From Hormiphora californensis (lineage: Eukaryota > Animalia > Ctenophora), in assembly GCA_020137815.1 (NCBI GenBank), contig CM035351.1:9672001-9736000 (forward strand): a stretch of DNA of 64,000 bases. The letters are read 5' to 3'. Positions 1-64,000 of the stretch are shown in pieces. Below the pieces are notes generated by a model, which was given only the letters and a program-made list of their open reading frames with translations, was not told where the DNA came from and did no database searches. Positions within the stretch are counted from its first letter, which is position 1; each line of letters opens with the position of its first letter. Made by a program: the position numbers and the translations under genes.

Positions 1-25
1 TAACCCACCGCCCCTCTACTATAGG

Positions 26-436
26 ATGGGTAGGATAATTAAGCCGGGCAAGATCGTCCTTGTTTTGAATGGCAGGAACGCAGGCAGGAAGGCCGTGATC
101 ATCTCCAATCAGGACGAGGGAGCTGGAGACCGACAGTACGGACATGCCCTTGTAGTTGGCATTGAGAGGAACCCCAAACCCATTACCAAGAGCATGGGAA
201 AGAAGAAGCAGAACAAGAGGAACAAACTGAAGCCCTTCGTCAAGGTGTACAACTGTAACCACCTCATGCCCACTCGATACGTCCTGGACCTCCCTGTTGA
301 CAAGGAAATCTTCAACAAGAACGCCATCAAGGACCCCGCTCAGAAGAGGAAAGCCCTCGCCGCAGTTAAGACAAAGCTGGAGGAGAAGTACAAGACCGGC
401 AAGACGAGATGGTTCTTCCAGAAACTGAGAATTTAA
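26..436 (+). CDS. RPL27: 60S ribosomal protein L27 (eL27), intronless
   Basis: 136-aa ORF with KOW-type N-terminus ([20 protein letters not shown]), [18 protein letters not shown] and C-terminal WFFQKLRI, all typical of eL27. Confidence 0.97.
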
Positions 437-539
437 AAAATTTTATCCTCGTTTTTTATTTATCAGGAAAGCTATCGTCGTTTCATTTTCAAGTAAAAAC
501 CTCCCCTTTCCTAACCGTTATCCCTCCTTTGTAGCTGCG

Positions 540-782
540 ATGCAGAACGACAAGGGTGAGATTGTTGACCTATACATCCCAAGGAAATGTTCCATCACCA
601 ACAGGATCATCAGCGCTAAGGACCACGCCTCTGTTCAGATTAATATCGGAGAGCTTGACAATAACGGTGTCCTCACAGGCAAGAACTTCACCTTCGCCAG
701 TTGCGGCTTCGTCAGAGAAATGGGAGAGGCTGATGACTCCTTCAACAAGCTTTGCCTTGATGCCAAGATCCTGAATTTCTGA
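540..782 (+). CDS. RPS21: 40S ribosomal protein S21 (eS21), intronless
   Basis: 80-aa ORF beginning [35 protein letters not shown], with REMGEADDS near the end. Confidence 0.97.
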
Positions 783-884
783 ACAGACACTGATTTTTAG
801 TGATCTTTTTATTTTTATCTGATGAGATTTTGTGTTTCCATTTGTTCACCAAATGTGGTCTGAGGTTCCACTTATTTAGGATGG

Positions 885-2069
885 ATGGTAACGGTGGATA
901 AGTGGCAGCTGGTTGCGGTGTGTATGTTGGTGGCAACCCTCCTGTGCCCAATTCTAAAACGAGGCATTTCGGGAATGGCGTGCAAACAGAACTGGTCCTT
1001 TCTAGGTCAGACAGACGCACAAAATCTTGACCTGGAACTGTTCAATGAATACCAGTACTCACTCGATCAACTGGTAGAATTGGCAGGTATGGCCGTTCTA
1101 CTTCTTATCTTGGTGGTCGGTCTCTGTTTCTGTCTTCGCTCGGGGGGGGGGGGGGGGGGGGGGGGGGGCGACATGTTAATTGTTAATAAATCACCTCTTT
1201 TTTTCGATTTTGTTAATTAACGTTAATTAACAAAATTAACAAAATTAACAAATGCTAAAAACTGTTCTTATTGGTTGATAATACGATTTTAACTGGTTCA
1301 ATTTTATAGTTTAATGACTTACCTAACACATATACACCCAAACAAGGCCTTTTCCTATAACCAAGGTCCGACAATACAGCTTTTTTGGCTCAAAATCGAT
1401 AAAAATCCAAAAGTTGCAAATATTTCAATTTAGCGTATAAACACTCACTTAAACGTAATTTTTTTCATTTGTATTCGATTCTTTGGACTTAATAAGATGA
1501 TATACAACGTTTCTGTTGAAAAAAGAAATAAAATTTTTCCAAAATCAATTTTTTGGTCAAAGATTGAAAATTTGCTTCGGTACAAATCCTTGTGTTTTTT
1601 TAGAAAAATAGATTTTTTGGGATGTTTTTCGTTTTAAGGTAAATTCATGAGTCCTATTTAGTTTTAAGGGTTGGAAAATGTGGATTAGGGTCATTTGACT
1701 TCAATTGCGGTTTAGTTTGGCTAGTTTTTATTAAAATTTACACAATTGAACAAATCGCTGTAAAAAAGCCGTAGTAGAGGTAGTGGTGGTATGTAATTCG
1801 TGCAGATGGACCAACTTTGCTTGCAGAACAAGTGTTAAATACCAAAAACACGTGCTAAAGGGGATTTAGATCGCATAAATGGCATTTGTTAACGTTTGTT
1901 AACGTGTGTAGAGTGCGGTAATAAAGCACACTGTTTTCGATGTAATATTAGAGCAGGATAACAAAGATGTAACAGTGAGCCCCACTCTAGAGAGTCAGGG
2001 GAAAGAAAGAGTGAGAGCAGAGCTAAGGAGTGGAGAGAGATGGAGAGATAGAGAGAGCGACGTAGAGAG

Positions 2070-2158
<89 letters not shown>

Positions 2159-2411
2159 AGAGAGAGGAGAAGAGAGAGAGCAGAGAGAAGGGAAGAGCGG
2201 AGAGAGAGAGAGAGAGGAGAGAGGAGATGAGACGATAGAGCTCATCTTAATTGCAGAGACACTGAGGCTGTCTCCGCCGGTTTTATAGACCAAGCCTAGA
2301 GAGACGTCTAAAACCTCATCTCTCTCTGTCTCTCCTCTCTCTCTCTCTCCTCTCTCTCCTCTTCTATCTCTCTCGCTCTCTCTCTCTCTCCTCCTCTCTC
2401 TCTCTCTCTCG

Positions 2412-2488
<77 letters not shown>

Positions 2489-4209
2489 CCTCTCTCCCCC
2501 TCTCTTTCTTTCGTGCTATCTTCTTCTCTCCCTCTCCTCTGTTTCTGTTTATCTTGCTCTCTCTCTCTCTGTCTTGCTGACATGTTCTCACTATGCCGAT
2601 GCGGGCAGTGCAGTGAGACCACTATCTCAGTCCCTCTCGGTCTGTCTGGGGGCGTCGATCCGATATGAACGCACTGCACTGCCAATTAAAACGGGGTCTG
2701 GCGGTCCCACACCTGTCAGTACATTGGCCTAACCCGGCCCTGTTCTCATGTCGAGCAAAAATATCGGTGAAGTCTCATAATCTGAGTGCGCTCAGATCGG
2801 GTCAGCGCCGGTGCTGTATGGTGGCGCCATACCCCATTTGATTCTCAAATTCTCAGGTGGAGTCGCGGCGCCAGACAGAAACAGAGAGAATGCACAATAC
2901 ACAGCTATCTCTGATTGAAATTAAAATCCCCTCTCATCTGCAGGTCTGGCGGTAGCGACATCCGTTTCCAAGTCCTATCCTAAACGAGGTCCAGTATTGG
3001 TAGTATGTGGTCCCGGCAATAATGGTGCTGATGGACTGGTCGCTGCCAGGCATCTCGTCCAATTTGGGTATCAGCCAAATATTGTGTATCCTAAGCAGCC
3101 CACAAAGGATCCTTACCCTCGATTACTACACCAGGTTTCACCTTGTTGAGTAGGGACTAGGGGCCGGTCCACTCAATTCCCTTACTCAACAAGTCTCACT
3201 CGTTTCAAACACCGAATCATATAGTATAACACGGTCGCTTGTAGTGGGAAAACGGTAATGGAAAACGAAAGATACAGTAAGACGACGCGCAACCGTGACC
3301 AATCAGGGCGCTAGTACGTGCTGACACATGAACTTTTTGCCACGCGTTATGCACCGTGCGCGTCTCCTTACTGTATTTTCATTACGGTAATTTGACTACA
3401 AGCAGCACTGTAAGATAAGCTAAACTTATACACTCACTCTTCACATTTCCTACTTCCAGGCGCGAGGAATGAAGATACCTGTGGGGACGGAGTTACCACC
3501 CGACCTATCTTCCTATGTCTGTATTCTGGACGCCGTTTTTGGATTCAGTTTCAAAGGTTCTATTCGTCCCCCATTTGATACAATAATACCGAGTCTAGCC
3601 TCCTCTCCTGTTCCTGTCGCCAGCATCGATGTACCGTCAGGTTGGTCGGGGGTTGGTCCTTGTTATAACCCTCCTTTACAATTGCCGTTGCGTGGCGCAC
3701 TGTCTGGCGCCTCATACCCCATCTCACATCTGAGCGCACTGTCGCTGAGAATCAAATCGGGGTCTGGCGCAGAGAGCTGTCAGAGCATTGCATTGGCCTG
3801 ACCCTATACTCATTTCTCTGACAGGCAGAGAGAAGGGCCGGGTCGAACAAGGAAAGCTGGTTCTTTTAGGAGCCAGTTCAAAGTTGCCTGTCTGGCGCCG
3901 CCAGACCTTGTTTTGATTCTCAGTGCGCTCAGATCGGGTCAGCGCCGCCAGAAAGGAAGGTCTGTTATCGTGTTGTCAATGCATCATATCCCTGCAGGCT
4001 GGAATGTTGAGAGTGGACCTGGAGAAGGAGCAGCCCTGCACCCAGACGTCCTGATCTCTCTAACTGCCCCAAAACTCTGCTCCAAAGAGTTTAAAGGTCG
4101 ACTGCACTGGCTAGGGGGTCGGTTTGTGCCTCCTGATATTAGAAACAAGTACAATCTCACTCTCCCCGACTACCCTGACACCGATCAAGTTGTTCTTTTG
4201 AAGGATTGA
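885..4209 (+). CDS. NAXE: NAD(P)H-hydrate epimerase (YjeF_N family, NAXE/AIBP), 4 exons
   Basis: Exons 885-1086, 2944-3134, 3460-3640 and 3998-4209 join in frame through GT-AG introns. Motifs: [70 protein letters not shown]. Confidence 0.93.
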
Positions 4210-4451
4210 TGGAGTGATCTTCCTCTGGAAACTGTTGTTGTGTTTTTAAAAATGGGTATCGCTGTAACATGGCCTGCTTTTATTCTACACTTGGTATCAC
4301 GGCTTCGGGCTTGGTAACGAAATTACCCCCACCTTGCAGGCACACTAAAACGTGTCTTACTACCTAGAGGGATGCCTCTATGAGGGGTAATTTCGTTACC
4401 AACTATATTCTAGATTGTGTTGTGTTAAAAAAAATCCCATTTGTTAGCAAG

Positions 4452-7400
4452 ATGAGCCTGATGTGATCAGTACAAATGTGTACAAGATAAAGAGGGATAC
4501 AAGATAAAGAGGGATAGAAGATGCTACCAAAGAAGTGGGATGATGTAGTTAAGTTGTGGAATGTGGCACCAAACAAACCCATCCTTTGTCAAGGTACTGT
4601 TCCGACTTGGAATCCAACTTGTTATTATAAACGTACTAGTTACTAGTTACTAACAACTCTACTACGTTGCTCCGGCGGAGTGGCGGGTGTGCCAGGGCAT
4701 CCTTATTAGCTGTCAGGCCAATGCTCTGACCACAGTTCTCGTGAAAATAGGGTCAGGCCAATGCTCTGACAGCTTCTAAGGGTGTTCAGTGCGGCCGTTG
4801 CTACCTTCGCAAACCTCTTCTACCACAGGAGTTACTGGGAGGGTATGGGCCAGGTAAAATACAGAGCTACATGACCAAGGAGATACTGAAGTTCCTAGTG
4901 GGTCAAGTGAAGAAGGGAGAAAATGTTGAGGATGCTGTTGCTATTGTGACTCCTGGTAAGTAGAGAGGAAGGTAACAAGATGTGTGACCCTGGTAAGTAG
5001 GGAGGAAGGTAACAAGATGTGTGACCCTGGTAAGTAGGGAGGAAGGTAACAAGATGTGTGAGCCTGGTAAGTAGGGAGGAAGGTAACAAGATGTGTGACC
5101 CTGGTAAGTAGGGAGGAAGGTAACAAGATGTGTGACCCCAACTATTTCACCAGGTTGTTACTGTCATGTCGGATGATACGGGAGTCATGGATTATCTAAC
5201 AAAGCTAGCACCTCACTTCATGGTGTCTATAGATACAGAAACTCATCTCGTTGCCATGGGTACTGCACTTTACCCCCCTGTAAAATCAGCTGGTCCCAAT
5301 AAAGCTAACAACAACATTGTAACCTCTCTGTTGCGTGCCGTTGCCAAATTGAAGCCGGTGAGTGACTGAAGAACTTTGATACATGTAACATACATTGTAA
5401 GTAACATGAATGTAACATTGTTAACATTGCTATTTAATATCACCAGGACCCGCTGAAATCATGAGTTAAAAGTAAGGGCGTTCATGTTGACACTCCAGTA
5501 CCTTCCACTGTGTGTTGAATGTAAAGCATTCTCCTCTGTACCGGTGAATGCTGGGGTGATACTGAGAAACATGGCTCCCGAACAATACACTCAGTATCAC
5601 GGACAACTCTGGGATTGTGTTGACTTGGTGTCTACAGACAGGCGATCATACCAGGCTACCAGACATTTTATTTCCCCTTCTCTCTGTCGGTAAGGAAACA
5701 GGAATCTATTATGACAGTCCAGGGAGACATTGTTAACATTTCTCCCTCCCAGGTATGGAGCGGTTAGACCAAGACAGGGTCTCAAGAGTGCTCCAATCAT
5801 ACACAGATACCCTTTCAAATCACTCACTCCGCAAACTGTTTGCTCTGGTTGCACATATTACTGCTGGGTTTGGTTCATGATAATCCATGGAAAGTGTCCA
5901 ATCTTGATGACATACCAGTACCTGATGGTAAGGGATAATGTTACCCACTTTTAACCTGAATACCATGAATATAATATGTTTTCAGTTGTTCTGGAGGTGT
6001 TCGATAACGACAATAAAGATGTTCTCTTTGTAGTTCTACCTGTCTGTCAGTACTTGGCTGAGCTATTCCTTCACAATGATATCCCACTACACTTCCTACC
6101 TCTTTGTGAACAGGTAAGGATTGTCATAATGTCATGGGGGTTATCTGCCCCAGTCTCCTCTCACTGTGTATCATGGGGGAGTTTAAAGTAGTGTTGAAAA
6201 AGTTTGAAACTCCTCTCACTTCACAGGTGTGCAGACTACTTCTCCGAGCCCCAAAACCAGAGACTAGATCACAGTGTGGTACTCTTCTAGCTCACATCCG
6301 TAGTTCTATTGACCCTGGAAGTATCGAGGAAGTGTTCGATAACTACACATCTCTATTACTCCTATCCATTTCCTTCTTTACCAAGTGTCGCCCTGATGCC
6401 AGGGTTATAGAGGCCTTTGTCTCTCACATTCTCAATGCTTCAAAACACGTGGAGGACGTTAGCAAGAGGATCAACCTACTAGATGTGGGTACTAAGTTGC
6501 CTGGCGAGTACCCTCAGTGTGAGGAACTCCTGGTAACGCTTTGTCGACTCCTCAGAACACAAGGGTGAGTACAGCTGGGTGAGTAATACAGCTGGGTGAG
6601 TATTATTACAGCTGGGTGAGTATTATTACAGCTGGGTGAGTATTATTACAGCTGGGTGAGTATTATTACAGCTGGGTGAGTATTATTACAGCTGGATGAG
6701 TATTATTACAGCTGGGTGAGTATTATTACAGCTGGGTGAGTATTATTACAGCTGGATGAGTATTATTACAGCTGGGTGAGTATTATTACAGCTGGGTGAG
6801 TATTATTACAGCTGGATGAGTATTATTACAGCTGGGTGAGTATTATTACAGCTGGGTGAGTATTATTACAGCTGGGTGAGTATTATTACAGCTGGGTGAG
6901 TAATACAGCTGGGTGAGTATTATTACAGCTGGGTGAGTATTATTACAGCTGGGTGAGTATTATTACAGCTGGGTGAGTATTATTACAGCTGGGTGAGTAT
7001 TATTACAGCTGGGTGAGTATTATTACAGCTGGGTGAGTATTATTACAGCTGGGTGAGTATTACAACTGCATAGTGTTTAGTGTCTGACTCCACATCTATC
7101 TCTAACCAGGCACGTGGGTGAAGCAATCTCCGTAATAACTGGAAACCACGAGAGTAGTGCAGAGCTAACTATAGAGCTGGTGTACTGCCACATAACTAAA
7201 CTAGACACCACACTCGCCATACAACTACTGGATGGGTTAGTACAGTGTATTATCAGTGTTTTTATAGTGGTGTATTACCAGCATATGGTGGTGGGTTAGT
7301 ACAGTGTATTACCAGCATATGGTTCACCCAGGAATGTTCACCTATAACTCATTCCTTGTCTCATATCAGCCTGACAACTCTCTCCCAGGATAACGAAATG

Positions 7401-10400
7401 TGATGACGTGGTGTCAGGAGTTGTCTTTGTATTACGGGCATATTGCCAACTTGTCACCTCGATTAAACAAAATCAGACAGAGTTTACCCTCCCTGAGGCT
7501 AGCCTGTTTATCATGGTGAGTCCTTACACCAGGTGTGCCCCATCAATTACACATATGTCCCCTATCGCTCATTTTCATTCCTGAATCTCGGTAGGCGATG
7601 AATGGTTATCGAAATATGACAAGTTGTAATTACAATTATTGTTTTCAGGCGGTAAGACCGATATTGTCCTGCCCTCCGTCTGAAGACTGCTTGCTCAGTA
7701 TTGTGCAGTTCCTGGCTGGATTGTATGGTTTGGATGGTATCGTGGATCAAGTGGTTAGGCACATCTCCCCTACCCCTGATAACACAACCACCATACTCGC
7801 CTCCCTCCCCTACCTCACCTCGCCCCTCCAACACACCCAGCAGCTGATAACTAGGAAGGTGGAGGGAGATAAACAGCTCCAGTGTAGACACAACATGAGC
7901 CAATCAGCACACTACTTGGAACTCCTAGATAGCAAGCTAGGTGGTGGAGAGGAAGTGTACACAGAGAGTGAGATGTGCACTACTGCAGCACTCAATGCTG
8001 CTTTCACATCCCTAAAGAGTTGGAAGAGAACTCATATGTCTAGTCGTGCCCTATTTTGGAGGAATTGTAACGTGATACCTTACCTCTTCCGGATCATATC
8101 GCGATACGTGAACCTCCTCTACTTGTGGGGTAGTGTACACGAGACCCTATCTCATCTAGAAAGGTTCTACCAACTTACTAAGTTCAGTCACTCTCCCTAC
8201 TGGATAAGAAGGTATCACCATCTCTCAGCGCTAGTAAAAATAACTTTGCAGCGGAATCCTCCTGATCTTCCTCTCTGTGTGACTACCACGACAAACTCCC
8301 GGTGCCAATATCTCCAGGAGCTACATCAGCAAGAGCGCTTTATAGCAGCAGAGAACAAAATACTAAACTCTGCCATTGAAGGATCCAAGATATATCCCGT
8401 CTTCTCATCCTCGATGTCGCCTAGAAACGTTGCACATTTAGTAACTTTGCAACTAACGTTACTATGGAAACATGGGGAACCGTCATCTGAGACAATTGCT
8501 GAATACCTTGCCCTCCTCTCTTCTCCTGTCCCACTGCCTGAGCTGGACAGGTTATCACGATCCTGGAGCGCTCTGTTAATGACATACCAAACAGCCGGTC
8601 CCACGACTAGGACGGGAAGGAAAACCCGGAGAACAGCAGCCCGTCACCCAGTGGATGTGGGGCTAGAAGCATGCCAGGGGTTACAGCCCGTCTTTGTACG
8701 GAGAGAGTTGCTGAAAAGAAAACCAGATGCGGATTGGTCTACATTGGACGATTACCACAATGCACCTTATGTCCATTCCCTGATACAGCTGGTAGGGGAT
8801 GATCCGCCTACTGAGTTTCCTGAACCCTGGACCGTGTGTAGCATTACGATGGAGAAGGATAGGGTAGTAATCGGACAGAGAACCATCAATCACGAGGTCC
8901 TATTCAAGAGAGACCTACCATTTACACTACGAACCCAGGTACATGTCTGCCCGGGGTCTGTCCCCATGACTAAAAATAATTAACATTCAGCCTGTTACTA
9001 GCTCTGACAATATTTCAGGGTGTTGGGGACACTAACACTTCTTGTATAGACGACATGCGGCAGCTACTGGTACAGAATGACAACAGTATCACAACAGTGA
9101 AGGAGAAGGCAGAGTTTTGGGGGAGGAGGTTCTCACTGGATGATTCCTTGAAAAGTCTTCTTGGGAAGGCAGAGAGGTCGGTTCTAGGGCCCTGGAAAGG
9201 CCTGTTATTGGGGGCCCCTGTCGATGACGTGAGGAAGGAGGGACTGGGGAAACCTGCTGCTAAGTTGAAGAGGGAACTGAAAAGTAAACACAAGGTAAAG
9301 TAGTATGGGTTGTTGTTCTTTGATACATTACATCATTTTGCCTTGCTCGACCCAGTCTCACAAATGTAGAGGAGGGTAAGAACACCTTTCTGATCAACAC
9401 AATATGTTTCAGGTTGATGTTACTACCTTTCTCTGCCAGTATTTACTAGAGCACTACTCAATACTTACTAAAGAGGAGGTACTGGAGTTAGTACCGGGCC
9501 TCACCCCCCTCACCCTAGAGTTGATAGAGAGCCTGTCCGCTCCTCCCCCTACCAATAGGCATCCAGTGCTTCTCTGCCTCGATGAGACATCCGATATCAT
9601 ACCCTGGGAAGCTTGCTCCGTATACAAAACACAGCCCATAAGCAGGATACCAAGTGTCTCATTTGCACTGAGTCTTAGAAAGGTAGGCAGTGTTATGATA
9701 TACAAGGAGTTTCCTTGCTCAACCTTACCCCTTTTCAAAGGGCTAAACAATGATTATCTGAATACTGGCCAATACAACCCCTAATTACTTGACATGTTCC
9801 CAGTCTGTCGGCTCTCAATGCCCGAATGGACAGACTACGTAGCATGGCAACTAATAACAAACCCTATAATTCCAGTTAAGGTCAGTTCCGGTGAAATTAA
9901 AATCTGAGGACACATTCTACATATTGGACCCACAAGAGAATCTACCTAAAACACAGGAGTTTTTTAAAGATTGGTTATCTAAGCAAGAGGGATGGAAGGG
10001 CGTTGCAAGTAAACCCCCGACAATCTCTGAGTATACTGCCGCACTAAACTCTGACTTGTTCGTGTATTTAGGACATGGATCAGGCAAAGAGTTTCTAGGA
10101 GGTACGTTTTGATGCACTGATCTAGGAGGTACGTTTTGATGCACTGATCTAGGAGGTACGTTTTGATGTACTGATCTAGGAGGTACGTTTTGATGTACTG
10201 ATCTAGGAGGTACGTTTTGATGCACTGATCTAGGAGGTACGTTTTGATGTACTGATCTAGGAGGTACGTTTTGATGTACTGATCTAGGAGGTACGTTTTG
10301 ATGTACTGATCTAGGAGGTACGTTTTGATGTACTGATCTAGGAGGTACGTTTTGATGCACTGATCTAGGAGGTACGTTTTGATGTACTGATCTAGGAGGT

Positions 10401-11590
10401 ACGTTTTGATGTACTGATCTAGGAGGTACGTTTTGATGCACTGATCTAGGAGGTACGTTTTGATGTACTGATCTAGGAGGTACGTTTTGATGTACTGATC
10501 TAGGAGGTACGTTTTGATGCACTGATCTAGGAGGTACGTTTTGATGTACTGATCTAGGAGGTACGTTTTGATGTACTGATCTAGGAGGTACGTTTTGATG
10601 CACTGATCTAGGAGGTACGTTTTGATGTACTGATCTAGGAGGTACGTTTTGATGTACTGATCTAGGAGGTACGTTTTGATGTACTGATCTAGGAGGTACG
10701 TTTTGATGTACTGATCTAGGAGGTACGTTTTGATGCACTGATCTAGGAGGTACGTTTTGATGTACTGATCTAGGAGGTACGTTTTGATGTACTGATCTAG
10801 GAGGTACGTTTTGATGCACTGATCTAGGAGGTACGTTTTGATGTACTGATCTAGGAGGTACGTTTTGATGTACTGATCTAGGAGGTACGTTTTGATGCAC
10901 TGATCTAGGAGGTACGTTTTGATGCGCTGATCTAGGAGGTACGTTTTGATGCACTGATCTAGGAGGTACGTTTTGATGTACAGATCTAGGAGGTACGTTT
11001 TGATGCACTGATCTAGGAGGTACGTTTTGATGTACTGATCTAGGAGGTACGTTTTGATGTACTGATCTAGGAGGTACGTTTTGATGTACTGATCTAGGAG
11101 GTACGTTTTGATGTACTGATCTAGGAGGTACGTTTTGATGTACTGATCTAGGAGGTACGTTTTGATGTACTGATCTAGGAGGTACGTTTTGATGTACTGA
11201 TCTATGAGGTACATCCACTATCTGATGACTGTATCAGTGATTCCTTCAGGTAAATCGGTGCAGGATCTTGGCGGGAGAGCAGTGGCCCTCCTTATGGGGT
11301 GCTGCAGCGGCAGATTGAAGAGCACTCACATGGGATACACAGGGACCGCCATGGACTATCTCTTGTCGGGTTGTCCTGCTGTCGTTGGATACCTTTGGAA
11401 TATAACCGATAGGGACTGTGATCGTTACACTAAGAAACTGTTAGATCTATGGCTGGAGAGGGGTAGTGATGTGTCCCTCCTTGCTCTGATGAATCCATCT
11501 CGAGGGGCATGTAAACTTCCCCATCTTGTCGGAGCTGCTCCTGTTTTATACGGGGTTCCAGATATTCTATGTGATAATACTGAACTTTAG
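4452..11590 (+). CDS. ESPL1: Separase (peptidase C50), about 13-14 exons; 5' end uncertain
   Basis: The C-terminal protease region is clear: FWGRRFSLD, LGPWKGLL, IPWEA, SRIPS, YILDPQENL, catalytic His (YLGHGSG), catalytic Cys (LMGCCSG), VGYLWNITDRDCD, GAAPVLYG. Approximate exons: 4829-4955, 5154-5357, ~5447-5689, 5753-5927, 5986-6113, 6227-6564, 7110-7235, 7370-7515, 7649-8938, 9019-9294, 9413-9682, 9876-10101, 11250-11590. Several N-terminal exons need 1-nt indel corrections. The start codon (4452, 4521 or 4561) is unresolved. Confidence 0.88.
4945..5139 (+). repeat. 37-bp intronic tandem repeat containing the 5' splice site, 5 copies
   Basis: Unit CCCTG|GTAAGTAGGGAGGAAGGTAACAAGATGTGTGA; GGTAAG occurs at 4955, 4992, 5029, 5066 and 5103. 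Confidence 0.95.
6563..7063 (+). repeat. 20-bp intronic tandem repeat containing the 5' splice site, about 25 copies
   Basis: Unit TATTATTACAGCTGG|GTGAG. Three copies spaced 60 bp apart carry ATGAG instead of GTGAG. Confidence 0.95.
10095..11214 (+). repeat. 27-bp intronic tandem repeat containing exon end plus 5' splice site, 41 copies plus 1 degenerate
   Basis: Unit CTAGGAG|GTACGTTTTGATG(T/C)ACTGAT. The first copy is the real exon/intron junction at 10101/10102. Confidence 0.97.
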
Positions 11591-11844
11591 AAATATATAT
11601 TTAAACATTTACCAGCTGGCATCTATTTTCTCCCCTCACGTAAACATGCTGTTTTTAGCGTCGGAAATCTGGAGGCTCACTCCAATGGGCACAAATGTGG
11701 ACAACCTCTTAGAAGGATCTATTTTTACAGGTCACACAAAGCAGCGGACAAATCCTGGATGATATTGGTGGTGGGTTGTCGTCTATGCGTGCTTAATGGG
11801 CTAACGAGCAAGATCAGAGGGAGAGAGAGGGAGGGAGGGAGAGA

Positions 11845-11912
<68 letters not shown>

Positions 11913-11913
11913 G

Positions 11914-11923
11914 TATATAAATA
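11914..11923 (+). promoter_or_regulatory. Putative TATA box of the secreted-peptide gene, just downstream of a (GT)n(GA)n tract
   Basis: TATATAAATA lies about 45 nt upstream of the ATG at 11961. Unlike neighbouring genes, this ATG has no pyrimidine-tract/AG acceptor in front of it. Confidence 0.5.
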
Positions 11924-11960
11924 AGTGATAGCTCTCTCTCCTGTCACAATCCCATACAAC

Positions 11961-13185
11961 ATGTTTCTACTAGTTTGTTTACTGATTTCTGGCAGCCACA
12001 CCGTTCCAACGAAAGGTAAAACACCCTTCAATTCTTTATTCACGTCTCTCCTGTCAATGCCATATCCCTCTCCAGGAGAGAAAATTAGCCAAATACCAAG
12101 AACGAGAGTCTACTTGTTGGTATTTGGCTAATTTTTATAACCACTACAAGCACATATTTTTTAACCGAAGTGGCAAACTGAGCTGTGCCATCATAATTTT
12201 ATTGACTTGTTTTGATAATTATGTTTTTACAGGACGGGTCAGCTTGCGGCTGGGAATTGCACAGGAGTTGGGACAATTGGAAAACTCGGAGGATTTCGCG
12301 AGCGAGGACCTGCAACACGGGTATTTTGCTGCCGATGAGGGCGAGGACCTGCAACACGGGTACTTTGCTGCCGAGGAGGGCGAGGACCTGCAACACGGGT
12401 ACTTTGCTGCCGAGGAGGGCGAGGACCTGCAACACGGGTACTTTGCTGCCGAGGAGGGCGAGGACCTGCAACACGGGTACTTTGCTGCCGGGGAGGGCGA
12501 GGACCTGCAACACGGGTACTTTGCTGCCGAGGAGGGCGAGGACCTGCAACACGGGTACTTTGCTGCCGAGGAGGGCGAGGACCTGCAACACGGGTACTTT
12601 GCTGCCGAGGAGGGCGAGGACCTGCAACACGGGTACTTTGCTGCCGGGGAGGGCGAGGACCTGCAACACGGGTACTTTGCTGCCGAGGAGGGCGAGGACC
12701 TGCAACACGGGTACTTTGCTGCCGAGGAGGGCGAGGACCTGCAACACGGGTACTTTGCTGCCGAGGAGGGCGAGGACCTGCAACACGGGTACTTTGCTGC
12801 CGAGGAGGGCGAGGACCTGCAACACGGGTACTTTGCTGCCGAGGAGGGCGAGGACCTGCAACACGGGTACTTTAACAAAGAAGATGTGAGGAAACAGAAA
12901 ATGAAAGATTACATATTCAAACACCCAAAGGTAAATGAAATCAGTAACTGCTAGACGGGGGTGAAATATACCTTATTTGAAGGGTATTTACTATTTCGGA
13001 ATTAGATCGAGGAATGAGTTTGTTTCAATTTGATCGCTATTTTCAACCCTGACAATGACAACATGACAATTAACCAACTAAACTCTGACACTCCCTTTCA
13101 GTTGACTAAAGAAAAGAAGGAATTGTGGTGGCAGAGAATCCTGAAATTGTACAACAAAAAGCCATGCAAAGCTGGGAAGTGCTGA
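11961..13185 (+). CDS. Secreted multi-copy peptide precursor, 278 aa (signal peptide, 15x EDLQHGYF, cationic C-terminal peptide)
   Basis: Exons 11961-12015 (MFLLVCLLISGSHTVPTK, phase 1), 12233-12930 (phase 0) and 13102-13185 (LTKEKKELWWQRILKLYNKKPCKAGKC*) splice in frame with canonical GT-AG, giving 837 nt. The N-terminus is hydrophobic. Confidence 0.8.
12304..12873 (+). repeat. 39-bp coding tandem repeat, 15 copies
   Basis: Unit GAGGACCTGCAACACGGGTACTTTGCTGCCGAGGAGGGC encodes EDLQHGYFAAEEG. Copy 1 has AADEG, copies 5 and 9 have AAGEG, and copy 15 is truncated after GYF. Confidence 0.97.
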
Positions 13186-14803
13186 CTGTAAACACACGAA
13201 TAGAGAGAATGTAGTTTCTTAAAATTAGCCTGTCTCAAATGCACTATTTGACTACGACTGTGAGTGTGACATTGATAATGATGAGTGACGATTCTTGTTT
13301 TGTTCAAACCCATTTTATTTTATCGGGCGGGGGTCTAGGCAAGACGATTCAGTCAGATTATGAACCCCAACTTGGAACAATGTGCTATTACTGTGTTGAT
13401 CACTTACAAACCAGAATCTGTATTACTTTGTAAATTACTAATTTTATTTGTTAATTTGAAATTCAAATGAATGGTCAAATAATGTAATTTAATTGAGTTG
13501 TATTTTCAGAAAAAGTTTTACTGAAATTGAAAGTAAAACTACAAAAAAGTATTAATATCATAACTAAATCAAACTCAAAGTTTTAGTATAAGTTGTATAG
13601 TATAACTAAAGTAAAAGTAAAACAGACAAATAAATTAATATTAATAATGATATAAATACTTTTTTGTCGATATGCCTCAGCAATTCCTCGGTTACTGACA
13701 GTTATTTCATATGTTTTGGTAATGACAGTGACGATAGCTTGTGATAGTGACACTGACCGGTCATGTCAAACAAAAATCAGTAATATAATGTACGACCTTC
13801 GTGGCGCAGCCGGGATTCCATTTTGTACGGCGCGATCAATACTGCGCGCGTAAATACCGCCGCGCAGACAAATTCAAAATCCGCGATTCATGAAAATATT
13901 GGGATCGTGAATTTTCAACCAAAAACAGCTGGGGTTCTCCGTTCTTTTTGAAAAGCGCTGCCAAGGGTTCTTTCGTTTTTTACCTCACCGTGTGGCTGCT
14001 CTGCACCGTTTTACCCATGATGTCCCTAGTGGGTTGTGTTATTTATTTTTTAGAGTCTGTTCTTTAAAGTGTGTAAGCGTGAGGATGTTTCTATTATACT
14101 TCAAACAGCAATCCGACAATAACCGGGTTCTGCGATAAAAGATATGGAAGGAACTAAGGGTGATATCTTCCTATGAAATGAACTTCCATCTTCCACTAAT
14201 TTTCTCCAAAGACAAGCAGGTTAAGTCGAACTTTAGAAAACCAGTTAGAGCTATGATGGAACAATGAACAATCCTTATTTGGAGATGAACTGCTTGTGTG
14301 ATGGGTTTAAATTTTAATCAATTGTAAATATATAACTGACCAACCCACATACTTTGTACGAATCGCTCTCCACGGAGCAATCTTTTAACTAGTAGATATA
14401 GTAGAGAATACCGGCGGCCTCTAGGGTTGAAAAACATGTAAACACGGTGGTTTGTTAATTGTTTCGGCGTCAACGCCTTCTTCAGAACTCAAATTAATTT
14501 GTTTAAAGTAGTGTTGAAAAGTTTCAAACTTATAGGTTCACTCTGTGACCAATCGTGGTGTGCGTTTATTATCTGAGACCTCGGTGTCGGCTTGTTGTTT
14601 CCTCCTAAAAAAGCTGCTATAGCTGTTAAAAAATTCCCTCGGCCCTCGGCGTACCCTTAATTGACAATACATGTCAGGCCCCATCGGCAGAAAATGTAAA
14701 ATACCTTTCCATCGTTACCAAGTATAACTACGTTGCATCTTTATTGTTAGTCAAGTGACAAGTCAAGTGATGAAAATTAACACTCATCCCCTTATTAGGT
14801 ATC

Positions 14804-15391
14804 ATGAAGGCGTTAGCGCTATCTTTGTGGAACAAAGAAAATGAAAAGGCAGTTAACTTATTAACAATTCAAGATGTTGCTCAGTTCAGTTACTTTCAAC
14901 GGGCTACAGTTGCTGAGTTTCTAACCTTCACATCTCAATTCATGGCGGACAGGACTGCACCTGGTGAAAGAAAAAGCGTTAAAGAAAAAGAGTATATATG
15001 CCACTCTCTTACTAAGACAGATAAAATCGGTGGAGTAATGATATGCGACGAGGAGTATCCTCAGCGGGTTGCATTCACTTTCATGATCAAGATAATGGAG
15101 GATTTTCTAGCGAAGCATCCCAAGGGCACATGGTCATCTGCCCCATTTACAGATGCCGATATCAGGAAACAGTTTGATGCCGCACAAGACCCGAAAGAAA
15201 TAGATCACCTTATGAAAATACAGACTGATCTGGATGAGACCAAGGTTATTCTGTATGACACGATAGAGAAGGTACTCGAACGAGGAGAAAAACTGGAAGA
15301 CATTGTTTCCCGGTCTGAACAACTCAGTGCGACATCGAAACAATTTTACAAGACTGCTAAATCAACTAACTCTTGTTGTGTGATTCTCTGA
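14804..15391 (+). CDS. YKT6: Longin R-SNARE YKT6, intronless
   Basis: 195 aa with FSYFQR..V.EF, D.EYP.RVAF, SNARE motif LERGEKLEDIVSRSEQLS and C-terminal CCVIL prenylation box. Confidence 0.96.
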   Translation: MKALALSLWNKENEKAVNLLTIQDVAQFSYFQRATVAEFLTFTSQFMADRTAPGERKSVKEKEYICHSLTKTDKIGGVMICDEEYPQRVAFTFMIKIMEDFLAKHPKGTWSSAPFTDADIRKQFDAAQDPKEIDHLMKIQTDLDETKVILYDTIEKVLERGEKLEDIVSRSEQLSATSKQFYKTAKSTNSCCVIL

Positions 15392-15781
15392 AATGGTTCT
15401 GTTTTTTGTAGTGTGCTTTGTTTTTGCCTTTTCTCTGCAGGGAAAGGTATGATTTATGTGTGGGAACATGTGTTGTGTGGGGTGAGCTGTCGCTGGGCGA
15501 TTTATGAACATTGTTGTAAGGTTAATTCTTGTGTACATATTCCTCACTAATTATCATTTCAGGATCCTGATTCCAGTATACTCTCTACAACCTAATCAAA
15601 AATCTATCCCTCTCTAGCATGACCAGTTGCTGTAGGGCCAGTTGCTGTGTCCTTCGATACAAGGACTACTGCATCTATAGTCGGAATGGTGTACAAGTCA
15701 GCTTCAGCAGTGTTAAACTATGTATTTTACATAATAAAGTGTCAAGAGTTAGGTATTTCTCGTTAATTTGGTATTAGCCAG

Positions 15782-16602
15782 TAGGGTGTGCTAAGTGAAA
15801 ATTTTGTCGACTTGGCCAAAAGGTTAAGGGTAGATATGAAACTATGGACAATTGTCTACTACATCCTGAAAACGGAATTGGGATAGTGTATGTCAATTAC
15901 GTGGGCCAGGCGATTAAAAAAGTTTACTTTTTTACCGAAAAAAGGAAAATATGTGTGTTTTACACCAGTGTTTGGCATGTTCTTGATATCAACTTTTTAT
16001 GGTCAGGGTCGTGTTCAGCGGTTTGATACCGATCAGAATGGATGTGTATCATGAAAGTTAGCCAAAGGTCATTTTTGACCTGAAAATGTTCATTTTGGAC
16101 CAAAAATGTTCATTTTTGACTAAAAATGTTCATTTTGGCCATTTTCTTCGATTTTGAGAGCTTTTTCATGAACGGGATCGTGTTCAGCAGGTCAAAAGTA
16201 GTCGGTTACAACCGGAATTTGGTTTCCGACAAATAAAATCTCAAAGTTAAAATTCGTCTCAACTAATACTGCAAAGTAGGAAAATGTGCAAGAAAAAAAG
16301 ATGAAAAAAAAAAAAAATTTTCATTATAAAATGGAGTTCTGAAGGTGCAGACTGGAAATAATGGTTGTACTGGTTCTCATGAGGCGATTCATATGTGTGG
16401 TTTTTTCGAAATAACGCCCCAAAAAACATTTTTTGGTATGAATATGCCCATATATGGGCATACATCGGCCCACGTAATTGGGCCAGGGTAGGACTAAAAT
16501 TTTTTTACCAAATGTTTTAGAATGATCGTAGGAACTCATTCTAGGGGTAAACTTTGTGAAAATTGGATTTGATTTATGAGTTGGGAAAAATAGCACACCC
16601 TA
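15782..16602. mobile_element. Non-autonomous hAT-type element
   Basis: TIRs TAGGGTGTGCTA/TAGCACACCCTA are flanked by a perfect 8-bp TSD, TTAGCCAG (15774-15781 and 16603-16610). Confidence 0.85.
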
Positions 16603-16660
16603 TTAGCCAGTCATGGTGCAATAAGTTAATAGGCTTCCATCAACGAGGCCAGTCCTAGAA

Positions 16661-16944
16661 TAGGGATCCCTAAAAAAGTTCAGTATTTACACAGCGTTTA
16701 CACAGTCGTTACACCCAGAGCGGCGTGTGCTGCGTTTTGCGGCTTTTTCTAAGAAAATATTGGATTGTGTGCTGCACAATTGGGTAAATTGAGCGCTGCG
16801 GCGAAAAAAGTTTCCGAAAACGCTGCAAATCGAGTGCAAAAGACGCAGTCTTTACACCCAGAGCGGCGCGGGCGCTCTGGGTGTAACGACTGTGTAAAGA
16901 CTGTGTAAACGCTGTGTAAATACTGAACTTTTTAGGGATCCCTA
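16661..16944. mobile_element. Palindromic MITE
   Basis: Inverted arms TAGGGATCCCTAAAAAAGTTCAGTATTTACACAGCG... / ...CGCTGTGTAAATACTGAACTTTTTAGGGATCCCTA. Confidence 0.7.
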
Positions 16945-17470
16945 TAGCTGTAACTGTCTTACACATTTCTCTTTACCAGATCTGCTAGCTAAATTTAAAT
17001 AGCCTTTTTTTCAAACGACATCGACTCGCTGCACCTGCAGCATTGGCCATTGTCGGGCGCTGGGCGATTTATGAACATCGGCCCTTGAACACCACAAAAA
17101 GTTCCAAGCCTTAATGTTGGGGGAAGTGCCCCTAATTTGCCGGGAATTTGCCCTAATTGGTTACATTGCAGTCATAAATCAAATCACAAATCGTCTTAGG
17201 AAAGGAAGAAGAAGAAAATAGAAGAGGAAAATATAAGGGTGAAGGGCACCTCATTGAATTAGTGGTGGTAGCCGATAGATCATACCAAAATTAAGTCTCT
17301 ATCATAGCTGGTTAGTTAGATAATTAGATGTACTGCAAACATAGCCGTTTCATGGCTATACGGTAAAAACATACCAGGAGAAGAGGACCATTATAATTTC
17401 TAAATTCTATCCCTTCATCCTCATGGTTATATGGTTGCATTGAGACTGTATTATGTATACAGTGTATATA

Positions 17471-18575
17471 TTATTATACCAAAACTAATTGAAATTAGTA
17501 GGCCGGAAAGGTTGCCCTATGATTTGGGCTACCTTTGCCACCATAACATTCACGGGGTACTGCAGACAGGGTATAACAGATGCTTCTTCTATCTTCAAAA
17601 GGGAATGTACTGGTGCCAAAGGTAGCTCAAATCATAGGGCAACCTTTCCGGCCTACTAATTTCAATTAGTTTTGGTATAATTTGCATCATTTTTGGGATT
17701 TTTTATCCATATACATGTAGTAGAACAGGTACGGAGAGGATGGAATAGCGAAATTGCAAAATTTTCATTTTTGACGTCATAAAATGACGTCACGACGTTA
17801 TGACGTCATAATGATGACGTAATATCATCGGGATTACCTAGATGAAAATACTGACCAAGTTTGAGATCGATTGGATGAGATTTGAGTCCGCTATGGCGAA
17901 AAAACCCATATCGTCATATCTATTTTTAAACAGTCATAACACTTTAGACGCGTTTTAAGACCCTTATACGTCTAGTTTTGAAAATTCGCGATACAGTTTC
18001 TGAAAGTTTAGACAATTTTCTTTCCATGATATAGTCTTCGTTTTTCGATTAGAATCCGTCTTCCGGGTGTAAAATGAGCTCAAAGAATTTTAGTCAGAGT
18101 CTGAAAAATGACGACTTTAAGACGTTCTGTAGGACGTTCCTGGTGATGAAAAGGGACCTCACATCGACTAATGCACACACATCCAGTAGATCTACCGGCT
18201 GTGAAAACGAGAAGTTTCTATCTCTTTTTGTTTGGCGTGAATATGGTTTATAAAAAGCGTCTCTCCTACGTGCGCGTATGCGCGACGCGCGCGCGTGCAT
18301 ATGTGTTACACTGAATCTAGGGCAAATGGGACCTGTCTGTAACTTCGGTTCCAGATGAGATAGAGACTTGAAATTTTAAACTTGAGTCAAAGACCCCAAG
18401 CCGGGTATACATTCCAAATTTCAAGTCAAACGGATGAAAGAGAGCCACGCTATAGCCTTCTGAAAGCTGGGTTTTCAGGCAAAACACCCATAAAACGTAT
18501 AACTGCGTTTCTGGCGGCGCTTTTGGGGGAGGGGGAATGGCAACCTTTGCGCTTGCCAGCGCAGTGATAATCATA
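17471..18575 (+). mobile_element. About 1.1-kb dispersed repeat, Helentron/HINE-like family B, copy 1
   Basis: Co-linear with 61157-62210. The 5' end TTATTATACC leads into a ~200-bp hairpin containing AAAGGTTGCC. The 3' end has the complementary GGCAACCTTT followed by the stem-loop TGCGC-TTGCCA-GCGCA. Confidence 0.6.
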
Positions 18576-18757
18576 CACTCTTGACAGCAACATTGTATAA
18601 TGTATACCGCCCAGTTATTACTTCTACTACAGAGTGCCTGCCAATTATCAATTATCATACACATTCTAATATAATACAATCTTGACACTAAGGCAACCTT
18701 TGGAGGTTTTTATTTTCATGTCAACCGTCATTGAAGAGAAATTGACAGGAAAAGAAT

Positions 18758-18950
18758 TACAAATACAAACACGAGTGTTTTAGAAAACAATTGTTTCACT
18801 ACCAGTGGCCTGGTAGATCATCAGTTCCGATAATGAAATATCAACAAACAAACAAACAAATCATTCCCTGCTCCTTTAGAAACATTTTAATAGCATGAAC
18901 TTCCGGTAGTGAAACAATTGTTTTCTAAAACACTCGTGTTTGTATTTGTA
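18758..18950. mobile_element. Small foldback MITE
   Basis: About 46-bp inverted arms TACAAATACAAACACGAGTGTTTTAGAAAACAATTGTTTCACTACC; a possibly related hairpin lies at ~54825-54949. Confidence 0.6.
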
Positions 18951-19677
18951 CAGTACTCCAGGAAAAGTTCATTACCCTGTCGACTGTCGAGTTCTCCTGA
19001 GGACACAATCCCCACAAATCACAGGAAAAGAATTATGTAGGATTGTTCGAAATATTAGAACATGTTAAGTCTTTTCCCGCTTTCAAACAACCCATACTGC
19101 GATGTATTTTAGTGACTGTGGGCCGTGGGGCAACTCTGTAATCTCTGTGCGTTGCCCACAGTCACATCTCAGCGATAAATGAGTCTTTTGAGAGTGGGAA
19201 AAAGAGAAAATGCTCACAGAGAAAATGCTTAGAGAGCTACGCTCTACTATCTCCAGCAATCTTATCCAATTCTGTTGCTGTCCACTCCCAATTTAACTTT
19301 AACAATATACATGTACATGTTAAGTTCATGTAGCCAATAATTTCATGTCTAACTGGGGAACGCATCAAGGAATCAGTTGAAACATGCATTTCACAACAAG
19401 GGAATCGGATGGGTACTGAATAGCACAAGGGAAATAATATACAACAACAACAACAAAATGGATTTATATACCGACTAAATAGACAAGTAGTCTCGATTAG
19501 TTCGAAGAGCAATTGCCATTCATAGCGGTTCTCTCCTCCTATCTTGACATATTGGTTGACAAATGGTCGTAAATGGTAACTCATACTGGTGACTTATAAC
19601 TGACATATATAGTAGACTTAATTAACTCTCAACAATTGGTGACTGTGGGTGACAAGTATAATCAGAAAAATTAATAA

Positions 19678-20233
19678 CAACAAGAATTATTGCATTATGT
19701 ATTCATAATGCTGAGTTCCCTGCCCTACCGTTTCACATGTCAGTGACATTGTCACTGCCAACAGGATCAAGGCTTGGTCATAATGTAATGTGAGATGCAT
19801 ACGATCTAGCTGTCAGCTTCTCACATGGCTTAGAGTTAGCTAACTCACATGACACGTCTTGCTAACCAGCTTTTGACATTCCAACTTAACTACATATCTA
19901 ACCTCTCACACTCGACTCGCAAGATGACAATGTAATGTGTATGTAACACGCGAAACACACGGTAGCGCATTTCATGTTTTGTTGAGTGGCGTGCGCACAC
20001 ACATCCATCAAACTATGTCAATGAGGTGTTTGATGAAGGAGCAGCTCGTCACTGCGTGCACGGCTCTAGTTGCTACACCGTTGCCCCTCGCGACAAAAGT
20101 GTGACCAAAAGTGTCCGTCTACATGTACAGGTTTACTAGTATTCGTTTTCGAATTCTTACCCTGCTATGCCTTTTTGCAAGACAAAAAGGCATCCGGGTG
20201 AATGCCTTCGGCATTCGCCCGGGCAGGGAAAAA
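19678..20233 (-). mobile_element. Helentron-derived non-autonomous element (HINE family A)
   Basis: On the minus strand: 5' TTTTTCCCTGCCC plus hairpin, and 3' GGCAGGGAA + GCATTATG/CATAATGC stem-loop + AATAATTCTTGTT. The ends match those at 38308-39858 and 58177-58780. Confidence 0.7.
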
Positions 20234-20366
20234 TGATAAACTGAATAGTATCTTAGATTATAAAGAATTATGTGACAGCAGCAGGGGTGACTGTGTGAGA
20301 ACGGGGACTAATGAATAACCGAAAAGAAATTATTAAAGACTGACGTCGAAAACCAAATAAGGTCTT

Positions 20367-20880
20367 TCACTTTTCAGAGAAGGTAACAGTAGCATCGAAC
20401 AGGTAGGTCTTCAGGCGAATACGGAAAGAGTCCTCTGAAGGTGCGTCTCTGAGGTTCTCCGGTAGGTTGTTCCAGACATGGGGGAAATATTGGGATATTC
20501 TCCTTTTTCCCAGTTTGCTCACTTTCACATTTCCAGAAGGTAGCTTTAACTTGTAGTGGTCTACTTTACAGCTCTGACGAGTAGACTTTTGCACTGCAGT
20601 ATTTTCATCATGTTCCACTAGATCCTGAAGGTACTGAGGGGCACTTCCATAATAGATCTTGTACCCTAGTAAACAGATTTTGAAGAATATCATCATCTTC
20701 TCAATCGTAAGGATATATGGGAATCACGGTAGAAGGGGTCCAGATCAACTTTCCTCTCTCTGACTCCATGGATGTATCTTATTACTTGATTCATTAGTCC
20801 TTTCAGCGGCTTGATGGTAGAGGCCGGTAGGTTGAAATACAGGGCATTGCAATAGTCCACTTTGGATGTAAATATAATAA
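20367..20880 (-). mobile_element. 5'-truncated, degenerate LINE (L2/CR1-group ORF2 C-terminus)
   Basis: Translates to SKVDYCNAL...FKICLLGYK...APQYLQDL...WNNLPENLR...SF..RLKTYLF, the typical post-RT tail, with frameshifts. Confidence 0.8.
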
Positions 20881-21165
20881 TCCACTGAAAAAGTCTCTCA
20901 AGATGGATAAATCTTCATGTTTATAGTTCTTCTTCTTCTTGTGGAGGGTGCCTGGGAAAAACCCACGAGGAACTATCGCTAAACGAAATGTTTACACAGT
21001 TAATAATTAATAATAATAGTTAATGTTAATAATAGTTTAAAGTGAATCAGTTTTGTTTACTCCTTCCGGCTGGACAAATGATAGACTAGTATTTTATCTA
21101 CAATAAAAAACCGTCTATCATTTGTCCAGCCGGAAGGAGAAAACAAAACTTGTTTTTTTTCACTG

Positions 21166-21752
21166 TGGCCAATAAACAATCAACCGATCCTTATTCTCTA
21201 TTTAAAGGGTGACAAGATACCTAAAACTTTTCTTCTACATATCTTGCTTTTTTCGATTTTCATGAGTTTTATGCATTTTTTCAGATTTTTTGTCGTGAAG
21301 AAAAATATTCCAAATCAGAGCGCTTTCCTGCACTCAGCCCCACCACTTATATAACATTCTCGTACTGAAAAAGTGTAGCACAGCTGAAATCTACATTGGA
21401 ATACACTTTTTCACACACAATCGCCACAACAAATAACAATCATATCATGAGATTGTTAAAAGTCGCGGCTGAGCGCTGGAAGGCGCTCGGATTTGGAACA
21501 TTTTTCTACACGAAAAGGTACCTTGTCAACCTTAAACGTGGCGACCAGTTGCTGTTGAGACACAGAGATAGTACAAACAGTTCAAGGAAGCATGTCCTTC
21601 ACAGCCACCCCCTGTGATACCCGCAAACGGTCTAAGTATTTCGAAACAGATGGTAAAATAGTATTACAACGGAGTATAGTGAAGCTAAAGACTAATTACG
21701 CCCCAAAGACACAAACGAACTAAAGACTCTCTCTCTCTCAGCTCTCTCTCTC

Positions 21753-21823
<71 letters not shown>

Positions 21824-21864
21824 CTATCTCTATCTTTCTCTCTCTCTCTCTCTATATATATCTA

Positions 21865-21908
<44 letters not shown>

Positions 21909-21914
21909 CTCTCT

Positions 21915-21966
<52 letters not shown>

Positions 21967-23777
21967 TCTCTCATATCTATCATATCTCTCATATAGCTTT
22001 CCCTCTATCTTCCCTTATCTTTCCATCCTTCTCCCTATCTCTGTCAGGTAATCTTTACAAGGGTGGGTGAACTCTTTTTTCTGTCCCCAAGTATAGTTCC
22101 AGTTCAGATCAAAAGGGTAATCATGAATTATGCTGTAGCCAAATCCCTTTGACCTGATGTCTCCAGCCCCCAGACCTATTGGATGATCTAGCTGTAATTA
22201 AGGCCAGAGGGGGGGGTCGACGGGTTTTTTGGGGTGTTTTTTGAGGTACACGTTATATGAAAGCGCTGGGCAAGGCGGATCGATTAGAACAGACGTCATC
22301 GATGTTGCGCGCACCGTTTGGCCAAAATTTGGGGGTTAACATTTGGCCTATTATGGATGTTAACCCCTATAAATCAGGATTGGTGGGGTCTATAACATCC
22401 ATCATTGTACCAAAGGCTTCGTCTTGTCTTGATACAACTTCCTGAAAAGTTTTATGTCGTTACTCCAACTACTTCTTGATTTTTTGGGGGTTTACAAAAT
22501 ATGCGGAAAAAGCCCTTTTTGCCTCTAATTTTGCTCTTTTTTGGGACATCCTGCCTCACTTCCTGAAATAACGGCTAGGACTCAGACCTTGCCGTTTGGC
22601 ATAGTTGTTCTAGAGACCGTGTTCTTCAAATTTGATGTAGCGATTTTTGATTAAGGCCCCCGTTCAAAAATTATAGGGGTTAACATTTGTTTTGTCCATG
22701 AAAATTTTATGTAAACCCCTATAATTTTTGAACGGGGGCCTTAATCAAAAATCGCTACATCAAATTTGAAGAACACGGTCTCTAGAACAACTATGCCAAA
22801 CGGCAAGGTCTGAGTCCTAGCCGTTATTTCAGGAAGTGAGGCAGGATGTCCCAAAAAAGAGCAAAATTAGAGGCAAAAAGGGCTTTTTCCGCATATTTTG
22901 TAAACCCCCAAAAAATCAAGAAGTAGTTGGAATAACGACATAAAACTTTTCAGGAAGTTGTATCAAGACAAGACGAAGCCTTTGGTACAATGATGGATGC
23001 TCTAGACCCCACCAATCCTGATTTATAGGGGTTAACATCCATTATAGGCCAAATGTTAACCCCCAAATTTTGGCCAAACGGTGCGCGCAACATCGATGAC
23101 GTCTGTTCTAATCGATCCGCCTTGCCCAGCGCTTTCATATAACGTATACCTCAAAAAACACCCCAAAAAACCCGTCGACCCCCCCCTCTGTGGCCAATAA
23201 ACAATCAACCGATCCTTATTCTCTATTTAAAGGGTGACAAGATACCTAAAACTTTTCTTCTACATATCTTGCTTTTTTCGATTTTCATGAGTTTTATGCA
23301 TTTTTTCAGATTTTTTGTCGTGAAGAAAAATATTCCAAATCAGAGCGCTTTCCTGCACTCAGCCCCACCACTTATATAACATTCTCGTACTGAAAAAGTG
23401 TAGCACAGCTGAAATCTACATTGGAATACACTTTTTCACACACAATCGCCACAACAAATAACAATCATATCATGAGATTGTTAAAAGTCGCGGCTGAGCG
23501 CTGGAAGGCGCTCGGATTTGGAACATGTTTCTACACGAAAAGGTACCTTGTCAACCTTAAACGTGGCGACCAGTTGCTGTTGAGACACAGAGATAGTACA
23601 AACAGTTCAAGGAAGCATGTCCTTCACAGCCACCCCCTGTGATACCCGCAAACGGTCTAAGTATTTCGAAACAGATGGTAAAATAGTATTACAACGGAGT
23701 ATAGTGAAGCTAAAGACTAATTACGCCCCAAAGACACAAACGAACTAAAGACTCTCTCTCTCTCAGCTCTCTCTCTC

Positions 23778-23846
<69 letters not shown>

Positions 23847-23887
23847 CTATCTCTATCTTTCTCTCTCTCTCTCTCTATATATATCTA

Positions 23888-23985
<98 letters not shown>

Positions 23986-24220
23986 TCTCTCATATCTATC
24001 ATATCTCTCATATAGCTTTCCCTCTATCTTCCCTTATCTTTCCATCCTTCTCCCTATCTCTGTCAGGTAATCTTTACAAGGGTGGGTGAACTCTTTTTTC
24101 TGTCCCCAAGTATAGTTCCAGTTCAGATCAAAAGGGTAATCATGAATTATGCTGTAGCCAAATCCCTTTGACCTGATGTCTCCAGCCCCCAGACCTATTG
24201 GATGATCTAGCTGTAATTAA
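21166..24220. repeat. About 1.03-kb direct duplication (21166-22201 and 23191-24220) flanking a foldback element
   Basis: The two copies are almost identical, including the internal (CT)n tract; ORF-track entries 21396 and 23421 differ by one residue. Confidence 0.9.
22202..23190. mobile_element. 989-bp near-perfect palindromic (foldback) element, TTAA-associated, Kolobok-like
   Basis: Arms of about 480 bp surround a ~30-nt loop near 22695. The left end is TTAA|GGCCAGAGGGG. A related partial copy at ~54587-55294 ends CCCTCTGGCC|TTAA. Confidence 0.85.
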
Positions 24221-25171
24221 CCTATTAATGAAGAATAGTCTGGTTTCTTTCTCCTTCTCTTTCTCTCTTTAGTGACTAAAAAATTGTTGGCAATGTAGCA
24301 ATGCGCTTGCCAGCACTTTTATTGGCAAAAAAGAGAAATTTCCAGCACTTTTGAAAATGTACAAATGTGGGAGATAAGTCGTCTAAGTTGCCCCTCACAT
24401 AGAGCGGTATTTCTCTGTCTTGTCACGTTACGGAACGTTGACATGTGATCTGATGCTCTCTCTAGCCTGTTTACTGGTGTTTACTCTCTTTTTTGGCGTT
24501 CTAATTTGCCCTGATTAGGTTCTGATTAGCTCCCAGCTCGCATGTGCTGGCAGCATTGCCTCCCCATTGCCACGCGCCAGCACCCTGGGGACACGCCAGC
24601 ACCCTGTGTCCCGGCAATGTGATCCCCAATTTCCCATTGCCAGCACGTTTTCAACAATTTTGACCTGGGCTCTTTACAACAACAGTAAAGTAAACGTATC
24701 CTGTTGTAGCTTAACCCATTGTTCCATGGAAGTACTAATGATTATTTGCTATCCTGATATTGATCGCAGATACGAGGACTCCACCCGGATGATCGTTTTA
24801 GCACGTGTGACGATTATGAGACGTAGAAAACTCAATAAACACCATTGAATCAGGATTCAGGAGGAACAAACCACCCACCAATCCGCACGTGCATTATCCA
24901 CCCAATCTTCCCATCAATCCCCTTGCCCACCAACCATAACAACCCCTCAATTAGCAGTGTGCAGGGGAATTTGTATATTTAATCTTAGTATAATCTTAAT
25001 TAAAAGATGCAAATGCGTGGCCAATGATGAACAAATACAGATAAAAAGATATGGGAGAATGAGAAGGAGAGATAGAGACAGCAAAATAGGGAGAGAAAGA
25101 GAGCGAGAGATAGAGAGGGGGTGAAAGGATTGCTCATTTTTGAGTCCGAGAGAGCAGGTATTATAGTCTAG

Positions 25172-26119
25172 TCTACATTAAAAAAGGCAAAAGGTTGGTA
25201 GTAGTGATGGGTCAACATTTGCACGTGCAGGTTTAGAGGTGGAGTGTGATGGGGGACCTCAGGAGTTTGCACGTGCAAATAAAAACCTTCGCCAACCTGC
25301 AAAATCTATAGCTCTTTGGAAAGTGCTTGACTTCCTCTTTCCAATGAGCCCAAGATTTCTGAAAATGGTTGGCGTAAAACGTCTAAAAATCGTGAAAAAG
25401 GTGATTTTCACTGTTCTTGGTAACTTTTGCAGTTTTGTAGTCGACGGGGGCTCTACTTGCGGGGTTCCCTAGTCTATTAAAAAAGGCAAAAGGTTGGTGA
25501 TGATGGGTCAACATTTGCACGTGCAGTTTAATAGGAGATCTGGGAGTGGGATAGGGGACCTCAGGGGTTTCACGTGCAAATTGAGTTCTTGAGTAATATT
25601 AAAGTTTTATAGCTCTTTGGAAAGAGCTCGATCCCCTCTTTCTAAAGATCCCAGGAAATTTGAAATTGGTTGAAAAATGGCAGAGTTATGGCGTAAAACG
25701 TCTCAAAATCGTGCAAAAATTGATTTATCAACACATGTGAATCCCTGTGTATCAGCCGTTGATACTATTGAGAACGTTGGGCTCTAGTAAAAGCAAAAAT
25801 GTCATCACACTATATATGCACGTGCAAATAGTGACACACTTTCCATGGATCTACTAAGATCATAGTAATAGTGCAGTGAGGAAGGGTAGAATAATGCACG
25901 TGCTACTCTTACTGTCTTCACTTCATCTTGCGTTTGCAAGGGTGAATCCTGAATTCACCCTACAAATTACAATACCACCATCTATAATACCATCACCCAC
26001 CAATACCCAAGAAACAAGACCCTACTGTACCCGTCACCCTAGTACAAGGCAGTAAGTAACATCACATCCCATGTATCCAATCCCGTCCGTAGGGCGGGTG
26101 TTTCCGCTATATATACTAG
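25172..26119 (+). mobile_element. Tandem non-autonomous Helitron-like pair
   Basis: Two related 5' ends TCTA..TTAAAAAAGGCAAAAGGTTGG at 25172 and 25473. The 3' end has hairpin CCCGTCC-GTA-GGGCGGG followed by CTAG|T. Confidence 0.5.
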
Positions 26120-27810
26120 TATAGTGAGATGAAGGAGAAATGGTCGTTTCCGCTACATCATATAATACATCATCTATTACACACAACTCCGTATAACCGG
26201 TAAAAGAGATTATCGCTAGCTAACAAAAGATGCAGGATTGTATGGCAGTCGGGGAAAATATGTGGAAATCAGGATGCATATAAGATCGGTTGATTCTCTA
26301 GTTACTCTCTGAGGGAGACAGTATCCAACAATTCTAGCAGCCAACACGATCCACGGAATAATAAAGTTTCTGAATAATGAATATAATAAGCATATAATCT
26401 TGCACAGCAGACGTACCTAATTAATTTTTTTTCGATTTATAATTTATTTTAAAGTGAAAGAGAACAACAGGGATTTTCACAAAAAATTATATGGATGTCT
26501 AAATGAAACCTTATGTCAGATTAATGCAATGGGCCCATATATGCAGATATGCACTTACGCCCATATGGGCCCATTAATGGTGCATCTCGCATGTTTTAGT
26601 TATAGCTCGATTTTCAAAAACATTTTCAAAAACATAGTAGGGAGTAGGGACATGCGGTTTTCACCCTTGTGTTATCATTTTATCGTGTTTCCAGTGATTC
26701 TTTGTGTTCTTTACACAAATCGCACATCAAACATCTCATCCATCTCTGTTATAATCTAACCCTCCTTTAAATTTGTAAAGGGGGCCCAGCTAGGCAAATC
26801 CATCTCATATCAGTGCACGGCACAAGTGCAAATTTTTCGTGCATGGCATACGTCTATTTTACGCCAGCGCCCAGCGGGTCTATGACAGCGTGAACGTCAT
26901 CTTGTCAGCAACAGAAATGAAATAATATACCCTAGCTCGCAGGCTCTTCTCTCAAATCTTTGTAAGATAACACACCTACACAAACACCTGCCATCAACCC
27001 CCTGTTTCTCTCTCTTTTCCCCCTTTTATTTTTTGGATACTATAATGCTCCCATTATAGGCTGAGGATTGCACGTGACAACCGAGACACATACACCCGGC
27101 ATGGTCAACATCGCCCGGACCGCCATGTGTGAAAGTGTAAGGGGATCTCGTCGCCTTGTCCTGGGTAATGTCATTCGGCCCCAGATTGAGTGCCGTTGTG
27201 GCCCACTGGAGTCTGTCAATGCGTCTCTCGTCATGGGTTGAATAGAACTAGAGGAGGTTAGAACAAGAAGAGGGAGGCGGAGAGGTGTCCGGTGGAAGGA
27301 GAGGGAGAAAGAGGGAAGGGGAGAGGGAAGGGCTAACTGTCGAGTAAACTCTTTCTCTCCCTCTATCTCTTTCTCACTCCCTTCCTCTCTCTCTATCTCT
27401 GGTTTGGTTTGGTTTGGTTTGGTAGTACTACGGTATAGCCACTGAGCAGCAAGCTACTGTCGGCACCGTTATAATAATAGGTAATGATATGGAAAGAAAC
27501 GGAAAGACACTCAGATGTTCAGTACCATCATTTTGCCTAGCCTCCGGATATAATAAGGGATTTTGAAAAGTCTATCTCTTTCTTACCCTCTTCTTCTCTC
27601 TCCCTCCCTAAGTATCTTTCCCTATCTCTCTCTCCCTCTCTCTCTCTCCATATCTCTTTCTCACTCACCAATAAAAAGGATCCGCACGATGCCAAATAGT
27701 GTGCTAGGAGTCTTGCCACCATTATACAAGTAGTTACATCATAAATTATTAACCCTGGGCCCGGAGATCCAACAACCCGGACTTAGCTTGGACTTGCTTT
27801 AATACGTCGC

Positions 27811-28100
<290 letters not shown>

Positions 28101-28609
28101 GAACAATGTAACAATGCCATCTCTTCGCTTTGCTTTTATTTCATGGAAGGCCTTAGGCCGATGTGTTTAAACAGAAACGCCGTAAATCTTGTGTTTTTCT
28201 GTTCAAACTATTGAACTCGGCATATCCTGAATGAAAGGAACTATTTAATCTCAAACCGTCTCAAATAGTATGTTTCTCTGTGTCTGTCTGTTATATGTAT
28301 CTTCTGTTTTTCTTCCATATTGTTGGTGGGAGAGTTACAATGTTTGGGGCCTCGGCGAATTACCGCTAATTGCTAATGCATCCTACACAGTACAGTACAG
28401 TGTGTACTTGGTAATGAAAGTGTGTACTACACAGTACACACGTCACGCTGAGAATGGAGCTAGTCCTATAATAATAATATCATGGTACGCGCAATGTGCC
28501 TTGTGTTATGCAAAGCCCGCCAGTGCTGGCATTTGCTAAATAGCGCCGCGCGGTAACTCTTATATTGCCCAACTCACCCCTCCTTTCTGTTCCATTTTAG
28601 CAGCGCCGT

Positions 28610-29404
28610 ATGACTGACTTCAGAGGCGGAAATAGAGGAATGCAGCAGGGGAATGGGGTGATGAGGCCGATCGGGCCAGGTACCAACATGATTCCACCAT
28701 CAAAACACCCAGTGTTTCCATCACTCTGCCCAGAGTTCATGAAAGGCGTATGTAGTGCGTTTCAGTGCCCCAAAAACCACCCGGAAGCTTCGCTATTATT
28801 CTGCCAAGGTTACCAGAGAGATTGCTGCCAGCTAGGTCAAACGTGCACCTACATGCATGCTACCGTAGAAGAAGAGCAATATTACAAAGACACGGGCCTC
28901 ATTCCTCTTCGATTTATGAACAAACCTATTCGCATTGAGAGGGGAAAGGGACCCCTGATTAACGGACAACCATCTCTGTTCCCTAGTGAGGGTACAGCTC
29001 CTACTGTTGCTGTAGTACCCGAGCCCCAACAATACACCTCCCCCGAACCTGTCTCACTTCCTGAGGTACCACCAGGGAAGAGAAAAATACCATATGAAGA
29101 GTTAGAGACTGAGAAGAACATGCTTGCTGAGAAAGTGCGTATCTTGGAGAAAAAGGTGGAGCAACTAGATGCAACTAACGAGCTACTTCTTGAGAAAAAT
29201 GCTAAGTTGAGAAAACGGTCCCCAGAGGGACGCCGGAGGTCCCCAGATAACCGACGGAGGGGAGGTACCCGCGGTCGCTCTAGGAGTCGATCAAAAGAGA
29301 GGGGGAGGTCAAAGGACATGGAGTGGAAGGGGAGACAGTGGGGAGAAGGGCAACAGTATAACAACAGTGGGCCAAACAACAATTTCAATAACAGGCCCAT
29401 GTGA
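28610..29404 (+). CDS. ZC3H10: ZC3H10-like CCCH zinc-finger protein with coiled coil and RS-rich tail, intronless
   Basis: Two CCCH fingers (CPEFMKGVC..CPKNHP; FCQGYQRDCC...CTYMH) followed by EEEQYYKDTGLIP, and the coiled coil LEKKVEQLDATNELLLEKNAKLR characteristic of ZC3H10. Confidence 0.8.
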   Translation: MTDFRGGNRGMQQGNGVMRPIGPGTNMIPPSKHPVFPSLCPEFMKGVCSAFQCPKNHPEASLLFCQGYQRDCCQLGQTCTYMHATVEEEQYYKDTGLIPLRFMNKPIRIERGKGPLINGQPSLFPSEGTAPTVAVVPEPQQYTSPEPVSLPEVPPGKRKIPYEELETEKNMLAEKVRILEKKVEQLDATNELLLEKNAKLRKRSPEGRRRSPDNRRRGGTRGRSRSRSKERGRSKDMEWKGRQWGEGQQYNNSGPNNNFNNRPM

Positions 29405-29868
29405 TCAGAGACACGATCTTTTACAGATGTACATCTATATGTGTTTTGGCGTCGAGTGTTTTTAATTCCACCTGGTGCCGTGACATCAAGGGGACCGAAC
29501 AGTTGGGACAGTCATTTTGTGACAAGCCTGTTATATCATTTCATTTTGATCACTGGAATTAACCCCCTTCTCTTAATACTCAATAGAGGCTACTCACATA
29601 AAGATCTTGCTAAGTCAGGGGTCCGTGTGTCAATATGGGGGTGGGGGGGGGGGGGGGGGGGGGGGGTGGGATCGGGAGGTAACGCTCCAATACTGCAGTA
29701 TTGGTGGCGCTTTAAGAAAGGGGATATCCAGATATATGTGAGTAGCCTTTAGAAAAATGAATACCCGTCTAGTTACAGAAAATATATAGAGCAAAAGCGT
29801 AGTGCCAACATCGTGGTATAAATATTAAAAGTTTACAAATAACAGAAGGCCGCTCACAAAAAAACATC

Positions 29869-31709
29869 TCAGTGGCACTCGTTTCCTCCACGCTGTCTGG
29901 GTGTTGATTTCAGAATGTCGTCGACTCTGAGAATCATCTCGGCTGCTTCAGCTGCACTACTCACAACGGCACTCTTCACGGCGTAGGATTCGGTAATTCC
30001 AAGGTCTCGCATATCACCCACCTGCAGATGGGGGATGATCAATTTATTATGATTGATATTGTAAAATTATCAATAAGTGAATTTTTGAAGAGCCTGGCAA
30101 GATTAGAAATGTGTTTTAGTGATCCTCATGGAGAGGCCAAGGGGGTTATCTCCACCTCACCAACACACTATCAATACAGGGTGTCCCACTGTCTTTGCAT
30201 CACCTGCGATTTTGGGTCATGACCGGGCTCCATTAAACTAACCAAAACTCATCGAAAAATTGGTCAAAATGGTTCTAACAAAAACCAGTGTTCTAGAGAA
30301 TTGTCTGGCGAACATTTTGGTTGCAAGATTGACTTTCCAAGTCTTACCAATCGTCAGATATATCGTCGTAAAGTCAAAATTACGTGTTCATGAAATCCGA
30401 CCGGGGTTCACGTTTTGAAAAATTCACAAATGCAAAGTTGCTCGGATCACATTGCATCCCTCATAAGAGTTGTAGGAAATTGTCTGGCGGTCATTTTGGT
30501 ACCCGGGTTTATATCCTAGCTCAATGTTTAGAGTGTCTTATGACTGTCTAAAGACGAAATTCAACCAGCATTTTTGAGGGGATCACGTGTCATCAACAAA
30601 TGGGTAAAATGATTTGAAATTTACAAGAGCTTCATTGGAATCGTCTAAGGTTCATTTTGATACCATGGTTTTTTCCATAGCTCTACGTTTAAGTTGCGTT
30701 ATGACTGTAGGAACATGAAGATTTTTCTATGCTGAGTCTTAGTTGGTATCGGCTCACAACCCCTAATTAGGTGGCTCGGTGTCGTGTGTAATCCCATGAT
30801 AATCAGCACATATCGTCTCAATTTCATCTAGACACTTGACAGGGTTGTTATGACGATTTGGCAAGGCCCCTGTTAATGTGTAGTATACGCAAGTGGTCTA
30901 TCTCAACCCTATCATGCACTAAGATGTTATTCAAGCACCTATGAGCTTCATAACAGGGCAAAATGCAATGCGATACCTGAGACCACTTTTGGGAAAATTC
31001 CAGTTCTGACAGTCATAAGACACTCTAAACATTGAGCTAGGATAAAAACCCGGGTACCAAAATGACCGCCAGACAATTTCCTACAACTCTTATGAAGGAT
31101 GTAATGTGATCCGAGCAACTTTGCATTTGTGAATTTTTCGAAACGTGAACCCCGGTCGGATTTCATGAACACGTAATTTTGACTTTACGACGATATATCT
31201 GACGATTGGTAAGACTTGGAAAGTCAATCTTGCTACCAAATTGTTCGCCAGACAATTCTCTAGAACACTGGTTTTTGTTAGAACCATTTTGACCAATTTT
31301 TCGATGAGTTTTGGTTAGTTTAATGGAGCCCGGTCATGACCCAAAATCGCAGGTGATGCAAAGACAGTGGGACACCCTGTACTATGACTATAAGATGATT
31401 TTACCTCTCCCGTGTTCATATTAAGGCCGGAATACACGTTATCCTCAGAGTGCATTGCCCGCAGTTCTGAAACTAACTGGGAACTATCGTAACCACCATT
31501 ATCCGCAATGATAGTAGGAATCTGACGGAGGGCCCGAGCAAAACTCTCAATCGCCAAGGCTTCCTTGCCGGGTGTACGGGCAGCTAGCTCCTCTACATGC
31601 CTTGCCATCCTCATTTCTGAGCAACCTGTGAAAGGGGTTTGTGAGAGATAGAAAAGGAGAGAATGAGGGAGGAGATATGGAGAGAGAGAAAGAGAGAGAG
31701 AGAAACAGA

Positions 31710-31755
<46 letters not shown>

Positions 31756-34700
31756 TCACCCACCTCCACCGAAGACTGTCCTTGTCTCCTTAACAGTTTG
31801 GGTGAGTACGCAAAGAGCATCATGAAGAGATCGCTCTGACTCGTCCACAATCATCTTGGTAGCACCCCGGAGGACCACTGTACAAGCTTCTCCCTGTTTT
31901 ACACCTGTATAATATTAGTTACACATCCGTTACACACCTTGTCATCTCTATACACAATTCGTTATGAAACACTCACCGGAGAACTTGATGAGTTTATCCT
32001 CTCCGATCATGACTTCCTCGATCAGTTTACAAGAGCCAATGGTCACTTTGTCCGGCTGATCAAAAGTAGAAACGATTTCTGCACCTAAAACTTTGGACAA
32101 CCTCTCGATCCCATCAAAATCAGCATGCTCAATAGCCATGAGACCAGCATCAGCAAAAAGCTGATCGGGGTAATCATAGATGAGCTGTCGGTTGATGAAG
32201 CAATTGATGTCATGCTTTAGAATCCTGTCCACTTTATTCTTCATTTTTTCCTTTTCAGCTAACTCAATTGCAGCAACCTTAGCGGTACTATCAACTTTCA
32301 CCTTGGAGCCAAACACTTTGATCTTGTCGGTGTCCATGGGGGTGTTAGCGACCAAGATTTTAGCATTTTCCATCCTTTTAGGTTGGTTGTGCCCTATTTC
32401 CTTTTCCAACAGGAAACCCTCGTCAAGATAGGAATCCTCGATGCTCCCACCGACCTTCTTTAGTATCTGGATAAGCTCCAAGTCATTGTTACCCTTTAGT
32501 CGGAGTACAGCATCAACTGCCAACTTAGCAAAGTGCTCCTTGTGTTGATTTAGAATCTTAGAGCTGAGGGTGGTTCGAGCAATGTTCATAAGATCCTTTT
32601 GGAAAGCTTCCTCATCTTTTCCATTGTCCAGAGCGGTGTCTTGGAGGACCTTGGTGGCAACTTTTGCAGCAGCTCTGAATCCGCTAATGATGGTCTGGGG
32701 ATGAAGCTTCTTGGAGACCAGTTGTTCTGCTTCCTGGGGGAGGTAACCAGGGTTACATGATGATGTTGTGTAACAAGCAAGGTTAACGGTCAAGAGTCCC
32801 AGCTTGGCCACCGTGCGCGCGAGCTCGAGAAACATCTAGCATAGAGAACACATGAAGAAGAGAAAAGGAGGCGGCGCGTTCCATAAATCAGTTGTAACGG
32901 ACTTCGGAATTGGTGTGCATAATTTATACAACTGATAGACAGAAATCAAATGTACAATTAGATGGTTACTGAATGACATTACACAAGAACCGTTAGTAGC
33001 CATCCCTTGTCAAACCCCCCCATAGTTCTGCCCCTGACTTCGTCTTTGGAGCGTAGAAAGGTCATACATATAAGTAAAGATGCAGTCAGGGGCGGAACAG
33101 TGGGAACAGTTGTGGGGGGGGGGGGGGACTCGGCAGGTGAATGGGCTTTATTTAAGATGGCGGTGTTTCTCTTAACATACCCGAAGGAGTTCTGCAGCAA
33201 GAACTGTGACAGATGTGGTACCATCTCCAACCTGGTCATCCTGTACTTTTGAGATGTTCACAAGGACCTTCGCTGCGGGGTTATCAACACCAATAGACCT
33301 CAAAATAGTCGCACCGTCATTTGTCACCTGAGGGATCAACATTATTTCAATAATTTCTTTGTGGCAAAACCAAGGCCCGAAAATGATGACACCCATATAT
33401 GGCCTTCCAGCCCAAAATCAATCAATCAGAACTGCCGCTGACAGTGTCATGTGCCGAAATGGCACTGTTAGGAATGGCCCGCACTAACACATTTTGTTTT
33501 GTTTGAGTCGATGCGAAGTGAAGGAGTGGTTTTGTGGCCTATCTTACCTGAATCTCACCGGGGTATCCATCCTGGCCCATAGTGACAAGAATTTTATCCA
33601 TACCCTTGGGACCCATAGTACTTTTCACGAGATCTCCAATGGCAATGGCTCCAATGAAAGAGCTCTGAAAGGTTATGGATGTGTAAGTTCATCCTGGCAA
33701 TCTTAGTTCTGGTATTCGAGACGTCTTTGGGTGAGATAGTATAACCCATTGATATTATAGTAGATCAGGGGCGTCTGGGTGTCCATGTGTCCATGGACAC
33801 TAAAGAATAAAGATAGAAGGGAAAATATATAAAATTAAAGTGAGAGGTGCACGGAAACGAAAGTCGGAATAACTTCTTAACAAATTGTGTGTAACATTCC
33901 TTGGTGTCCAATTAAAAGTTTGGTGAAAAGATGACGCCTCAATGTTGTTTTTGAAATTAATTGATAACTAGGAACGTGCATGCACGTGCAAGCTTCAAAC
34001 ACAAGTTAGAAGCATGGGACCTTTCCTTGGATCAAAACAAAAAAGTTGGTGAAGGTTTCATACTTCAAACTTATGTTTGAAGCTTGCACAATGCACATGC
34101 ATTTAAAGCGTTCCTAGTTATCAATGAATTTCAAACACAACATTGAGACGTCATCTTTTCACCAAACTTTTAATAGGACATCAAAAGGAATGTTACACAC
34201 AAATTGTTTAGAAATTATTCCGACTTTCGTTTTCGTGCACCTCTCACTTTAAGTTCTGAAAACCAGGAAATTTGAAACTTAAAATAACGACTTTGCTGCA
34301 CTTGTTCTCCCTACTCAGTTCTACAGTTATTTTTTGGTTTAGGCCTCCGTCAAAAAATTATGGAGGTTTACATAGTACTTTCCCAAACCAAAAAAATACA
34401 AACCTCCATAATTTTTGAACGGGGGCCTAAATCAAAAAACGCCACACAAGAACTGTAGATGTGAGTCTGTAGAACAAGTGTGCCAAAAGACAAGGAATAC
34501 CCGTTTCTTCAAGTTTTGGTTAAAGAAAGAGTGGTGCACCGTATATTTTCACAAAAATTAGTGAAAAAACGGTGAGTACCATCAGGACCATTTCTACGGT
34601 GTCGAAAATTTCTAATTCTGTCTCGTACATTAGTTATGACGTAATTATGACATTATTTTGACTTTCATAAAATTGCTCTACAGCAAAATCTGTGCGTTGT

Positions 34701-35391
34701 GGAAAAAATAGCCGGGTACCAAATTTTGGTGTCTCTACCTTTTCTGTGACGAGAGATATAGAAAATTATCAAAAACGACCAAAAACGGGAGAAAGAGAGT
34801 TTGATATCTTTGGTTGCTTTGGTTGTGTGTGCACAACCAAATGTAACAATCTCTCTCTCTCACCCATTTTGTTCGTTTTTTTTTATACTTGTCGATATTT
34901 CGCGTCACAGACAAGGAAGAGACACCAAATTTGGAACCCCGGCTATTTTTCGACGCTGAACACGATGGAAGCATCCATTTCAATCCACAACACACAGATT
35001 TTGCTGTAGAGCAATTTTATGAAAGTTAAAATAATGTCATAATTACGTCATAACTATTGAACGAGACAGAATTAGAAATTTTCGATACCCTAGTAATGGT
35101 CCTGATGGTACTCCTAGTTCATCCACAAAGTTTTGTGAGAAAACAAGGCGCACCACTCTTAGAAAATAGGGATTTCAGGAGACCAAAAAAGGCGATTTTT
35201 AGGGATTTTGTGAACCGCTAAATAAATTTGAAACCAATTGGACTAGAACCATGGAACTTTGTAAAAGGAGGAGTTGATGATGAACATTCACCTTTATTAG
35301 GAAAAATAAAAACACTTACCATACGGGCCTGTTCGGCCTTCTCTTCTTCAGCCCCAGCTCGCAAGATCTGTACAGGGTTCAGAGATGCCAT
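29869..35391 (-). CDS. CCT2: T-complex protein 1 subunit beta, 7 exons
   Basis: Exons 35391-35320, 33664-33548, 33327-33181, 32733-31977, 31904-31764, 31625-31405 and 30021-29869. Motifs: [70 protein letters not shown]. Confidence 0.97.
30177..31379. mobile_element. Tc1/mariner-type non-autonomous element with ~370-bp TIRs, in the last CCT2 intron
   Basis: TA|CAGGGTGTCCCAC...GTGGGACACCCTG|TA; arms span ~30177-30548 and ~31008-31379. Confidence 0.88.
33839..34248. mobile_element. TTAA-flanked foldback MITE (Kolobok-like family K1)
   Basis: TTAA|AGTGAGAGGTGCAC...GTGCACCTCTCACT|TTAA; second copy at 58909-59313. Confidence 0.85.
34528..35159. mobile_element. Foldback MITE in CCT2 intron 1
   Basis: AGAGTGGTGC...GCACCACTCT termini with inverted arms of about 170 bp or more. 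Confidence 0.7.
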
Positions 35392-35834
35392 GCTTATTAC
35401 TAGATAAAAGTAAGTTGAATACTGGAACAAAATAGGTGGAACAGGGTGCAAAACCAATAATGAAATAATCTGGTTAGGCAGCTAGCGGATTATTGCCTAG
35501 TTTTTAGCGCCGCTAACTTTACGCTTACATAAAATTGTTGAAGGCTATCAGGAATGGTTAATTTAGAAAATTTATGAAAAGTGATATATGGTTCTCTGAC
35601 GGTTTTACAATTCTTACAAGATTTGGACTTCTGTACCATTCACCGATTGGTGCAGTGGGGGCCTCGTTAAGGGGGTCGCAATTCGCAAAATGCCATTTCT
35701 GGCTAAAAACTGAAAAAAGTTATAACTGCGTTCTTGCATGTGCAGCTTGGGGGAGGTAAGGTCACCTTTACGCTTGCCGGCGCAGTAATTAATGTCGTAT
35801 CTTTCACTCTTGTATTGTAAACTTATTGCCTCGG

Positions 35835-36240
35835 TGCCCTCTCAAACTCATAACAGTTGTTCGGAGAAGGGTAACCGCTGCCTAATGTAACGGATGGTGT
35901 CAGGATAAGCCTGTTTTGTTTTGTCAGTAAGCAGCTTTGCTAGGCGCCTGTAGAACTTTTCTGCTTCGTTGCGCAAGGCACCAGTTACTGAAAACACGAG
36001 TGGGCAAAGCAGCTCGACCTCGTTCGTTATAACAGCGTTTTTTTCTCGTCCTCGTGCCGTTTCAGAGCTGTGTCGAGCGGGATGACAGTTGACTGTTGGT
36101 GGGTGTCAATGGATTAAAGATACGAACATCCGTGTAAATATTGGCCATAGGAAGCCAAAAGTCCCTGGCAGCAACATCAAGGGGAGCATCGTTGGCAGTG
36201 TTTGCTGATTTTAGCCGGAAAGTTTCGCCAGTGATTGGGT
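35835..36240 (-). mobile_element. Degenerate CRE-clade non-LTR retrotransposon 3' fragment (restriction-like endonuclease region)
   Basis: Translates to SANTANDAPLDVAARDFW...DVRIFNP...HEDEKKRCY...PLVFSVTG...FYRRLAKLL, with frameshifts. Confidence 0.7.
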
Positions 36241-36689
36241 TGGCAAACGCAGTGCGGGATAAGGCGGCACTTTTCAATTGATTGGGAGACGATGGGTTCT
36301 CTTGAAAAGAAACTACAGAATTCTGGAGTGGGCCCGTGGGACTGCTTGTGCGGGGGATGTTCGATTGGACTGACACCATTATATGTTGATATATGAAGTT
36401 TATTACAAAGTTACAAAGTCAGGGGTGAAACGGTGCAGAGCAGCCACGGTGAGGTGTGAATCAAGTCATCAGAAAAATTCTCCTGAAACATTGGCAAACG
36501 TTGCGGGATAAGGCAGCGCTTTTCAACCTGAAACATCAAGCCTCTTTTAAAAATAAAACAGTCAAAATTAAAATGGCTTGGAAGGCGCGCGAGCAATGCA
36601 GCGCAAAATTTAAAGATTACATGCGCGGCCATTTTAAGTTTATCAAGTTTAAATAAAAGTCGGATTTTTTGAAACTGTCACCCCCCGGC

Positions 36690-37763
36690 CAGCGTTAAAA
36701 TCTTGTAATCTGGGTGTTTCGTGAGTTCTGACAAACGGTTTTTTAGGGTTAGGGCTAAAGTGGGGTTAGGGTTAGGGCTGGGGTTTGGGTTGGGGTTAGG
36801 CCTTGACATTTCCTACCAGATAAACTTTGAATTAGCCAAAACGGTTGAGTGGTTTGGCGGTTAGAGTCATTTTAGTGAATCAACTTTTTTGGCAGCGCGC
36901 ACCTGTAAACGGGGCCCCAAACACCCAGATCGTAACGGCGCCCTCACCCCCCTGGGTATTTTCAAATTTCGTAAATGACCATAAATCCGGTTCCTGACGA
37001 GATAGAGACTTGAAATTTGAAGGTTACCAAGATCTTGCTAAGTTCTTCCGAACCTCCAAATTTCAAGTCTCTATCTTATCAGGAACCGGAGATATGGCAA
37101 ATTTTGTTATTTTAGGGGGGTGACAGTTTCAAAAAATCCGACTTTAGTGAATCAATTTTTTTATTTTGGAATCGTAGCTCGTGCCAGGGGCGGTGCGCGG
37201 CTTTCAGCCGCTCTGGCCAATATGCGGCAACAAGCCACCAAACACCCAGATCGTAACGGCGCCCCACAAGCGACGTTTCAAGGCGATATCCAACTTTTTT
37301 GGCAAACGTTAGAACCTAGCATTCTTGAGTGTTAGCACTCACGGTTGATTAGGGTTGGGGTTAGGGCTCAAGATTAGCCAAAAATGAAAAAGGTTTAGGT
37401 TAAGAGCCATAATTTACATTTGATTCTAGTGCAGGGTACATTTTTGGCAGCACACAGGCCTCAAGGATTCTAAATCCGAAATCGTAACGGCGCCCCAGCA
37501 GAAGACATCAATATCATAGCGTTAAAATCTGGGTGTTTTGGGAGTGCTGACAAACGGTTTTTTAGGGTTAGGGCTAAAGTAGGGTTAGGGTTAGGGTTGG
37601 GGTTTGGGTTGGGCTTAGGCCTTGACATTCCCTACCAGATAAACTTTGAATCAGCCAAAACGGTTGAGTGGTTTGGCGGTTAGAGCCATTTTAGTGAATC
37701 AACTTTTTTGGCAGCGCGCACCTGTAAACAGGCCTCCAAACACCCAGATCGTAACGGCGCCCA
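36690..37763. repeat. Cluster of small elements carrying degenerate TTAGGG runs
   Basis: ~36690-36943 and ~37518-37763 are near-identical, both contain TTAGGGTTAGGGCT..GGGTTAGGGTTAGGG and both end AAACACCCAGATCGTAACGGCGCCC. Related ends occur at ~37241 and ~37480. Confidence 0.7.
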
Positions 37764-39095
37764 TCATAGGGAGGGGGAGGAACTGACACCTGTGTAGTTT
37801 GTACACAAAGAAGATAACAAGATTACAAGATACAATTTTTTATAGTATATCGTCAATGGAGTGTACACACTTTTCAACAATTAAGTTTAGGATGTTTATT
37901 AGTTTCATGTATCCTGTGTTTCACAAATTCTTGAACTGAGCTGAACTGAACAGAACTGAAAAGCACTGCCTTATCCTGCACTGCCTTATCTCGCACTGGG
38001 GAATCTCTCAGATAATAATTGAACAGAACACAATCATTGTAGAGAGATTTGTTGAAGAGGTGCCTAATATGCGCTTTCGGGTACGGCCGCTACTAATTTA
38101 GGGCAGATCATCCTCCAGACGCAGTAATCACAAACAAAAAACATCTCTGTCACTTGTAGATAGTAAGATCTCGTAAATACTAGAGAAAAATTGGAGAAAA
38201 ATACAATAAAAACCAAAGATATCTGGCATTTGAAGAAAAAGTGTGTACACCCCAATAATTACACATATGTAACTCAAATAATTGTCGAATAATTAAAAAT
38301 CACAATATTTTTTCCCTGCACGGGTGGATGCCCAAGGCATCCGCCGAAGAATTCGACCCGGATGATCGTTTTAGCACGTGTGCTAAAAAGATAATTCGGG
38401 GTTTAGAAATACCTAAAACTTTTCGTATATCGTCTTATTTTGATTTATCATTAATTTTCAGCATTTTTTCAGAATTTTTTGTCGGCTAGAAATATGTGCA
38501 AAATAGGGTGTCTACTGATAAAGGAGAGGCACAATTTAAAAATTGATACCGTAATATCTCCGGTTCCTGATGAGATACAGAAACCGTTTTGGTAGCATTG
38601 AAAAGGTCTTATTGAGACCAATCCAACGCAACCAAGATCAAGTAGCTATCTTTTGAGGAACTGGAAACGTGAATTTCAATTTGCGAGACGCAGTGAGTGT
38701 GCCCAGTAAAACCAGTGCTGACAATATCGGTAGACCCCCTATTTCGAATTTTTTTCTGGCCGACAAAAAATTCTGAAAAACGCTGAAAATTAATAATAAA
38801 TCGAAATAAGACGATTATATACGAAAAGTTTTAGGTATCTTGTCAACCTTTAGAATAAGTTAAAGAAGTGTCCGTCTGTCGCCTGTCCATTGGTTAAACA
38901 TAGCAACATACAACAACATGTATGTCTGCTCCTTCCTAAATCTTTCATCTCACGACTCACGCTTCGTTGATGCAACAAAGGAAATGTTAAACACGCATTG
39001 TCGCATTGTGGCACGCAATTACTCACTGATTAGATGGCATAAAACTACTATCACACAATTGCAAGTGACTCGATTTAAGATGAGGGTAAAGTTAA

Positions 39096-39617
39096 AGTGA
39101 GAGTGGACCGACACAGAATTGGACAAGGTTGTTGTAGGTAGTAGAGATTATTTCTCTGAGCATTTTGCTTTTTTCACCCTTTTCCATCACGGAGATATAT
39201 TTGTTCATTGTTGCAATGGGAGAATGACGTCATGCATATATCTCTGTATTCTCTCTGTAGGCAGTACATCGAAAATGCCCACGCACACATACAGAACACA
39301 AGAGATAGATGCGTGACGTCATTCTCCCATTGCAACAAATATATCTCAGTAATGGAGGGGTCAAGGGCAAAATGCTCTGAGAAATAATCTCTACTACAGT
39401 CGGACCCCGATTTAACGGCACCCTCGGGGGAAAAGGTTTTGTCCGTTAAATCGGGGTAATCGCTAAATCGGGGTCAAATACTGTTGAGTTTCTATATCGG
39501 GGGAAGATTAGGCTGCCGTTAAATCGGGGTGCCGCTAAATCGGGGGCCGTTAAATCGGGGTCCGACTGTACATACCTACAATAATATTGTCCAATTCTGT
39601 GTCGGTCCACTCTCACT
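39096..39617. mobile_element. TTAA-flanked MITE (Kolobok-like family K2) containing further inserts
   Basis: TTAA|AGTGAGAGTGGACCGACAC...GTGTCGGTCCACTCTCACT|TTAA. Confidence 0.82.
39397..39568. mobile_element. Tc1/mariner-type MITE
   Basis: TA|CAGTCGGACCCCGATTTAACGG...AAATCGGGGTCCGACTG|TA; relatives at 48036-~48190 and 49222-49961. Confidence 0.85.
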
Positions 39618-40769
39618 TTAAAACACTTGGTAGCCAATTGGGGTCTTCTAAGCAACTGTTTTGGTTACCATAGCAACTGCTTTGGTTACCATTGAAACCG
39701 ACCTGGATACCATACCAACTTACATCGCATCAGCCAAAAGATGCTCTTTGAGCGCAAAATTCATTAGAAAATCCAGTTTTGAAGTCATAAATTTTACATC
39801 CATTTGTGGCAGGGAAATACCGCATTATGAATACATAATGCAATAATTCTTGTTTTTTGTGAAGTTTTTGCAATTTTAGTCGAATTTTTTAATCAAAGGA
39901 CAGGGGGCTTTGTAAATTTGCACGTGATAATCAATATCAAGTTCCTAGCAATCTTAAAACTTGAACCTGGAAGCGTTGGAAAGATAATTTTAAGACCTTT
40001 TCAACGCAACCAAGATCTAGTCTTTATCTTATCAGGAACTGGAGATATGAGCGAAAACGTATGTCAAATTGTCACGCACAAATACAACGCCGCGTGACCT
40101 CTCTGAATGTGTGGCCCCCTGTCCCTTGATTAAAAAATTTGACTTTAATGTCCTATATTATATGTATATTTGATATTTATAACTTAACAAACTTTCTCGT
40201 AGCTCCAAATATGGCAAAGAAGGGCAAAGGTAAGATATTGTTTTTAAAAACACCAACAACTGAAATTAAGTTTTTTAATATCCCGGTTTCAAAGTTTTGT
40301 TCCACGGCGGGTCACGTATCAACAGCGGGATTGTGATTTTAATTTGCCCGCTGTTGTGTGCCCGGTATCGACTAGTAAATATCGGCTAGTAAATGTAATA
40401 CATAATGTAGTATATTCCAGAGGTAATGCACAGTGCTGGAGTTGCTAAATAACAGACAAAAACACAACACAGGGAGGTTATCAAATACTAAATGTGTGAT
40501 ATTAGGGCGTCAAAAGTCTATACAATGATCGACAGAGAGGAATGTTTTATGCCCCAAAAATTCTTGTTTGTTGCTTTTGCAGCTTGTGGAAAACGTGTAC
40601 AGCCGGGATATATAATGATTTACGTATAACACCCTCGCTGCCGCTCGGGGTGTTATACGAGAAAAGATCCCTGCAGCTTCGCTGGTCGGGATCTTTCCTT
40701 TGAATAACAGTCCTGCGTGCGAGAGCAAAACCACTATAAAACGAACTGTTTTTATCATGCACTAATACT

Positions 40770-40945
<176 letters not shown>

Positions 40946-41006
40946 GTTCATCTTTAAAACCAACTTTCTCTTTCACTCACTCGACCCCTTCTCTTCCCTC
41001 TCTCTT

Positions 41007-41103
<97 letters not shown>

Positions 41104-41488
41104 ATCTCTCTCTCTCCCTCTCACTCTCTCTCACTCTCTTTCTTTCCCTCTCCTCTCTCATCTCTGCTTGTTAAGAAACGATTCACGTGAACAATTTTCC
41201 AATAACCCGATTGCTTTAAGGGTCCCGTAGTTCGATCAATCTGTCCATGTAGATGTTGTGTCCCATTGAACAGTTTGTATTTCATTTTTCTAGTTAACAA
41301 ACACACCCTGTTTTTTGCATTGTCAAAATGTTTAGTATCCAACGAAACACATTCACACATAACACTGAGCACACACAAGCACACACAGTAGTTTTTAAAT
41401 CTTTGCTTGCAACTCATGATAGCATGCTAAACTCATTTCTTCTTCAATTGACCTCTCTTTGTTGCTCCGGTTGTCCTCCTAGTTAACT

Positions 41489-49134
<7,646 letters not shown>

Positions 49135-49221
49135 GTAAGTGTGCAATGATAACATATAACAAATGAATTCATGACATTGACAAACCGACCATGACAGAGA
49201 GAAATCACACCTTAGGTATTA

Positions 49222-49961
49222 CAGTCGGACCCCGATATACCGGCATCCTCGAGGGAAGCCATTTTTGTCGGTAAATCGGGGTTCCCGGTATATCGGGGTG
49301 ATGCATTTTTGACCCTCTATGGATCTAATTTTCGCGCCCATTTATGCAAATAAGCAGTTTCAACGACACACCAAGCTTTGCTTAGCATATAAGTAGCACC
49401 AGCCTTGGTGCTTTAAATGCATTTCAAACAACAATTCATTAAGACCCGTCTGACCATTTGGTTACGAAGTCACCCCTATTATTGCAGCGCAGAGGGGGAA
49501 TTTCATTACCAATCTGACCATTAATCGGTAAATGTGTGTAGCGGCGAGGAATCACGTATTCACGTATCGTCGACTCCAATACAAGACGTATAATGATACC
49601 GTGACCTCATTAGACTTATAGGTGACGTATCGCGATCTCAACAGGCTAACAGTTTACTTGATGATTCAGGCGGGTACCTGTGTAATTTTCTACCGCTCTT
49701 CCTAATCACTGGATTAGTTGGAAAAGGTGATATATCGATACTATGGGCTCTTAGGACATATCATATGTGATTCCCCACCCCTATCCTGATTAGTCGGCAC
49801 GTATCAATTTACGATTCGATAAAGATCACATGACAGGGCTAATTAGAAAATTCAAAAATCTGAAATATTCAGTAAAAGTGGGCCAAAATAGTTCGGGAGT
49901 TTATCCTCCCGGTAAATCGGGGTTCCGGTAAATCGTGGTCTGGTAAATCGGGGTCAGACTG
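49222..49961. mobile_element. Tc1/mariner-type MITE (CAGTCGGACCCCG family)
   Basis: TA|CAGTCGGACCCCGAT...ATCGGGGTCAGACTG|TA with GGTAAATCGGGG subterminal repeats. Confidence 0.78.
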
Positions 49962-50200
49962 TACCTACATATAATAATAATAGTTATAAACTGATTCTTA
50001 AAATTTAACTGGTTTTCAAAATCCAGGACCGGAAATCAGCTCGGATTGCAAAAAAAATTTTGTGGTTATTCACCTTCATGTCCTCTTCAAATCCCCAAAT
50101 TTTCATGCTCCTATCTTTAAAATTTTTTTTGAGATGCCAAAAACGTATTTACAGGACATTTTTTAAACAGCTGTAGCAAAAATATGAATTCGACTTTTAA

Positions 50201-50668
50201 AGTGAGAGTGGACAGAAAGCTATGATCCTGAGAGTAATGGAGGTTATAAGGGACGGCAACCTGAGTAGAATGCTGTTTTGGGCATCTCCAACCGACCACA
50301 GCTGCCTGAGTTATATTTGGTACTTGCGCCCACGCGACGCAACGTAGGGCGCCAATAAATTTCACATTAACCTGCGCGGCGTCAAAAAGCCGCACAAAAA
50401 TGCAAATTATAGTAGCTACAAAAAGTATAGTAGCTACAAAAATGCAAATTATAGTAGCTACAAAAAGTATAGTAGCTACAAAAAGTTCTAAAATTTTATT
50501 TTGAAATTTTTTTTTCGAGTTTTTAGCTGCGTCGCGTGGGCGCAAGTACCGAATATAACTCAGGCAGCTGTGATCGGTTGGAGATGCCCAAAACAGCATT
50601 CTACTCAGGTTGCCGTCCCTTATAACCTCCATTACTCTCAGGATCATAGCTTTCTGTCCACTCTCACT
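50201..50668. mobile_element. TTAA-flanked foldback MITE (Kolobok-like)
   Basis: TTAA|AGTGAGAGTGGACAGAAAGC...GCTTTCTGTCCACTCTCACT|TTAA with ~140-bp arms and an internal ATAGTAGCTACAAAAA repeat. Confidence 0.85.
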
Positions 50669-51509
50669 TTAAGGGCTAAAATTGCATATTTGAGGTCTCC
50701 TTGGTATGGCCTACAACCCTACGGTGAGAGATTTCCCTGCACTCGAAAAAAAATTCGGTCGGCGTACCCTTAATGTCCTTTAAAGGACATTTTAATACGC
50801 AGCACCCCCCATTATATAACTATCTAGACCTTTCTACTGCTTTTATTTGCCGAGATCTGCAGCATACCCCTTATCTTAACTGTTTTTCACGTTCTTCCCC
50901 TAACCCCTTATGGGTTTGGGTACGGCCATCGCGCACCCCCTATACGTCGCGGGACCTCGAGACCTTTCCAACGAGCCCTAGAAAACCTCTCTACGACTTC
51001 AGTGGGCTTCAAAACTTTCACTCTAAAAATATCTATAATGGTTATGGTTTTTTAATCTGGTATTAAGGGCCTGTCGGCTCGGCTCCGTTTTTTTAGAGGG
51101 AGATGGGTTGAGTTTGGTTTATATTCGGGTCGGGGGCCTTACCAGGCCCCGAATAAAACTTACAGTAAGAAGTGGGGTGGGGGACTGGGGGTATAATGGA
51201 GTACAGTAAGAAGTGGGGTGGGGGTATAATGGAGTTTTTTCTTCTCGCGACCTCTCTCCGACCTTAGTGTCACTGAAGGCTATGTTGGGGCCCTTTGTGA
51301 AACTACGAAATTCCCAATGCCCCTTGTTTGCCCCCCAGTGCCTTCTCGGATGGAGTTTAACAGTCTATTCAATATTCATTTAAAAAGGCCGCACGAGACA
51401 GTCAAAGTAAGGGTGGGGTAGTCTAAAATTTGAATGCGAGGGCTTAGAAATCGTTTGGTTATTTCACATTGAACGTATGCCGAAGAGAGTACTCCATCAC
51501 CAAGACAGC

Positions 51510-51568
<59 letters not shown>

Positions 51569-51737
51569 CAGAGAGCGAGAGAGAGAGAGACACAGAGAGA
51601 CAGAGAGAGAGAATCCTATTTCTAGCCAACAGCAACCCTCTTGCGCTCCGTCTCTCTATCTCTCGCCCTGACGGCGATCTCTAATCAAAACTGGAGTTAA
51701 TCTAATCGAGAGAGAAAGCTGGGACTTGGTAGGTGAG

Positions 51738-51801
<64 letters not shown>

Positions 51802-52218
51802 TGGAGAGGAGAGAGAAGGAGAGGAGAGAAGAGGTAGAATGTTTGGGGACCGAGTATTACTCCTGTGAGCTTTTTCTTTAAAACCTACTCCGCATCCCCT
51901 CCCAGCTCAAGCATATTATAATAGGGGGTCCGAACTCGTTGTTTCTTTGTCAGTTTCAAGCTCAAGGTCAAACACATCCTACCTAAATATTCTAATTAGA
52001 TACTATGTGATAAGTGAGAGTAGGGAGGAAAGTTTCTGGGCACTCTTTGGTGGGTTAAAAAGTCGGAAACCGTCCTGATTATGTTTTTCCTGAAATAAAA
52101 TCTTCGAGGTCGTCCAAGATAAACGCTATCTCATTGTAATACGATGTTAGCAAGCGGGGGATTGGGATGGGGTCACCTTTCTATGGAGCGTGTGGCTATA
52201 GTTAAGTCAGTGAGACGA

Positions 52219-52342
<124 letters not shown>

Positions 52343-52699
52343 TTTGGGACCGAGTATTACTCCTGTGAGCTTTTTCTTTAAACCATACTCCGCATCCCTC
52401 CCAGCATCAAGCATATTATAATAGGGGTCCGAACTCTTTGTTCTTTGTCAGTTTCAAGCTCAAGGTCAAACAATCCTACTAAATATTCTAATTAGATACT
52501 ATGTGATAAGTGAGAGTGAAGGAATTTTCTGGGCACTCTTTGGTGGTTAAAAGTCGAAACCGTCCTGATTATGTTTTCCTGAAATAAAATCTTCGAGTCG
52601 TCCAAGATAAACGCTATCTCATTGTATACGATGTTAGCAAGCGGGGGATGGATGGGGTCACCTTTCTATGGAGCGTGTGGCTGTAGTTAAGTCAGGTGA

Positions 52700-53106
52700 A
52701 CGACACCAAAAGAAAAAAAAAAAAAAAAAAACACAAAAAGAGAGAGAGAGAGAGAGAGAGAAAGGGAAAAGGGGGAAGAGAGAAGAGAAGAGAGAGAGAG
52801 AGAAGAAGAGAGAAGAGAAGAGAAGAGAGAGAGAGAGAAGAGAGACAGAGAGAAGAGAGAGGCACAAGAGACCTAGAGAACCGAAGGAGGGGGAGAGACC
52901 CCCAAAAAGGGGAAGGCCCTTTAAACAACCGGAATCCAGAAAGGGGCTTCCCCCCCAGCATAACGATATCAAACCCCCAAATTAAAACTGGGCCCCTTTT
53001 ATTAACACGAAGGGGGAAAAAATTCCCTTTCCCGGGGGAAAAATTCAAGTTTATTTTGCAATAAAGTTGAAAAAAAAAAAAAAAGGGGGGGAGGGGGGGG
53101 GGGGGG

Positions 53107-53152
<46 letters not shown>

Positions 53153-53603
53153 AAAAGGGGAAAAAAAAAAGAAAAGGAAAAAGGGGGGGGGGGGGAAAAA
53201 ATTTGGAAGGGGGGAAAAAGGGGGGGGAAAAAAAGTCCCCCAAAAACCCAAAACCCCCCTTTTTGGGGAAACCCCCCCCCAAAAAAACCCCAAAAAAAAA
53301 ACCCCCAAAACCGGGGGAAGAAAAAATTTTGGAAAAAAAATTAAAAAAAAAAAAAAAACCCCCCCCAAAAAGGGCCAAAAAAGGGGAAAAAAAATTTTTT
53401 TTCCCCCGGGGGTTTAAAGCCCCGGGCCCCCCGGGGGGGGCCCCCCCGGGGGGCCCCCGGAAAAGGGGGAAAAAAACCCTTGGATTTCCCCCCAAAAAAA
53501 ACCCCTTGGGAAAAAAAAAAAAAGGGGGGGGAAAAAAAATTTTAAAAAAAAATTTTTTGGAAAGCCCCGGGGAAAACCCCGGGAAGGGGGAAAAAAAAAA
53601 AAA

Positions 53604-53639
<36 letters not shown>

Positions 53640-54080
53640 CCCCCCCCCTTTTTTAAAAAACCCCCCAAAAAACCCCTCCCCCCAAAAAGGCCCCCCCAAA
53701 ACCCCCGGTTTGGAAAAAAAATTTTTTTTTTTTAAAAAAAAAATTTTTAACCCCCCCCCTTTTTTTTCCCCCCCTTAAAACCCCTTCCAATTTTTTCCCC
53801 CTTTTTTTCCCCTGGGTTTTTCTTAGATTCCGCCCCCGGGGGTTTTTTCCAGATAGTTTAGGGGGTTTTTTTTTTCCCCCACCATGAGCTTTACTTCCCC
53901 TATTTTTTTTTTTTCCTTACCTTAACCAATAGGGGACCTTTTTTCAAAATACCCCCTTTTTACTTGTTCACCTACCTTTACTCCGCAGGCCCCTCCGGGC
54001 CCCCAAATCCAACAGGATCCGGCCTGGGGATTTTAAACCCCGGGGCCCCCAAAATGGGACCTTTCGGTTTCCCCTGTGGG
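52700..54080. other. Low-quality sequence or assembly artefact
   Basis: Almost entirely A/G/C/T homopolymer runs after a GA microsatellite, as in a degraded read tail. Confidence 0.85.
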
Positions 54081-54125
54081 AGTGGTGCGTGTAGTGGACC
54101 GGGGAGGAGAGAGAGAGGAGAGAGA

Positions 54126-54164
<39 letters not shown>

Positions 54165-55967
54165 GAGACAGAGAGACAGAGAGAGAGAGAGAGAGACAGA
54201 CAGAGAGACAGCGAGACAGAGAGACAGAGAGACAGAGAGACAGAGAGACAGAGAGACAGAGCGACAGAGAGACAGAGAGACAGAGAGACAGAGAGGCAGA
54301 GAGACAGAGAGGCAGAGAGACAGAGAGACAGAGAGACAGAGAGAACCATTTCTAATATAATATCTGGAAAACAATTCCCTATGGAGGTGCTTCCCCTCAT
54401 CAGTGCATATTGCCGATATCAATCACCAGCTCCTCATGCTTGTCCATGTTTTTTTAGATTTCTCTTTCTTTTTTTATAGTAGAGTCGGTAAGCACACTCA
54501 CCTCCTCTGATTTCTGTGAAACTTCTCCCATGAGGTGGTAATGGAGGTGCAAATACCGCTTAGATTAATTCTGGAAAACGTTCTTTGATTAAGGTCCTCA
54601 TTAAAAAATTATGGGGGTTTACATAAAATTTTTCTTGACCAAAAATGTGTTAACCCCCATAATTTTTGAATGAAGGCCTTAATCAAAAATCGCTACACAA
54701 GTTTCATGCTCCTTGGTCTGTAGAACAAGTGTGCTAAACGACAAGGTCTAGATCCTAGCCGTTTTCTCAGAAAGTGGTTAACCATTTGCAAAAATGGGGT
54801 CGATTTTTCCAGATTCTGTTAACACAACAAATAGAAACACGTTGGTTTACAAACAAATGTTTCGATCTTGCGATCTCATCAGTGTAGATGAGATCGCAAG
54901 ATCGAAACATTTGTTTGTAAACCAATACAACGTGTTTCTATTTGTTGTACTATCTGCTCTCGGTTCCACGCCGATAGAGCTCTCTTGTGGCCTCCGCCTA
55001 CTGAAACAACCATATTGACAGATTCTGTTAACCCCAAATAATTCAAAGACCAGTTGGAATTATGGTCTTTAAATTTGTCGAGTGATTCCTCTTGGTGAGA
55101 CGAAGCGTTTGGCACTAAATTGAATGTCCCAAACTCTACCAGTCTTAAAATAATGGGGTTTACATTGATATCAGGCCAAAAGTTAACCCCATTTTCATCT
55201 GGTCCGGTATGCCAAGCGCTATCACATGATGGTAACCCCGAAAATGGCCCAAAATGGGGGTCAAAAATCGGTCGAACCCCCCCCCCCTCTGGCCTTAAAT
55301 GTCCACCGCTACCTGCTACGCAACTGCTCCTTCATCAACAACTTCATTGACACGTTTTCATGAAATGTGTGGCACGCATTGTGGTGTAAATGCAACTTTC
55401 CTGAGCCGCGCCTGGATACCGTTCCTGGGAACGGTATCCAGGCGCTTCACACGGCAGGGAAATTCAGTGTTATGTTATGACAAAGGCAAATAATCTTGTT
55501 CCAATAAAACTCATTGACCTTGGTATATGCCTCCTTGCTGCCTGGACTTACCTCACAATACCAGACCTCCCATAACGGAGGCCCCATTGCCCCAAACAGT
55601 AATGCTCCCATCCACCCTTAACATGACTTGAATTACTCCTTCACAGCTGTATAACTGTTAGCTGTATAACTGCTAGCAAAATCTCGGTCGACCACGGTTG
55701 TGCTCACAAACAGGTGTCTGCTTCTTTATTGATTTTAGAGCAAAATGCTTTTCTTGCAGTTTCGCTTAAATATTATTATTACCAGCGTTGTGATATGACA
55801 ACAAGGAACCCTTTCTAAAATGTAAATATTGAACTAATGGCTACTCAAAATATTTTTCACATATAATAGCAGTGCATTTTCACATTGTTCAATGAGATAT
55901 CCCTGACCTGTTGCTAGAGCAAGTTAATAAGTATGAGATATGGAGATCGATGGAGAAAGAGAGATAA

Positions 55968-56195
<228 letters not shown>

Positions 56196-56550
56196 TAGAG
56201 GGAGAGATTAAAAGGGAAAGATAGAGGGAGAGAGAAAGAGAGCCAGACAATAGTATCAATCCCAGCCCTCAGTCTCGCGCTCTGTCCCAATATCAGGGTT
56301 TTCTCTATTATCTAGAAGGGAATACTTGGTCAGCACTCAGTACGCACAGAAATAAGATTCTTGTGCAGAAGGAATTTGTATAACGCATGTCTTTTGTATT
56401 TCCTAGTTCTTTTAAGTGTATGAAGGGGAACACTCACTCACGATCTCTATTATACGTGCCGACCGAATTTCATATTACGATACGATAGTTCCTTGTGCCA
56501 CAAGTTGCGGGTTTATCCTAAATACCCTCTAGAGAAGAAGAATATGTAAT

Positions 56551-57451
56551 AAGGGAGGGGGGGGGGGGGGCAAGGCCAAAAAAGCCAAACCCGCCCTGAA
56601 ATCCGGGTCTGATCTGGCTTTTTTTGATCTGGCTTTTTTAAACTTTTTTGATCTGGCTTTTTTCGCTTTTTTGATCTGGCTTATTTTGATCTGGCTCTTT
56701 TGGCCTTTTTTGCTTTTATTGGCTTTTTTTGCTTTTATTGATCTGGCTTTTTTGCTATGGCAGTTTTGATCTGGCCTTTTTTTGGCTATTTTTGATCTGG
56801 CTTTTTTTTGGCTTTTTTTTGATCTGGTTTTTTTTTTGGTTTTTTTTGATCTGGCTTTTTTATATCAAACTTTTTTCGGTATAGATTTTTTTTCCTATCG
56901 ATATAAAATTGTAAAACTAGATCAAAGAATATCAATGAATGAGATCTGTTCAGGATTAAATAGGGAGGAAAATTAGAAAAATATCTGGCGAGGGCCGGGC
57001 TCAAACCGACACGGACAACCTCTGGGTTTCGCGTCCATTGCGCTACCTATTGAGCTACCCCGCCTACAATTTTACTACATTTCCTCGCTCTATATCCTGA
57101 ACATTGCCCTTAGCTATTGCAGCATCAAATATCGGAACAAGATTTTTAATATCTTCTCAGGCTGCTATATGTCAGTTTCCCCTGTTTAACAGTTTCCGCT
57201 TCACTGCTGAACAGTAGGGCTTGTATTGTGAGAGAGAAAGTGAGATTAGCAGCCAGAGAAGATATTAAAAATCTTGTTCCGATAGATCAAAGAAGCCATT
57301 TTAAAGTGTTTTAAATGTCATACAGACCATACAATGTCAGAATTACATGCCAAAATGACCTAAAAAGTAGGGCAAAAAAACCAAAAAAAGCCAAACCCGC
57401 CCTAAAATCCGGGATTGATCTGGCTTTTTTGGCCTTGGCTCCCCTCCCCCA
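56551..57451. mobile_element. Non-autonomous element with GATCTGGCTTTTTT subterminal repeats
   Basis: Inverted ends GGGG..CAAGGCCAAAAAAGCCA / TGGCTTTTTTGGCCTTGG..CCCC and more than 10 GATCTGGC(T)n units. Confidence 0.6.
56986..57064 (-). pseudogene. tRNA-derived sequence (SINE head or tRNA pseudogene)
   Basis: Minus strand reads GGCGGGGTAGCTCAATAGGTAGCGC...GGTTTGAGCCCGGCCCTCGCCA, with A-box, imperfect B-box and acceptor-stem complementarity. The anticodon arm is poor. Confidence 0.55.
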
Positions 57452-58176
57452 TAAGGGATTGCTCATCGCTCGTATTTCAAAGATTTCTTCCTGCACACAA
57501 CTGTTTCCTGTTTTACGGTAAAATACATGTCTGTAGGTAAATTTTTTACCTACAGTCATGTACAGGGTGTTCATATGGGATATTTACACGCGTTGGCCTT
57601 CAGATGGTATAGAAATTACATGTTTTTCTGGTAAATTAAGACCACCGGGGCGATTCGAACCACTTGTTATGTTCTAACCCTCGGAGCGTGTGAAGAGAGG
57701 GTCGAGCTACTAGCTCAGCTAGGCAATGAACCACCGGGGCAATTTGGTTATTACACCGGGGCAATTTGGTAAGTGGACCGGGGCAATTCGGTTAATAAAC
57801 CGGAGCAATTTGGCTAACAAACTAACGTTAAAGTTAATTATTTTATCTTTTAATTAAAATTAAAAGATAAAATAGTTAACTTTAAGCCTATATAATTTTT
57901 TTGGATGTATCTTTATTAAATGCAAATGGGGGTAAGAAGTTTTATGGAGTTCGACAGATATTTGAGGTTAACTTGTTTTAAAAAAACACATTTAAAAAAA
58001 ATATCTTGGCCCCTGTACATTTCCTCAAAAACCACTTATCCGTTGACCGCACCGTCTGGCAGGGAAGTTCTTCGTATCAGTCCGCACAAAAGTGGTGTAG
58101 CGATTTTTGAGATGTATCTGTTCTGGTTTGAAAGTTATGAAAATACCCTGTAACCAATTAGGCCTAATTAAGTCAA

Positions 58177-58780
58177 TTTTTTCCCTGCCCGGGTGATCTT
58201 TTTAGCATGCACGTGCTAAAAAGATCATTCAGGGTTTAGAAATCAGCAGATTGTGTAGTTAACTAAAAGTGTCCGTCCGTCACGGACAACGCCTAACAAC
58301 AAGGCTGCTCCTTCATAAAACTTTCATCTCACGCTTCGTTGATTCAACAAAGGAAATGATTAACACACATTGTGGCGTGCAATTACTCGCTGATAGCACT
58401 TCCCACTATCACCTGAAATCACTTTGGGCGCCCTACAGCCATGCTATGAAGTGATAGAACGTCTTTCAAGCATGAAACTACTGTCACTAGTGACTCGAGT
58501 TGAGATGCGGTTAAAGTTGAAGCACTTGGTAACCAACTGGGGTCTCCTAACCAACTGACTTGGTTGCCATAGCAACTGTACTGGTTACCATAGGAACTGA
58601 CTTGGTTGCCATAGCAACTTACCTAGTTACCTTAGTAACCAACATCGCATCAGCCTGAGCCGAATGCTCTCTGAGCACAAAATTCATCAGGAAATCCAGT
58701 TTTGAAGCTTATTCATCAATTTTAAATCCAGTTGGCAGGGAAACACCGCATTATGAATACATAATGCAATAATTCTTGTT
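58177..58780 (+). mobile_element. HINE family A, uninterrupted copy
   Basis: TTTTTTCCCTGCCC, hairpin, CAGGGTTTAG, GTCCGTCCGTC, then 3' GGCAGGGAAA, GCATTATG-AATA-CATAATGC stem-loop and AATAATTCTTGTT. Confidence 0.75.
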
Positions 58781-58908
58781 CATCACCGATATTGAGACAA
58801 ACTAAGGGGGTTTTTCTAGGGACCCTATAGAGTACCCTGGAAGTGGAATTGAATTGGCTTTAGAACGTTTTTTGCCGAAAAGTCGACGCGTCATATTACC
58901 GGACTTAA

Positions 58909-59313
58909 AGTGAGAGGTGCACAAAAACGAAATTTGGAATAATGTCTAAACTAATTGTTTGTTACATTCCTTGGTGTCCAATTAAAAGTTTGGTGAAAAG
59001 ATGACGTCTCTATATGGTGTTTGAAATTCCTTCATAACTAGGAACGCGTATACACGTGAAAGCTTCAAACACAAGTTAGAAGCATGGGACCTTCATTAAA
59101 GTGTTCCTTGGATCAAAAGAAACAAGTTGGTGAAGGTTCCATGCTTCTAACTTGTGTTTGAAGCTTTCACGTGCAAGTTCCTAGTTATGAAGGAATTTCA
59201 AACACAACATAGAGACGTAATCTTTTCACCAAACTTTTAATTGGACACCAAGGATTGTAACAAACAATTAGTTTAGACATTATTTCAAATTTCGTTTTCG
59301 TGCACCTCTCACT
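58909..59313. mobile_element. TTAA-flanked foldback MITE (Kolobok-like family K1)
   Basis: TTAA|AGTGAGAGGTGCAC...GTGCACCTCTCACT|TTAA; homologous to 33839-34248. Confidence 0.85.
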
Positions 59314-60242
59314 TTAAGTCGAACTTTTTAATCAAGGGACACTAAATTCTTTAATTGGTCATATCTCCGTATCCAGATTAGATAAAGACTTGATCCAGGT
59401 TGCGTTGGAAAGGGAAAAATTTTATCTTTCCAATGCGACCAATGGCAAGTCTCTATCTTATCAGGAAGTTACTGAAATACATTACCTACTCGGTCCTGGG
59501 ACAATCTGCGGGTACTGGGTGAATCGTCATGGCCTTGTGAGCATGGGAAAATACCCGCCGATTCATCACGATGCAAAATGAGGCGGTAATTTACGTTTGA
59601 GTTTGGTCTCCCAAAACAATCTGTCGCGCGGGATTCGCTGACAAACGTGCTTTACATCGCGTGCACGTGAGTTCTTGCTGTCCACAGAGCGGGAGCCTAT
59701 TCTTCGCGGTGCGAGAATAGGTTGCAATGGAGCCAACCATTAGCTGTCAGAGCATTGGCCTGACCCTATTCTCATTTCTCTCAAATAAGGAGAGAACTGT
59801 GGTCAGAGCATTGGCCTGACAGACCATTAGCGGTGATCAAGTTATCGCACACCGCAAAGTTCACTAGGACAGGTGTGTTTATAAATATAACCAGTTGATA
59901 ATGTTTTGATGTAATTTCTATCATGGCGAATACTCTTAGTCTTATTCTTATTAAAAATGATTGAAATTCAGTTCTACTATAGTTACACATCTACTTATAG
60001 CTACACAGTTACACATTTACTGCTCCAATCTCGAGCTGCGGGTCTACTCTCGCTCGGAGAGAGAGCTTCGAGAGCGTCGAGAGCTCTCGAGGCTCTTCTC
60101 TCTCAGCTATTTATCTTTTTTCTCCCGCCTCTCGTGTCTTTCTCCCGCTCTATTTCTCTCTCTTATCTCTATCTCTCTCTCTCTCTATTCGTCTCTCTCT
60201 CTCCTCTCTCTCTCTCTCTTCTCTCTCCTCTCTCTCTCTATT

Positions 60243-60311
<69 letters not shown>

Positions 60312-60816
60312 ATCTCTCTATCTCTCTCTCTCTCTTTCTATCTCTCTATCTCTCTCTCTCTAGTTACTGCATGTCTTTTTATTTTACTGACATAAATTGC
60401 GCTTGATAGAAGTGAACAGGAAGTTGAGGCTCTGGCACATCTCCGTCCCAATCTATTTCTCTTGTCGTTATTTGAAGAACTTTGTAAATAGCTTCTTTAA
60501 ACTCTCCAAATATCATTCCTTGTGACCTATAGGAGAAGGAGGGTTTAATAGGAAAGTATCTATAGTTAGATCTTTTGAATGTCATAAAAATCATTGATTG
60601 GACCGTATTAGGTAATTTAAATATTGTCTCAATTGTGATATCTACACAGCGGTGGGGGATATCCCACATCGTCTACGTATTGTCTAGGTGGTGTAATCAC
60701 CTTCCCTGTAGAATTTCTGTCCTGGTGAAACGAGGATACGGGTTTACTATATTACTATCAGCAAACCTAACTCTATCACTATTATAGTACATATATATAA
60801 TACAGTGTATACTATA

Positions 60817-61113
60817 TCTATATTATAATTTGGAGATGAACGTCGAAGTGATGGCCGTTCGTTAGGCGGTATCTAAGCGACAGACTGCTCCTTCATAAAA
60901 CACTTCATATGACGAAAGCTGTAAAGCTGTTATTCACACTTTCTGAAGTTCCAGTGGAAGTTTCTTAATATTTCGAATGACTTTTAACAGGCCATTCCCC
61001 ATAGTTACCAATTCAGTTGCCATGGCAACCGTTTTATAGACGTTGAAAGGGGCGAAAAAAACCACCCGGCGAAGCCGGGTGGGTTATTAGAAAGCCCTTA
61101 CTTGAGGCGCTAG
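60817..61113 (+). mobile_element. Non-autonomous Helitron
   Basis: 5' end A|TCTATATTATAAT; GC-rich hairpin CACCCGGC-GAA-GCCGGGTG and a second small hairpin before CTAG|T. Confidence 0.65.
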
Positions 61114-61156
61114 TGTATATATATAACTGTATAGTATACTAATGTGTGTATAGTAT

Positions 61157-62210
61157 ATTATACCAAAACTAATTGAAATTAGTGGGCCCGAAAGGTTGAC
61201 CTACTATTTGAGCTACCTTTGCCACCTCAACATTCACTGGGCAGTGGGCACCCGGTACAGACAGGGTACAGAAGCTTCGTCTATCTTCACAAGGGAATGA
61301 ACTGGTGCCAAAGGTAGCTCAAATAGTAGGGCAACTTTTCTGGCCCACTAATTTCAATTAGTTTTGGTATAGTATGCATCATCTTTGGGATTTTTTATCC
61401 ATGAAGAGTTAGTATAATAGGTACAGAGAGGTTTCATTTTTGACGTCATTTTGACGTCATAACGCGACTTCACGACGTTATAACGTCATAATGACGACGT
61501 GATATCATCGGGATTACCTAGATGAAGATACTGACCAAGTTTGAGATTGATTGCATGAGATTAGAGTCCGGTATGGCGAAAAACCCATATCGTCATATCT
61601 ATTTTTAGACAGTCATAACACTTTAGACGCGTTTTAAGACCCTTATATATCTAATTCTGAAAATTCGGTATAGTTTCTGAAAGTTCAGACAATTCTCTTT
61701 CCGTGATATAGTCTTCGTTTTTCGATTAGAATCCGTGTAAATTGAGCGCAAAGAAGTTTGGTCAGAGTCTAAAAAATGACGACTTTATGACGTTCTGTAA
61801 GACGTTCCTGGCAATGAAAAGAGACCCCACCTCGACTAATGCACATACATCCAGTAGATCTACCAGCTGTGAAAACGAGAAGTTTCTATCTCTTTTCGTT
61901 TGGCGTGAATATAATGGTTTATAAAAAGCGTCTATCCTATGCGCCCGCACGCGGTCCTGTTACACTGAATCTTCAGCAAATGGGACCAGTCTGTAACTTC
62001 CGTCGCAGATAAGAAAGAGACTTGAAATAAACTTAAGTAAAAGACCCCAAGCCGGGTATACATTCCAAATTTCAAGTCAATCGGATGAAAGGGAGCGACG
62101 CTATAGCCTTTCGAAATCCGGTTTTTCAGCCAAACACGTATAACTGCGTTTCTGGCAGCGCTTTTGGGGGGGGGGGGGAAGGCAACCTTTGCGCTTGCCA
62201 GCGCAATGAC
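61157..62210 (+). mobile_element. Helentron/HINE-like family B, copy 2
   Basis: Co-linear with 17471-18575 along its whole length; ORF-track entries 18094 and 61762 are homologous. Confidence 0.62.
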
Positions 62211-64000
62211 TAATATGTATACTATACACGCGTTTACTTAAGTTTATTTCAAGTCTGTGCATCAAAATTCAAATCTCAGAACTTTCGTTGGTTCATGAAG
62301 TTGAATTTCAACTTCAATTACCTTGTCAATTAGATAAGACGGATATTTTACGAGATCTCTTCAACTCGACATCCAGACCGTCCCATTTACTTTCTACAAG
62401 ACATTTAATATAATACCTATCACCCCTAGCTGCAGTAGTCTGACCCATATCTGCTTACTGAATTTTCTCAGCTTTGATGTATTGGTAGGTCGTGTTGCTT
62501 GCAGTTGCAGTTGTGCGTATAATAAAATCAATGGTTTCTGTCACCTTAAGATACGAGATAAGATATTTAACTCTTACCTATCAGATGTCAGTTTGAAGTA
62601 TAATATCTCTGCATCTGTCGTGTTGAGGTTGTTATAGCCAATCAAATCAAGTTCTCGTAACATCTGAAAGTCAGAGAACTAAAATAGCATTAGTTAAATG
62701 GTTGTATGCTAACAATTCACAAGAGTATGACCATCAATAAGTTTTTTTTTCTCTCTCTCTCTCTGTCGCCCCTGTCTCCCTCCCTATCTCTCTCTGTCAG
62801 TATCTTATATATATATACATATATACATATATATTATATGATATATAAATTAATATATAAATATGTGGGTTGGTGCAGCGGGTAAGAGGGCTGCTCCTGG
62901 GTGAGGGATGGCGTGGTGATTCGGGTTTATAAACCGTATACGGTTGCTCTACGGGCTTTCTAGTTATATTATCAAGTAATTCAAATAAATGTCGTGGTGA
63001 GGATGAGTATGGAGCATCCAGTATCCAGTTCCACACGTGCAAATCGAATTTTTGGGCAAATCGAATTTTTGGGGCAATGTTTGAAATCTGTGGCTTTTCG
63101 GAAAAAGCTTGATCTCCTCTTTCTAAAGAGCTCAAGATTTTAAAAATTGGTTTTGAAATAACCAAGTTATATTTGAGGTTAAACGTCTCAGAATTGTGCC
63201 AAAAAGGTGGCCGCTGATTCAACAGGGGAGGGGATTTGTGTAGGACTCCAACGGGCTTTAAAAGTAGGTCGGAACAATGCCGAGGTGCTGATCCCCTTTT
63301 TCTTATAGCGTTTCAGCGACGGTCCATTTTTGGTACAGATTTCTCTGCAGCATAGCTCGGGCGCCACCTCAAGCAGACAACCTTATTGTTTAGATATACA
63401 CCGTTTTTGCGAAACTCTCGAAAGAGCATGATCTACCAATCATAGCTTGGCGGTGTAGACTCTTCTGTACAAAGTAATCCTTTTTATCACCAAAAATTGT
63501 GCATCCCGACGGCTTTGGGCTCCGGGTTATCCAAACCAATTTGATTGGTCGAGGGAGGAGACATACTGAAGTTGGTCGGGCGCGTTGAGATCTCAACCGT
63601 GTGACACACACTGAAGTTCGATATGGCTCCAACCATTTTTGACTAAGAAATCATTTCCAAGAGGCTAATTTCTTTACTGATACATCTCTCGGGGTATATT
63701 TCAATATTTCATCCATAGGGTAAACCGGGGCAAAATGGTTAACTTTTTACTTAATCGGTTCACACTCCCAATCCCATTTAAAAAAAGACCTCGAATTGCC
63801 CCGGTGGTTCGAATCGCCCCGGTAATCTTAATTTACCAGAATTTGGAATGAAAACATGCGAATATTTAAATAATTTGTATACCATCTGAAAGCTAATATT
63901 TTTTAGCTTTCAGCTGGTTTTTTCAAATCGAAAATTGACCAACTTAAACCGGATCTAGAGCCTATTCAGTGGTAACGAGCAGGCTCGAAAGAGCAGTTTT

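Follow-up and report, generated by a model that had tools for sequence, protein, structure and literature searches.

A lineage-restricted three-exon gene of the comb jelly Hormiphora californensis with 15 acid-flanked LQHGYF units: a possible secreted multi-copy peptide precursor

The window analyzed here is a 64,000-nucleotide stretch of the genome of the ctenophore Hormiphora californensis (assembly GCA_020137815.1, contig CM035351.1). Downstream of the end of a separase gene, it carries a small three-exon gene on the + strand (window positions 11961-13185), the translation of which comprises a hydrophobic signal-like start, a run of 15 acidic/aromatic units that are nearly identical, and a basic tail. 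The exon coordinates and reading frames proposed in a first-pass annotation of this DNA were rechecked on the sequence and stand. The features of the locus are as follows (window coordinates).

11816-11908: (GA)n microsatellite found by TRF, with the TATA-like box directly downstream
11914..11923, + strand: TATA-like box TATATAAATA, read from the sequence, ~47 nt 5' of the ATG
11961..12015, + strand: exon 1, with the ATG at 11961; MFLLVCLLISGSHTVPTK plus the first base of a Gly codon, signal-peptide-like in translation
12016..12232, + strand: intron 1, 217 nt, GT..AG, predicted from a consensus donor and acceptor
12233..12930, + strand: exon 2, comprising a unique N-terminal part, the repeat array, and the start of the basic tail; from translation, 3' end confirmed by RNA (X1, X3)
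12304..12873, + strand: repeat array with 15 EDLQHGYF cores; from TRF, a unit table, and RNA contigs
12874..12930, + strand: first part of the basic tail, NKEDVRKQKMKDYIFKHPK; net charge +4, single copy in the genome
12931..13101, + strand: intron 2, 171 nt, GT..AG, confirmed by RNA contigs from two runs of two studies
13102..13185, + strand: exon 3, LTKEKKELWWQRILKLYNKKPCKAGKC plus a TGA stop; from translation, net charge +7, with the amphipathic stretch WWQRILKLYNK and a terminal C-x4-C
13186..13393 at least, + strand: 3' UTR, from RNA contigs X1 (13191-13393) and X2 (13182-13365)

The splice sites read AAG/GTAAAA at the exon 1 donor (the slash marks the exon boundary), ...tttttacag/G at the exon 2 acceptor, AAG/GTAAAT at the exon 2 donor, and ...ccctttcag/T at the exon 3 acceptor, and exon 2 is entered in phase 1. 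Contigs from two marine metatranscriptome runs of different studies (X1 and X3) skip exactly positions 12931-13101, with GT..AG ends, demonstrating that the gene is transcribed and spliced; the 12930/13102 junction, for which the first-pass annotation had called for RNA data, is thereby confirmed. None of the RNA contigs of the metatranscriptome runs spans the predicted 12015/12233 junction. Pieces of the repeat and/or the 3' UTR were recovered in four runs from four studies, including 69-nt perfect-repeat contigs in X1, X3, and X4, and no contig of the same runs covers the introns or intergenic DNA. The array is open in all three + frames and two - frames, and its open frame is therefore no evidence of coding. 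The acidic frame alone continues through the RNA-confirmed 12930/13102 junction into a 27-codon tail.

The exon proposed earlier to encode a signal peptide is supported as signal-like by both hydrophobicity and a scan for phase-1 exon candidates. Exon 1 has a mean Kyte-Doolittle value of 3.16 over residues 2 to 10 and of 3.65 over 8 residues, and 11961-12015 is the only ATG-to-GT phase-1 candidate between 11591 and 12232 in which a consensus donor and a strongly hydrophobic peptide occur together. The N-terminus (MFLLVCLLISGSHT...) has a strong hydrophobic core and resembles the signal peptides of proven ctenophore precursors. The protein is probably secreted.

In the repeat array, TRF detected a 39-nt period at 12302-12873 (14.7 copies, 98% matches, score 1116), and the unit table resolves 14 full 13-residue units, EDLQHGYFAA(E/D/G)EG, and a 15th core. 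The array is 190 residues long and is built from nine amino acids (A, D, E, F, G, H, L, Q, and Y), so that basic residues are lacking, in agreement with the earlier description; the mono- or dibasic Lys/Arg sites (usually Gly-Lys/Arg) typical of convertase-type precursors of bilaterians and cnidarians are accordingly absent from all 190 residues. It has a net charge of -54 and a pI of 4.1, with 7.9% Tyr and 7.9% His (about 8% each of His, Tyr, and Phe). A Glu-Asp pair stands before each core, and Glu-Glu-Gly-Glu-Asp begins no more than 2 residues after it. The earlier remark that no Gly follows Phe holds to the letter, but two Gly residues occur elsewhere in each unit, one after His and one immediately ahead of the next Glu-Asp.

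The whole array shows no more than three different base changes. Unit 1 has two of them, GAG>GAT and a synonymous TAC>TAT within the core, and units 5 and 9 share the third, GAG>GGG. Variation at the protein level is limited to codon 11 of the unit (E/D/G), and the chance that two independent nonsynonymous events both fall in the 5 spacer codons is about 0.15. When an environmental relative (P0001; see below) is included, the four known unit differences (E11D, E11G, E11Q, and Y7H) all lie outside EDLQHG, three of them on different bases of codon 11, which is only a weak hint (p of about 0.08). At the DNA level, the array is as young and homogenized as the neighboring noncoding minisatellites, and the invariance of the core therefore says little about constraint. 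Thus, the first-pass count of 15 cores, with protein variation confined to the spacer, is correct, but the weight placed on their invariance was too high: the units are nearly identical as DNA, one unit of the relative reads LQHGHF, and the invariance appears to reflect mostly a young, homogenized array. Minisatellites with a 39-nt unit and more than one open frame are abundant in this genome, and apparent paralogs within it (L002, L006, L007, and others) proved to be unrelated repeats of this kind.

Homology searches and structure predictions were run exon by exon. An exhaustive HMMER search with exon 2 against 1.84 billion representatives returned 87 hits, all of which were unrelated repeat proteins matched through their periodicity except for P0001, an 88-residue environmental fragment with at least two units. 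In P0001, the frame is kept and EDLQHG is conserved in both units (2/2), with Tyr replaced by His in one unit (LQHGHF) and Glu by Gln in a spacer. Its unique flanks show ~95% protein identity, with 17 of the 18 comparable residues of the exon 2 tail segment (12874..12930) kept, and its intron read-through diverges after 7 codons. No match was found for exon 2 among 5.8 billion proteins, for the protein query or an exon 2 DNA word among JGI metagenome contigs, or in viral and prokaryotic genome collections; P0001 as a query retrieved only itself, and the exon 3 open reading frame as a protein query found no relative. Within the genome, the exon 2 tail segment and exon 3 were each found once, indicating a single-copy gene. 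The strings QHGYF, LQHGYF, HGYFAA, and DLQHGYF are absent from 8.4 million papers, and the core was not found in the supplements of two ctenophore neuropeptide papers. These results are consistent with the earlier remark that the core was not recognized as a described peptide family, the one environmental fragment being the only homolog found.

Pfam assigned no family to exon 3 and no real domain to the gene; a match to LtuA (PF17446; whole-protein E value of 3e-9) is the sum of 11-residue matches over the 15 repeats, none of which passes as a single stretch, and was rejected as an artifact. ESM Atlas matches to bacterial hypothetical proteins (scores of <=0.82) were uninformative. A single-sequence AlphaFold model of exon 2 (mean pLDDT of 65) placed LQHGYFAA in strands and EEGED in turns at a pLDDT of about 70 to 76 and had no match in the PDB at an E value of <=0.001. 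Models of this kind are often produced for perfect repeats, and this one was discarded as evidence for a fold.

To interpret the gene, we compared it with the ctenophore-type secreted peptide precursors, a class taken as defined by Hayakawa 2022 and Sachkova 2021. Mass spectrometry of Bolinopsis mikado identified Asp/Glu as major cleavage sites (Hayakawa et al. 2022, PMC9525235). In several amidated peptides of this species, the Gly donor is followed by nonbasic or acidic residues (TFQ-G-LAEDD, LRK-G-EE, LNS-G-QEE, and WTG-G-AMQEEE); for example, E.DQLKSGTFQ-NH2 derives from TFQ-G-LAEDD and pQGWAVKNARLRK-NH2 from LRK-G-EE (PMC9525235). Like the precursors of TFQa, LNSa, WTGa, and FGLa, the gene described here has a short signal-like start and acid-rich spacers and is restricted to ctenophores. 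Its units are flanked by potential acidic cleavage sites, of a kind accepted on the mass-spectrometric evidence from ctenophores; N-terminal cleavage after Asp/Glu, as in B. mikado, is predicted for its likewise acid-preceded cores, and the unit context Gly-Glu-Asp matches LRK-G-EE. The TFQa precursor contains three acid-flanked copies of (E/D)D-I-G-H-G/E-F, which resemble ED-L-Q-H-G-Y-F. However, kinship with the Bolinopsis/Mnemiopsis TFQa precursor (EDIGHGFAL versus EDLQHGYFAA) was rejected as motif-level likeness, since HMMER does not support it and the genome lacks DIGHGF; no significant similarity to the B. mikado precursors is listed by HMMER over 1.8 billion proteins. The gene also differs from these precursors in its copy number (15, versus 1 to 3 in most of them), in the lack of basic residues in its array, and in its basic, Cys-looped tail, which has no counterpart there. 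In most proven ctenophore peptides, the core is followed directly by Gly, unlike the aromatic core of this gene.

Two further genes of the same genome share the signal-like start, the tandem near-identical units, and a Gly followed by an acidic spacer. One encodes 6 copies of WDRPGG-LSE[ED] (G000:C8:3842701-3842906) without a basic site, and the other encodes 23 copies of LYYVPG-EKR (G000:C2:6751946-6752964). The DNA identity of these arrays is 91 to 97%; that of the LYYVPG array is 96%, indicating that high DNA identity is normal for such genes in this genome. Both differ from the LQHGYF gene in that Gly, a clear amide donor, is the last residue of their unrelated cores (in the LQHGYF unit, Gly follows His or the Glu-Glu run), and in that they have no cationic tail and, as far as inspected, a single-exon coding part. 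The genome also encodes a PHM-type copper monooxygenase domain and proprotein-convertase P domains.

On these grounds, we tentatively regard the locus as a lineage-restricted gene for a secreted, ctenophore-type multi-copy peptide precursor of a new family, a reading to which we give somewhat less than an even chance. The short hydrophobic N-terminus would direct entry into the secretory pathway, the 15 units would be cut at acidic residues (at Glu-Asp, in the Glu-Glu run, or at both) rather than at Lys/Arg, one of the two Gly residues per unit could serve as an amide donor, and the C-terminal tail, basic and Cys-looped, would come off as a product of its own. With the Gly after His as donor, the candidate product is LQH-NH2, leaving the spacer YFAAEEGED; with the Gly before Glu-Asp, it is LQHGYFAAEE-NH2; nonamidated candidates are LQHGYF and pQHGYF. 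Given two Gly residues per unit, either amide is as possible as LQHGYF. Whereas the Bolinopsis products are proven by mass spectrometry, secretion, cleavage, amidation, and a signaling role are here predicted from sequence. The frame and the EDLQHG block kept in P0001 speak for the precursor reading. A product ending in a Glu-amide, or an amidated tripeptide, would be out of the ordinary, and the absence of basic residues from the array and of Gly directly after the aromatic core, the lack of significant similarity to any known precursor, the homogenized array, and a relative that has perhaps only two units, one with an altered core, also argue against this reading. A nonamidated neuropeptide, one of three alternatives in the first-pass annotation, gains support. 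The proposal of a new peptide system needing nonconvertase release is not supported as stated, as release without Lys/Arg is documented (PMC9525235) and the basic-free WDRPGG precursor lies in the same genome; because the layout resembles that of mass-spectrometry-proven comb-jelly precursors, the gene is plausibly a new signaling-peptide gene within a known kind of system.

Two groups are candidates for the sister of all other animals, the comb jellies being one, and to our knowledge, only about a dozen of their signaling peptides have been proven, all from lobates. If the precursor reading is true, the gene would add a new peptide family from a cydippid, with 14 to 15 identical acid-flanked units and no basic site. 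The acid-directed processing route is implied by mass spectrometry, and we know of no enzyme assigned to it by anyone. The array would then be a simple substrate for identifying this route.

A serious rival, which was also among the earlier alternatives and which we consider possible but doubtful, is an unprocessed secreted acidic repeat protein, of about 28 kDa when intact. Here, a coding minisatellite would give rise to a polyanion (-54), disordered or beta-rich, in which His/Tyr/Phe "stickers" recur at regular intervals, and its copy number would be free to drift; the protein might serve as a granule matrix or an adhesive, bind cations or metals, coacervate, or associate with mineral, with the tail (+11) as an interaction module. 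Near identity of the units at the DNA level, as in the adjacent noncoding minisatellites, fits such a protein, as do the abundance of 39-nt multi-frame-open minisatellites in the genome, the change from 15 units to at least 2 with an altered core in P0001, the complete lack of basic cleavage sites in the array, and its strongly acidic composition (pI 4.1), to which His, Tyr, and Phe each contribute about 8%. The regular LQHGYFAA strands and EEGED turns of the AlphaFold model (pLDDT of about 70 to 76) point the same way, but the model has no significant structural match and is typical output for perfect repeats. Squid beak GHG-x-Y proteins and mussel foot proteins share short tandem units with regularly spaced His, Gly, and Tyr/Phe, secretion (predicted here), and a labile copy number. 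However, the known adhesive and beak proteins of the DOPA/His type carry a basic or neutral charge or are Gly/His-rich, and they contain much more Gly/His or Tyr/Lys, whereas the LQHGYF protein is polyacidic (pI 4.1), has a single Tyr in every 13 residues, and lacks the high Tyr/His/Gly content and the basic or neutral charge of that class. Moreover, proven ctenophore precursors have the same kind of unit, with an acidic pair, a short core, Gly, and an acidic run, and colloblast candidate genes were found not to be enriched in low-complexity sequence (Babonis et al. 2018, PMC6278862); both points argue against an unprocessed protein. If the gene does encode such a polyacidic protein, it would be an ordinary lineage-specific repeat protein, mainly showing how a minisatellite-prone genome builds coding repeats.

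Two further possibilities assign a product to the tail, which is cationic (+11 overall; +4 from exon 2 and +7 from exon 3) and ends in C-K-A-G-K-C. A dual-output precursor, in which an acid-directed endoprotease would free about 14 copies of a small His-containing peptide (LQH-NH2, LQHGYFAAEE-NH2, or LQHGYF) from an array without Lys/Arg sites, along with a cationic, disulfide-looped C-terminal peptide, seems unlikely. If it were true, the 14 to 15 identical sites in a single substrate would make the protein an unusually clean handle on the acid-specific processing enzyme of early-branching animals. Still less likely is a cationic host-defense-type peptide precursor, in which the acidic array would be an anionic proregion that neutralizes and escorts the tail up to cleavage and its expansion would be largely neutral. 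Hydra arminins and ranid frog peptides (the latter with a C-terminal disulfide "Rana box") have an anionic propiece and a cationic amphipathic C-terminus. The same order of signal-like start, polyanionic region, and cationic amphipathic end is seen here, with a Lys-rich terminal disulfide loop as in the frog peptides; the hydrophobic moment of the exon 3 stretch (0.73) was reached by 56 of 2,000 shuffles, and the exon 2 tail segment is the part kept at 17/18 residues in P0001. Unlike in those precursors, however, the acidic region is a 15-unit repeat with five times the charge of the tail (-54 versus +11), the sequence contains no canonical Lys-Arg site 5' of the tail, and no homology was detected; the exon 3 search found no relative. 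Compared with the "Rana box," the loop here is one residue shorter (C-x4-C versus C-x5-C).

It is improbable that the gene is a young transcribed open reading frame without maintained function, produced by minisatellite expansion inside a small lineage-specific transcript. Its extreme taxonomic restriction in all searches and a young array in a minisatellite-prone genome are consistent with such an origin, but the unique flanks are ~95% identical at the protein level in the diverged P0001, in which the intron read-through diverges after 7 codons; the three-exon frame is clean, with a signal-like start and a Cys-paired end; and spliced RNA occurs in several wild samples. An animal RiPP-type multicore precursor, with His-x-Tyr or Tyr cross-linked or modified before release, was the remaining one of the earlier alternatives and is very improbable: the single feature in its favor is a repeated core that contains His, Gly, Tyr, and Phe, no leader or recognition sequence and no adjoining or linked modifying enzyme was noticed (the upstream neighbor being the separase gene end), Tyr is replaced by His in one P0001 unit, and acid-cleaved ctenophore precursors offer an ordinary explanation.

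At the edges of the gene, the TATA-like box at 11914..11923 is a putative promoter element, and the AATAAA nearest to the gene end lies at 13629. The X2 contig (13182-13365) differs from the genome by 6 substitutions and 1 insertion.

The locus at window positions 11961-13185 (+) is a gene, and the 15-copy organization reported in the first-pass annotation was confirmed. The gene-model coordinates proposed there (ATG, donors, acceptors, and stop) all agree with the sequence.

11914-11923, plus strand: TATATAAATA box, directly 3' of a (GA)n tract
11961-12015, plus strand: probable exon 1, with ATG at 11961, encoding MFLLVCLLISGSHTVPTK
From 12016, plus strand: intron 1 donor, consensus AAG/GTAAAA
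12232/12233, plus strand: exon 2 acceptor (...tttttacag/G), phase 1, leading into GRVSLRLGIAQELGQLENSEDFAS and then the repeat
Directly after 12930, plus strand: intron 2 donor, AAG/GTAAAT
From 13102, plus strand: exon 3, acceptor ...ccctttcag/T, 27 codons, TGA at 13183-13185

Parts of the gene are present in four RNA runs (X1 to X4) from four marine metatranscriptome studies. When RNA contigs were aligned to window positions 11250 to 14500, contigs from X1 and X3 (different studies) omitted exactly 171 bases (12931-13101) with GT..AG ends, matching the predicted junction 12930/13102. Only the acidic frame runs on across this junction; the Arg/Cys-rich plus-strand frame ends at a stop at 12889. 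A 69-nt perfect-repeat contig is present in X1, X3, and X4, and the 3' untranslated region (UTR) extends to 13393 in X1 and to 13365 in X2. Because the introns, the upstream spacer, and the downstream DNA are covered by no contig in these runs, the source is RNA and not contaminating DNA. The junction 12015/12233 is spanned by no contig in the four runs. Of all ATG..GT phase-1 candidates from the end of the upstream neighbor ORF to 12232, 11961-12015 alone couples a consensus donor to a peptide of strong hydrophobicity, and exon 1 as called, joined at 12015/12233, is probable. At 11816-11908, just 5' of the TATA-like box, lies a (GA)46 tract whose core is (GT)n. Tracts of the (GA)n/(CT)n type abound in the window (>10 with a TRF score of >150).

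We tentatively read the gene as a new, lineage-restricted, ctenophore-type multicopy peptide precursor that would be cut at acidic sites, a reading to which we assign somewhat less than even probability. The puzzle posed in the first-pass annotation, peptide release without Lys/Arg, already has a solution in principle in ctenophores. By mass spectrometry, Hayakawa et al. (2022; PMC9525235) assigned peptides to 13 precursors of Bolinopsis mikado and found Asp/Glu to be major cleavage sites. The tables of that study include amidated peptides whose Gly donor precedes nonbasic residues, as in E.DQLKSGTFQ-NH2 (from ...TFQ-G-LAEDD), pQGWAVKNARLRK-NH2 (from ...LRK-G-EE-LEKR), RGWLKSSRVLNS-NH2 (from ...LNS-G-QEE), and ...GWTG-NH2 (from ...WTG-G-AMQEEE). 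The TFQa precursor also contains three acid-flanked (E/D)D-I-G-H-G/E-F motifs resembling the ED-L-Q-H-G-Y-F of the window gene. This likeness is a lead from motif comparison, had no statistical support in the HMMER search (1.84 billion representatives), and DIGHGF does not occur in the H. californensis genome.

On sequence alone, the unit ED-LQH-G-YFAAEE-G-ED may be read in any of three ways. The product would be LQH-NH2 if the Gly after His were the donor, followed by a hydrophobic-then-acidic spacer, paralleling TFQ-G-LAEDD of Bolinopsis and WDRPG-G-LSED of another H. californensis locus (L011); LQHGYFAAEE-NH2 if the donor were the Gly before Glu-Asp, paralleling LRK-G-EE of Bolinopsis; or the nonamidated LQHGYF or pQHGYF proposed earlier. 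L011 (G000:C8:3842701-3842906) is a small signal-peptide ORF (MYLVLIALSFGLVYP...; MYLVLIALSFGLVYPRSLEDAS...) carrying six copies of WDRPGG-LSE[ED] with no basic site; its spacers are LSEDLESS, LSEDFES, or LSEEE. A further locus, L014 (G000:C2:6751946-6752964), on the same contig as the window and 2.9 Mb upstream, has a signal-like start and 23 copies of LYYVPG-EKR[ED]ADSAG in a 45-nt array with 96% DNA identity and synonymous TAC/TAT variation inside the core. Since such genes also carry near-identical arrays, these are normal for precursor-like genes of this genome. The genome also encodes a PHM-type monooxygenase domain and convertase P domains. Two exon-sized PHM copper monooxygenase (PF01082) matches (G000:C4:7693098-7693349 and 7701881-7702015), which share a strand and are separated by 8.5 kb, presumably represent its amidating enzyme gene.

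The array itself (12302-12873; period 39, 14.7 copies, 98% matches by TRF) contains 15 EDLQHGYF cores and 14 full units EDLQHGYFAAEEG in codon register. These full units show just three distinct nucleotide changes: TAC>TAT (synonymous, within the core) and GAG>GAT (Glu>Asp) in unit 1, and GAG>GGG (Glu>Gly) in units 5 and 9, whose four-unit spacing suggests a higher-order duplication. The earlier claim that the 15 cores are invariant and that the units vary in the spacer alone thus holds literally, but it reflects just two independent nonsynonymous events, with a chance probability of ~0.15. Being identical at the DNA level, the array is young or homogenized. It is open in all three plus-strand frames and two minus-strand frames. 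Three minisatellites in introns of the adjacent upstream gene (4945-5138, 6570-7062, and 10094-11212; periods 37, 20, and 27; 96 to 97% matches) are of the same quality. The genome (110.7 Mb, 45 contigs) seems rich in 39-nt arrays: unrelated minisatellites of this 13-codon period, found through periodicity alone, include L002 (G000:C12:6457548-6458120), L006 (G000:C12:4327262-4327780), and L007 (G000:C4:2167185-2167727), with units such as VAHELNHRSYVVS, HIQVHCTPIQEPT, and PLHHCIAHKYFLT open in two to four frames. Because local minisatellites are of comparable identity and 39-nt arrays, like this one, are open in several frames, openness and invariance alone are weak evidence. A serious, if somewhat unlikely, alternative is that a coding minisatellite has given rise to a polyacidic repeat protein that is left unprocessed.

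Searches and folding were performed exon by exon. Exon 2 has a net charge of -54 (pI 4.1), and the C-terminal 46-residue part has a net charge of +11. Exon 3 includes an amphipathic stretch, WWQRILKLYNK (moment 0.73, a value reached or exceeded in 56 of 2,000 shuffles), and ends in C-K-A-G-K-C. We take this combination of acidic region and cationic tail to resemble anionic-propiece/cationic-peptide precursors. However, the opposing charges do not come close to cancelling and no Lys-Arg site is present, and an array serving as the anionic pro-region of a cationic tail peptide is unlikely. AlphaFold modeled exon 2 alone as LQHGYFAA strands and EEGED turns (pLDDT, ~70 to 76); we gave this model no weight because it had no significant PDB match and perfect repeats often yield models of this kind. 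An ESM Atlas search was uninformative.

The gene is single copy: genome searches with the exon 2 tail and with exon 3 returned no locus other than the query's own. Exon 2 matches at other genomic sites were rejected as relatives, being unrelated 39-nt minisatellites with several open frames, and the Pfam LtuA match of exon 2 was a repeat-summation artifact in which no single stretch passed. Exon 3 had no Pfam match, and no homologue was found by word-indexed protein search or in JGI metagenome contigs or viral and prokaryotic collections. Exhaustive HMMER searching of 1.84 billion representatives yielded one true relative, P0001, an 88-aa fragment from a single 677-nt ENA metagenome contig (RLGIAQELGQLENSEDFAG-EDLQHGYFAAQEG-EDLQHGHFAAQ-DVRKQKMKDYIFNHPK). 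Its translation then continues past the splice donor with VNEISNC, the same intron residues as in the window, and diverges thereafter; the fragment therefore represents genomic DNA, unspliced, from a related animal. The unique flanks differ from the window at 1/20 and 1/18 residues, and the array, of at least two units (short-read assembly may have collapsed more), ends three codons later. One core has Tyr>His and a spacer has Glu>Gln; both units preserve the reading frame and the EDLQHG block. The four amino acid differences known between units (E11D, E11G, E11Q, and Y7H) all fall outside EDLQHG (about p = 0.08), and three of them affect codon 11, at three different bases. These patterns hint at possible constraint on the remainder of the unit. 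A young ORF without maintained function is quite improbable.

The LQHGYF core was absent from the literature and supplements searched, so the family itself is undescribed, as the first-pass annotation had supposed. The interpretation given there, a candidate new peptide system, is partly supported: the kind of system is already known even though the family is undescribed, and the RiPP precursor that the annotation also offered is very improbable. The gene would provide a clean 14- to 15-fold repeated substrate for the ctenophore acid-directed processing route and, as a peptide candidate from a cydippid, would extend a very short list.

All departures of the X2 contig from the window, six substitutions and one inserted T, fall in 17 bases of the 3' UTR (13240-13256), where X1 matches the window exactly; the pattern suggests that a small segment is replaced in another allele or sibling population. 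A 230-nt X1 contig matches 13992-14045 over only 54 bases with three mismatches and differs from the window on both sides; a short dispersed repeat or an unrelated transcript is its probable source.
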